From a virus (lineage: Duplodnaviria; Caudoviricetes), in IMG/VR virus record IMGVR_UViG_3300042938_001691, positions 1-45,962 of that record: a stretch of 45,962 bases of DNA; one strand, 5' to 3'. The notes below the pieces were generated by a model. It ran no database searches and was not told the origin of the DNA. It worked only from the letters and a program-made list of their open reading frames with translations. The position numbers were made by a program, and so were the translations under genes. How positions within the stretch are numbered: position 1 is the first letter of the stretch; the number at the start of each line of letters is the position of its first letter. Of this stretch, positions 1 through 45,962 are shown one piece after another.

Positions 1-509
1 ATTTGTTCGGCTTGTGTTAGTATTTCTTCAGTTACTATTTCTTCACTTACTATTTCTTCAGTTGTTATTTCTTCATTTATAATGGATATTTGTTCGTCTT
101 CAGTTAGTATTTCTTCAGTTAGTATTTCTTCAGTTAGTATTTCTTCAGTTAGTATTTCTTCAGTTACTATTTCTTCAGTTACTATTTCTTCAGTTACTAT
201 TTCTTCGCTAATCAGTTGTAAAAGTTTTTCATTTTCTTGAGAAAGTTTTTCATTTTCTTCTGAAAGTTTTCCCTCCTCTTGTGAAAGTTTTCCCTTTTGT
301 TCTGAAAGTTTTTCCTTTTCTTCTGAAAGTTTTTGATTTTCTTCTGAAAGTTTTATATTTTCTTCTACAAGTTTTTCATTTTCTTCTACAAATTTTTCTT
401 TTTTTGGTAAAAGTTTTTCATTTTCTGTCTGCAAAAGGATTACTGGATTGGCAGGTGCTATTATAATTTCTGCCGAAGATTCTGATATATATTTTGCTAA
501 ATATTCCAT
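1..509 (-). CDS. 5' part of an acidic tandem-repeat/coiled-coil protein (runs off window start; not in ORF track)
   Basis: ATG at 509, 3 nt after the tail-protein stop; open to position 1: MEYLAKYISESSAEIII...(KLSEENE)n...(EEIVT/EEILT)n. Confidence 0.8.
   Translation of the reverse strand, partial: MEYLAKYISESSAEIIIAPANPVILLQTENEKLLPKKEKFVEENEKLVEENIKLSEENQKLSEEKEKLSEQKGKLSQEEGKLSEENEKLSQENEKLLQLISEEIVTEEIVTEEIVTEEILTEEILTEEILTEEILTEDEQISIINEEITTEEIVSEEIVTEEILTQAEQ
19..207. repeat. 15-bp coding tandem repeat (EEIVT/EEILT units)
   Basis: repeated ttcttcagtta(c/g)tat units, interrupted once. Confidence 0.9.
220..425. repeat. 21-bp coding tandem repeat (heptad KLSEENE-like)
   Basis: repeated gaaagtttttcattttcttct-like units. 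Confidence 0.9.
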
Positions 510-512
510 ATT

Positions 513-3500
513 TTATGATTGTTTATATTCCGTTAATTGATAATACATTACATTTTTTCTTGTATAGCATAAAACCCTCATAATATCACCCCTTGCCATT
601 GCCAAGTTAGCTAAACTAACACCAGCGTTGTTGTAAAATGTAGCCCCATTAGGATATACATCAACTGGATATTGAGTTGCAATAGCTTCTTGCATTATTA
701 GAATTTCTACGGCGAATTCATGAATTGCCGTAAATGATTCACCATTAGCAACGTTAACGCCAAGCGTTGTTTCTACTATTAACTTGTCGTAATATTCAGA
801 TTCATATCTAATGATGTTTGTTATTGTTTGATAGGCAGATGAACCTGCTTTTATAGCATCACCAATAAATAATCCATTGCCTTTTGCTACATAGTATTCT
901 GTATTTCCAGAACCATGAAATGTAATTGATGTTGGATAAAATGCGCCAATCCCTAAATAACTTCTAGTGTCTGTAAGTGAAGGTAAATATAAAGCACGTG
1001 TTCCTCCAGCAACATTTCTTGAATAAACCTTCCACCCAAATCTTAGATTAATTACGTTTGGTGATCCATTATAAAGATTCATATAATTCAGTTTTGAAGA
1101 AATAGAATCCCCAACATTCATTACAATATCACCTGTTGCTTGTATAGCTTTGTTATCAGTACCATTAGCAGCTTCAACAATTAAAGCAATATTTGCTCCA
1201 AAAGAATTTTGTATTGTACTCGTTAAATATGCTGGAACAGTTAATCCAGTAGATGGTGAAAGTACACTGCTTCCTATACGTGCTTCGGAATTACCTGATA
1301 TGCCCGATTGCCTTCCTATAATATATGCAGAAGTTGTATCGTTTATAATACCACCCCCAGAAATTCTCCAATCGCCTAAAAATCCACTTGAAGCTGTTAT
1401 TTTTCCTGATATTTCAGCATTTGACATATAAACTTTACCATCTTGCTGAACTTTAAAAGGTGCATAATCTCTGTTAGCAAAAGAAGCACCAGCCCAAATT
1501 CTTACTGCTGCTGAACCAGTATTCTGTCCTGTTATTCCTGCAAGTATATTACTATCGCCCGCAACCTGTAATGTGCCTGATGTAACTATTCCACCGTCAA
1601 TAACAGTCTTAGTATTATCGTATCCTGTTGCTTTTACAAAGTCATTTGCTATATAGCTTCCTGATCCTCTTGTTACAGCACATTTATAAAGATCTACTCC
1701 ATTAGTCCAAATATCACGCCCTTGAACATAAGGTGGTGTCGGGTTTGAAGTTCCTGTAAAATGTATTGCTTTTGTATTTGCTGTACTTTGTGCAGTATTT
1801 GCTGAACTTTGCGCTGTGTTTGCTAACGCTCTAGCCCTAGCAGATATTGCAGTTAGTAAATCGACTCTTGAATTATAATAATATGCAAAAGTAATTCTTA
1901 ATGTAGTTCCTATAATATCACTTGTTGTCGTTAAACTAGCAAGTAATGGTGTAATATAATTGCTTAAATTGGTGTAATTATTATCATAAGCAGTTGTAAC
2001 AAGACCAAAAACATTAGCTTGTGCATTATTTTTAGGTTTCTCATTTAATATTAGATTCCATTCAAGCCTTAATGCTTGTTTTTCTAAAGGCGTTAGTTTA
2101 TTATCACTAGCAATATCAAGAAGCAATGCGTTGGCGGTATCTGCATCAATTTGAGCATTTGAAGCAGCTATTGCTGCATTATCTGCTGTTGCCTTAGCAA
2201 TAGCAGCATTTGAAAATGCAGTATTTGCTGTAGTTTGCGCTGTGTTTGCTAACGCTCTAGCCCTAGCAGATATTGCATTCAGTAAATCGACTCTTGAATT
2301 ATAATATAATTGAAAATTATTTCTTAATGTAGTTCCTATAATATCGCTTGTTGTCGTTAAATTAGCAAGTAATGGTGTAATATAAGTGCTTAAATTCTCG
2401 TAATTATTATCATAAGCAGTTGTAACAAGACCAAAAACAATAGCTTGTGCATTATTTTTAGGTTTCTCATTTGTTATTAGATTCCATTCAAGCTTTAATG
2501 CTTGTTTTTCTGAAGGCGTTAGTTTATTATCACTAGCAATATCAACAAGCAATAAGTTGGCAGTATCTGCATCAATTTGAGCATTTGAAGCAGATGTTGC
2601 TGCATTATCTGCTGTTGTCTGAGCAATAGCAGCATTTGAAAATGCTGAATTTGCCTTAGTTTGAGCATTATCTGCCAATGTTTTAGCCTTAACCGAAATT
2701 GCATTCATTAAGGTTTGACGAGAAGCATAAAAAGATTCCCAAGTACTTCTATATGTTGAACCTACAATAGTTGTATTCGATGACAAATTAGCATCTGAGA
2801 TCCAAGAAGGTATTCCTGTACTCCAAGTTGAACCGGCATTTAAGTAATTAGCAAGTGACTGAAAAGCCGTATTGTAAGTTGTGTTTTCAGTAGTAATTCC
2901 AAAGGTTGTTGACTGTGAATTTATACCAGATTTTTCGGCTGATATTATATTCCAACGGTTTCTTTCTGCGCTTTTTTCAAGTTTTGAAAGGATATTGTCA
3001 GAACTTATATTTGATATTTCTGTATTTGCCGTATTGGCAGAAGTTTGAGCATTAGCGGCAGCAGTTGCTGCGTCGTTTGCGGCATTTTGTGCCGTAGCAA
3101 TACTTGCATTAACGTCTTCTGGTGCTGGTGTCCAATCTGTAGCTTTATTACCTTTTTCAATTTTAAAATCTTTAAACCAATACCAAAGCCATTCAATATT
3201 TTCAATATCAAGAAAATTATATAGTGCCGATGTATAATTATCAACTACAAATTTATACTCAAAATATTGCCAAGAAGTAGAGAAATTTGGCTGAGAATTG
3301 TTATTTGAAATATCGCACATATTTACGCTAAGTGCTCCAGTTCCGTTAGATTTTAACCAAAAACTTACAGTATATTCACCGTTTGAATCAATTACGTTAT
3401 CTATACGAACGGCACCTGTAAGTCCATTTTGTCCTGTTAATTTAAACCCATTTTTTGAATCAGGACTTTCTTCTTTTTGAATAATAGGATTATTTGCTAA

Positions 3501-6170
3501 GGTAATTATACTAGTTGTCTTTTTGAATAAATTTCTACCACCAATTTGTATATTATTAGCAGTTGTCTGAGCTGTATCAGCTAATGTTTTTGACTTAGTA
3601 GCTATCGAATTTAAAAGATCCGTTCTCGCATCGTAATAAGCCTTGAAATTACTTCTGAAAGTAGTTCCTGTTATATCACTCGTTACTGTTAGATCAGCCA
3701 ATAATGGCGTTATGTAGGTACTCAAAGCTGAATAAGATGTTCCATAAGCTGTTTTACTTACTTCAAAACTATCTGCTTGAGTATCGTTCTTATTTTTCTC
3801 ACTTACTATGGAATCCCATTCCATTTTTGTTTGTTGCTTTTCAATAGCTGTTAACTTATTATCACTAGCAATATCAGACAATAATGTGTTAGCAGCATTT
3901 GCAGAAGTCTGAGCAGCATTTGCAGCTGTCTGAGCAGAATTTGCAGCAGTAGCAGCATTGTTTGCAGCAGTTTGAGCTGTAGCTGCGTTTGCAATTGCGT
4001 TATTTGCTTGTGTTTGTGCTGTATTTACGGCTGTTTCTACATTAACACCACTAGTAAATTTAATAACACCTTGAAACTCACCAGCATCTAAGTCAAAATA
4101 AGTAATTCCATCTGCTGATTGAATCCTACCTGTTTTAATGAAACGCCCATTTATAGTTGTGAATCCATACATAAGTGCCAAAGCACGTGTGTTATTTATA
4201 TCAACAGAATTTAGTATTCCAATAAGAAAATGATAATTTGCAGCATCGCTATCAACTGATAATTGATCTGTTTTAAAAGAGATCGAAGCCGAAGTCGAAG
4301 ATCTTGAACATTTAGCATATACGTATCTGGCGGTATCACTATTCATAGTAACATCGCCATCAGTTATATTCCAATATGCTGGATCATTATTCGCATCTAC
4401 AATAGCATAATGAGTCAGAACTCCACCGGTATATACTACACGATTTTTTGCTCCTAAATAGTTAGGCTGAAAAATAGTGCCTTGCAATCCAAACTGCATT
4501 GATTTTGCACCAACTGAAAGCATTGATGTTTCTATTGAAAGTGGTTTTATTTTTTCTGAATAAAAGTCACCTTCGGTATCAAAAACCATATTCAAAACCT
4601 CTTGTGAATCTTTCCAATTACGTCTTGCCCTTGCAGGATCATTTAGATTATTAATTTTAATAACCTTGTCAATAGTAGCCATTCCAGTAATTACTCTAGT
4701 AATAGTTGAAACTGAAATTGAAAGATCTGCAATCGTTATCTGATAGGAATAATCGAACATTAAATCGCGTGTAAATCCTTTCACACGAATAGTTTTATCA
4801 ACATCAAGATCCGTGTCCTTAATTGGAATGTAATCACCAACCCAAACGATATTTGATAAAGCATCGGCACCAACTTGATTTTGAAAATAATTGCTATCAA
4901 GAGTAAGTCCATATTGAACTAATGGCTGACTGTACTTTGCCAAATATGCTGCTCCTTTTGTTTCTAGTTCAGCTTCTGCCGCATCAATATATGTTTGTGG
5001 CATATATATATCTGTAATAACATATTCATCGCCTATTTCAAACTGAAAAGCTGATGTCGTTGTTGAAGGGAAAAGATAATCGTTCTGATCTGTTTGACTT
5101 GTAATAGTAAACTTTTTTAAAACATTCTCGTATTTATTTAATTCAAATTCATATCCTGCAAGGTTACCTGTGTTGAACTTAATTTTTGCAGGTGCACCTT
5201 CCATTAAATACTTTGTTGTTCCGTCACCATTTTTTTCGTTTAAATCGAAATTCATTGAATTATCTATAAACTCAAAAACAGTTGTACCAAGCGAAGTTAT
5301 TGTACCTGTACGATGTGGATAAATATCATCAAAATTCTTTGAACCTTCCCATATCCCATAATTTGATATTGCTGTGGTATTTTCAAGAAAACTTTCTGAT
5401 TTTGATTTTGTAGGTAAACAAAGTTTTGAAGCACGGTATTTTGGCGTGATGATATTCTTAGAACTTCCAAAGCAGTTCAGCCTTGTAATTATATTTGACG
5501 AAGATACCTTCTCACGTGTCAGTTCATAGATCCCTTTTCCTTTTCCATATTCTAATGTACTAGTGAAATTATTTCCAATAGTTCCTACGTTTATTGTTCT
5601 TATTCCAGATACGTTAATTTCAATATTAAATTCTGTATTGAAATTATCTTCGCCGCATAGGTTTTGTAAAACAGAAAGACAATTGTCCGAATCTCCAAAT
5701 GTAAGACTTAATGTTTTACTGTTTAATGGATAATTGCCTACAAGCCATTTTCCTGCTCCGAAAACACGATTTGCATTGGCAATAATAACATCAAGAAACA
5801 TTTTAATATCGCCTGTAATATCATCACCATTAATATCTTGAATTTGATTACTTGTTGTATCGATATTTACATTGAATGATGCTCTTAATAAATCATACTG
5901 AACACCTTCAAATTGCATATCATATTGAAATCTATTTTCTGAGATCTTTCTTTCTTTTGCTGGTGTGTTAAGAGTATAGTCGCGACCTATTACAGTAATT
6001 TTATCGCCAATATAGAAATCTATTTTCTTTGCCGATTCGACTGAAATATCAACTACATCAACGCCCAAAAGTTCAACTTGCTGAGTGGCTTTTTTAATTG
6101 CACTAATGTTTTCTTTCGAATTAAGTTTTAATGTAGTGCCGTTTCGATGTGTAATTATAATTTGTTCCAT
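513..6170 (-). CDS. large tail tip / central fibre protein (Tal-like N-terminus, Ala/Thr/Asn-rich stalk repeats, carbohydrate-binding-like module)
   Basis: 1885 aa, last large gene of the tail operon after TMP and Dit; four SDNKL..EK-type repeat units; GGRNL...KIEKGNKATDWTPAPED module typical of phage tail proteins. Confidence 0.85.
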   Translation of the reverse strand: MEQIIITHRNGTTLKLNSKENISAIKKATQQVELLGVDVVDISVESAKKIDFYIGDKITVIGRDYTLNTPAKERKISENRFQYDMQFEGVQYDLLRASFNVNIDTTSNQIQDINGDDITGDIKMFLDVIIANANRVFGAGKWLVGNYPLNSKTLSLTFGDSDNCLSVLQNLCGEDNFNTEFNIEINVSGIRTINVGTIGNNFTSTLEYGKGKGIYELTREKVSSSNIITRLNCFGSSKNIITPKYRASKLCLPTKSKSESFLENTTAISNYGIWEGSKNFDDIYPHRTGTITSLGTTVFEFIDNSMNFDLNEKNGDGTTKYLMEGAPAKIKFNTGNLAGYEFELNKYENVLKKFTITSQTDQNDYLFPSTTTSAFQFEIGDEYVITDIYMPQTYIDAAEAELETKGAAYLAKYSQPLVQYGLTLDSNYFQNQVGADALSNIVWVGDYIPIKDTDLDVDKTIRVKGFTRDLMFDYSYQITIADLSISVSTITRVITGMATIDKVIKINNLNDPARARRNWKDSQEVLNMVFDTEGDFYSEKIKPLSIETSMLSVGAKSMQFGLQGTIFQPNYLGAKNRVVYTGGVLTHYAIVDANNDPAYWNITDGDVTMNSDTARYVYAKCSRSSTSASISFKTDQLSVDSDAANYHFLIGILNSVDINNTRALALMYGFTTINGRFIKTGRIQSADGITYFDLDAGEFQGVIKFTSGVNVETAVNTAQTQANNAIANAATAQTAANNAATAANSAQTAANAAQTSANAANTLLSDIASDNKLTAIEKQQTKMEWDSIVSEKNKNDTQADSFEVSKTAYGTSYSALSTYITPLLADLTVTSDITGTTFRSNFKAYYDARTDLLNSIATKSKTLADTAQTTANNIQIGGRNLFKKTTSIITLANNPIIQKEESPDSKNGFKLTGQNGLTGAVRIDNVIDSNGEYTVSFWLKSNGTGALSVNMCDISNNNSQPNFSTSWQYFEYKFVVDNYTSALYNFLDIENIEWLWYWFKDFKIEKGNKATDWTPAPEDVNASIATAQNAANDAATAAANAQTSANTANTEISNISSDNILSKLEKSAERNRWNIISAEKSGINSQSTTFGITTENTTYNTAFQSLANYLNAGSTWSTGIPSWISDANLSSNTTIVGSTYRSTWESFYASRQTLMNAISVKAKTLADNAQTKANSAFSNAAIAQTTADNAATSASNAQIDADTANLLLVDIASDNKLTPSEKQALKLEWNLITNEKPKNNAQAIVFGLVTTAYDNNYENLSTYITPLLANLTTTSDIIGTTLRNNFQLYYNSRVDLLNAISARARALANTAQTTANTAFSNAAIAKATADNAAIAASNAQIDADTANALLLDIASDNKLTPLEKQALRLEWNLILNEKPKNNAQANVFGLVTTAYDNNYTNLSNYITPLLASLTTTSDIIGTTLRITFAYYYNSRVDLLTAISARARALANTAQSSANTAQSTANTKAIHFTGTSNPTPPYVQGRDIWTNGVDLYKCAVTRGSGSYIANDFVKATGYDNTKTVIDGGIVTSGTLQVAGDSNILAGITGQNTGSAAVRIWAGASFANRDYAPFKVQQDGKVYMSNAEISGKITASSGFLGDWRISGGGIINDTTSAYIIGRQSGISGNSEARIGSSVLSPSTGLTVPAYLTSTIQNSFGANIALIVEAANGTDNKAIQATGDIVMNVGDSISSKLNYMNLYNGSPNVINLRFGWKVYSRNVAGGTRALYLPSLTDTRSYLGIGAFYPTSITFHGSGNTEYYVAKGNGLFIGDAIKAGSSAYQTITNIIRYESEYYDKLIVETTLGVNVANGESFTAIHEFAVEILIMQEAIATQYPVDVYPNGATFYNNAGVSLANLAMARGDIMRVLCYTRKNVMYYQLTEYKQS
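1808..2659. repeat. near-identical 426-bp tandem duplication within the tail protein gene
   Basis: tttgcgctgtgtttgctaacgctctagccctag at 1808 and 2234; gcaatagcagcatttgaaaatgc at 2197 and 2623. Confidence 0.9.
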
Positions 6171-6820
6171 ACGACTGTTCCTGTAGTTGTTAATGAAGTT
6201 ATCTCGTCAATGTTTCCTGTGATTACAATGTAAAATGTTCCATTCGAAGCGTAGTCATGCGTAATTGTTTGAGCCGTTCCGCTTACATCGTAACTCTTTG
6301 AAAGATCACCCCAATAAATGTTTATCAATTTTGCACTTGTTACCGTTATGCTTACAGTTTTATTTGCTGAACTTGTTCTAATATATTTCAATACTTTTTT
6401 TATCGGTTCTGGCTCTTTTAATTTTAGTGAAAATGTACCTACCATTTTATTTGAACTCCACTTTTTTGAAACAGATACATTTTCTGACAAATAGACTTCG
6501 TAAACTAATGGCTTTGGTGTAGTTTCATTTTCAACAAATACTTCAAGCCTTCTTGTTCCTAAGGCATCAAATAAGGATAAAAATGTATTGCACTTTAATA
6601 AGAAATCTGCTTGTGAATCCCCTTTTATAAAAAAGTCAATTTCAATACCACGTGGTTCGTATAGTCTTTTAGTAAGATCTACAACGGTTCCATTATAATC
6701 AGCCCAATCAACCTGAAGGTTTGCTTTTGGTTTTGGCCTGCTTAAAAGTCCATCGGAAGCAGAAACATATACCCCGTATGTTTTAATATCTATGCCGTCA
6801 AGTTTATATACAATTGCCAT
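6155..6820 (-). CDS. distal tail protein (Dit-like) with C-terminal PKD-like segment
   Basis: position between TMP region and tail tip gene; IYWGD...THDY motif. Confidence 0.65.
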   Translation of the reverse strand: MAIVYKLDGIDIKTYGVYVSASDGLLSRPKPKANLQVDWADYNGTVVDLTKRLYEPRGIEIDFFIKGDSQADFLLKCNTFLSLFDALGTRRLEVFVENETTPKPLVYEVYLSENVSVSKKWSSNKMVGTFSLKLKEPEPIKKVLKYIRTSSANKTVSITVTSAKLINIYWGDLSKSYDVSGTAQTITHDYASNGTFYIVITGNIDEITSLTTTGTVVWNKL

Positions 6821-6822
6821 AA

Positions 6823-7332
6823 TCAGTAAGTTGTTTTATTTTTTTCAATTATTTTAATGCAGGAATCATCTTTGGAATCTTGTAACACTCTGCCACCGTA
6901 TTTCATAATTACCACTTTGGCATCATCTGATGCGAAAACAATCACTTTGGAATCATCGAAAATATCGATCATTACAAAGGAATTTCCACTTGCCATTATT
7001 GTTAATTCGGAATTGTTTTTTACGAATATTTCTGAAACTTCATAATCTTTAATTTTAACTGTTCCTGTTGTTTTACCAAGCGCAATTACTTTTCGCTCGT
7101 TTACAATGTCAAGAAATTCATTCAGGTGAATTCCGTGAGATTCCATTTTACCTTTGAAATTCTTACTTATATAATCATTTGAAGGGTAATTATTCGACAA
7201 GCAGAAATCAAGCCCCTTGATATACATATCAAGAAGGCTATCGATGTCCTTTTCGTTTTTTAATATCAAGTACCACTCTTGGCAAATTCCCTTTATTTTT
7301 GCCTGTTTAGCAAGTTCACTACTTATACTCAT
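6823..7332 (-). CDS. hypothetical tail-region protein
   Basis: 169-aa ORF tightly packed downstream of TMP. Confidence 0.7.
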   Translation of the reverse strand: MSISSELAKQAKIKGICQEWYLILKNEKDIDSLLDMYIKGLDFCLSNNYPSNDYISKNFKGKMESHGIHLNEFLDIVNERKVIALGKTTGTVKIKDYEVSEIFVKNNSELTIMASGNSFVMIDIFDDSKVIVFASDDAKVVIMKYGGRVLQDSKDDSCIKIIEKNKTTY

Positions 7333-7350
7333 AATTTTAGTTTTTTAAGT

Positions 7351-10300
7351 TTACCAAAGTCCGTGTGCTCGACCACCATTAACAAGCGTATTCATTGCAG
7401 ACAATATGCCATTCAAATTATCAGTATTAATAGCAATTTGATTAAGTGAAAGCAACTGTTGACGTATGATCGAAATAGATTCTATTTGATTAATCCTCAT
7501 TGCGTTCATTTGTCCTGATATGATTCCTGCTGTATCCTCTGAAACACTTTTAACTGCTCCGCTAAGCGCGGTTCTGTTTGAACCTTCTGCTGCATCTCCA
7601 GTAATATATTTTTTTATGTCTTCTGGAAGTGCACCAAGTGCTGCACTTAATCCTGGGCCAATAGCAGTCAATTCATTGCCCATTGCAATTGCTGAGGTTA
7701 TTACGGAATCAATTCCAAGAAAATTACCATCTCCATCAACCCATTTAGCCATATACTTGTTAATGATGCTTCCAACAGGCTGTTCAATTAATTTTTGAAT
7801 AAGCATTTTACGAATAACATCACCTACAATCGCATCTACTTTTTTGCCCCAAGCGGCAGCAGCATCTTCACCTGCTGTGAAAGCATCTATAATCGCAGAA
7901 CCTAAATCCTTAGCTGCCGAAGAAACATCCATTCCAAGAATGTCTTCACGCATTTTATTAATAGTGTCCTCGATTGCGTTTGCACTATCGCGTATAGCTT
8001 GTTCATATTCTTTTATTTTTCCGTCATCTGCTTTCTTTCTTCCTCGTTCAGCTTCAATCATTTTAGGATATTCGAGCTGTTGTTTTTTTAGGTTTTCAAT
8101 GCTTTCCTTTTGTAGCTTAAATTTATCGCCTGTAAGGGCTTTATCAATAGCCCTTCCAAGATTATCATAAGCAATAGTAAGCAGCTCTACGTTGTTAGTA
8201 TAGCCCTGAATTTCTCTGTCTATTTTTTTGTTTTTATTTCCACCAATTAAGTTTACAACAGCAGTTACAACAGCGATTGCAGCTCCAATAATAGCAAGTA
8301 TTACACTTGCTCTTTCAACTCCCTTAATTGCTTCTGCTCCTACTTTTGAAAGTGCAATGATTCCTGAGATAGCTACAAGAACCGCTCCTGTGATATTCTG
8401 AGCGGCATTTAGTGCCAACTTAGTTCCATCATCCATTCCTTCAAAACTATTTATTACTTGTCCAATTTCTTGATTAACTGCTTTTAGTACGTCAACTGTT
8501 TTTTTAGATTTTTCAAGCCCAGCATTTGTTATTACATCCGCTTTTGAATCTTTTCCATTGTTAGTCGAAACCTCTTTAAGTCTTTGTTGAAGTGCTTTTA
8601 ATTTAGCTCGTAAAACAGCTTTTTCTTCGTCTGTTCCATTTGAATTTCTAATTGCATCATTAGCATTTTGTAACGCATTCTCAACCTCTCTTAATCCCAT
8701 AGCGGAAATCATATCCATGAAGCCCCTGAACATTATTTCCTTTTCCGCTATTTGAGCATCAATATCAGCGTTTACATCTGAATTATATTGATCTAATACT
8801 TGTATTGAAGAATCTATTTTTGATGAATCTGCACCAGGTATTTTCTTTGAATCAACTAAGGTTTCCCTGTCCTTATTATATTTTTCATTTATCGCTTTTC
8901 TGCTTGCTTCAAAGCTTTCAAATTCTTTAAGTAATGCTTGTAGTCTTTGCTTTTCTGCTTCTACATCGACAACATCAAGTGCCTTTTTTTCATTATCTGA
9001 CTTTGTATTGGCACTTTTACGAATTGAAGTGAAACTAGAAACGTCTGGATTTTTTATACCTGCTTTTTTAGCCTTTTTTTCAAAAGCTGTTTGCTCTTCG
9101 TCAATTCCTTTCAAAGTTTGTTTTAGATCGAAATCAATCAATTCCTTTTTAGCTTCTGTTCGCTTTTTCAAAAGATCCTGTTCAGCTTGATAGCTAAGAT
9201 CCTGTTGCTTTAAATCTATATCTAGTAATTGAATTTTCTCTTCAATTCCTTTTCTTAAAATAGACTGTTCTTCGGATATTGCTTTCTTTTGTGCATCTAT
9301 TTTTGCCTGATCAAAATCGTTAGTGTCTTTTACAATAGTGCTTTTCTTTGGCTTTTCACCACGTATTTTTTTAAGTTCCGCTTCGCCTTGTCTTATTTCA
9401 CCAAGAAGTTTTTTTCTGTCTCCTGAGTAGGTTTTTGAGTTTGTGTTTAGACTGTCAAGTGATTCCTTTGCGCTTTTTACTTGTTCTTCCCAATACTTTG
9501 CATTAATTACAACATCGGCATTTTCTTTTCCTACATTTTTATTACTACCAGTTGCCTGACTAATTTCTGCTTTTATTTTTTTCTGAAGTTGCTTTTCAGC
9601 ATCAATAACTGCTTTGTTATTTTTGGCACTATATTCCTTTCTCAAATCATCTTCCTCGCTTATACCAAAAAATGAACCTGCCGCAGCCTTTGTTTTATCA
9701 AGAAAATCAAGATTTTCTTTTCCACCTTCTGCTGTTTGTGATCTTTTAATACTTTCTGTCAATTCAGATTCAAGAGTTTGCATCTTGATCTTTTTTTCGA
9801 GTGAAACTATATAAGCATCAATTGCTGCTTTACCATCATTGGTTTTTATATTCTCCAGCGTAAGATTACTTAAATGCTCTGGGCTTAGTGCAATCAGTTG
9901 TTTTAGTTTTTGATTACGATATTCACGACTGTTACTCTCGTCATTTATAATGGAAATTAATGAAGCTGATTTGCTTTTTTCATCGTCAATCTTTTTATTT
10001 GATTCCTCGATTGCAGCATTATAGCGTTCTTGGGTTTTTTCTGCTTCTGTTTGAGCCGTTGTAACTTGATATATGACTACTGCAAGACCTACAAGAGCAG
10101 CTATTGCTAAAGCATAAGGATTGGCAAGCATAGAACTATTCAAAGCTAATTGAGCTGCCGTAAGCCTACTTTTTACCACCGCAGCAAGACCTTCGGCAGT
10201 CGTAAGTGTAATTGTTGAACCTGTATTTCCAATATTTGCAAGGATCTGTTGAAACGCTATTTCTTTTTGAAGTACGCTAACTGCATTGGCTACTATTATT

Positions 10301-11187
10301 GCCGTTTTATAGGTTCCATAAATAGCAACCAAATCAAAAAGCACTTTTCCTACGGTTTCGTAGTTTTCTACTAAAACATTCAAACCAGAAATTCCATCAG
10401 AAATAATACCCTCGTTGCTTTGACCGATAGAATTAAGCATTCTGTCAAAAGCATCTTTAAGGTTGCTGATTTGTCCAGTAATTGTTAATGATTGTTTTTC
10501 CATTAAATTGAAAAACATACCACCTTCATTAGTCAAGTTTTGGATTACTTTTTGAACCTCTGGGAATCCTATTTTTCCATTTTCAACCATTTTAGAAATC
10601 TCGCTGTCAGCAACTCCCATTGATTTCGCAAGTTCACTTATAATTGGAAGCCCTGCTTCGGTGAATTGACGTAAATCATCTCCCATCAATCTGCCTTTTG
10701 CCTTTACCTGACCGTAAACAAGAATAAGTCTGCTTAAAGGAACAGAAACACCTGCTGCTATATTTCCAAGCCTTGTAACGGTTTCATTTACATCTTCAGC
10801 AGCTACCTGATAGGCAAGCAACTGTTTTGCTCCTTGCGCAACTTCTGTAAGTGTGAAAGGTGTTCTTGCTGCCGTTTCTACAATTTGAGCCATTAAGTTG
10901 TCAGCCTTTTCCTTACTTCCAAGCATGGTTGTAAAAGCAACATCAAGCTGTTGAAATTCACCTGTAACTGTCAAAATTTGCTTCCCTAGCATTCCGACAA
11001 AAGCAGTTCCACCAATAGCAGCTAACGCAGCACCAAAGCCATTAAAACTGCTTTCAGCTCTTTTGCCCTCACTTATTGCCGTATCTGTTAATCCTTTTAT
11101 CCTTCGTTCAGCTTCTAGTGCAGTTGTTTGAAGTCTTGTATTGTTTAAATAGAAATCAAATGCTAATGATCCGTTATCTGTATTCAT
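7351..11187 (-). CDS. tail tape measure protein
   Basis: 1278 aa, helical Ala/Lys/Glu-rich; tape-measure motif FTTMLGS...AARTPF...LGNIAAG...YGQVKAKG; hydrophobic segments; follows tail chaperone. Confidence 0.93.
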   Translation of the reverse strand: MNTDNGSLAFDFYLNNTRLQTTALEAERRIKGLTDTAISEGKRAESSFNGFGAALAAIGGTAFVGMLGKQILTVTGEFQQLDVAFTTMLGSKEKADNLMAQIVETAARTPFTLTEVAQGAKQLLAYQVAAEDVNETVTRLGNIAAGVSVPLSRLILVYGQVKAKGRLMGDDLRQFTEAGLPIISELAKSMGVADSEISKMVENGKIGFPEVQKVIQNLTNEGGMFFNLMEKQSLTITGQISNLKDAFDRMLNSIGQSNEGIISDGISGLNVLVENYETVGKVLFDLVAIYGTYKTAIIVANAVSVLQKEIAFQQILANIGNTGSTITLTTAEGLAAVVKSRLTAAQLALNSSMLANPYALAIAALVGLAVVIYQVTTAQTEAEKTQERYNAAIEESNKKIDDEKSKSASLISIINDESNSREYRNQKLKQLIALSPEHLSNLTLENIKTNDGKAAIDAYIVSLEKKIKMQTLESELTESIKRSQTAEGGKENLDFLDKTKAAAGSFFGISEEDDLRKEYSAKNNKAVIDAEKQLQKKIKAEISQATGSNKNVGKENADVVINAKYWEEQVKSAKESLDSLNTNSKTYSGDRKKLLGEIRQGEAELKKIRGEKPKKSTIVKDTNDFDQAKIDAQKKAISEEQSILRKGIEEKIQLLDIDLKQQDLSYQAEQDLLKKRTEAKKELIDFDLKQTLKGIDEEQTAFEKKAKKAGIKNPDVSSFTSIRKSANTKSDNEKKALDVVDVEAEKQRLQALLKEFESFEASRKAINEKYNKDRETLVDSKKIPGADSSKIDSSIQVLDQYNSDVNADIDAQIAEKEIMFRGFMDMISAMGLREVENALQNANDAIRNSNGTDEEKAVLRAKLKALQQRLKEVSTNNGKDSKADVITNAGLEKSKKTVDVLKAVNQEIGQVINSFEGMDDGTKLALNAAQNITGAVLVAISGIIALSKVGAEAIKGVERASVILAIIGAAIAVVTAVVNLIGGNKNKKIDREIQGYTNNVELLTIAYDNLGRAIDKALTGDKFKLQKESIENLKKQQLEYPKMIEAERGRKKADDGKIKEYEQAIRDSANAIEDTINKMREDILGMDVSSAAKDLGSAIIDAFTAGEDAAAAWGKKVDAIVGDVIRKMLIQKLIEQPVGSIINKYMAKWVDGDGNFLGIDSVITSAIAMGNELTAIGPGLSAALGALPEDIKKYITGDAAEGSNRTALSGAVKSVSEDTAGIISGQMNAMRINQIESISIIRQQLLSLNQIAINTDNLNGILSAMNTLVNGGRAHGLW

Positions 11188-11191
11188 TTTG

Positions 11192-11420
11192 TTATCCCAT
11201 TGTGTTAATAAAGCTCATGATGTTTCCTGCGTTTTCCTTGTTCAATTTCACCTTTTCCTCTTTGTCTTTATCGTCATAATCGTATGACGGTAAATCGATC
11301 ATGATTCGCTGTACAATCGCCCAAGATATGCCGTTGTGTAGATATTCCCATGTCCAGCCAAAGTGAGCGCAAATCGATCCCCTACGGCCATACGGACTGT
11401 TTAATCCACGTTGTTTTCCT
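11192..11420 (-). CDS. tail assembly chaperone C-terminal extension (gpGT-like, probable -1 frameshift product); 5' boundary approximate
   Basis: the -1 frame is open across the upstream stop and reads GLNSPYGRRGSICAHFGWTWEYLHNGISWAIVQRIMIDLPSY...NTMG*, ending 4 nt before the TMP start. Confidence 0.7.
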
Positions 11421-11967
11421 CTACCCGAATCGGCATCGTCGTCCTCGCTGCGGACATCAATCGAATAGAGTTCGTAAAATCCCCAAGATTGGATATTGTG
11501 TTGACTAGGATAGCCAACTGCAATAATTTTGAAGGTTTTATGTTTAGAAAGAAAAGTTCAGTCAGTTCGTTAAGACGTTTATCGTCACATTTATAACTAT
11601 ATTTTGAACCTTTCTTTTTTGCTTTTATATAATCTTGACCCAATACTGCAAGTGCAATTATTCTAGCTAAATTGGTACCGTATTCATTTGACATTTTTTT
11701 TGCTTCCTGAACTCCTGATTCAGAAGACATAATTGCTTCATCGATTTTAAGCTGGATCTGTTCCGATGATAAACGATCTAATGTTGAAAGCGTTGGTTCC
11801 TTAATAGTAAACTCTAGCTTTTCTGTTTTTGCGTATCTCTTTTTAAATATGCCAAGGATTCCATTTTGGCGTAGGTGTATTGTTCTTTCAATATCGAAAT
11901 TAACTCCTTTGTCAATCAGTAGGTTAAGTTCGCTTTTTTCTGAATTCAATGTATTCTCTATATTCAT
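11401..11967 (-). CDS. tail assembly chaperone (gpG-like)
   Basis: position between major tail protein and TMP, with an overlapping -1 frame. Confidence 0.75.
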   Translation of the reverse strand: MNIENTLNSEKSELNLLIDKGVNFDIERTIHLRQNGILGIFKKRYAKTEKLEFTIKEPTLSTLDRLSSEQIQLKIDEAIMSSESGVQEAKKMSNEYGTNLARIIALAVLGQDYIKAKKKGSKYSYKCDDKRLNELTELFFLNIKPSKLLQLAILVNTISNLGDFTNSIRLMSAARTTMPIRVEENNVD

Positions 11968-11984
11968 TTTGTTACGGTTGTTTT

Positions 11985-12019
11985 AAAAAAGCCCCGAAAT
12001 CTTGCAATCCGAGGCTTTT
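11985..12019 (-). terminator. intrinsic terminator after major tail gene
   Basis: aaaaagccccg...cgaggcttttt inverted repeat, T-run on minus strand. Confidence 0.7.
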
Positions 12020-12043
12020 AATTACTAATTGAATTTCAATTTA

Positions 12044-12529
12044 CTAATCTCCGTCATAAGCCAATATTGACTTACCAGCAGTTACAGCCATAGGTGTAAC
12101 AGTAAAGTCAACAAGGAAAATTCCTTTCATGCTGAATTCAGCATTTACAACAGCGTCAATATCGGCATTCGGAATGTCGATAAAATGTCCTTGTTCTGTT
12201 TCTATTCTGATTGCTTTGTTTTCAACAGTTTCATCACCGTTAAAACCCCAAATACCACCTGTATTTGTTCCACCAACATAGTCAGTCAAAAGATCAGAAT
12301 CTGGATCCATAATTGAGAAAGTCAATACAGGTACTTTCTTTTGTTTTTTACGAACCTCTGGTGCCGCTTTACCTTCTTCAAAATGTTCTGTAACATCAGA
12401 AGAAGCCTGTGCTAATTTGCAAGAATCTTTATATGTCTTGCCTATTTTTGTCAAAGTTGTAGGCATTTCGCCTGATGCAGATGCTAGACCAACTTTAATT
12501 TGTGATAATCCTAGAGTGATTAAAGCCAT
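12044..12529 (-). CDS. major tail tube protein
   Basis: 161 aa, beta-rich, synteny, followed by terminator and chaperone. Confidence 0.75.
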   Translation of the reverse strand: MALITLGLSQIKVGLASASGEMPTTLTKIGKTYKDSCKLAQASSDVTEHFEEGKAAPEVRKKQKKVPVLTFSIMDPDSDLLTDYVGGTNTGGIWGFNGDETVENKAIRIETEQGHFIDIPNADIDAVVNAEFSMKGIFLVDFTVTPMAVTAGKSILAYDGD

Positions 12530-12548
12530 AATGTTTAATTTTTTTTTG

Positions 12549-12956
12549 TTAATGAATAAACCAATTAATTCTAATGTTTACATAATGTTGTGTTGTTTCC
12601 TGCTCTTGAATCATTGTTTGATTTTCGATAGTGAAACCAACTCCTGTAATTTTTCCAGCTCTTATAGCATTAAAAACAAGTTGTGAAATCGCTTTCAATC
12701 TTGTTCTGTTAGCTACTTTTTGCTGAACACCTCCAATAGTAACAGACTGATCTGATACATGTATGTTGATGTTTGAGGTGCCTATCTGTGGCTCGAATTC
12801 CTGCGTTAAGGCGATAGTATTAATCGTAATATCTTCAAGCTTAGAATTCAAAGGACGTTGACCGGCATAGATACCACCGTTAATGGCCGAAGTTATCTCT
12901 GAAGATCCTTTCAGTATTCCAAATAAATAAGTGTCTGTGTCGAAAGTTTGTTTCAT
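12549..12956 (-). CDS. tail terminator / tail completion protein
   Basis: size and synteny immediately before the tail tube gene. Confidence 0.6.
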   Translation of the reverse strand: MKQTFDTDTYLFGILKGSSEITSAINGGIYAGQRPLNSKLEDITINTIALTQEFEPQIGTSNINIHVSDQSVTIGGVQQKVANRTRLKAISQLVFNAIRAGKITGVGFTIENQTMIQEQETTQHYVNIRINWFIH

Positions 12957-12957
12957 T

Positions 12958-13413
12958 TTATTCTAATGCTGAATTGATATTATTTTTTAATTCTGCCAAT
13001 ATTTTTGGCATTTCCTGTTTCGCAAATAATTCTGTCGATGTAAGAACGTCACGCCCTTTTGCTTCCACATGAAGCGCGTAGTTCATTCCAGCAACTACAA
13101 CTAAACAAATCCCTTCATTATACTTTGAACCTGCCTTTATAGCAACTGAGCGACCTTGATTTGTTCCTGTTGATCCTGTACCTACCTGTTCAAATGATTG
13201 ATGCAGAGCGATACCGTTTTTAAATAGAATATATCCAACCGATGAACGAAGATTTCCTGTTTGATCCATATAATCACCATTCATTCTTGCATTTCTTACG
13301 CACTGTTCCCCAAGGTATTGAAGCCTTTGTATTTGACGTTTTTCTATTACCTTAATGAAGTTATCAATTCGGGCTTTTATTTCTGCCTGTGTGAATTGTG
13401 GTATTAAAGCCAT
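12958..13413 (-). CDS. neck protein (HK97 gp10-like)
   Basis: DQTGNLRSS and GMNYALHVE motifs. Confidence 0.75.
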   Translation of the reverse strand: MALIPQFTQAEIKARIDNFIKVIEKRQIQRLQYLGEQCVRNARMNGDYMDQTGNLRSSVGYILFKNGIALHQSFEQVGTGSTGTNQGRSVAIKAGSKYNEGICLVVVAGMNYALHVEAKGRDVLTSTELFAKQEMPKILAELKNNINSALE

Positions 13414-13733
13414 AACCTATTGTGTAATTGACCAACATCGTACTTCAATATCTGTCCTTTTATCCTAGTTGTTCCTGTTGAAATATCCGTTTCTGAAACA
13501 AGTACTTCTGTGCCTTCGCTTAATCTTATTGCCGTTAATGGCAAATGAATTAAAGACGAAAAGACGATTGCTTTTCCATCCTGACCATTTACAAGAGATC
13601 CTTTACCGTTTGTTTGTTCCCGACAAATAGAATGTAACACCCAACTTTCACTTTCAGTTGACCAATTACCTGAATCGTCTTGCGTTGATTCTGCAACTTT
13701 TTTCATAAATAAAAAGTGTGGATATTGATTCAT
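13404..13733 (-). CDS. head closure / head-tail connector protein
   Basis: QDDSGNW motif; synteny. Confidence 0.6.
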   Translation of the reverse strand: MNQYPHFLFMKKVAESTQDDSGNWSTESESWVLHSICREQTNGKGSLVNGQDGKAIVFSSLIHLPLTAIRLSEGTEVLVSETDISTGTTRIKGQILKYDVGQLHNRLWL

Positions 13734-13734
13734 T

Positions 13735-14049
13735 TTACCAGTAATTTGAACGGTTGCGAATTGTTGCTTGTGGCTTCAAAGGATTCTCGATGCCATACTT
13801 TACAAATATGCCTCCTGCTAGATCAATCAAAGCATTTTTTTCAGTAGCCGAAACACTAAAATCACCTTCTGAAAGGTTTGCAGAACTAACAATCAAAACG
13901 TACAAAGCAGCAGTTGCCAATTCAAATGCTTGTGTTGTTCCTGTATAGGTATCTGAATCATTCAAGCCGTTATCAATCAAAATCTTTTGAAGTTTAATTG
14001 TATCGACTGGATAATTACATGATGCTGAAAGTGCTTCTAAGTTTGTCAT
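13735..14049 (-). CDS. head-tail adaptor protein
   Basis: 104 aa directly after the capsid gene; SEGDFSVS motif. Confidence 0.6.
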   Translation of the reverse strand: MTNLEALSASCNYPVDTIKLQKILIDNGLNDSDTYTGTTQAFELATAALYVLIVSSANLSEGDFSVSATEKNALIDLAGGIFVKYGIENPLKPQATIRNRSNYW

Positions 14050-14066
14050 TGCTTGTTCAAAGTTTT

Positions 14067-14094
14067 AAAAAGGGTGCCGAATTCGACACCCTTT
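14067..14094 (-). terminator. intrinsic terminator after major capsid gene
   Basis: aaagggtg-ccgaattcga-cacccttt hairpin with T-run on minus strand. Confidence 0.8.
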
Positions 14095-14100
14095 CAATTA

Positions 14101-15195
14101 CTATTTATTCCAGCTTGTAGCGCTAGTTTGAAGCAATACTGAACGTCCTGCCAAGTTCCACGCTGGGAAAATGTTTGCAATACCTTCTGTAACTTCTTTT
14201 ACTGGGCTTTCTTCGGAATACTTTTTAATCAAAGTATGTGCGTTCATAACCTTCATAGCAGAAGAGTTTTGAAGGTTCATATCGATTGGACGTTTCCAGT
14301 GTGTTTTTCCAAGAGTTTTAGATTCAGAGAAAAGAACAACGTCATTTTCGAATGGATTTCCTGTAGCACGGCTACCATCTGCCAATTCGATTGTGATGTC
14401 CTGGTCAACTTCAATGATTTGTAAACCATTGAAAGCTACTCTACGAGTAAGCATTGAGTTTACATCTTCCAAAGCAGGTGTTTGAGCCATACCGGAAAGG
14501 TTTGACAAGTAAGACGCACACAACTTAATTGCTTCGTCGGTTTGAACCAATTTAGCTAATGTAGCAGTGTTCATGAAAGCATACTTGTAAGTAACACCAA
14601 CAAGTTTACCAGCAGCAACGGCAGCAGGAAAATCTTTCGAGAAAGGTTTCGCACTTGCAACAGTGTCCCAGATAACATTGGCACCAATTTTCTGAGTAGT
14701 TGGGATTTGATAATCCACGTTGTACTCTGTGATAACACCTGCGTTGTTCGCGTTAGTGAAAGTCAATTTTCCAAGTGAGATTTGTTTCAAAGCCATCCAT
14801 TCAGCACGAGCTGCAACACCTGTCCATACGAAAGCTGTATCTTCAGCCCAGAATTCAACTAAGGCTTTCAAATCAGGGTTTGTACTAGCCATAGCCAACA
14901 TGATGTCGTATTCCGTTAACTCGTCTTCAAGTTTTTCACGAGAAATAGAGATCTTCGGAATATCACCCTGGATTCTGCTGATTGCTTCACGGGTTTTTTT
15001 CGGGATTGTAGATCCACGACTCACAAGGTCGGCAGCTATTTTCAAGCCTGATTGTCCTTCGAGCATTTTCCAAGTTAGAAACGGTGTTTCTGTTAATGGA
15101 AATAACGTTGGGTAGTAATAAGGTTTCAAGTCGTATGTGTTAACAACCGCTTGCATATCCTTTTCGTTCAACCCTTGCATTAATGATTTTTGCAT
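14101..15195 (-). CDS. major capsid protein (lambda gpE-like family)
   Basis: 364 aa; YYPTLFP, IQGDIPKI, ARAEWMALKQISLG motifs; follows scaffold and decoration genes; terminator downstream. Confidence 0.85.
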   Translation of the reverse strand: MQKSLMQGLNEKDMQAVVNTYDLKPYYYPTLFPLTETPFLTWKMLEGQSGLKIAADLVSRGSTIPKKTREAISRIQGDIPKISISREKLEDELTEYDIMLAMASTNPDLKALVEFWAEDTAFVWTGVAARAEWMALKQISLGKLTFTNANNAGVITEYNVDYQIPTTQKIGANVIWDTVASAKPFSKDFPAAVAAGKLVGVTYKYAFMNTATLAKLVQTDEAIKLCASYLSNLSGMAQTPALEDVNSMLTRRVAFNGLQIIEVDQDITIELADGSRATGNPFENDVVLFSESKTLGKTHWKRPIDMNLQNSSAMKVMNAHTLIKKYSEESPVKEVTEGIANIFPAWNLAGRSVLLQTSATSWNK

Positions 15196-15223
15196 GATAA
15201 TTTAGTTTTTAATGGTTAAACGA

Positions 15224-15799
15224 TTAAACGATGTAGTGAATTCCCTTCAACGTCGCTGTTAATGTAGCATTTACAGACGGAGCATTTCCTGCTTCTACGA
15301 CAGCAATTAACCAAGCATCAACGAACAAGCTTTCACTTGCAACAACGTCGTAGTTAGATCCTGCGATTGCAGTAGGAACATGTGCCAAAACTTTGTTTGC
15401 ACCAGTAGATTCAAAAGCAACTACACCAGATGCTATTACAACTCCTAGAGTAGTTCCAACAGTTATAACGTCTTTGTCTGTGTTAGTAGTTTTGTCGATG
15501 GCAGTAATTAACTGTCCATTTGCACCTTCAGTAGCGAATCTATCGCCTACTTTGAAGTGAGATCCTTTTTCAACATCGTAAGTTACTGCACTATTTGTTG
15601 CAGCAGTTACAATTTTTGCAGTCTTGCACACGTGGTACAATCCATCTGCAACATTATAAGCCAACGGTGTGGCTTCTTTTAGAGCAGTACCACCAATATC
15701 AGCAACCGAAACGGTTACACCTCCTGGAATGTCTGCTACACGGCTAGTGATAGCTTTGATTACTCTGCTATCTGCGCTTCTTGTGATTTTTAAAGCCAT
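15224..15799 (-). CDS. head decoration / cement protein
   Basis: DIPGGVTV motif; lies between scaffold and capsid genes. Confidence 0.65.
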   Translation of the reverse strand: MALKITRSADSRVIKAITSRVADIPGGVTVSVADIGGTALKEATPLAYNVADGLYHVCKTAKIVTAATNSAVTYDVEKGSHFKVGDRFATEGANGQLITAIDKTTNTDKDVITVGTTLGVVIASGVVAFESTGANKVLAHVPTAIAGSNYDVVASESLFVDAWLIAVVEAGNAPSVNATLTATLKGIHYIV

Positions 15800-15830
15800 T
15801 TGCTTTTTAAGTTTTTAGTTTAACAATGAT

Positions 15831-16523
15831 TTACAATTCTTTGCCTGTAAAGGTTTTGTTGTCTTCTGTTTTGCTTGTAATAAACGAAGCAACGCTTGAA
15901 GAGATCCCTTCTTTATTTTGGCCGCCCATAAATGGTTTGCCGTGTCCAGAAAGCCCTTTGTCAGCTAGTTCCTGATTAAAAGCTGTAACGTCTGTTTCAA
16001 ATTCTTCCAAGTATTCATTGAAAGATTCGTCTGTGTCGAAATTCATTCGGCCAAAGTCTTTCAACTTCTGGGCTTTGAATGTTTCCGGTACGTTTACGAG
16101 TTTGCTTTCAAGAGATTGAAGCCTTGTTTTTGAAACTTCCTGACCTTTAAATCCTGCAAGCTGTTGCTGTAACGGATTAACCGCTTTTGCAATTTCGGCA
16201 GCAATAATAGCAGCGATGTCGGTTGGGTTCGGATTGCCTGGATTAGGATCTGTTTTCTCGTCTCCTTTCTTTTCAGTAAAATCAAACTTTTCCTTTAAGG
16301 TAGTTTCAAATGTTTTGTTTGCCACGGACACTTCTTTGTCCACATCTTTGCGAAAATCTTTTACGAAACTAGTTACCTGATCAGCGGTAAATTTTTCAAT
16401 AAGTTCATTCGCTTCTTCGTCGGTTGTAGCTTGCAATGACAATGCCAATGCTAATTGCGCCAATCCATCTTTTCGCACGCCTGAAAATTTGGCTAACAGT
16501 AATGCGAGAATTTTTTCTTTCAT
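15831..16523 (-). CDS. capsid scaffolding protein
   Basis: helical charged 230-aa protein with Pro/Asn linker, first gene of the capsid operon. Confidence 0.7.
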   Translation of the reverse strand: MKEKILALLLAKFSGVRKDGLAQLALALSLQATTDEEANELIEKFTADQVTSFVKDFRKDVDKEVSVANKTFETTLKEKFDFTEKKGDEKTDPNPGNPNPTDIAAIIAAEIAKAVNPLQQQLAGFKGQEVSKTRLQSLESKLVNVPETFKAQKLKDFGRMNFDTDESFNEYLEEFETDVTAFNQELADKGLSGHGKPFMGGQNKEGISSSVASFITSKTEDNKTFTGKEL

Positions 16524-16559
16524 GTGTTCAATGTTTTTTGTTTATAATCATAGAGGTAA

Positions 16560-16586
16560 CAAATGTATGTAGTATTACTGTGATAC
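16560..16586 (-). promoter_or_regulatory. capsid-operon promoter (-7 TACATTTG) with 15-bp palindrome upstream
   Basis: caaatgta 16560-16567; GTATTACTGTGATAC 16572-16586. Confidence 0.65.
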
Positions 16587-16696
16587 ACATTTGATTTCAT
16601 TACACTTATAAAATAGTTATTCAATTGTTTTTAGTTGTCAAATGTTAATTTTTTAAAGTTTTTTACATTTTTATACATTTGTATTAAATAAGTATG

Positions 16697-16723
16697 TATA
16701 TTTGCAAAGTATCAGAGTGATAC
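16697..16723 (+). promoter_or_regulatory. accessory-island promoter (-7 TATATTTG) with palindrome over the start site
   Basis: TATATTTG 16697-16704; GTATCAGAGTGATAC 16709-16723. Confidence 0.75.
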
Positions 16724-16749
16724 GCACTTAATTTAATACCGCAACAAAA

Positions 16750-17121
16750 ATGGAAATTACAGGTCAAGAAGTTTTAAAAAAACTAAACAACGAAATACCA
16801 AGCGTTGTTTTAGAAATTCCAATTCACTTCAGTCAATTTAAAGACAACTACGATTATGTATTAAAATACTATCTAAGTATTCATGAAAAAAATACAGAAT
16901 TAAGTTTTATTCAAGATTATATTTCAACATATAAAAAACTTATTTCTTTAATAAAAAATAAACTAAATCTCGAGAATCTTACTGAAATAGATAATGAAAT
17001 AATTCAATCACTTTCTGAAAAAGGATATTACTACGATTTGAAACTAAGTTTTAAATTAATAGTTGATTTTCTAAAATCTAAAGAAAGAGTTACGAAAATT
17101 GAATCTATAAAAAAATATTAA
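16750..17121 (+). CDS. hypothetical protein
   Basis: 123-aa ORF, ACCGCAAC motif 4 nt before ATG. Confidence 0.75.
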   Translation: MEITGQEVLKKLNNEIPSVVLEIPIHFSQFKDNYDYVLKYYLSIHEKNTELSFIQDYISTYKKLISLIKNKLNLENLTEIDNEIIQSLSEKGYYYDLKLSFKLIVDFLKSKERVTKIESIKKY

Positions 17122-17133
17122 AACCGCAACACA

Positions 17134-17511
17134 ATGAAAAATTTAAGAACAGTTCAGACAAGATTACAATCAACTTTAGAAAGCATCGAAAATGATATTA
17201 CACATGCAAAAAATAAGTTAGAAACAGACTTTACATACAACTTTGAATGGGGTTATTCAGATGAACTTTACAAATTAATTTGCCGTAAAAAATACCTTCA
17301 ACAAATACTTACTGAAATGGAAAATGTAAATGTATCGGCTGTTTTAAATCATCATATTGATAATTTAACAAAGAAAATTCTTTCTGGAAACTTTGGAACA
17401 TCATCATTGAGTTCATCAAATAATGCTCAGACACTTCGTAATCAAACAGACTGTAAGATCCTTTCATATTTGAAAGATCTACAAGAATACAATTCAGATA
17501 ACAATAATTAA
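17134..17511 (+). CDS. hypothetical protein
   Basis: 125-aa ORF, ACCGCAAC 3 nt before ATG. Confidence 0.75.
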   Translation: MKNLRTVQTRLQSTLESIENDITHAKNKLETDFTYNFEWGYSDELYKLICRKKYLQQILTEMENVNVSAVLNHHIDNLTKKILSGNFGTSSLSSSNNAQTLRNQTDCKILSYLKDLQEYNSDNNN

Positions 17512-17521
17512 AACCTCAACC

Positions 17522-17695
17522 ATGAAAGTTTCAGAAAAAAAAGCAACAGACTTAAAAAGACTTCAAGAAAGAATCAGATCAGGATTCAAGTATTTTAATG
17601 GAAAAGAAATAAACGAATCTTATATTCCTGAAACTATTGAAGGCTGTAAAGGTTACATCAAATTAATGGACACTAGATACGGATGGATCTGGTAA
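17522..17695 (+). CDS. small hypothetical protein, 57 aa (not in ORF track)
   Basis: MKVSEKKATDLKRLQERIRSGFKYF...YGWIW*; ACCTCAAC just before ATG. Confidence 0.7.
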   Translation: MKVSEKKATDLKRLQERIRSGFKYFNGKEINESYIPETIEGCKGYIKLMDTRYGWIW

Positions 17696-17752
17696 TATAG
17701 CTTGTAAAAAAAAACTAAAAAATCACTAAATTTTAATATTAAAACCGCAACC

Positions 17753-17842
17753 ATGAAAAAATCAACTCAAATTAAATTAGGCGTATTAATAGGATCTTAT
17801 TTTGCAATAAGAATACTTGTTCAAATAATCTTTAACGTTTAG
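17753..17842 (+). CDS. 29-aa putative single-pass membrane peptide (not in ORF track)
   Basis: MKKSTQIKLGVLIGSYFAIRILVQIIFNV*; ACCGCAAC 1 nt before ATG. Confidence 0.65.
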   Translation: MKKSTQIKLGVLIGSYFAIRILVQIIFNV

Positions 17843-17847
17843 GAATT

Positions 17848-18228
17848 ATGGCAGAATCTAAAATAAATGATCTTTTAAAAAACTGGGATAATTATAATGA
17901 ATTAGAAATGACCGAAGTACTTCGTGAATTTACTGACAATTATAATCCTTTTTTAGCAGAATTTGTCATAGAGCATTATCGTAAAGATGATTTTGAGAAG
18001 CAAATAAGAAACTTGAATAAAAAGTATTGGAAAACTAAAAAAACTCCAAAAGTAAAAATATTTCATGATAGAATTGGTGACGTGTTTTTTATTATAAATG
18101 GCAAAGAATATCCATTCAATCTTTTTAACAGCACATTTAGTAAAATATTAAGAATTTATCAATTAGGGAATGTTATTGATGATTTTGAAAAAGAAATTAA
18201 AAAAAACAGAAAAGATGGATCTGCATAA
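17848..18228 (+). CDS. hypothetical protein
   Basis: 126-aa ORF in packed operon. Confidence 0.7.
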   Translation: MAESKINDLLKNWDNYNELEMTEVLREFTDNYNPFLAEFVIEHYRKDDFEKQIRNLNKKYWKTKKTPKVKIFHDRIGDVFFIINGKEYPFNLFNSTFSKILRIYQLGNVIDDFEKEIKKNRKDGSA

Positions 18229-18376
18229 AATAATCAACACCAACAACAAGATACTTTTAAACATGCTGATTCCATCAAAACATTTACCGATCTACTGCAA
18301 CTCGGTAATTGATCCAAGAGCAGAAATATTTAATCAACCTTTAAAACAAAAAATAAAATGGACAAAATTGAAATAG
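18215..18376 (+). CDS. small hypothetical protein (start revised to ATG 18215)
   Basis: MDLHKIIN...; short overlaps with both neighbours. Confidence 0.5.
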   Translation: MDLHKIINTNNKILLNMLIPSKHLPIYCNSVIDPRAEIFNQPLKQKIKWTKLK

Positions 18377-18522
18377 TAAAAGAAAATGGAAAGTGGCTTG
18401 TAAACGGAAAGCCTTACGCTGAATTATCTTATACTGAAAAACTATTCTTTGACGAATTCCTTATAGCTATCAGGCTCGAAGATGGAATGAAGCAATATGA
18501 CAAAAATCTTAAATCTGAATAG
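18358..18522 (+). CDS. small hypothetical protein, 54 aa (not in ORF track)
   Basis: MDKIEIVKENGKWLVNGKPYAELSYTEKLFFDEFL...KSE*; fills the gap before 18525. Confidence 0.7.
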   Translation: MDKIEIVKENGKWLVNGKPYAELSYTEKLFFDEFLIAIRLEDGMKQYDKNLKSE

Positions 18523-18524
18523 TT

Positions 18525-19061
18525 ATGGACAACTCACCAAAAATTTACTTCCTAAAAAATAACGAAGGCAAGTTTTATAATTCAAGAAGCAAGACGTATT
18601 TTACTTTTGTTATTAACGCAAATTATGAGCGTGACAAAAGAATCCTTGAAGCCCTTATTGAACACAGGTTCAAAGATCACGAAGTTCATACGATTACTGA
18701 ACACGATTTCATGCAAGAAATGGCCTCACAGACGACCAATTGTGTTCTTGCAGGTGAATACTTCTCTGGATTACTTTTCAAGCTGTCTTGCGTGCTTCCT
18801 ACGGTTTCACAGGTAAACAAAACAATGTATCAGAAATGTAAATCAGCAATTGAAGCCTTAAAGCCTTTCACAAATATGCACAAAGACTTTATTAAAACTC
18901 AAGAGGATCAGACAGACGAAGTGCAAGGATATTATGCAGAGTACATTGCTGAGGTTTCAAAGGTTCCCATACATTACGCACATGAAGTAACGATGGTGCT
19001 TAAAGCCTATCAAAAAAACCGAGAAAGTGTCTTGGGAATAACTAAAAAAATACTAAAATAA
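18525..19061 (+). CDS. hypothetical protein
   Basis: 178-aa ORF, TAATG coupling to the next gene. Confidence 0.75.
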   Translation: MDNSPKIYFLKNNEGKFYNSRSKTYFTFVINANYERDKRILEALIEHRFKDHEVHTITEHDFMQEMASQTTNCVLAGEYFSGLLFKLSCVLPTVSQVNKTMYQKCKSAIEALKPFTNMHKDFIKTQEDQTDEVQGYYAEYIAEVSKVPIHYAHEVTMVLKAYQKNRESVLGITKKILK

Positions 19062-19321
19062 TGAAAACAAAAAACACAATAATTCACGTGGAATTTCACG
19101 AAGGACCAAGAAAAGGTGAGAACCACTATTTCGGTTCTATTACGGCCATCTTTGACAAGATACCTAAACACGAATTGAAGACTACTATTCAATCAATTTA
19201 TCGCTTCAATTTAAGTATTGGAAAGCCTTTCAAGAACAAAGTCTGTATAATCAGAAAAGACATTATCCACCGAAAGCCTGGGAACAGAACAGCTCCTGTT
19301 AAGATCCTACGAGTTATGTAA
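19061..19321 (+). CDS. hypothetical basic protein
   Basis: 86 aa, HYFGSITAIF motif, translationally coupled. Confidence 0.7.
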   Translation: MKTKNTIIHVEFHEGPRKGENHYFGSITAIFDKIPKHELKTTIQSIYRFNLSIGKPFKNKVCIIRKDIIHRKPGNRTAPVKILRVM

Positions 19322-19364
19322 AAAACTTTAACACTTTTATATACATATACTTAATAAATATGTA

Positions 19365-19386
19365 TATATTTGTATCACTCTAATAC
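19365..19386 (+). promoter_or_regulatory. promoter (-7 TATATTTG) with abutting palindrome
   Basis: TATATTTG 19365-19372; GTATCACTCTAATAC 19372-19386. Confidence 0.75.
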
Positions 19387-19393
19387 ACTAACA

Positions 19394-19726
19394 ATGAAAA
19401 TCAAAATCAAACTTAGCCCAGACGAACTAAGGTTCTTGGAAAAGAAAACCAATACAATATTTTCAATTTCAACTTATGACTTGCAAAAAGATAAAAAGTC
19501 GGCATATACTATTATGCTGGACATAGCTGATAAAGTAATGAACAAGGCAAAGAACTTGAATCGCCAGCTTTCAATCGGTAAAAAGAAACACGATGTTTCT
19601 CTTAAATGGCACGAAGCTGAAACCCTTGAACTTTTCCTTACAGGATTTCAAGAAATTGAAACAGATCCTTATGATGCAAATCTTTTCAGAAAAATAATTT
19701 CTCAAATCAATCAAAAACTAGCATAA
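19394..19726 (+). CDS. hypothetical protein (start revised to ATG 19394)
   Basis: the track's TTG start lies inside the promoter; first ATG gives MKIKIKLS... Confidence 0.7.
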   Translation: MKIKIKLSPDELRFLEKKTNTIFSISTYDLQKDKKSAYTIMLDIADKVMNKAKNLNRQLSIGKKKHDVSLKWHEAETLELFLTGFQEIETDPYDANLFRKIISQINQKLA

Positions 19727-19926
19727 TGAAACAACTCATTCAAGAAACAAAGGCATACAAAGCAATGGATCCAGTAGTGATTAAAATAGTAAACAGGCAT
19801 AGTAGTCAAGTTCAAATTGAAGCTGCTATAATTCAGGCTAGAAATATCGGAATTGAAAAGTGGCGAAGCCAAACAGATTTGCCGAATAGATGGAAAAGCA
19901 TTGTCGAAGAAATAATTGAACAATAA
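19726..19926 (+). CDS. hypothetical protein
   Basis: 66 aa, TAATG coupling. Confidence 0.65.
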   Translation: MKQLIQETKAYKAMDPVVIKIVNRHSSQVQIEAAIIQARNIGIEKWRSQTDLPNRWKSIVEEIIEQ

Positions 19927-19946
19927 ATAAATCAAACCAAATAATC

Positions 19947-20222
19947 ATGAGAAACCCAACCAATCAAACAGCAGAAGTCCTTTACGAGATTCTTAACAAT
20001 GTTAGTGTTTCAAGAAAGGATATTTTAATCAGTACCGGAGTGCTGAACCCAACGGCAAGGATTGCCGATTTAAGAATTCGTCACGGCTTGAATATAACTT
20101 GTGAAAGGACAAGTGTAAGAAATAAGTTTTCACGCAGAATCAGTTATGGAATGTGGAGCATTAAAGGTGAAGATGACATCGAAAAAGCAAAAGGTGTCTA
20201 TAATCAAATCAATAAGCAATAA
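19947..20222 (+). CDS. winged helix-turn-helix domain protein
   Basis: VSRKDILISTGVLNPTARIADLRIRHGLNI pattern. Confidence 0.65.
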   Translation: MRNPTNQTAEVLYEILNNVSVSRKDILISTGVLNPTARIADLRIRHGLNITCERTSVRNKFSRRISYGMWSIKGEDDIEKAKGVYNQINKQ

Positions 20223-20419
20223 TGGCGAAAGAATATACAGGTGTTACCTGGAACCGTCAGAAACAAGTCTATATTTCAAGAATTATTTGCAAAGGTGTTA
20301 TCTATGAATGTGGTAGTTATTTCGATGAAATAGACGCTGTAAAAGCACGTGACAAGTGTATAATCAAAAACGGCTTAGGAATAGAAAAACTTCAAATCTT
20401 AAAACTTAAAAAATTGTAA
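20222..20419 (+). CDS. stand-alone AP2-like DNA-binding domain protein
   Basis: YTGVTWNRQKQVYISRI...GSYFDEIDAVKARD. Confidence 0.75.
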   Translation: MAKEYTGVTWNRQKQVYISRIICKGVIYECGSYFDEIDAVKARDKCIIKNGLGIEKLQILKLKKL

Positions 20420-20510
20420 CAATGCGAGATAAAATTGAATCTTTCGTTTTTAGAATAGCTGATTTACTAAGTAAAAGAGCAAAAAACTTTCATTATCTGA
20501 ATACATATCT

Positions 20511-20518
20511 TACCTTTG
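20511..20518 (+). promoter_or_regulatory. putative -7 promoter element for the hydrolase operon (no palindrome nearby)
   Basis: TACCTTTG 43 nt upstream of ATG 20562. Confidence 0.55.
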
Positions 20519-20561
20519 TATTCATTTATATATCAATTAACAAACAAAATTTCTTTCTATT

Positions 20562-21368
20562 ATGATTGGTGCAATTATAGGTGATATTGTAGGATCCCGT
20601 TTTGAATTTAATAATCATCGCTCAACTGAATTTGATCTTTTCCATAAAGATTGTTCATATACTGACGATAGTATTTGCACGGTTGCAGTTGCTGATTGGT
20701 TAATTAAAAACAAAGATCCTTTGGCTACAATAATGCGACAATGGTGTAGAAAATATCCAAACCCAAAAGGTAGTTACGGTATGAGTTTTAGATCCTGGGT
20801 TTTAGTCGATAAATATGGTCCTTATTACAGTTATGGAAATGGTTCGGCAATGCGTGTAAGTCCTGTTGCATGGGCTAGTAATACCATTGAATCAACTAAG
20901 CTAAATGCTACAAACTCGGCTTCAATAACTCATAGTCATCCAGAAGGAATCAAAGGCGCACAGGCTATTTCACAGGCCATATTTATGCTTAAAAAAGGAA
21001 TAAAGAAAGAAATAGTTTGCTCGCCTAAACAAATACAGTCATTTGGTTACAGTCTTAAACATGACTGCCAAACTCTACAAAAAATAAACATATTTGACGA
21101 AACCTGCATGACCTCTGTTCCTTATGCTTTTCAATGCCTTAAAGAAAGCACTGACTTTGAAAGTGCTATTCGTTTGGCAGTTTCAATTGGTGGCGATAGC
21201 GATACTATTGCAGCGATTACAGGATCTTTAGCGGAAGCTTGTTATGAAATACCGGAATGGATTGAAGATCAGGCAATGACTTACTTAACTGACGAAATGA
21301 AAAACGTTATTAATGAATTTAAAATGAAATTTAACTATGGAAGATTATACAATGTACAGGTTTTATAA
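20562..21368 (+). CDS. ADP-ribosylglycohydrolase (ARH/DraG family)
   Basis: GAIIGDIVGS, YTDDS, GNGSAMRVSP, THSHPEG, GGDSDTIAAITGSLAEA motifs. Confidence 0.95.
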   Translation: MIGAIIGDIVGSRFEFNNHRSTEFDLFHKDCSYTDDSICTVAVADWLIKNKDPLATIMRQWCRKYPNPKGSYGMSFRSWVLVDKYGPYYSYGNGSAMRVSPVAWASNTIESTKLNATNSASITHSHPEGIKGAQAISQAIFMLKKGIKKEIVCSPKQIQSFGYSLKHDCQTLQKINIFDETCMTSVPYAFQCLKESTDFESAIRLAVSIGGDSDTIAAITGSLAEACYEIPEWIEDQAMTYLTDEMKNVINEFKMKFNYGRLYNVQVL

Positions 21369-21678
21369 AGGCGAAAAAAAGAATCCTTTTGATAGTGAAA
21401 CTGATAGTCTTTCAGCAAAGTTTTGGTTTTACGAATATATATTCGATTCATCTTTTTTTAAAAAAGAAACTTATGAAATACATAGTTTCTTTAAAGATCA
21501 CGATATGGAAAAGCAATTTATGGCTTTACTTACAGAAAAAGATCACGACTATATATCTGAAAAAATAAAAAAGCCAGTGTTTGAACTCTGGCTTGTGTAT
21601 CTTTTTAAATTCAAACTTTATGCTGAATATGGTGGTGAGAATAAAGATAAAAAAGTGTATTATTCTACTGCCCTATAA
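21337..21678 (+). CDS. hypothetical protein, candidate immunity partner
   Basis: 113 aa, overlaps hydrolase 3' end and the convergent MuF-ART 3' end; YRFYKGEKKNPF...FWFYE. Confidence 0.7.
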   Translation: MEDYTMYRFYKGEKKNPFDSETDSLSAKFWFYEYIFDSSFFKKETYEIHSFFKDHDMEKQFMALLTEKDHDYISEKIKKPVFELWLVYLFKFKLYAEYGGENKDKKVYYSTAL

Positions 21679-24223
21679 CTTCAACATCAATGTAGTATTT
21701 GCCATCCTTAAACTCAGCTTTGTTAATTCTGAATTTGGTATTTCTTTGTAATAGAACTTCGGATTCGCTACTGAATGAAGTTTGTTTGGTAATTCCATTC
21801 CAATTAACACTTCGTACACCTTCACCAAATTGTGAGAATGGCTCCAGGTACATCATTTTAGTTCCTTTTGGACAATATACATTGTAGATTACTGGCTTGT
21901 GGCTGAATCCTTTTCCTTTTGAAACACCGCACGAACTGAACGCTTTTTCTTCTCCTACCTTCCCAATAATGGATTGAAGTTTGTCTACATCTATGCTATT
22001 AAGATCAAAGCCAAAAAGTCCTTTAAAACCATCTTTTTCAACTCCACGTTGAACCCACATATCGAAATCGTATTTTGATTTTTCAATTATAGAGGTTAAA
22101 TGTGGAACTTTTGATTGTGACAATGATACGTCTTTATTTCCGTAATAGGTAACACCTCGTAACGGCTCATTAATCGAACTATATGTATGCGTGTAATAAT
22201 ATGCAGCATCTTTTTCGGCATCAGTTGAAGCATTCCAAACCCTTCCACAATTATCACGAAGTTTGCCGTCTGCTTCTGCTGATTCTTTTGCCCATAATGC
22301 GGCATCTTTTCTTTGTTGAGAATAAGATGCTTTTGACCAGTCTGACTTAACCTTGCTGAGTTTGGCACTTTCTTTAGTGTAGAAATCAGCAATAGCATTA
22401 TTTAATTTTTCTGTTTTTGCGTTGATTATTTCTATTGAAACATTCTTACTTGCGAGTGCTTTGTTTAGATCTTCGGTTGCCTTTTTAACTGATTTGAATT
22501 CAATAGTTGAAGCATTAGTAATAACTGATTTGGCATTTTGAACAGTACTAAAAAGGGCTTCGTTTGCTAATTGATTTTTTATTTCTGCTTTTAAGAAAAC
22601 GAGATCACGTTCAAGCATTTTTCCAAACTCAATCGAAGTTGAATACTTCCCGTTTGTTTTCAACCAATCGATCTCGTATTCAATCTTGCTTATTTTACTG
22701 CCTAGTGAATATGTGTTCTCTATTTTGTTTTTGTAGAAATTATCGTATGCAGAGAATAGATTGTCAACTTCAGTTTTAGTGTAGGTTTGAAGTAATGATT
22801 CTTTGCTTAAAGGATCTGAATTTATAAGTTTTTTGACCTTTATTTCTTGAACCATTTTTTTAGACTTACCGGCTATCTGTGCATAAGTCAAACTTTCGTC
22901 TTCAATAGCAGCTTTTAGATCTTCAAGGTTTTTACTAGAAAGCCCAAGACTTTCAGCTTCAGCAATTTTCTTTTTAGCGTAAGTGATTTCAGAATTCTTT
23001 TTATCGGCCAATACTTTTGCTTTAGCTGCTTCAATTGCTTGCTCTGCTGCTAGTGCTTCGGCTTTTGCCTGTGCTAATTGTAAGGCTAATTGTTCTGATG
23101 CTAGTTGTTCTGCTGTCTTTGTAGCGACTTTTAGTCCACCAGAGATATTCCCACCCTTGAAATTATCACGAATGAAATACGGCTGTGATTTCCACCCCTT
23201 AGAACGTTCAGCATTTTCAGCAATCCAATCTTTAAATCCTTTCGGAACATCATTTATAGCATTGGCAGACTGAAATGGTGTGTATTCTGTTCCATTGATA
23301 GCTGATTTCAATTCGTTTAGCTCGTCTGTATTAAAATCTTTTGGATCTTGAAGTATTGGAATAGACTTGCACCTACATTGTGGGTGCCAGCCTACGAATT
23401 TAAAGTCCTTTGGGTATTTTCCTTTGACTACATCACAAATGTCATAAACAGGGTGATTATTTGAAAGAATTACTTCAAAACCTATTACAAAATTAAGTTG
23501 CTTCCAACGCAAATTATCCGATTCACGATAAGCCATATTTATTTCTGACCGTGTTAATCTCATTGCGTTCTTGTAGCTGCTTCTGTATTTACCTTGTCCA
23601 GGGTGAAAGGCTTTGGCATTCTTAGATAGTTGAAGCACTCCATGTTTATCGCGTACACGTCTAAAAAGCTTGTCGGGATCTACTAGATACTGCTTTAAAT
23701 CTCTTGAAAGTGCGTTGGCTGACTTCCCATCTCCAAGTGCTAAATCAATACCCATTTCCATTTGAGTTTTCATCTGTCCAGAATAGTTCCAAATCCTATC
23801 TGATAAACCCAAACCGCTAACTTTTCTTGATTGAAATGTTTTAAGCGCATCAAGGTTTCTATCTTGGAACTTTGAAAGAGTTGATTTCTTTACTTTTGAA
23901 GTTTCTAGTATTGAATCAATGAAAGCATCGTTCTTTTTACAAGCAAATAGCCATTGTTTTTCACTTCCTTGAACTATTACAGACTGCATTTTATTGGCCA
24001 ATTCAGAAACTATCGCTTCGGCTTTTGCTTTTGTTCCTGGATAGTCGCCAAAGGAAAACGGCTTCAAAGGATCAAGATTCAATTTTCCTGCCATTTTCGC
24101 ATACTCGGCTACGGCTTGATTGTATATTGCATCAATTGCCTTAACGTAACCTTCAGTTTGCTGTATATGACTGGCATCGAATCCTTGAATTGAAAAGCCT
24201 TGTTTCTTTGGTGTTTTAGCCAT
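21665..24223 (-). CDS. MuF / SPP1 gp7-like minor head protein fused to a C-terminal VIP2-like (R-S-ExE) ADP-ribosyltransferase
   Basis: LSDRIW, RLTRSEINMAY, CDVVKGKYPK...WHPQCRC (MuF); YT...INEPLRG, VQRG, FSSCG, ESEVLLQRNTKF (ART); downstream of portal. Confidence 0.92.
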   Translation of the reverse strand: MAKTPKKQGFSIQGFDASHIQQTEGYVKAIDAIYNQAVAEYAKMAGKLNLDPLKPFSFGDYPGTKAKAEAIVSELANKMQSVIVQGSEKQWLFACKKNDAFIDSILETSKVKKSTLSKFQDRNLDALKTFQSRKVSGLGLSDRIWNYSGQMKTQMEMGIDLALGDGKSANALSRDLKQYLVDPDKLFRRVRDKHGVLQLSKNAKAFHPGQGKYRSSYKNAMRLTRSEINMAYRESDNLRWKQLNFVIGFEVILSNNHPVYDICDVVKGKYPKDFKFVGWHPQCRCKSIPILQDPKDFNTDELNELKSAINGTEYTPFQSANAINDVPKGFKDWIAENAERSKGWKSQPYFIRDNFKGGNISGGLKVATKTAEQLASEQLALQLAQAKAEALAAEQAIEAAKAKVLADKKNSEITYAKKKIAEAESLGLSSKNLEDLKAAIEDESLTYAQIAGKSKKMVQEIKVKKLINSDPLSKESLLQTYTKTEVDNLFSAYDNFYKNKIENTYSLGSKISKIEYEIDWLKTNGKYSTSIEFGKMLERDLVFLKAEIKNQLANEALFSTVQNAKSVITNASTIEFKSVKKATEDLNKALASKNVSIEIINAKTEKLNNAIADFYTKESAKLSKVKSDWSKASYSQQRKDAALWAKESAEADGKLRDNCGRVWNASTDAEKDAAYYYTHTYSSINEPLRGVTYYGNKDVSLSQSKVPHLTSIIEKSKYDFDMWVQRGVEKDGFKGLFGFDLNSIDVDKLQSIIGKVGEEKAFSSCGVSKGKGFSHKPVIYNVYCPKGTKMMYLEPFSQFGEGVRSVNWNGITKQTSFSSESEVLLQRNTKFRINKAEFKDGKYYIDVEVIGQ

Positions 24224-24236
24224 TAAATAGTAATAT

Positions 24237-24266
24237 TTTAAAGTGGTCAGATTTGACCACTTTAAA
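24237..24266. promoter_or_regulatory. perfect 13-bp inverted repeat just upstream of the MuF-ART start
   Basis: tttaaagtggtca-gatt-tgaccactttaaa. Confidence 0.6.
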
Positions 24267-24279
24267 TTGGATCAAAGTA

Positions 24280-24447
24280 TTAATGCTGTTTTATTTCTTT
24301 ATAAATTACTGAAAGCCAACATTTAGGATTCTCGTTTATTTTGCTGGTTCCAGATCCTTCGTAAATGGAATGCTGAACATATATCGGAAATCCTAGAACA
24401 TCAACACCTACTTGATATTCAACTATTTTTACTTTCAGTGTCGCCAT
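24280..24447 (-). CDS. small hypothetical protein, 55 aa (not in ORF track)
   Basis: TAATG-coupled to the portal stop; MATLKVKIVEYQVGVDVLGFPIY...IKQH*. Confidence 0.6.
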   Translation of the reverse strand: MATLKVKIVEYQVGVDVLGFPIYVQHSIYEGSGTSKINENPKCWLSVIYKEIKQH

Positions 24448-25922
24448 TATGCCGGTAGTGTTGGTTCGTTTAGTGTGAAACTATTTTTGGCATTTTGCTC
24501 CTCATTGTACTGTGCAAAGTCAGCATCGGCATCGTTGGTCAATCCTGCTTTCTCAAATGAAGCCTTTTGCGACATGATAGGTTGACCACCATTGGCATCC
24601 GTCCAGATCTTAATCTCGGCAGCTTCATCAACAATCATATAAGGCGTTATTATCGGCTCAACCATTAGGTTGTCTGCGTCAGTAGCAAGCTTAGTGTTGA
24701 ACTTTCCAATAAACGCCTTAATGATATTGATACGTCGTTGAAGGTACTCGTCAAAGACTTCTTGATGATCAGCTACTTTCAAGTGAGCATCCATGAAAAG
24801 AAGTTTCAAAGCAACTCCCGAAATGGCACCGATTCCTTTAATAGAATCGAATGAAATATCAGGTGTTTGAGTAATAGTGTAAATCATTTCCAAAAGCGTA
24901 TTGATTTCAAGCTTTACTGCTTCTGGAGCATTAGCCCAAGAAAGATACTCGGCACTTGAATTTTCGTCACCTTGAAGTATCGCGCCTGATTCACCCTTTT
25001 TAGCAAAACCGAGAAGTTTTCCTTTGATAAAGATCTTTGGGCTTGCATGATAATCGTTAGTATCGGCAAAGTTTGAAAGTAGTTTTTCCAAACGGTCAAT
25101 AAGATTCTGAACATCACCCCATTCAACCTGTGGCTGATTTCCAAATACGACAGGAATCTTTCCGATTGTGATCTCTTTCGGATAGTTTTCGGCAAGAACA
25201 TAACCTTCTGAACTGTTTTCCCACATATAGTGTGCCTGGTCCGTATAGGTTTCAAAATAATTCTTAGTCACTCTGTTCGAATTAGTGACTGCAAATTCAC
25301 GTGAAAATGCCACCATGTTTCCTGTTTCGTCAAAGTATGGGTAAAGAGTATCGCCAAGCAAAGGCGAAAATATTGCGGATCTCAATTTGAATTTACTTTG
25401 AAAACCATAAGTTGAATTGTCGCTTTCTACTGGGTACCAATATTCGGCAACTTCGGTACAACTGAAAAGGTTTCTTGCAATCTTACGGTTGAAAGACTTT
25501 TCCTTGATGTCGTACATTACACGTTTCAAGGCTTTCAAAACTGACTTTTCATTTTCTGATTCTGCTTCCGAATCTAAGGTTACAGGATTGCCAAAAATGA
25601 AAGACACTGCTCGTTTAACAATTAGTTTCTGAATAGCCAAAGCAACACGTGCCACAGGCTCATATCTGTACCCTGTTGGTGTAGTTCCACCTGTAACATT
25701 AATTACATTTTCCTCGTTGTTTTGATAGTCAGGATCGTCTTTATCAATCTTTACCTTTTTATCAGGTCTTTTTATCCTATCATAAACATCGTGGCTTAAT
25801 GGATCAAGATTTTTCTTGAAGGTTTCGCTGTCTGGATCCTGAATATATCGCTTTGATTTTAACTCTGTAATCACCTTGCTATTGTCTAGTGATTCGGCAT
25901 TTAATAATTCTTTTATGTCCAT
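24447..25922 (-). CDS. portal protein (SPP1 gp6-like)
   Basis: 491 aa; IVKRAVSFIFGNPV, GKIPVV, TITQTPDISF, SGVALKL motifs. Confidence 0.93.
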   Translation of the reverse strand: MDIKELLNAESLDNSKVITELKSKRYIQDPDSETFKKNLDPLSHDVYDRIKRPDKKVKIDKDDPDYQNNEENVINVTGGTTPTGYRYEPVARVALAIQKLIVKRAVSFIFGNPVTLDSEAESENEKSVLKALKRVMYDIKEKSFNRKIARNLFSCTEVAEYWYPVESDNSTYGFQSKFKLRSAIFSPLLGDTLYPYFDETGNMVAFSREFAVTNSNRVTKNYFETYTDQAHYMWENSSEGYVLAENYPKEITIGKIPVVFGNQPQVEWGDVQNLIDRLEKLLSNFADTNDYHASPKIFIKGKLLGFAKKGESGAILQGDENSSAEYLSWANAPEAVKLEINTLLEMIYTITQTPDISFDSIKGIGAISGVALKLLFMDAHLKVADHQEVFDEYLQRRINIIKAFIGKFNTKLATDADNLMVEPIITPYMIVDEAAEIKIWTDANGGQPIMSQKASFEKAGLTNDADADFAQYNEEQNAKNSFTLNEPTLPA

Positions 25923-25935
25923 TTTTATTGTTTTA

Positions 25936-25950
25936 GTATTACTGTGATAC
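25936..25950. promoter_or_regulatory. 15-bp palindrome 13 nt upstream of the portal start
   Basis: GTATTACTGTGATAC; no canonical -7 box seen nearby. Confidence 0.65.
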
Positions 25951-25963
25951 GTGTTTTGTTAAA

Positions 25964-26158
25964 TTATAAACCCGATTGATTAATTATTGATGTTGAACTA
26001 ATAAATTCTTGACCAAGTTCAAGAAGTCTGTCGATCAGTTGCTGTTCTGTTTCGAAATATTCAAGAAAAGGTTGCCCTGTTGTTACAATCTGATTCTGTT
26101 GAAGATTACTATAATGAAATACATTTACTCCATTATGTGCCAAATAAAAATTATTCAT
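25964..26158 (-). CDS. small hypothetical protein (start revised to 26158)
   Basis: MNNFYLAHNG...; the revised start avoids overlap with the upstream gene. Confidence 0.6.
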   Translation of the reverse strand: MNNFYLAHNGVNVFHYSNLQQNQIVTTGQPFLEYFETEQQLIDRLLELGQEFISSTSIINQSGL

Positions 26159-26174
26159 ATTTTTTGTTTTAAAA

Positions 26175-27473
26175 TTAAACCATTCCACCATCAACTATTG
26201 TCCATCCACGACTTACTAATATTGCCCTGCCTGCGCTTGAAGCTGATGTATATTTTGCAGTGCCAAATGAAATACTTAAATTTGAATTTGACGGTCTGCT
26301 ACTCCAACCATTATAAATTGCATCTAAATTAGCCGCTGAAAATGTCGTAGGTGTTTTTGTTGACATAAAACCTGTAATGAATATAACTGAACTAATATTC
26401 CAAGAACCAATATCTTGATTAAAATTAGTTGCTCCTTGAAACATATTAGGCATATTAGTAACTGAACCTACATTCCAAGCACCAATATCTTGATTAAAAT
26501 TAGTTGCTGCTTGAAACATTGAACCCATATTAGTAACTGAACCTACATTCCAATTGCCTATGTCTTGATTGAAAGCAAAGTTTTGATAAAACATACCAGA
26601 CATATTTATTACATTGCTTACATTCCAATTATCGATTTTTTGATTGAAATTAATTGCTAGTTGAAACATATTTTGCATAGTATTCACATTGCTAACATCC
26701 CAAGAACCAATGTCTTGATTAAAACTAGTTGCATCAAAAAACATCTGAGCCATAGTATTCACATTGCTCACATTCCAAGATCCAATGTCTTGATTGAAAT
26801 CATCATTATTAGAAAACATACCAAACATATTTGTAACATTACTCACGTCCCAATTACCAATAGGTTCATTAAAAAGAGTAACATAAAACATTTGATTCAT
26901 ACTAGTTAATTGACTTACATCCCAATTGTTAATTAAATTAATATTAACTTTTCGGTAAAAATAAAATAGTCCATACATACTAGTCAAATACCTTGTTCTT
27001 AATGTATCTTTAACTTTTGATAAATCTAATTGAGTACAACCGCCAAATTGTTGACCGTTAGCTAAATCATCTATTAATTCCAAACAACCCCATCTTTCAA
27101 TTTTAAATATTTTTAGCTGCTCAGCAGTTAAACCAAAATATGACCAACCTCTGCATGTACCAATTATTTTAATAGTATAAAATTTTAAAGCCGTAGGATA
27201 TGTGTGTGTACGAGCAACTGTTTCACCTGAATATACTTGGCTAAAAGCCTTTACAAAATCTTTAACTCCATCGCCCCAATCAATCCAAAAAGCATAAGTT
27301 CCATTTGATACAAGTGGAAGAACAATTGTCTTTGTTGATGTAGTTCTAACGGTAAAAATAAAAGTATTGGTTTCATTAATAATTTCGTGCATACCCATTT
27401 GACCTCTAGATAGTCCAACTAGTGAACTATCTAACAAGCCATAAACTGCGCCATTATCTAAACCGTTGCTCAT
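26175..27473 (-). CDS. DUF285 / BspA-type repeat surface protein with N-terminal PKD-like segment
   Basis: about 7-8 25-aa repeats [20 protein letters not shown]; IDWGDG...THTY. Confidence 0.9.
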
Positions 27474-27479
27474 ATATTA

Positions 27480-27929
27480 TTATACTTGATAATCTGCTCC
27501 GTGTGCTGAAACCCAAGCAGAACCAGATGCAATATTAATCAGTGTTGATACTTTTAGTTTATCACCTCCTTGAAGCGGAATATATCTTTTGCCAGTATTA
27601 TCTAATGGCAAGCCAAGTATATTCACCCCATCCAAATAATCAACATTATATCTTACTGCTAGAGTATTTCCAGACGATAATGGAATGTTGACCAATCCGA
27701 CAGGAATAACTGTTGAACCTCTTAAAATATATACAAATGTATTTACAGTTACAGTTGAATTTGTAACTCCTGTAAGCGCGTAAACCCTACCGCCTAAACT
27801 TCCTGCCGTATAAACCAATACGCCATTTGTATCAGATCCTAGTGCTCCAATAGTTGTTCCTGTAACTACTCCAACACCACTATTTGGTACATTTGCTAAA
27901 ACTGGTATTTGTCCTGCTGTTAATCCCAT
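27480..27929 (-). CDS. hypothetical beta-rich structural protein
   Basis: 149 aa Gly/Val/Thr-rich, ends LQGGDKLKV...HGADY. Confidence 0.65.
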   Translation of the reverse strand: MGLTAGQIPVLANVPNSGVGVVTGTTIGALGSDTNGVLVYTAGSLGGRVYALTGVTNSTVTVNTFVYILRGSTVIPVGLVNIPLSSGNTLAVRYNVDYLDGVNILGLPLDNTGKRYIPLQGGDKLKVSTLINIASGSAWVSAHGADYQV

Positions 27930-27941
27930 AATTTATCTTTT

Positions 27942-28609
<668 letters not shown>

Positions 28610-28613
<4 letters not shown>

Positions 28614-28951
28614 GTTCTTGAAGGTTTTATTTCTAGGAACTCAACGATGTCTTTTACTATCGGTGCCGCAACTCCAACGAAATCAACACGTACTTCAATA
28701 TCATACTTACCGGTAGCAAGATTCGTAGTGTCGATATTAAATACCATTTTGCTATCTTGATTCAAAGTAATTAGCCCTGCCGCTGGATAGCTTTCGGAAG
28801 CTACTTTTACGAAAGCAAGAGATACACTTGAATCAGTTTGCTTATATAATAGAATCAGTATTTGAGAAGCGTTTACGAAATCGAAGCCTGTCATTAACTG
28901 AGAAAACCTTTCACCTTGTAGGCATTCTATTTTATCACCAATTTTTTTCAT
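28610..28951 (-). CDS. hypothetical beta-sandwich-like structural protein
   Basis: 113 aa, [16 protein letters not shown]; ATGA overlap with the collagen gene. Confidence 0.65.
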
Positions 28952-28970
28952 TTATTTTTATTTTAAGTTT

Positions 28971-30428
28971 TTAAAAATATCCTGCAAGATCTTGAACGCT
29001 TCCAGTATCTCGTCGCTCGTATGTTCCTGTTAGTGCATCCACCGCATCATCATGATCGTTTTTACCTACTTTCATGTAGTTCGTTACATCACGATAAAAC
29101 TGTGGCCAAAGCTTGTCCCAACCGACAGGAAAATGCGTAATGTTTTGAACTCCTGCCGAGTGTGTAAATATCCGAACTTCTTTGTTCTCGCTTTGATGAA
29201 AAGTACGAAAGCTTGTCAAATTGTTATTCATTATTCGGCATTGGTTCTCAACACTCCTAGAAAACCCACGCCCACCGTTGTTGGCTTCGATTACGGCTTC
29301 TTTTATAGCCTGCTTTGTTAACATTTCTGCCGTCTTTGGCTCGGTTACTTCCATCGCCTGCTGTGTATAATAAACATCGGTTATGTAGTTTGCCGTTTCA
29401 GTTTCAATGTAACATATCGCGCATAAGTAATCTTTTCCTGTATCAGCCGTATCAACGTATGCCTTCTTGACCATTTTTGAAGTGTAAGGAATAGCCGAAT
29501 ATGTCTTGAATTCATTTTCGTACATAAGTCCTTGCAACGGTTTGGGATTCTGCATGTACTGGGTTTCAAAAACATATGGATTGTTGTCACGCTCTTGCTT
29601 TAACTCTTCCAACGTATGCTTGAATGGCCATAATGCCGTTTCTTCGCCTTTTTCGTCATTGTAGATACATGGCAATGATAATACGGTCCATTGTCCAGGC
29701 TCTTTTCCTATCAAGTAGCCACATAAATCATTCTCGTGCAAACGTTGCATAATAATTATGATCGGTGTATTTCTGCTGTTTACACGGTTTCGTATGGTCG
29801 TATCAAACTTACTGTTTACCTTCTCACGGATCGTGGACGACATAGCATCATCTGGCTTAATTGGATCATCAATAATAATAGCACCGCCAAAGTTTTCATC
29901 GGCTCCAATGGCAGAAGTAAATTCGTCAAGGCTGCTTTCTTCGTCCTCGTCCTCGTCAACCAAACCTGCCCCGAATCCTGTAACCTGTCCTGCGGAACTT
30001 ACAGCATACAAACCTCCACCCTCTTTTGTGTACCACTTCTTTGTTCCGTGCGATATTGGCTCGGCTTCAAAAAGTCTTTTGTATTCTGGTAGGTTCATAA
30101 TCTCTTGAACTCCCATTGAATTATCACGTGCCAAATCATCTGAATACGATAAATGTATGAACTTTGCTTTTGAATTGATTGCCAACCCTTCTGCTATAAA
30201 TGCCTTGACCGCTAATTCTGTCTTGCCGTAACGAGGTGAAATATTGATTATGGCCTTCTTTACCTTCCCAGCAAGAACATCGTCCAAAAGTTCTGATATT
30301 GCCTTATGGTGGTCACCAATTACAAACTTTCTATTGAAGCGGTGTTTAAAAAAATACCTAGTGAAGTTTAGCGTACTCGATAGACACCATGTTTTTGCAA
30401 CGTCAATATCCCGAACATCAACATTCAT
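28971..30428 (-). CDS. terL: terminase large subunit
   Basis: Walker A ISPRYGKT, Walker B IIIDDP, QYMQNP, nuclease motifs YVDTAD and HDDAVDA. Confidence 0.95.
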   Translation of the reverse strand: MNVDVRDIDVAKTWCLSSTLNFTRYFFKHRFNRKFVIGDHHKAISELLDDVLAGKVKKAIINISPRYGKTELAVKAFIAEGLAINSKAKFIHLSYSDDLARDNSMGVQEIMNLPEYKRLFEAEPISHGTKKWYTKEGGGLYAVSSAGQVTGFGAGLVDEDEDEESSLDEFTSAIGADENFGGAIIIDDPIKPDDAMSSTIREKVNSKFDTTIRNRVNSRNTPIIIIMQRLHENDLCGYLIGKEPGQWTVLSLPCIYNDEKGEETALWPFKHTLEELKQERDNNPYVFETQYMQNPKPLQGLMYENEFKTYSAIPYTSKMVKKAYVDTADTGKDYLCAICYIETETANYITDVYYTQQAMEVTEPKTAEMLTKQAIKEAVIEANNGGRGFSRSVENQCRIMNNNLTSFRTFHQSENKEVRIFTHSAGVQNITHFPVGWDKLWPQFYRDVTNYMKVGKNDHDDAVDALTGTYERRDTGSVQDLAGYF

Positions 30429-30909
30429 CTTCCAATTGGCTCAAAAACTCCTGAGCTTCTTTTGCTGTTAATATCCTTGCCGGCATAAGATCTTTTCCGT
30501 CCTTGCCTGTAACCTCAGCCGATTGCCTATTTTTCCAATTCTGTGAATCCTTATTCGTTTGGAAATGAATAATTGCACCAAGATTTGGCGAGATCTGTTT
30601 TTTCGTAACAGTCTGTTCTTTTATCTTCGGCCTTCCTGCTCCATCGTCAATTGTAACAGTTTTCTTTTCCTCGAACTCGTAGCCTTTTATCAACTTTGTC
30701 AAGGATCTATCGCACTCCATAAGATTCTTTTCAATGAACTCGTCTTTCGCCTTTTGTATAGCGACTGCAAATTCTGCAACTTCTGCTTGCCAATTATAGT
30801 AGCAACGTTCTGATATTCCGACGTTTACGCATATTTCAGCTATCGTATAACTGTCCGACTTAATGAGGTTACAAATATTACTTACTGTCTTTTTGTTATA
30901 CTTCGGCAT
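30418..30909 (-). CDS. terS: terminase small subunit
   Basis: N-terminal HTH (TIAEICVNVGISERCYYNW), C-terminal EVTGKDG, overlaps terL start. Confidence 0.85.
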   Translation of the reverse strand: MPKYNKKTVSNICNLIKSDSYTIAEICVNVGISERCYYNWQAEVAEFAVAIQKAKDEFIEKNLMECDRSLTKLIKGYEFEEKKTVTIDDGAGRPKIKEQTVTKKQISPNLGAIIHFQTNKDSQNWKNRQSAEVTGKDGKDLMPARILTAKEAQEFLSQLEDEC

Positions 30910-31789
30910 CTTGTTTGGTTTTTCTTAATACTTTCTTGTATTTTTCATCAACAATTTGTGGCACTGTATTTTTCCAAGTAACCGAATGATGCAGCCTTCT
31001 GTGTGTAGATCCCATCATTTTAATCTTTACACTTGACGGGTGAAACATAACCGAATAGAACGATTTTACGTAAGTTCCGTTGTCCAGGTAAATATCAGTC
31101 ATACCGCCCTTGTTACTTTGTGTTTGCTTCTGAACTATTGAAACATTTGGAATAGTCAAGAAAAGATCTCCTGTACTTGCTTTTCGTGTGTATGTGTTCA
31201 CGTCCTCGTTTATTCTGCCTACGAATTGAAAAGGTCTTTCAGTACTACAAATAAAAGTATTCATGCACTTTCGTTTCAGTTTTAATCCTTTTGCGAAAGA
31301 TCCCTGCGAACCACCAATAAAGTCACCACCTTGTGAAAGTGCTATGCTTTTTGCTGGAATGCTTATGTAGTAATCGAGCATGATGTCAAAAATGGCATCA
31401 AGGTTTTTTATCTGTTTGTATTTGTAGTCAAGATTGTTGTCGAAGCGATATTGAAATTCGGTGTAATCATCATCTAGTTGAATGAAGTATTTTATGCCGA
31501 GATCCTTTGCTATTTGAAAGCAGGCATTTCTTGCGTAAATGATTGCCCTTCTGTCGTTGAAGTTGTCAGCATTGTCGAAGGTTTTTGCAATTGCAGCTTT
31601 GTCGAACATAACTACTTGATCCCCGAAGTTTTTATAGTACTCGTCTGCTGTTTTGTCCTCGTTGTCTATTACAAAAATAATCCGTCCTGTATATCCAGAT
31701 CTTTTCAACCTGTCGTATGTTACAACAGTGTTTGGCCTTCCATGCGTAAGGATAAATGCCACGAAATCATTATTCTTCATCATCTTCAT
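30896..31789 (-). CDS. GT-A fold glycosyltransferase (GREB1/TAGT-like phage family)
   Basis: FILTHGRP, ARNACF, FIQLDDDY (DxD), GRINEDV motifs. Confidence 0.8.
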   Translation of the reverse strand: MKMMKNNDFVAFILTHGRPNTVVTYDRLKRSGYTGRIIFVIDNEDKTADEYYKNFGDQVVMFDKAAIAKTFDNADNFNDRRAIIYARNACFQIAKDLGIKYFIQLDDDYTEFQYRFDNNLDYKYKQIKNLDAIFDIMLDYYISIPAKSIALSQGGDFIGGSQGSFAKGLKLKRKCMNTFICSTERPFQFVGRINEDVNTYTRKASTGDLFLTIPNVSIVQKQTQSNKGGMTDIYLDNGTYVKSFYSVMFHPSSVKIKMMGSTHRRLHHSVTWKNTVPQIVDEKYKKVLRKTKQDAEV

Positions 31790-32576
31790 CTTCGTTTTTA
31801 TATTGTTCGCCCATTTCCTGTGAAAGTTTTACGTAGCCCTGTGCAATAGCTTTATCAAAATCGATAATTACTAGCGCTGAATCTTCCATTAACTCTTGAA
31901 CAATTGCGTCTGAATGAGCGTAGAAATCAGCTATTTTTTCGTAATTGAAAACAAGGTGTCTGTTGGCGGCATACAGTAAAAAGTCTTTGTCTTTCTTGCT
32001 TATATCTGCGGCCATTATTTTTTTGATCAACTCCGAAGATTTTTCTTGATCCAACAATTCAACAGTTTCGGGCTTTTCGCCTTTTACTTCGTATGTCGGT
32101 GCTTTTATTTTTGAAGTGTAAGGATCTCCGTCTTGACCTGCTCCTGTTCCATCATCTTCGTCCTCACTTTCAAATTCAGCAACACCCCAATCTTCGGGTT
32201 TTATATTCCATTGGTCAGATAGTTCCTGTACGGCTTCAACATCCCATTCAAGATTGACATGAGCAATTGCATTGTCTGCCAAAGCGAGTTCCCTTCCTAT
32301 TTTAGAATCAAGATCTACATCGGTACGCTTTACGACTACTAACTGATCTCCGGTAGTTTCTACTACAATACAATCTTCAAGCCCTAGACTTGCTGCTGTT
32401 TCAGCTACACCGTTACCACCGATGATACGATTGTTTTTATCCACTAAAATAGAACGCCCAAGCCCTAGAGTGGAAATGGACTTTTCAAGCAAGTGCATAC
32501 CGTACTGACTATGTTTGTTCATGTTTTTATCATCGGGAATCAGTGACGATATTTTCTTTTCTTGTGATTTGCTCAT
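31770..32576 (-). CDS. ParB N-terminal-like domain protein with acidic linker and C-terminal domain of unknown function
   Basis: LIPDDKNMNKH...SISTLGLGRSILVDKNNRIIGGNG...LALADN. Confidence 0.75.
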   Translation of the reverse strand: MSKSQEKKISSLIPDDKNMNKHSQYGMHLLEKSISTLGLGRSILVDKNNRIIGGNGVAETAASLGLEDCIVVETTGDQLVVVKRTDVDLDSKIGRELALADNAIAHVNLEWDVEAVQELSDQWNIKPEDWGVAEFESEDEDDGTGAGQDGDPYTSKIKAPTYEVKGEKPETVELLDQEKSSELIKKIMAADISKKDKDFLLYAANRHLVFNYEKIADFYAHSDAIVQELMEDSALVIIDFDKAIAQGYVKLSQEMGEQYKNEDEDDEE

Positions 32577-32578
32577 TT

Positions 32579-32836
32579 TTATTTGCGGTTTTTAGGTTTA
32601 ATAAATATTGTTTTTTTAGCGTCAATCCATACTGGTGGTTGTGTAGTTCCAGAATGAATAGAAAGCCAAACGTTGCCGAAGAACAGTATCGAGATCCTTT
32701 CTTTCAGAGAAGGTTTCCAAAGTGAAATGCACTCTCGTCCATTTGTGAAAACAGACAGGCTTTCACACTCTGAATCTGTAAGCGCATCTGGTTTGGCGAG
32801 AACGCTATTTGATTCTTTGAAGTGTTTAGGTATCAT
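32579..32836 (-). CDS. hypothetical protein
   Basis: 85 aa, CISLWKPS...GTTQPPV; ATCGCAAC 3 nt before ATG. Confidence 0.75.
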   Translation of the reverse strand: MIPKHFKESNSVLAKPDALTDSECESLSVFTNGRECISLWKPSLKERISILFFGNVWLSIHSGTTQPPVWIDAKKTIFIKPKNRK

Positions 32837-32855
32837 AATGTTGCGATTATTTGGT

Positions 32856-32863
32856 CAAATATA
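32856..32863 (-). promoter_or_regulatory. -7 promoter element for the modification/packaging operon
   Basis: TATATTTG on minus strand, immediately after the terminator T-run. Confidence 0.65.
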
Positions 32864-32896
32864 AAAAAAAGCCTGTATCAGAGTGATACAGGCTTT
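32863..32896 (-). terminator. intrinsic terminator whose stem-loop contains the 15-bp palindrome
   Basis: aaagcctgtatca-gag-tgatacaggcttt, T8 on minus strand; GTATCAGAGTGATAC 32875-32889. Confidence 0.8.
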
Positions 32897-32924
32897 GAAA
32901 AGTTATAAATTACTTGTTATGAAT

Positions 32925-34226
32925 TCAAATTGCTATCCTTTTTTTATTTTTCCTTTTAGAGACAGCCCCAATTTTATGTAGATTTTCGTTTACAAGGTTT
33001 ACGATTTCTTTGTGATATTTCGTTGCTTTGTTTCCTTGCCCACGTGCCTGGATTATTTTTAAATCTGTTAGCGAAACTTCAACTGTTTCAATAGGCTTGT
33101 TCTTTATCCTTGCTGAAAGGACAAGAGAATCATGCTTTTTGTAATACTCATTCGTGAATAAACAATGGTTCAAAGTATCACCCTCGTCCATAAACTCTCG
33201 TACACTTTCGATAACCTTTACCGTTATATTTTTGCTCAAAAACTGTAATCCAAAGAACTTCTGTTTTTGTTCAATATACTGAACTTGTGCCGTTTCGATT
33301 TCAGATCTTATTTGCTCCAATTTTTCACGCTTCTGAATGGCTCTTTTTTTAGCTACCAATCTGTCGTGTTCCAATTTTAAATCGGCAGGACAAACATATT
33401 TTGAATTCCTAAGATCTTTTTTGAAATAAATAAGCAACTGTACGTAATCCATCCAGGTTGAAATGTCCTTGATTATGTAGTTATTTCGTATGCAAATTTT
33501 AATAGGTGGCATCCAAGTAGCTGAAATTTTTCCTTTTGCTTCCGAGTAGTATTTCAATAAACTGATCTGATTCGTTTTTATGAAGGTTTCTGCATCGGAA
33601 TCCGCTATCAGTATAGAGAATAACCTGAAGATTGGTATATCGTAGAATTTGCCCTTGAAACCGTTTCTTTTCAGTACAGGCAATACTTTTCTTTCTGGGT
33701 AAATAGTAGATCCACCTAAATTATCGCGCAAATTACTGCTGTTTGATTGGCTTCTTATTTCTAATTCACTTGAATAGTTCCAATTATCGTAATACATTGA
33801 CATTCCGAAACAAGACTTAGAAAGCGTTGTTTTCTTGCCATCTAGTCCAATCCAATGCTGAATAACCTCAACAAAACTATGTCTTGCCTGGGTTTTCTTT
33901 TTCATGTCCTTGTGGACCATTATCACTCTTTGAATCTGAAAATTTTCTTTTGTAGTTAGAATAGAAAAATATTCGGTTTTTCTACAATTCCCATTATGGT
34001 TGAACATTCTCAACTTTTTTTCACATTTTGGACAAGTGCTTGCGGCTTTATTAGATTCATCTTTCCAAGTATGGCCACATTCAAGGCAATATAAATTATC
34101 TCTTAAACTTGTGGCATAATTGTAAAAACACTTTTTGAAAGCCCAATCTGACTGCTTCTCGGTTATCGTAGGCAGTTGAGCACTTAATTCAACCAGCTTT
34201 TTTTGAAGTACTGTTGTAGGCTTCAT
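32925..34226 (-). CDS. PcfJ-like protein
   Basis: N-terminal CxxC pair; WMDYVQLL, EGDTLNHCL, IIQARGQGN; follows a PcfK-like gene. Confidence 0.9.
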   Translation of the reverse strand: MKPTTVLQKKLVELSAQLPTITEKQSDWAFKKCFYNYATSLRDNLYCLECGHTWKDESNKAASTCPKCEKKLRMFNHNGNCRKTEYFSILTTKENFQIQRVIMVHKDMKKKTQARHSFVEVIQHWIGLDGKKTTLSKSCFGMSMYYDNWNYSSELEIRSQSNSSNLRDNLGGSTIYPERKVLPVLKRNGFKGKFYDIPIFRLFSILIADSDAETFIKTNQISLLKYYSEAKGKISATWMPPIKICIRNNYIIKDISTWMDYVQLLIYFKKDLRNSKYVCPADLKLEHDRLVAKKRAIQKREKLEQIRSEIETAQVQYIEQKQKFFGLQFLSKNITVKVIESVREFMDEGDTLNHCLFTNEYYKKHDSLVLSARIKNKPIETVEVSLTDLKIIQARGQGNKATKYHKEIVNLVNENLHKIGAVSKRKNKKRIAI

Positions 34227-34229
34227 TGA

Positions 34230-34640
34230 TTAAAATAATGAAGCTTGAAAGTCTGCTTTCTGGTCGTCTTTCTTGATCGGGGTGGCTTTCTTTTTCATTC
34301 GCTCCTTTTCCTCGGCAATTACTTTTTTTATTGCTTCCTGTTTAGCTTCTTGAATGTCCTCTGCTGTTAGTTCAACCTTGTGATTAGTAACTATTTTGCA
34401 ATTTACAGGTGTTCCTGCTTCAAGACTATCTTCGTCATAATAGTGAATTGCCATTCCAAAGATCTCTTCGTCCTCGAATCCATTTGATCCACTTTTCTGA
34501 ACTGTATTCAAAATGTAAGTGATACAGTCATCTATGTTTTTGTTTTCCTTTTTTAGCGTTTCAGCGAAGATAGGATCGTTTTTTGCCAAGACTTCTAGGT
34601 GCTGGCTGATTACTTTCTTAAAATTTTCTGTTGATTTCAT
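34230..34640 (-). CDS. PcfK-like / AcrIIA9-family protein
   Basis: KENKNIDDCITYILN.VQKSG..GF.DEEIFGMAIHYYDED...NHKVELT...QASLF. Confidence 0.88.
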   Translation of the reverse strand: MKSTENFKKVISQHLEVLAKNDPIFAETLKKENKNIDDCITYILNTVQKSGSNGFEDEEIFGMAIHYYDEDSLEAGTPVNCKIVTNHKVELTAEDIQEAKQEAIKKVIAEEKERMKKKATPIKKDDQKADFQASLF

Positions 34641-34659
34641 TTGTTGCGGTTTATTGAGA

Positions 34660-34833
34660 TTAATAATTTAAGTCTGGAAAGTCACAAGGATCGCTTTCAA
34701 TCCCACAGTATGGGCAGGTAACTACTTCATCTGTTATTTCGTGAAGTAATACGTCACCACAATTTCCGCACGTTACAATGTTTATTCCTGACTTTGCTAC
34801 AATTTCCAATTGAAATTCGAGTTGAGTTTTCAT
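34660..34833 (-). CDS. 57-aa zinc-ribbon protein (not in ORF track)
   Basis: ...VTCGNCGDV...VTCPYCGIESDPCDFPDL. Confidence 0.75.
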   Translation of the reverse strand: MKTQLEFQLEIVAKSGINIVTCGNCGDVLLHEITDEVVTCPYCGIESDPCDFPDLNY

Positions 34834-34836
34834 AGC

Positions 34837-35001
34837 TTAGTCTTTTTCAATGGTTTCACACTTAATAAAGCACCTTCTTTTTGAAGGTGCTTTTGCTTTT
34901 CCGCTTGGTGTTTTGTCGTAAACTTCTTTTGCGACTTTTTTATCTATATCTGAAATAAGTAGAGTGTCACCAACCCACACTTGGTATGTTACATTTTCCA
35001 T
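34837..35001 (-). CDS. 54-aa hypothetical protein (not in ORF track)
   Basis: MENVTYQVWVGDTLL...IEKD*; 3-nt gaps to both neighbours. Confidence 0.65.
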   Translation of the reverse strand: MENVTYQVWVGDTLLISDIDKKVAKEVYDKTPSGKAKAPSKRRCFIKCETIEKD

Positions 35002-35004
35002 AGC

Positions 35005-35550
35005 TTATTTATTTTCGATTAACCATTCGATTAATAGATTTTCGTCAATTGAATCAATAGCATTATTGAAACTTTCTAAGTTTCCAGAACCATCAAAAGT
35101 GATGTAATCATGTGACCAGTTTACTGATCCAAATACGGCTGCTCTTGCTGCTTCCATTGGTGAATTTAAAAAGAACGTATTGAAAAATTCATTATCGAAT
35201 TCATAGATTTCGTCATCATAATTATTTGCAGAACAGTACTCATTCCAAAGTTTTATTTTATCATCATCATCCAAATCTTCGTAGCCAATTTCGATATACT
35301 TGAAAATCTTTTCAAGATCTTGATCGCTTAGAGATTCACTGTATAAGAAATCTGAGAAGCCTTCAAAATCGGTGTACATTGGTTCGTAGTCTGTTACACC
35401 TACTCTTTCTGTAAAGTGAGTGTTTACATATTCGTTAAAATCATCAACGTCTAAAAAGTCGTTTAATTCAACCCAATGGCCGTATTCAAATTGTTTTCCT
35501 TCGTTGTAGCTTGCGTAATCTGTTAAAAATAATTTTGCTTTTGTTGACAT
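35005..35550 (-). CDS. ardA: ArdA-like antirestriction (DNA mimic) protein
   Basis: very acidic; LTDYASYNEG...GHWVEL...EPMYTDFEGF. Confidence 0.8.
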   Translation of the reverse strand: MSTKAKLFLTDYASYNEGKQFEYGHWVELNDFLDVDDFNEYVNTHFTERVGVTDYEPMYTDFEGFSDFLYSESLSDQDLEKIFKYIEIGYEDLDDDDKIKLWNEYCSANNYDDEIYEFDNEFFNTFFLNSPMEAARAAVFGSVNWSHDYITFDGSGNLESFNNAIDSIDENLLIEWLIENK

Positions 35551-35579
35551 AATGTTGCGGTTTTATGTGGTTATTTGTT

Positions 35580-35606
35580 AAAAAAAAGTGCGTTGTTCTG
35601 TCGCAC
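35580..35606 (-). terminator. putative short intrinsic terminator
   Basis: GTGCG-N9-CGCAC followed by T8 on minus strand. Confidence 0.5.
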
Positions 35607-35621
35607 CCCAGATTGATTATT

Positions 35622-35834
35622 TTAGTTTTTAATTTTAATGCCTTTGTTGTGGCATAATGTTATCAAATAATTTTCTGAAACAGTATTGAAAGGAATTAAT
35701 TCAGAATAAAATTTTATTGTATTTGAAAGCATATTAAAATTCACTTTTTCAAATGAAGTTAAATTGATCTTTACTAATTCAATGAATAAATTTTGTGCTT
35801 CAGTTGATAAATTTTGTGTTTTTACAGTTGTCAT
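35622..35834 (-). CDS. hypothetical protein
   Basis: 70-aa ORF in early operon. Confidence 0.6.
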   Translation of the reverse strand: MTTVKTQNLSTEAQNLFIELVKINLTSFEKVNFNMLSNTIKFYSELIPFNTVSENYLITLCHNKGIKIKN

Positions 35835-35857
35835 AATTTCTAATTTTTAGTGGTGGT

Positions 35858-36022
35858 TTATATTGATTGAATTGTTACTTGTTTCCAGATCTCGATAAGA
35901 GATAAATCGGGGAAAATGTCTTTCTTAATCTGTAGGATCCACTCGTAAAAGTTGTAGCCCATTATTCCGTTGTTCTTTTTTAACTCGATACTTGAATTGA
36001 TTAATTCGATATTTGCTTTCAT
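35858..36022 (-). CDS. hypothetical protein, 54 aa (start revised to 36022)
   Basis: the track start lies within the promoter; MKANIELI... is preceded by ACCGCAAG. Confidence 0.65.
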   Translation of the reverse strand: MKANIELINSSIELKKNNGIMGYNFYEWILQIKKDIFPDLSLIEIWKQVTIQSI

Positions 36023-36044
36023 TTTCTTGCGGTTTTTGTTAAAT

Positions 36045-36071
36045 GTATCACTGTAATACATGGCAAATATA
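36045..36071 (-). promoter_or_regulatory. anti-defence operon promoter with palindrome over the start site
   Basis: TATATTTG (36064-36071, minus); GTATCACTGTAATAC 36045-36059. Confidence 0.75.
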
Positions 36072-36109
36072 CACATATATTGAATACAAATACATTTTTG
36101 TCAGAAAAT

Positions 36110-36478
36110 TTACATATTTTTTATTTCTACAATTTCAAACTCGATCCTTGGATTCAATTTATCGACGAACTTCTCGGCTACTATCTTGACACAATTCCTA
36201 TCGTTTTCTATGGCCTTGCTAGATTGAAGACAGTCAAGTATAGACTTAAAAGCATTGTCCAGGTCAGGACGTTGTGACGAATTGAAAACGTGTAAATTAA
36301 GTTCAAAGAATCCTTTTATGTTCTTATTACGATATACGTTGCATTGAAGGTAAAAACTTTTTTCGTATGCTCGAAGGGCAGGAGTTTTTGCCATACTACC
36401 ATGGCCATTCAAAGTGATAATACGGTAGCAATTAGATTTACTTGGTACCTGCCCAAAGATTGTTTGTTTGTTTATCAT
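36110..36478 (-). CDS. rusA: RusA-like Holliday junction resolvase
   Basis: VPSKSN; RPDLDNAFKSILDCLQ...IENDR; NPRIEF. Confidence 0.88.
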   Translation of the reverse strand: MINKQTIFGQVPSKSNCYRIITLNGHGSMAKTPALRAYEKSFYLQCNVYRNKNIKGFFELNLHVFNSSQRPDLDNAFKSILDCLQSSKAIENDRNCVKIVAEKFVDKLNPRIEFEIVEIKNM

Positions 36479-36481
36479 AAT

Positions 36482-36778
36482 TTAAAATGGAAGGTCGTCT
36501 GCTTCTGGAATATCAGAATTGTTTTCTTCAAGTGGTTTTGGTGCCTGCTGCTCACTTATTTTAAGATTTCCAAAATATACCTTCTCGTCTTTTGTTGCAT
36601 CCTTAAATGATGTTTGCATACTTGCATCATTGCCAAACTTGTCCTTTTCGTCGTTTATCCAAACATTTAGGTTCAAATAGATCTTACCATTTTCGGCTCT
36701 TGAAAATGCTTTATTTCCTGATTTTGCTAATTCTAGCAGTTTTGTGAAGTCTAAACTTCCGTAAAGTAATTTGCTCAT
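36482..36778 (-). CDS. putative single-stranded DNA-binding protein
   Basis: NGKIYLNLNVW...DKFGND...YFGN, acidic tail DDLPF. Confidence 0.7.
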   Translation of the reverse strand: MSKLLYGSLDFTKLLELAKSGNKAFSRAENGKIYLNLNVWINDEKDKFGNDASMQTSFKDATKDEKVYFGNLKISEQQAPKPLEENNSDIPEADDLPF

Positions 36779-36798
36779 TTTTCTTTTTTTATTTATTA

Positions 36799-37416
36799 CT
36801 ATTTATTTAAAAATTTATTGATTTGATCCATGATTTCACGAAATTCAGCATTGTACTTAATATCGTTTTTGTATGTTTTAATTCCGTGCATTACGGTAGT
36901 ATGATCACGATTTACTAGATCTCCAATTTTATGTAGATTCATATTTTCGTAAAATCTGCAATGATTAATAAAGATCATCCTGGCATAGAAAAATTCTTTT
37001 TTTCTTGACATTTTCGTAAAGTCTTCAAATTTCAATCCCATAACATCAAATATTGCATTCTTTAATTTTTCAATTTGACCGACACTTTTATAAGCACTTG
37101 ATTCGAACATGATCTGCATACCGTACTCTTCGGCAATTTTCATTTCTATTCTTGACTGCTTAGAATCTGACCAATTTTCGAGTATAAAAATTGTATTTGA
37201 ACTTAATAAAAGCTGAATATCTTTGAGAAGGTGTTCTTGTTTAGAATGACTTTCGTCAAGGCCATTATTTAAAGGATTAACTGGAACCATTCCAATACTT
37301 TTCAAAAATGATTCAGCAATTTGAAATTTCTTTTCAACGTGTTCAAAGGCAATTCCTGTATTCTTGCCCGATATGTATGCTTTTGTAATTTCCTGGTTAA
37401 GATTTTCTTCGGTCAT
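36799..37416 (-). CDS. DUF4406 domain fused to a DnaA C-terminal-like HTH
   Basis: AYISGKNTG...PVNP...LENWSDSKQSRIE; SRKKEFFYARMIF...IGDLVNRDHTTVMHG. Confidence 0.75.
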   Translation of the reverse strand: MTEENLNQEITKAYISGKNTGIAFEHVEKKFQIAESFLKSIGMVPVNPLNNGLDESHSKQEHLLKDIQLLLSSNTIFILENWSDSKQSRIEMKIAEEYGMQIMFESSAYKSVGQIEKLKNAIFDVMGLKFEDFTKMSRKKEFFYARMIFINHCRFYENMNLHKIGDLVNRDHTTVMHGIKTYKNDIKYNAEFREIMDQINKFLNK

Positions 37417-38107
37417 TTCCTGTTAGTTCAAAATAGTTACACATTTCATTTAGTCTGCTTGCCACCCTGTCTTGATAACGCCTTGTAAGTGCTTCATGAT
37501 TTATTGGAAGGTTGGAAGTAATTATTGTCAAAAGGTTCGTTTGATCACCCCTAGATTCTAGGATCTGTTGAAGTACGTTCTGCCTGTTTCCCATGAAAAG
37601 TGATTCGGGTGGTTCTGCTCCTAGATCCTGTATGCCTATTATTGACATTTTTTTGTATTTTTCAATGCTTCCTGTAGTTGCATAATCTTCGCATATCGTA
37701 TCGGTACGTATTGAAGGCCAATGAAGTTGTTTTTTAGATCCTACTACACCGAATACAACATTGTCGATTGTAGAGTATGCTGACATGATTTCAATCGCCC
37801 AAGACTTACCGGAACCTGTATTGCCTGTAAGGTAAATTCCTTTGTCAAGCCTTCCGTTAATAATTTTCTTGGAAAAAGGATCAATACATTTAAACTCTGG
37901 ATCTGCATGTACCCAACGAATAAGGTTTTCGTATAAGAATCGGTTTTCGTTGTCGATTCTGAACTTTGGGTTTCTTTCTTTTCCAATTGCTTCAACTACT
38001 GATAAAGCGACATTCATGTTGAAAGGAAGGTATGGGAATCTAGTAATTTTTTGAAATAAACCTTTGTCGCTTATTTGTTTCAAAATTAATTCTATTGCTG
38101 TGGCCAT
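37397..38107 (-). CDS. DnaC/IstB-like P-loop ATPase (helicase loader)
   Basis: GNTGSGKS, IQDLGAE, IITSNL, DRVASRLNEM, LTGNDRR. Confidence 0.85.
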   Translation of the reverse strand: MATAIELILKQISDKGLFQKITRFPYLPFNMNVALSVVEAIGKERNPKFRIDNENRFLYENLIRWVHADPEFKCIDPFSKKIINGRLDKGIYLTGNTGSGKSWAIEIMSAYSTIDNVVFGVVGSKKQLHWPSIRTDTICEDYATTGSIEKYKKMSIIGIQDLGAEPPESLFMGNRQNVLQQILESRGDQTNLLTIITSNLPINHEALTRRYQDRVASRLNEMCNYFELTGNDRRKS

Positions 38108-38844
38108 ATATCTGAATCTTTGTAGGGTTCTAAAACTGCTTTTGAATTACTTACTGGCTTTTTGAAATTACTGTCATTTTTAGCCCAGGTGGTCAATCGT
38201 CTTTCGAGATCCCAAGTTTTTTCTAATTCTTGGCGGAATTTTGTTTTTGATTTATTTGGCTCGGTCCAGTATTTATAAAAATCATTTAAAAAATCTTTAC
38301 CGTAAGAATTTAAAAAAGGTTGGAGTGTGGAAGAAAATTTTAATTTTCTGGCATCTATATTTTCTTTAATTTCATTTACTTTACTATACTTTACTTTACT
38401 TTGTGTGTTATGGGTATCGTTTTGAGGTAATAAACCCTGTTTTCTCACCCCTAAACTCAATAAAAGGGTGAGTAAACCCTCATAAGTGATACATTTATTA
38501 TTTCGCTTCTTGTACGCATCTTGAATACTTTCTACAAAATCTTGACACCAAACGATGCTGTTTTCTTTCCAAAGAACTGAATCAAATTTTCCTAGATCTA
38601 CAAGATCTTTGATGATTGATAAAAGCACTTCTTTACTTACTTTACATTTTGCGCTCAAAAACATTACGGTTGTTGGTTTTGACAAATCCAAAAAATGATG
38701 ATTCGCTTTTGCCAATTCTCGGAGCAGCTTTACAAATGTTGCAAATCCATCGTTCCCGTAAGTTTCCTCTATGTAAAACATCTTGTTACCTTCCTCACAT
38801 ATAAAAGGAAAATAATCAACGTTGTTTCTTTCGGGTCTGGCCAT
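38092..38844 (-). CDS. replication initiator (DUF4373 / Lin1244-like N-terminus)
   Basis: MARPERNNVDYFPF...YGNDGFA; SKVKYSK linker; FYKYWTE...WDLERRLTTW; precedes the loader ATPase. Confidence 0.82.
   Translation of the reverse strand: MARPERNNVDYFPFICEEGNKMFYIEETYGNDGFATFVKLLRELAKANHHFLDLSKPTTVMFLSAKCKVSKEVLLSIIKDLVDLGKFDSVLWKENSIVWCQDFVESIQDAYKKRNNKCITYEGLLTLLLSLGVRKQGLLPQNDTHNTQSKVKYSKVNEIKENIDARKLKFSSTLQPFLNSYGKDFLNDFYKYWTEPNKSKTKFRQELEKTWDLERRLTTWAKNDSNFKKPVSNSKAVLEPYKDSDIWPQQ
38374..38480. other. putative replication origin inside the initiator gene
   Basis: TAAAC(C/T)C(T/A) at 38431, 38452 and 38473 (21-bp spacing); CTCACCC/GGGTGAG inverted repeat; adjacent (TTTAC)n tract. Confidence 0.5.
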
Positions 38845-38848
38845 TATG

Positions 38849-39013
38849 TTACAGTTTTTCTATTAACGATAATTCCCCAAGCTTCCAATTATGCTTTGCA
38901 AGGCGAGCATATAATGTTGGTTTTGTAATACCTAGCTTGGCCGATAATTGATCGTGTGTGTAGTTTAATAATAGCCTGTTTGCTTTTACTGTGGCTTCTA
39001 GTTTTGTTATCAT
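38849..39013 (-). CDS. 54-aa Cro-like helix-turn-helix protein (not in ORF track)
   Basis: MITKLEATVKANRLLLNYTHDQLSAKLGITKPTLYARLAKHNWKLGELSLIEKL*. Confidence 0.82.
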   Translation of the reverse strand: MITKLEATVKANRLLLNYTHDQLSAKLGITKPTLYARLAKHNWKLGELSLIEKL

Positions 39014-39079
39014 AATTTTTTCTTTTTAATTTCTTTACTAAATCGGGTTAAATAATAGCGGTATCATTTACCGCTATTT

Positions 39080-39101
39080 GTATTACTGTGGTACAAAGGT
39101 A
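39080..39101 (-). promoter_or_regulatory. HTH/replication operon promoter with abutting palindrome
   Basis: TACCTTTG (39094-39101, minus); GTATTACTGTGGTAC 39080-39094. Confidence 0.72.
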
Positions 39102-39150
39102 AAACATAATTGCTTTACATTCTGTGTATTACTATTTTTATTTTCCATTA

Positions 39151-39885
39151 CTAAAATGGAGTTTTTAGAAAAGGAATCTGCATTCCTGAATCTGCAATAT
39201 GTATTGTCTTTCCTGTAGCCTTATACAAATCGTTTTTAAACTCGTCTGCATTGCTGTTTCCGTTAGATAAGTGAATCAGTATAATATTATTCACTTTGCT
39301 TAAATCGTTTGCCAAAAGGGCTTCTTTACAAGTTTCGTAAGACATGTGACTTTGAAGTGTTCTGTCTTGAAGCATCTTCGGGATCCTACCGGCTTCAATG
39401 TTTCTTTTCAAAAGTTCCGTACTGTAATTTGCTTCAATCAGAATGTTATTGAGATTGGCAAACCTGTTAGGTAAAAAATATGTATCTGTAGCAAAAAGAA
39501 CGTTCCCTGTAACTGCGTGATTTATAAAAAAACCTATCGGCTCGGCTGCATCGTGTTTCACTTTGAAAGGCACTACTGTAAAATTTCCAATCTTTATTTT
39601 TTCGAAAATTACACTTGGCTGAAAACGGCTTTTTAAATTTAATTTCGAAAGAGTTCCTGCTGACATATAAACAGGAATCCTAGCTTCAAGAAAGTCATTT
39701 ATGTACTTTGCATGATCCCCATGTTCGTGACTTACTAATGCCCCAACCACCTTACTGATATTGAAATCCAAAGCATATTTCACGTCTTTAAAAGAAACCC
39801 CGCACTCGATAACGAGTGCTTCGGTTTCATTTTGAATGATGTAGCAATTTCCATTACTTGAACTTCCAAGGATTGATAAAATCAT
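39151..39885 (-). CDS. metallo-beta-lactamase-fold hydrolase, probable exonuclease partner of RecT (start revised to 39885)
   Basis: GSSSNGNCY, SHEHGDH, VKHDA, ATDT, EANY, HMS, IHLS motifs. Confidence 0.9.
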   Translation of the reverse strand: MILSILGSSSNGNCYIIQNETEALVIECGVSFKDVKYALDFNISKVVGALVSHEHGDHAKYINDFLEARIPVYMSAGTLSKLNLKSRFQPSVIFEKIKIGNFTVVPFKVKHDAAEPIGFFINHAVTGNVLFATDTYFLPNRFANLNNILIEANYSTELLKRNIEAGRIPKMLQDRTLQSHMSYETCKEALLANDLSKVNNIILIHLSNGNSNADEFKNDLYKATGKTIHIADSGMQIPFLKTPF

Positions 39886-40076
39886 TTTTTTACTGAATAA
39901 TAAAATTGCCAATTACTACATTCTTTCAATGTCCAATTTTGTATAAAAGCAGCAGGTCGTACCATTAAAAATTGGCTTCGTCCAATTACTATCGATTTTC
40001 CTTTAAGAGCGAGATCAACTATCTCGCTCGGGTTTACAATTAATTCGCCTTTGGATATGTTTTTGCTCACTTTCAT
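39882..40076 (-). CDS. small hypothetical protein (start revised to 40076)
   Basis: MKVSKNIS...RPAAFIQNW; ATGA overlap with the next gene. Confidence 0.6.
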   Translation of the reverse strand: MKVSKNISKGELIVNPSEIVDLALKGKSIVIGRSQFLMVRPAAFIQNWTLKECSNWQFYYSVKK

Positions 40077-40080
40077 ATCC

Positions 40081-40962
40081 TTAGAATCCTGGCTTTGATG
40101 CAGGAGCAGCTCCGTTGTTGTCAAATAGTTCTGCCGTTGGTTCCATTAAAGGAATTTGATTTGAAAAAGTTTCCGAATCTTCAACTTCAATGTCGATGAT
40201 CTCTTTATTGGCATGAGTTTTAATTTCGTGCTTTACGTTTTCGCTAGTTACGTCAATGAAAGTGTCCTCTTCCAAAGGATCATAAAGAACGGAATCGTCT
40301 GAACTACTGATCAGCAATTTACAAGCCCTGTTTAGTACGGTTTTGATTGCCATCTGATCTGCAAAATTCTTATGGGCTGGTGAGTTCCCTTTTGATCCAC
40401 CTTGATTCCAAGCCATTTGGATTTGATTTATGCTCATTACTTCAACGTCTACAGAACCGTCATTTAATTCAAAAACAGCATAAGCCCCTTTGATCTTGTT
40501 TGAACCTACACTTTCAAGAGTTTGAGTGTGTTTGATAATCTTTCTATGGCCTGTAGTTTGGTCCACTTCAAACTCGAAGGTATCACCTTCAAAAATGGCG
40601 TTGCCTTTGATTGTTTTAAGGTTTCCATATCTTTTTGCTATGGCGATATTCCCTGCGTAAGATATTGAGCACTCTAACTTTTCACCGTATGGAATAAAGT
40701 AACATTGCTTCTTGATAGGTGAAACCCCGTACACTACCATTTTCAATAGTGCTTCGGCTACGGACGATTTGTCGCATTTAGCCAAAATGTTGTTCTTAGG
40801 ATCCGATAAAATAATGTAGGCTGATTTTAATGCGTTCTCGGCATTATACCCTTTTGGAAGGGTTAATTCGCCTGACTTTTGAAAGGCATCAATCTTAGAT
40901 AATACTTGTGCAGAAATGTCGTTTTTGACTGTTGATACTGCGGTGCTTGTTTTGTTTTCCAT
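40081..40962 (-). CDS. recT: RecT-family single-strand annealing protein
   Basis: GVSPIKKQCYFIPYG, ISYAG, GAYAV, HKNFADQMAIKTVLNRACK. Confidence 0.92.
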   Translation of the reverse strand: MENKTSTAVSTVKNDISAQVLSKIDAFQKSGELTLPKGYNAENALKSAYIILSDPKNNILAKCDKSSVAEALLKMVVYGVSPIKKQCYFIPYGEKLECSISYAGNIAIAKRYGNLKTIKGNAIFEGDTFEFEVDQTTGHRKIIKHTQTLESVGSNKIKGAYAVFELNDGSVDVEVMSINQIQMAWNQGGSKGNSPAHKNFADQMAIKTVLNRACKLLISSSDDSVLYDPLEEDTFIDVTSENVKHEIKTHANKEIIDIEVEDSETFSNQIPLMEPTAELFDNNGAAPASKPGF

Positions 40963-40991
40963 TGTTGCGGATTGTTTAAAAAAGTGAATAA

Positions 40992-42968
40992 TTATTTAAT
41001 TGTTAATGAAGGTTCAGTGGTAACTACTAGGTGAACCGTTTGTGCTTTGGTTTCTATAAAACTGTTTACTGATTCTGCTGAATCAATGAATATTGGAGCA
41101 GCTACGTTGTAGAACTTCGATAGCGAATTGATTATATCAATCCCTGCATTAATCCTTTCTGCTGTATTGGTGGCGGCAATAGGTACACCTACTTTATTTG
41201 TTGGAATACAAGCTTCGAACTCATTGCCCTCGTTTGTCTTGTCGAATAGTTGGAATTTTACTATTTTGAAAAGTTCGTTTACTCTACGATCACACTCTTC
41301 AATCTTGATGCGATTGAAATCGTCAATAGTGAATTCCTGTTTTTCACAGTCTGCAATTTTTTGTGCTAATTCCGAGCCTTGTTTTTCAAGGTTTTGAATT
41401 TCTTGTTTGTATTTTGAAATAAGATCCTTTTCTGAAAGTTCTTTTTTCAGTTGGTCACGCTTTAAAACCAGTTCAGCTTTTTGGCTGTTTAGTTCTGCAT
41501 TATCTACTGGCTTCACTTCTGAAATACCTGATTCAAGAACGTTGATCTGCTTGTTAAGATCTTGCCACTCTGTAAGCTCGGAAGCGATAATGTTTACAGG
41601 TTCTATCGTATGAAAGTCTTTCAGCTTTTCTGTTAGGCTTGTAATTGTACTCTTGCTATTTTCAGCCAATAATGAATAGTCAGAAATGAGTTTCTCAGTG
41701 CTTGAGATTTCTAAATTAAGGGCTTTAATTTCGTCTGAAACTTTACCGCCTTTTGTATTAATATCGGACAATTTTCTAGCCTTGTCATTTTTGAAGTTAG
41801 TTATCAATTCGGCTTTCTTTGCTTCAACATTACCTGATTCAAATTCACGTTTACATGTAGGACAGTGAAAGTCATTATCGTTGAATGTTAATTCCTTTGC
41901 ACTTTCTGTTGTCCAATCTGAGCGAAGATTTGTAACCTCTTTATTTTTTACAGCTAATTCATTTTTTTGATTTTCAAGCTTCGTTTCTGCTAACGTAATG
42001 TTTGCTTTTTCAATAACAAAGTCTGCCTTAGAATCCTTGATCTTGTTATCAAGATCCCTACGTTTTTGTGTTTCTTCAAATGAATCCTGATTGGCTTTTG
42101 TAGTTGCTGAATTAACAACTTCCTGCTGTTTGGTTTTAAGCCAATTAATCCGCTTTTGTACTTCTTGGATCTCTTCATATTGATTGCTAATTGCTTTTGC
42201 CTTGTCTGAGATCTGTAAATCAATAGCTGTAATAAAATCTTCAGTAAGATTTATTTCTGTTTCAATGCTTTGGAAGTCTTTTTGCTCCGGCATTAATTTA
42301 GCAGTCTGATCAATCCTTGGTTGAATGTTTTCAAGATCGTCTTTCAATTTTTTCTTGCGTGCTGAAAGTTCCTTTTTAAAGTCAACTAATGATTTGCCAT
42401 CTAGTAATTCCAGAAGCGAAGCGAAAACAGGATTTGAATTTGCTATTTCGGTATCGCTTACAGTTCCTGCTATTTGAAAAAGAAATTCACGTTGTTTTGT
42501 CCAGTGTAAGGCAAGAAAAGATGAAGGATTTGTTATCAGCTTAAAAACTGATTCGTCTGCTATGGTATCAACGAATGCTTTGTACTCACTTGCTTTTTTA
42601 GGTACATCATTTATATAGTACAATGTTTCACAACCGTCAAAAACCTCTTCGGCTGTTCCTCTTTTGCGTGTCCACTTTTGGTGAAGTACACGTTTAAATG
42701 TAGTGTTCGCACCATCGATATTAATAATTGCACTTACTTCGGAATCAACACGGTCAAGGCGTTTTCCTTGAATCGTAGGAATGATTTCGTAATCCTTTCT
42801 ATCGAACTGATCTTTTCCGAATAGCATCCAGACAAATGAATCGAATACAGTTGATTTTCCTGTGGCATTTTTGCCCGAGATAATTGTTTCCTGCTCTAGT
42901 TTTACAGTTAATTCTTTATGCCCTCTAAAGTTTACAAGGCTGATACTTTCTAATTTTACTTGTTTCAT
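40992..42968 (-). CDS. SbcC/Rad50-like coiled-coil ATPase
   Basis: LVNFRG, GKNATGKST, central CPTC zinc hook, PIFIDSAES. Confidence 0.9.
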   Translation of the reverse strand: MKQVKLESISLVNFRGHKELTVKLEQETIISGKNATGKSTVFDSFVWMLFGKDQFDRKDYEIIPTIQGKRLDRVDSEVSAIINIDGANTTFKRVLHQKWTRKRGTAEEVFDGCETLYYINDVPKKASEYKAFVDTIADESVFKLITNPSSFLALHWTKQREFLFQIAGTVSDTEIANSNPVFASLLELLDGKSLVDFKKELSARKKKLKDDLENIQPRIDQTAKLMPEQKDFQSIETEINLTEDFITAIDLQISDKAKAISNQYEEIQEVQKRINWLKTKQQEVVNSATTKANQDSFEETQKRRDLDNKIKDSKADFVIEKANITLAETKLENQKNELAVKNKEVTNLRSDWTTESAKELTFNDNDFHCPTCKREFESGNVEAKKAELITNFKNDKARKLSDINTKGGKVSDEIKALNLEISSTEKLISDYSLLAENSKSTITSLTEKLKDFHTIEPVNIIASELTEWQDLNKQINVLESGISEVKPVDNAELNSQKAELVLKRDQLKKELSEKDLISKYKQEIQNLEKQGSELAQKIADCEKQEFTIDDFNRIKIEECDRRVNELFKIVKFQLFDKTNEGNEFEACIPTNKVGVPIAATNTAERINAGIDIINSLSKFYNVAAPIFIDSAESVNSFIETKAQTVHLVVTTEPSLTIK

Positions 42969-42998
42969 AATGTTGCGGTTAAAAGTTTTTGTATTAAA

Positions 42999-43181
42999 TT
43001 ATATTAATGTTTTTTCGTAAAAGCATGTAGGTGCTTTTGCTTTTGGCCTGTACTCTTTTGGAAGTGCTTTACAGTCTTTTATGAACTGCTCTGCTTCATC
43101 TCTTGTGTCACAAATACGAACATCTATTATTTGTTCATTGCCCTTGCTATTTAATTGAGTTATTGTGATTTTGTATTTCAT
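42999..43181 (-). CDS. hypothetical protein, 60 aa (start revised to 43181)
   Basis: MKYKITITQL... preceded by ACCGCAAC; the track start lies inside the promoter. Confidence 0.7.
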   Translation of the reverse strand: MKYKITITQLNSKGNEQIIDVRICDTRDEAEQFIKDCKALPKEYRPKAKAPTCFYEKTLI

Positions 43182-43207
43182 TATGTTGCGGTTAATGTTA
43201 TTTTTAT

Positions 43208-43229
43208 GTATTACTGTGATGCAAAGATA
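43208..43229 (-). promoter_or_regulatory. recombination operon promoter with abutting palindrome
   Basis: TATCTTTG (43222-43229, minus); GTATTACTGTGATGC 43208-43222. Confidence 0.72.
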
Positions 43230-43285
43230 CACTTTTATTGAGTAAGTATATACAATTATGTGTTAAATTTTTATTTTTTTTTATT

Positions 43286-43471
43286 TTACGCAGTTTTGCG
43301 TTCTTCGGTTGTTAGGTAGTTAGCCCTGTTGCATGTCTTTGAAACTGTTTCAATCTGGATCCAGGTTTGGTTTCATTCTTGAAGTATTCAGCCAATTCCT
43401 TTACCGAGTACATTTCAATCCTATGTCCAAGCTTCTTTGCTTTAAGATCCTCAAATTTTAAATGTCGCCAT
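43286..43471 (-). pseudogene. probable remnant of a tyrosine integrase 5' end, truncated by deletions
   Basis: ATG 43471 gives MATFKI*; the overlapping +1 frame gives KFEDLKAKKLGHRIEMYSVKELAEYFKNETKPGS, resembling Bacteroidota phage integrase N-termini as I recall them; located just downstream of attP. Confidence 0.55.
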
Positions 43472-43564
43472 TTTGAACTACAATCGTGCTACATGGTGAT
43501 AGAAACGTATGTATTTTTGGCTTTATTTGCAAAACATAAAATTTCACTTATAAGTGAAATAAAT

Positions 43565-43603
43565 AAAACACCCCGTAAGTATCAATGTCTTACGGGGTGT
43601 TTT
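43565..43603 (-). terminator. strong bidirectional hairpin terminator after the tRNA fragment
   Basis: aaaacaccccgtaag-N9-cttacggggtgtttt. Confidence 0.85.
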
Positions 43604-43606
43604 TGT

Positions 43607-43651
43607 TGTAGCGATAGCGAGAATTGAACTCGCGACCTCATGATTATGAAT
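43607..43651 (-). other. attP core: 3' half of a tRNA with CAT anticodon (Met-like)
   Basis: minus strand ATTCATAATCATGAGGTCGCGAG-TTCAATT-CTCGCTATCGCTACA contains the anticodon loop, T-arm and acceptor 3' strand; no D-arm or acceptor 5' strand upstream. Confidence 0.85.
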
Positions 43652-43742
43652 TATACGGTCTGAACCGTGTATCGGGTTCTAGTTTAATAGATTACAAGAA
43701 CATTATTTTTAGACGGTACTACTATGGTACCACTTTGAACAC

Positions 43743-43823
43743 TTTGCACGAAATCCACTGACCGAAATCAGTGGAAATCTGGTTGCTTTTTCAGCCGCAA
43801 CTCCGTCCAAGCAACCGTGCAAA
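43743..43823 (-). ncRNA. candidate ~70-80 nt structured antisense small RNA
   Basis: three nested/adjacent stems, a UUCG tetraloop with U-G closing pair only on minus strand, and a 20-nt loop containing GUUGCGG; TATATTTG at 43820-43827 (minus). Confidence 0.6.
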
Positions 43824-43831
43824 TATAAGTC

Positions 43832-44302
43832 TTATTTTTTATATATGTTCGTGTAATAGTATTCAGAGATCTGAACCGATTCAGTCCAGGTCAATTTTCC
43901 ATCAGAAAGACTTTGCAGAATAAGAGTTGACAAGCCATGATAGAATACATTTTTGGCTTCATCGCTAGATAGGTTTATTGCCGATAAAACTGATTTCAAC
44001 TGTTCGTTAGGATCTTGTATTTGTGAAATCGTATTGGCAAAGTTTAGTTGTATAATTACTTTCGGCAAAATTAATTTCATTTTTTCCCGTAGTATTTTAA
44101 TAGCCAAATCGTCTGCTTTGCCTGGAATTATCGAAGCAATTACTGTTTCAATAATATCACCGGCAAAAGATTCGTTCACCGTTTTAAGAACGTTTACTGC
44201 ACTAATGGCAATAGGTGCAAATTGTTTTACTTCGTCAGTTGCTTTTTTCCAAAGTCCTGAAAGAAATCCCAATATTTGGGCAAGAAAAATTTTAAGTTTC
44301 AT
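43832..44302 (-). CDS. hypothetical protein in the lysis cassette
   Basis: 156 aa amphipathic helical, follows endolysin. Confidence 0.7.
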   Translation of the reverse strand: MKLKIFLAQILGFLSGLWKKATDEVKQFAPIAISAVNVLKTVNESFAGDIIETVIASIIPGKADDLAIKILREKMKLILPKVIIQLNFANTISQIQDPNEQLKSVLSAINLSSDEAKNVFYHGLSTLILQSLSDGKLTWTESVQISEYYYTNIYKK

Positions 44303-44336
44303 AATGGTTTTTGTTTTAAGGGTTTAATTGTTGTTT

Positions 44337-44864
44337 TTATGCTTCGTTTTTTGAAATAAATCCGTTTGAATTTACTGCGATAGCTTTTACGTTTTCTGGT
44401 TGTGCAATTTTCCAAGCTGTTCTTCTTATTCCAGCGCATCTTTGTTTTTCGATTCTAGTAATGCAAACCGAATTAGATTGGTTCCCACCAAGAACATGAT
44501 AGCAAGTTTTGTCCTCACCGACATAGATTCCAACATGGCCACCACCGTTCCGCTTGAAAGTTAAGATGTCACCTAGCATTGCTTTCTCTTGTTTAGTTCC
44601 GAACTTATTCCAATTTAATGCCCAAAGAGATTCAGTTGCTGTCAAACCACTTTCTACGTTTGCACGTTTACAAACTATGGCTATAAATAAACCACACCAC
44701 GCAATTTCGTCGTTGGTATAGATTTTTTCAATTCCTAGATCCTTTGCCCATCCTAGAATGATTGTGCTATGGATTGAACCGATAATTTCCTTTGTACCTA
44801 TAAGCCTAAGCGCTTGTACTAAAATTTGTGGTGAGGTTACATTTTTTAAATAATCGTAATTCAT
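44337..44864 (-). CDS. endolysin, NlpC/P60-CHAP peptidase (TIGR02594 family)
   Basis: DEIAWCGLF, GDILTFKRNGGGHVGIY, VLGGNQSNSV. Confidence 0.9.
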   Translation of the reverse strand: MNYDYLKNVTSPQILVQALRLIGTKEIIGSIHSTIILGWAKDLGIEKIYTNDEIAWCGLFIAIVCKRANVESGLTATESLWALNWNKFGTKQEKAMLGDILTFKRNGGGHVGIYVGEDKTCYHVLGGNQSNSVCITRIEKQRCAGIRRTAWKIAQPENVKAIAVNSNGFISKNEA

Positions 44865-45346
44865 TTTTTTTCGTTTTCGATTTCTTCTACATCAACTCCT
44901 GTTGTCTTTTTTACGTTCTCCTGGATCATGTTTCCAATCTTAGGGAATATTGACCATTTTGTTATTTGATACCCATTATCGGCAATTGAGTAAAGCAGAA
45001 CGCCTGATATGAACCAACCGATCACTTTGTAGGTCGAAACAATATCTTGTTTATATACTTCATCCCACATGAAAGCACCTGTAATTAGTACTATTGAAAT
45101 CAGCATTCTTGGTATCGTATGTTCCCAAATTATTTTTACTGAAAATCGTTCCTTTCGTATTTTTCTAGCAGCCCAATAACCAAATACTACATCAGCAATA
45201 AAAAAAGCCAAAAGCAGGTGAACTATATTTCTAACCGGTAACAGATACCCAAAAAAACTTACAATTGCACCAACGAATATGGCATAAGTATCGTTAACCA
45301 AACATTTTAATGCTTTTGCAAACGATGAATAAAATGTGTCTTGCAT
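44861..45346 (-). CDS. holin
   Basis: 3-4 hydrophobic segments, charged C-terminus, ATGA overlap with endolysin. Confidence 0.8.
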   Translation of the reverse strand: MQDTFYSSFAKALKCLVNDTYAIFVGAIVSFFGYLLPVRNIVHLLLAFFIADVVFGYWAARKIRKERFSVKIIWEHTIPRMLISIVLITGAFMWDEVYKQDIVSTYKVIGWFISGVLLYSIADNGYQITKWSIFPKIGNMIQENVKKTTGVDVEEIENEKK

Positions 45347-45377
45347 TTCTCTTTAATTATTTAGTAATTTCAATAAT

Positions 45378-45409
45378 CAAAAGTACTTGAAAGAGTATCA
45401 CTGTAATAC
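45378..45409 (-). promoter_or_regulatory. lysis promoter (-7 TACTTTTG) with palindrome upstream
   Basis: caaaagta 45378-45385; GTATCACTGTAATAC 45395-45409. Confidence 0.65.
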
Positions 45410-45426
45410 GATATCGAATAAAAAAA

Positions 45427-45962
45427 TCATAAGTCATCTATAATAAGCTGAAGTAAATTAATTTCATCTCTGATAGCCTGTCTTTCGATTATTAATTCAT
45501 TAATGTCATAGGGCAATGTAACACCCAAAAGATTACTTTCATAGCATTTAATGATCTTATAATCCGAAGATTCAAGATTTTTTTTCAAAACTTCGATCTC
45601 ATTATCATAATATTTTTTATCAACTTCAATATTCCAATTTTGATAAACTTTACCTTCAAGCAAAGAATAAGATAATTCAATAGTTTGACCATTTATTATA
45701 ACAGGCATTTCGCTTTCTACAAATTCAACGAACCCTTCATTTATAATTTTAGAGTATTGTTGTACTTGATTTTCAAGATTTATTACAATATTAGACTGAA
45801 TTTTAATTTCTTCATTTATACTTTCTATTTCTTCAGTTATACTTTCTATTTCTTCAGTTATACTTGATATTTTTTCAGTTATATTTTCTATTTCTTCATT
45901 TATACTTTCTATTTCTTTGGTTATACTTTCTATTTCTTCATTTATAATTGATATTTTTTCAG
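45427..45962 (-). CDS. 3' part of the acidic repeat protein; C-terminus resembles small tail-fibre-associated proteins
   Basis: the frame of the 93-aa track ORF stays open to the window end through (EEIESIT/N)n repeats; LESSDYKIIKCYE...ERQAIRDEIN C-terminus. Confidence 0.8.
   Translation of the reverse strand, partial: EKISIINEEIESITKEIESINEEIENITEKISSITEEIESITEEIESINEEIKIQSNIVINLENQVQQYSKIINEGFVEFVESEMPVIINGQTIELSYSLLEGKVYQNWNIEVDKKYYDNEIEVLKKNLESSDYKIIKCYESNLLGVTLPYDINELIIERQAIRDEINLLQLIIDDL
45806..45962. repeat. 21-bp coding tandem repeat (EEIESIT/N)
   Basis: repeated tatactttctatttcttca(g/t)t units. Confidence 0.9.

Follow-up and report, generated by a model that had tools for sequence, protein, structure and literature searches.

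The window, the whole stretch of 45,962 nucleotides that we analysed, is by gene content a near-complete Bacteroidota siphophage. Among named phages, Porphyromonas phage005 is the nearest (69% capsid identity); its tRNA-Ser-integrating group is named Ludisviridae in PMC10367356, and we would tentatively place the window near that group. The ends of the window (1-512 and 45427-45962) hold the same kind of low-complexity, repeat-rich coding sequence and share no terminal repeat, and the record looks like a circle opened inside a repetitive gene.

On the minus strand, the lysis module is followed by an RNA element, an arm-like site, the 3' half of a tRNA-Met gene, a terminator and the remnant of an integrase gene (Table 1). 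Since one relative (G001) is a provirus inside a full tRNA-Met gene with the same core, the site in the window is attP. The arm-like site, with similar sequence and spacing in G001, G002 and L085, is probably bound by the integrase as an arm site. The integrase remnant is 78% identical to residues 64-100 of the G007 integrase (E 3e-12). Together with a promoter-leader unit that resembles the accessory-operon leader of G013, it stands (43471-42999, minus strand) where G007 has an integrase/CI/Cro module of ~5.7 kb. This module was lost separately in G011 and G014.

Table 1. Coordinates in the window of the RNA locus, its neighbours and the leader motifs
Feature	Position	Strand	Basis or remark
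Last lysis-module gene	43832..44302	-	Stop 5 nt ahead of promoter; holin and NlpC/P60-like genes upstream
-7 promoter element, Bacteroidota TAnnTTTG type	43820..43827	-	Predicted transcription start 43815
Predicted 66-nt small RNA, two hairpins	43750..43815	-	Fold; 3' end uncertain
Hairpin 1	43781..43816	-	Outer stem 43816-43809 with 43788-43781; 3x3 internal loop
Hairpin 1 inner stem, 3 bp	43805-43803 with 43794-43792	-	Fold and comparison
Seed loop, 8 nt, AGUUGCGG	43795..43802	-	Complementary to leader motif
Hairpin 2, UUCG-capped, terminator-like position	43754..43775	-	Comparison
Integrase arm-like site	43715..43733	-	65 nt from att core; separate from RNA
attP core, 3' half of tRNA-Met gene	43607..43650	-	Same core in G001
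Hairpin terminator beyond att core	43568..43600	-	Sequence; equivalent hairpin in relatives
Integrase remnant	43312..43471	-	Left by deletions; relatives' CI/Cro module missing here
Motif before first early gene (60 aa, start 43181)	43185..43191	-	Motif and ORF position
Motif before SbcC-like ATPase gene	42972..42978	-	Motif and ORF position
Motif before RecT gene	40964..40970	-	Motif and ORF position
Motif before anti-restriction-like gene (PHROG 2059, E 2.6e-11)	35554..35560	-	Motif and ORF position
Motif before PcfK-like gene	34643..34649	-	Motif and ORF position
Motif before first gene of divergent accessory operon	16739..16745	+	Motif and ORF position
Motif before second accessory gene	17124..17130	+	Motif and ORF position
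Motif before conserved 29-aa ORF (start 17753)	17745..17751	+	Same ORF and motif in G006, G007, G008
One-mismatch motif before gene after tail-tube-position gene	11971..11977	-	CCGCAAC or CCGCAAT at corresponding gene in G010, G011, G012

The initial annotation, made from the sequence of the window, had proposed a small RNA on the minus strand at 43827-43743, and all of the elements that it quoted are present there. A stable structure at this place was borne out: the 101-nt element folds at -37 kcal/mol (z = -4.98), and none of 200 shuffles folds as well. The predicted 66-nt RNA favours the same strand, with folding energies of -24.6 for the minus strand (z -3.43) and -17.7 for the plus strand. 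Several details had to be revised. The loop, described as 20 nt long, has 8 nt and sits on a 3-bp inner stem. The Bacteroidota -7 element runs from T-12 to G-5 (PMC6847099), and with the element at -12 to -5 the predicted start falls at 43815, so that the TTTGCAC arm of the suggested outer stem is promoter DNA upstream of the start. The ~80-nt three-way junction that this stem was to close cannot form, and we read the RNA as two hairpins. Nor did the suggested extension of pairing by G-U wobble hold, as the flanks of the loop vary freely among homologues.

The loop sequence GUUGCGG is complementary to CCGCAAC, which occurs 11 times in the window against 2.0 expected, a number that none of 100 shuffles reaches. 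One copy is the complement of the loop itself, eight of the other ten lie 1-4 nt before an ATG (binomial P ~1e-17), and two are antisense inside genes. Copies in leaders are always in the sense orientation. We thus recover the eight starts that had been reported as a minimum. The genes concerned are dispersed, as the initial annotation had claimed, and include recombination, replication, anti-restriction-like and accessory genes, often the first genes of their operons and 0.6-27 kb from the RNA gene; the 29-aa ORF is the third motif-bearing gene of the divergent accessory operon. Further one-mismatch leader variants lie at 32846, 32588, 36032 and 17514, five such leaders in all. One late gene also bears the motif, which counts against the reading that we give below. 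The leaders are A-rich and have no structure to open, and the pairing in phages with this motif (group A, below) amounts to only 7 bp (-12.8 kcal/mol).

Initiation in Bacteroidota does not use Shine-Dalgarno pairing and depends on unstructured A-rich sequence, with structure near the start codon lowering it (PMC6847099). In five Bacteroidales genomes (20.4 Mb), we count 49 copies of the group A leader pattern, compared with 53 for the reversed control and with eight in the 46 kb of the window. For the 10-mer of the second group of phages (group B), the counts in five carrier genomes (11.6 Mb) are 57 versus 15 for the reversed control, about four times as many, and in one carrier genome 7 of 17 copies cluster on one contig. 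With a frequency near background in hosts, the leader pattern is a tag of phage genes rather than a general signal for initiation in the host, apart from the mild enrichment of the group B form.

Relatives were gathered by their capsid proteins, without use of the RNA, and 80 of 245 were kept. A first RNA model (R1) was used to search 49 records; it matched 18, of which 14 were genuine, and missed five that were later found by pattern. For comparison at full length we took 29 of these 49 records and added G001 and G002. The RNA is present in 21 of the resulting 31 records (8 of group A and 13 of group B), always after the late genes and before att. Among the ten records without it, three (G012, G025 and G043) end at the last lysis gene, and six (G006, G013, G015, G016, G028 and G029) have no lysis-gene match and probably lack that end of the phage; G047 has an intact end from which the RNA is absent. 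Downstream of the small RNA, G014 has a complete tRNA gene (L294, 1729-1801), where the other group A phages have the att half only.

Beyond this set, a seed-based scan of GTDB gave at least 12 promoter-linked group B copies, these being among the first 120 matches, and the titles of group B copies among those matches include Alistipes, Prevotella, Muribaculaceae, Rikenellaceae and Bacteroides. The GTDB group B RNAs and the final lists of both groups were chosen with patterns that contain the seed. Pattern scans returned mostly noise, with 2 of 45, 3 of 11, 3 of 34, 3 of 4 and 11 of 83 matches genuine, and an att-based scan of GTDB returned no genuine copies. A second model (R2), applied to 151 Bacteroidales genomes with only 29 candidates scored per genome, gave three matches, all without the seed; as it missed the known G079 copy and scored so few candidates, no frequency can be taken from it. 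The leader motif is absent from 34 viral loci of RecT relatives, and three of 23 records of RecT relatives gave weak model matches, again without the seed; these are mostly other phages that share RecT. Two such unrelated RecT-bearing phages (L032 and L007) have repeated pre-start motifs of their own, CACAC in three leaders and GAGCA in four, possibly parallel systems. A search of named phages at the DNA level, with the 301-nt region as query, gave two short chance matches only.

Comparison of 10 distinct group A sequences supports both hairpins, with 93% of cells paired and two-sided changes at 9 of 12 pairs. The inner helix of hairpin 1 is paired in 100% of cells, with two-sided changes at all three pairs, and the corresponding figures for hairpin 2 are 91% and six of nine. 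None of 500 shuffles has as high a pairing score, and slid controls reach at most 56%. On these changing stems, the seed loop AGUUGCGG is invariant in all ten sequences, and its bases are predicted to be unpaired with probabilities of 0.78-0.92 each. A -7 element precedes all 10 group A and all 18 group B RNAs listed, the element being part of the pattern used in that search. Hairpin 2 is followed by clear U-runs in most relatives; the run is weak in the window, where no terminator-like site was called at the 3' end of the RNA, so the RNA may extend into attP. Antisense ORFs over the RNA gene differ among relatives. The locus therefore has the features of a small RNA gene: its own -7 element, a terminator-type hairpin, a length within 50-250 nt and no conserved ORF. 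For one group B locus, 23 sequencing runs are listed, one of them recorded as RNA. In the assembled contigs of four of these runs, the RNA run has no coverage of the small RNA gene and one probable-DNA run has pieces of it.

The two groups differ in both the seed and the leaders, in keeping with the earlier suggestion that these might co-vary. In group A phages, CCGCAAC stands 0-6 nt before ATG. In group B, the gut clade, the loop of the RNA varies and none of 18 RNAs retains GUUGCGG, while a 5' segment, CAUUGUUGCGA, partly in a bulge, is fixed in 16 of the 18 distinct RNAs. Group B leaders read WCGCAACAATG, the complement of CAUUGUUGCGA across the AUG. After removal of near-duplicates, CGCAAC has a C before it in 30 of the 33 leaders from six group A phages versus 1 of 32 from nine group B phages, and the register CGCAAC-A-ATG is found in 5 of 33 versus 27 of 32. 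In G046, where the seed ends in GCGAG, two leaders carry the matching CTCGCAAC. The RNAs of G001 and G002, which sit between the groups on the capsid tree, hold both the 5' GUUGCG and the loop. The Porphyromonas lineage (phage005b and G047), which branches beside group B on this tree, has neither RNA nor leaders, a co-loss. A conserved, unpaired seed is thus complementary to several translation start regions, and the co-variation of seed and target rests on one switch and one co-loss. Since each happened just once on the capsid tree, the leaders are not independent observations, and the Fisher values computed from them overstate the independence. Finer comparisons are less clear: one changed seed base in G019 is unmatched by its two leaders, only one leader of G032 was scored, and cognate pairing in group B (11.0 nt) is barely better than non-cognate pairing (10.6 nt).

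Taking the comparisons together, we regard the element as a real, conserved phage small RNA gene with a predicted transcript. The comparative evidence that links it to a dispersed set of the phage's own genes, as a regulon, is unusually good. The promoter and two-hairpin unit beside attP would likely yield a trans-acting RNA of ~66 nt, whose 8-nt loop could pair with CCGCAAC before at least eight phage start codons and so probably block translation by masking the initiation region. The seed in use appears to have relocated to the 5' bulge in the gut clade, and pairing at the bulge would disrupt the stem and extend over the AUG. No RNA would be present as the DNA enters the cell; it would accumulate later from a host-type promoter, so that the recombination, replication, anti-restriction-like and accessory genes might be expressed in a burst and then shut down. 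In a lysogen, it could serve as a second lock under CI. Such a multi-target translational repressor RNA, accumulating after entry and also silencing prophage genes, is our best reading, to which we assign a probability of about 0.7, and a single RNA likely switches off the whole tagged gene set.

The initial annotation had put the RNA in the place of CI, in a genome in which none was visible. Its dispersed-regulon RNA has stood up in being conserved, promoter-linked and structured, with a seed that co-varies with the start motif; the substitution for CI has not. In five relatives (G001, G007, G009, G010 and G015), genes for an integrase and a CI-like protein lie between attP and the early operon. 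The RNA is thus no replacement for CI in this family; the window has lost both genes. The HTH matches of the CI-like genes lie under the Pfam cut-off. In G007, TGCAAC lies 10-16 nt before the starts of two genes downstream of the CI-like gene (L315, 17576-18083), and the counterpart HTH gene of group B sometimes carries a full tag (G021 and G045). The window, G011 and G014 have no integrase/CI-like module and have kept the RNA and the leaders; this retention in three lineages without lysogeny genes suggests use of the RNA in the lytic cycle, with the caveat that the deletions cannot be dated.

These losses bear on the strongest alternative, that the same pairing mainly serves the immunity of lysogens, the RNA of a prophage blocking the early genes of incoming relatives, including CI-insensitive ones. 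The position of the RNA gene at the prophage edge with its own promoter would suit this role, and the GUUGCG core is common to phages whose CI-like proteins have diverged to 31-64% identity, which would give broad cross-protection. We nevertheless think it improbable as the main function, since the three lineages without integrase or CI keep the RNA, and an immunity determinant would be expected to diversify where this core is nearly fixed.

Clearly less probable is that CGCAAC is a protein binding site, in RNA or DNA, and that the RNA locus is a decoy read from the other strand or a set of operator copies. After hairpin 2, several group A phages do share a short GCAAA tract that looks like a -7 element of the opposite strand. 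However, the full TAnnTTTG element, the G-U pairs and the U-runs all indicate the antisense strand, the group B match crosses the AUG in a fixed register, and the constant sense orientation of the leader copies also speaks against such a site. The annotation's own alternative, that the inverted repeats are integrase arm sites only, can be set aside, since the RNA gene persists ahead of different att regions and tRNA targets and beside integrases unmatched by that of G001.

We consider it quite unlikely that the RNA pairs with the leaders and activates or stabilizes them, for instance as a marker of start codons where the host makes no use of Shine-Dalgarno pairing. The targets are often first genes of operons and group A pairing leaves the AUG free, as this would require, but the A-rich leaders contain no structure that could be opened, the pairing in group B spans the AUG, and structure near the start lowers initiation in Bacteroidota (PMC6847099). 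Least probable of all is that the hairpins are a lysis-operon terminator and att architecture, the leader motif a translation signal of the lineage and their complementarity a coincidence: the element does lie between the last late gene, which it directly follows, and att, and the independent evolutionary events are few, but the promoter is conserved, the loop is invariant on changing stems, seed and leaders switched in a matched way and were lost together, and the RNA persists beside unrelated integrases.

Returning to translational repression by a shared seed, a wider form of this reading, which we hold only tentatively and at somewhat less than even odds, is that Bacteroidota phages have an RNA-operator regulon, in which start-codon tags would place entry, anti-defence and replication genes under one RNA as master off-switch, the tags would follow when the seed relocates, and CI-less derivatives would be left under the RNA alone. 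Hosts that ignore Shine-Dalgarno sequences would leave the positions ahead of the start codon free for a short tag.

The C4 RNAs of P1 and P7 and the CI RNA of P4 are three-stem cloverleaves cut from a precursor by RNase P, and GibS, like MasB, is a trans-acting sRNA of Bacteroides. We rejected membership of the C4/P4 CI class for the RNA described here, as it has no Rfam covariance match and has two hairpins in place of the cloverleaf; nor does it share an operon with its targets, upstream of icd/ant-like genes, its neighbours being the lysis module and attP and its targets 0.6-27 kb away. The likeness is that of a small phage RNA restraining lytic functions beside a protein repressor: without C4, the icd-ant operon of P1 is not fully repressed (PMC8198154). 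C4 acts within its own immI operon, whereas the RNA of the window would be a free-standing gene by attP with its complement at 3-8 dispersed start codons. Base pairing is also the means by which sar of P22, OOP and aQ of lambda, STnc6030 of BTP1 and 24B_1 of Phi24B repress phage genes; some of these phage RNAs act at translation initiation and affect lysogeny or superinfection (PMC12197685). By the account in that source, each controls one or a few phage genes, mostly as cis-antisense RNAs, and none is described as using a motif shared by many start codons, unlike the RNA proposed here.

In its multi-target style, its predicted short pairing near the 5' region of mRNAs and its Bacteroidota host, the RNA resembles MasB, a trans-acting Bacteroides sRNA whose short imperfect pairing is reported with proof by compensatory mutations (PMC10994844). 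MasB is chromosomal with host targets, in that description, while the RNA of the window is phage-borne, has phage genes as its predicted targets and matches a motif that is at background in host chromosomes. The proposed burst and shut-off also follow the logic of the establishment regulons of conjugative plasmids (the p576 repressor; EGeRS of pLS20), in which anti-defence genes at dispersed sites have a regulatory sequence in common and show a burst of expression that lasts until a regulator accumulates (PMC8708921). The known regulator reported there is a DNA-binding protein acting on promoters, the mechanism of EGeRS1 being unknown, whereas we propose an RNA acting on translation starts.

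Rfam covariance models gave no match in the window at the gathering score, and at the loci of nine relatives only tRNAs scored above threshold (anti-hemB, for example, reached 33 of 49.5 bits). In a literature search that covered few subscription papers, we found no description of the RNA or of such a regulon; the supplements of PMC10690425, on viral candidate structured RNAs, lay outside its scope and may list the RNA without a function. A 2026 preprint (10.64898/2026.09.22.753630) deals with other RNAs.

Phage antisense RNAs known so far mostly control one neighbouring gene. A phage RNA with a dispersed regulon would, if true, add a post-transcriptional master layer to the control of lysis and lysogeny, and would do so in a family of Bacteroidota phages that is common in the gut and the environment. 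The tag would mark uncharacterised small genes as likely entry or anti-defence functions and, again if the reading is right, a 66-nt repressor with a 7-12 nt tag could be a compact tool for Bacteroidota genetics.

Some further features of these phages deserve mention. The leader of the SbcC-like gene of phage005b looks like a decayed group B tag, and the accessory region of this phage has two other promoter-linked hairpin units (L514, 26980-27070 and 30163-30070), one of them also in G047. In the window, a head-morphogenesis protein is fused to an ADP-ribosyltransferase domain (21665-24223, minus strand; Bxa-like PHROG), of which G001 and G002 match the first 380 residues only, and an ADP-ribosylglycohydrolase gene with a small partner faces the fusion gene (20562-21678, plus strand). 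After RecT lies a metallo-beta-lactamase-fold gene (39151-39885, minus strand) that scores 16.8 of 50 bits with Pfam Apyc1, far under the cut-off; the phage005b gene at the same position is annotated as Apyc1-like. A ParB-like gene and a TET-associated glycosyltransferase gene directly ahead of the terminase (30896-32576, minus strand), present also in phage005b, suggest DNA modification. Finally, G002 has a reverse transcriptase gene with a tail-fibre-like neighbour directly ahead of its lysis genes (L050, 8938-11644), by eye resembling a diversity-generating retroelement.
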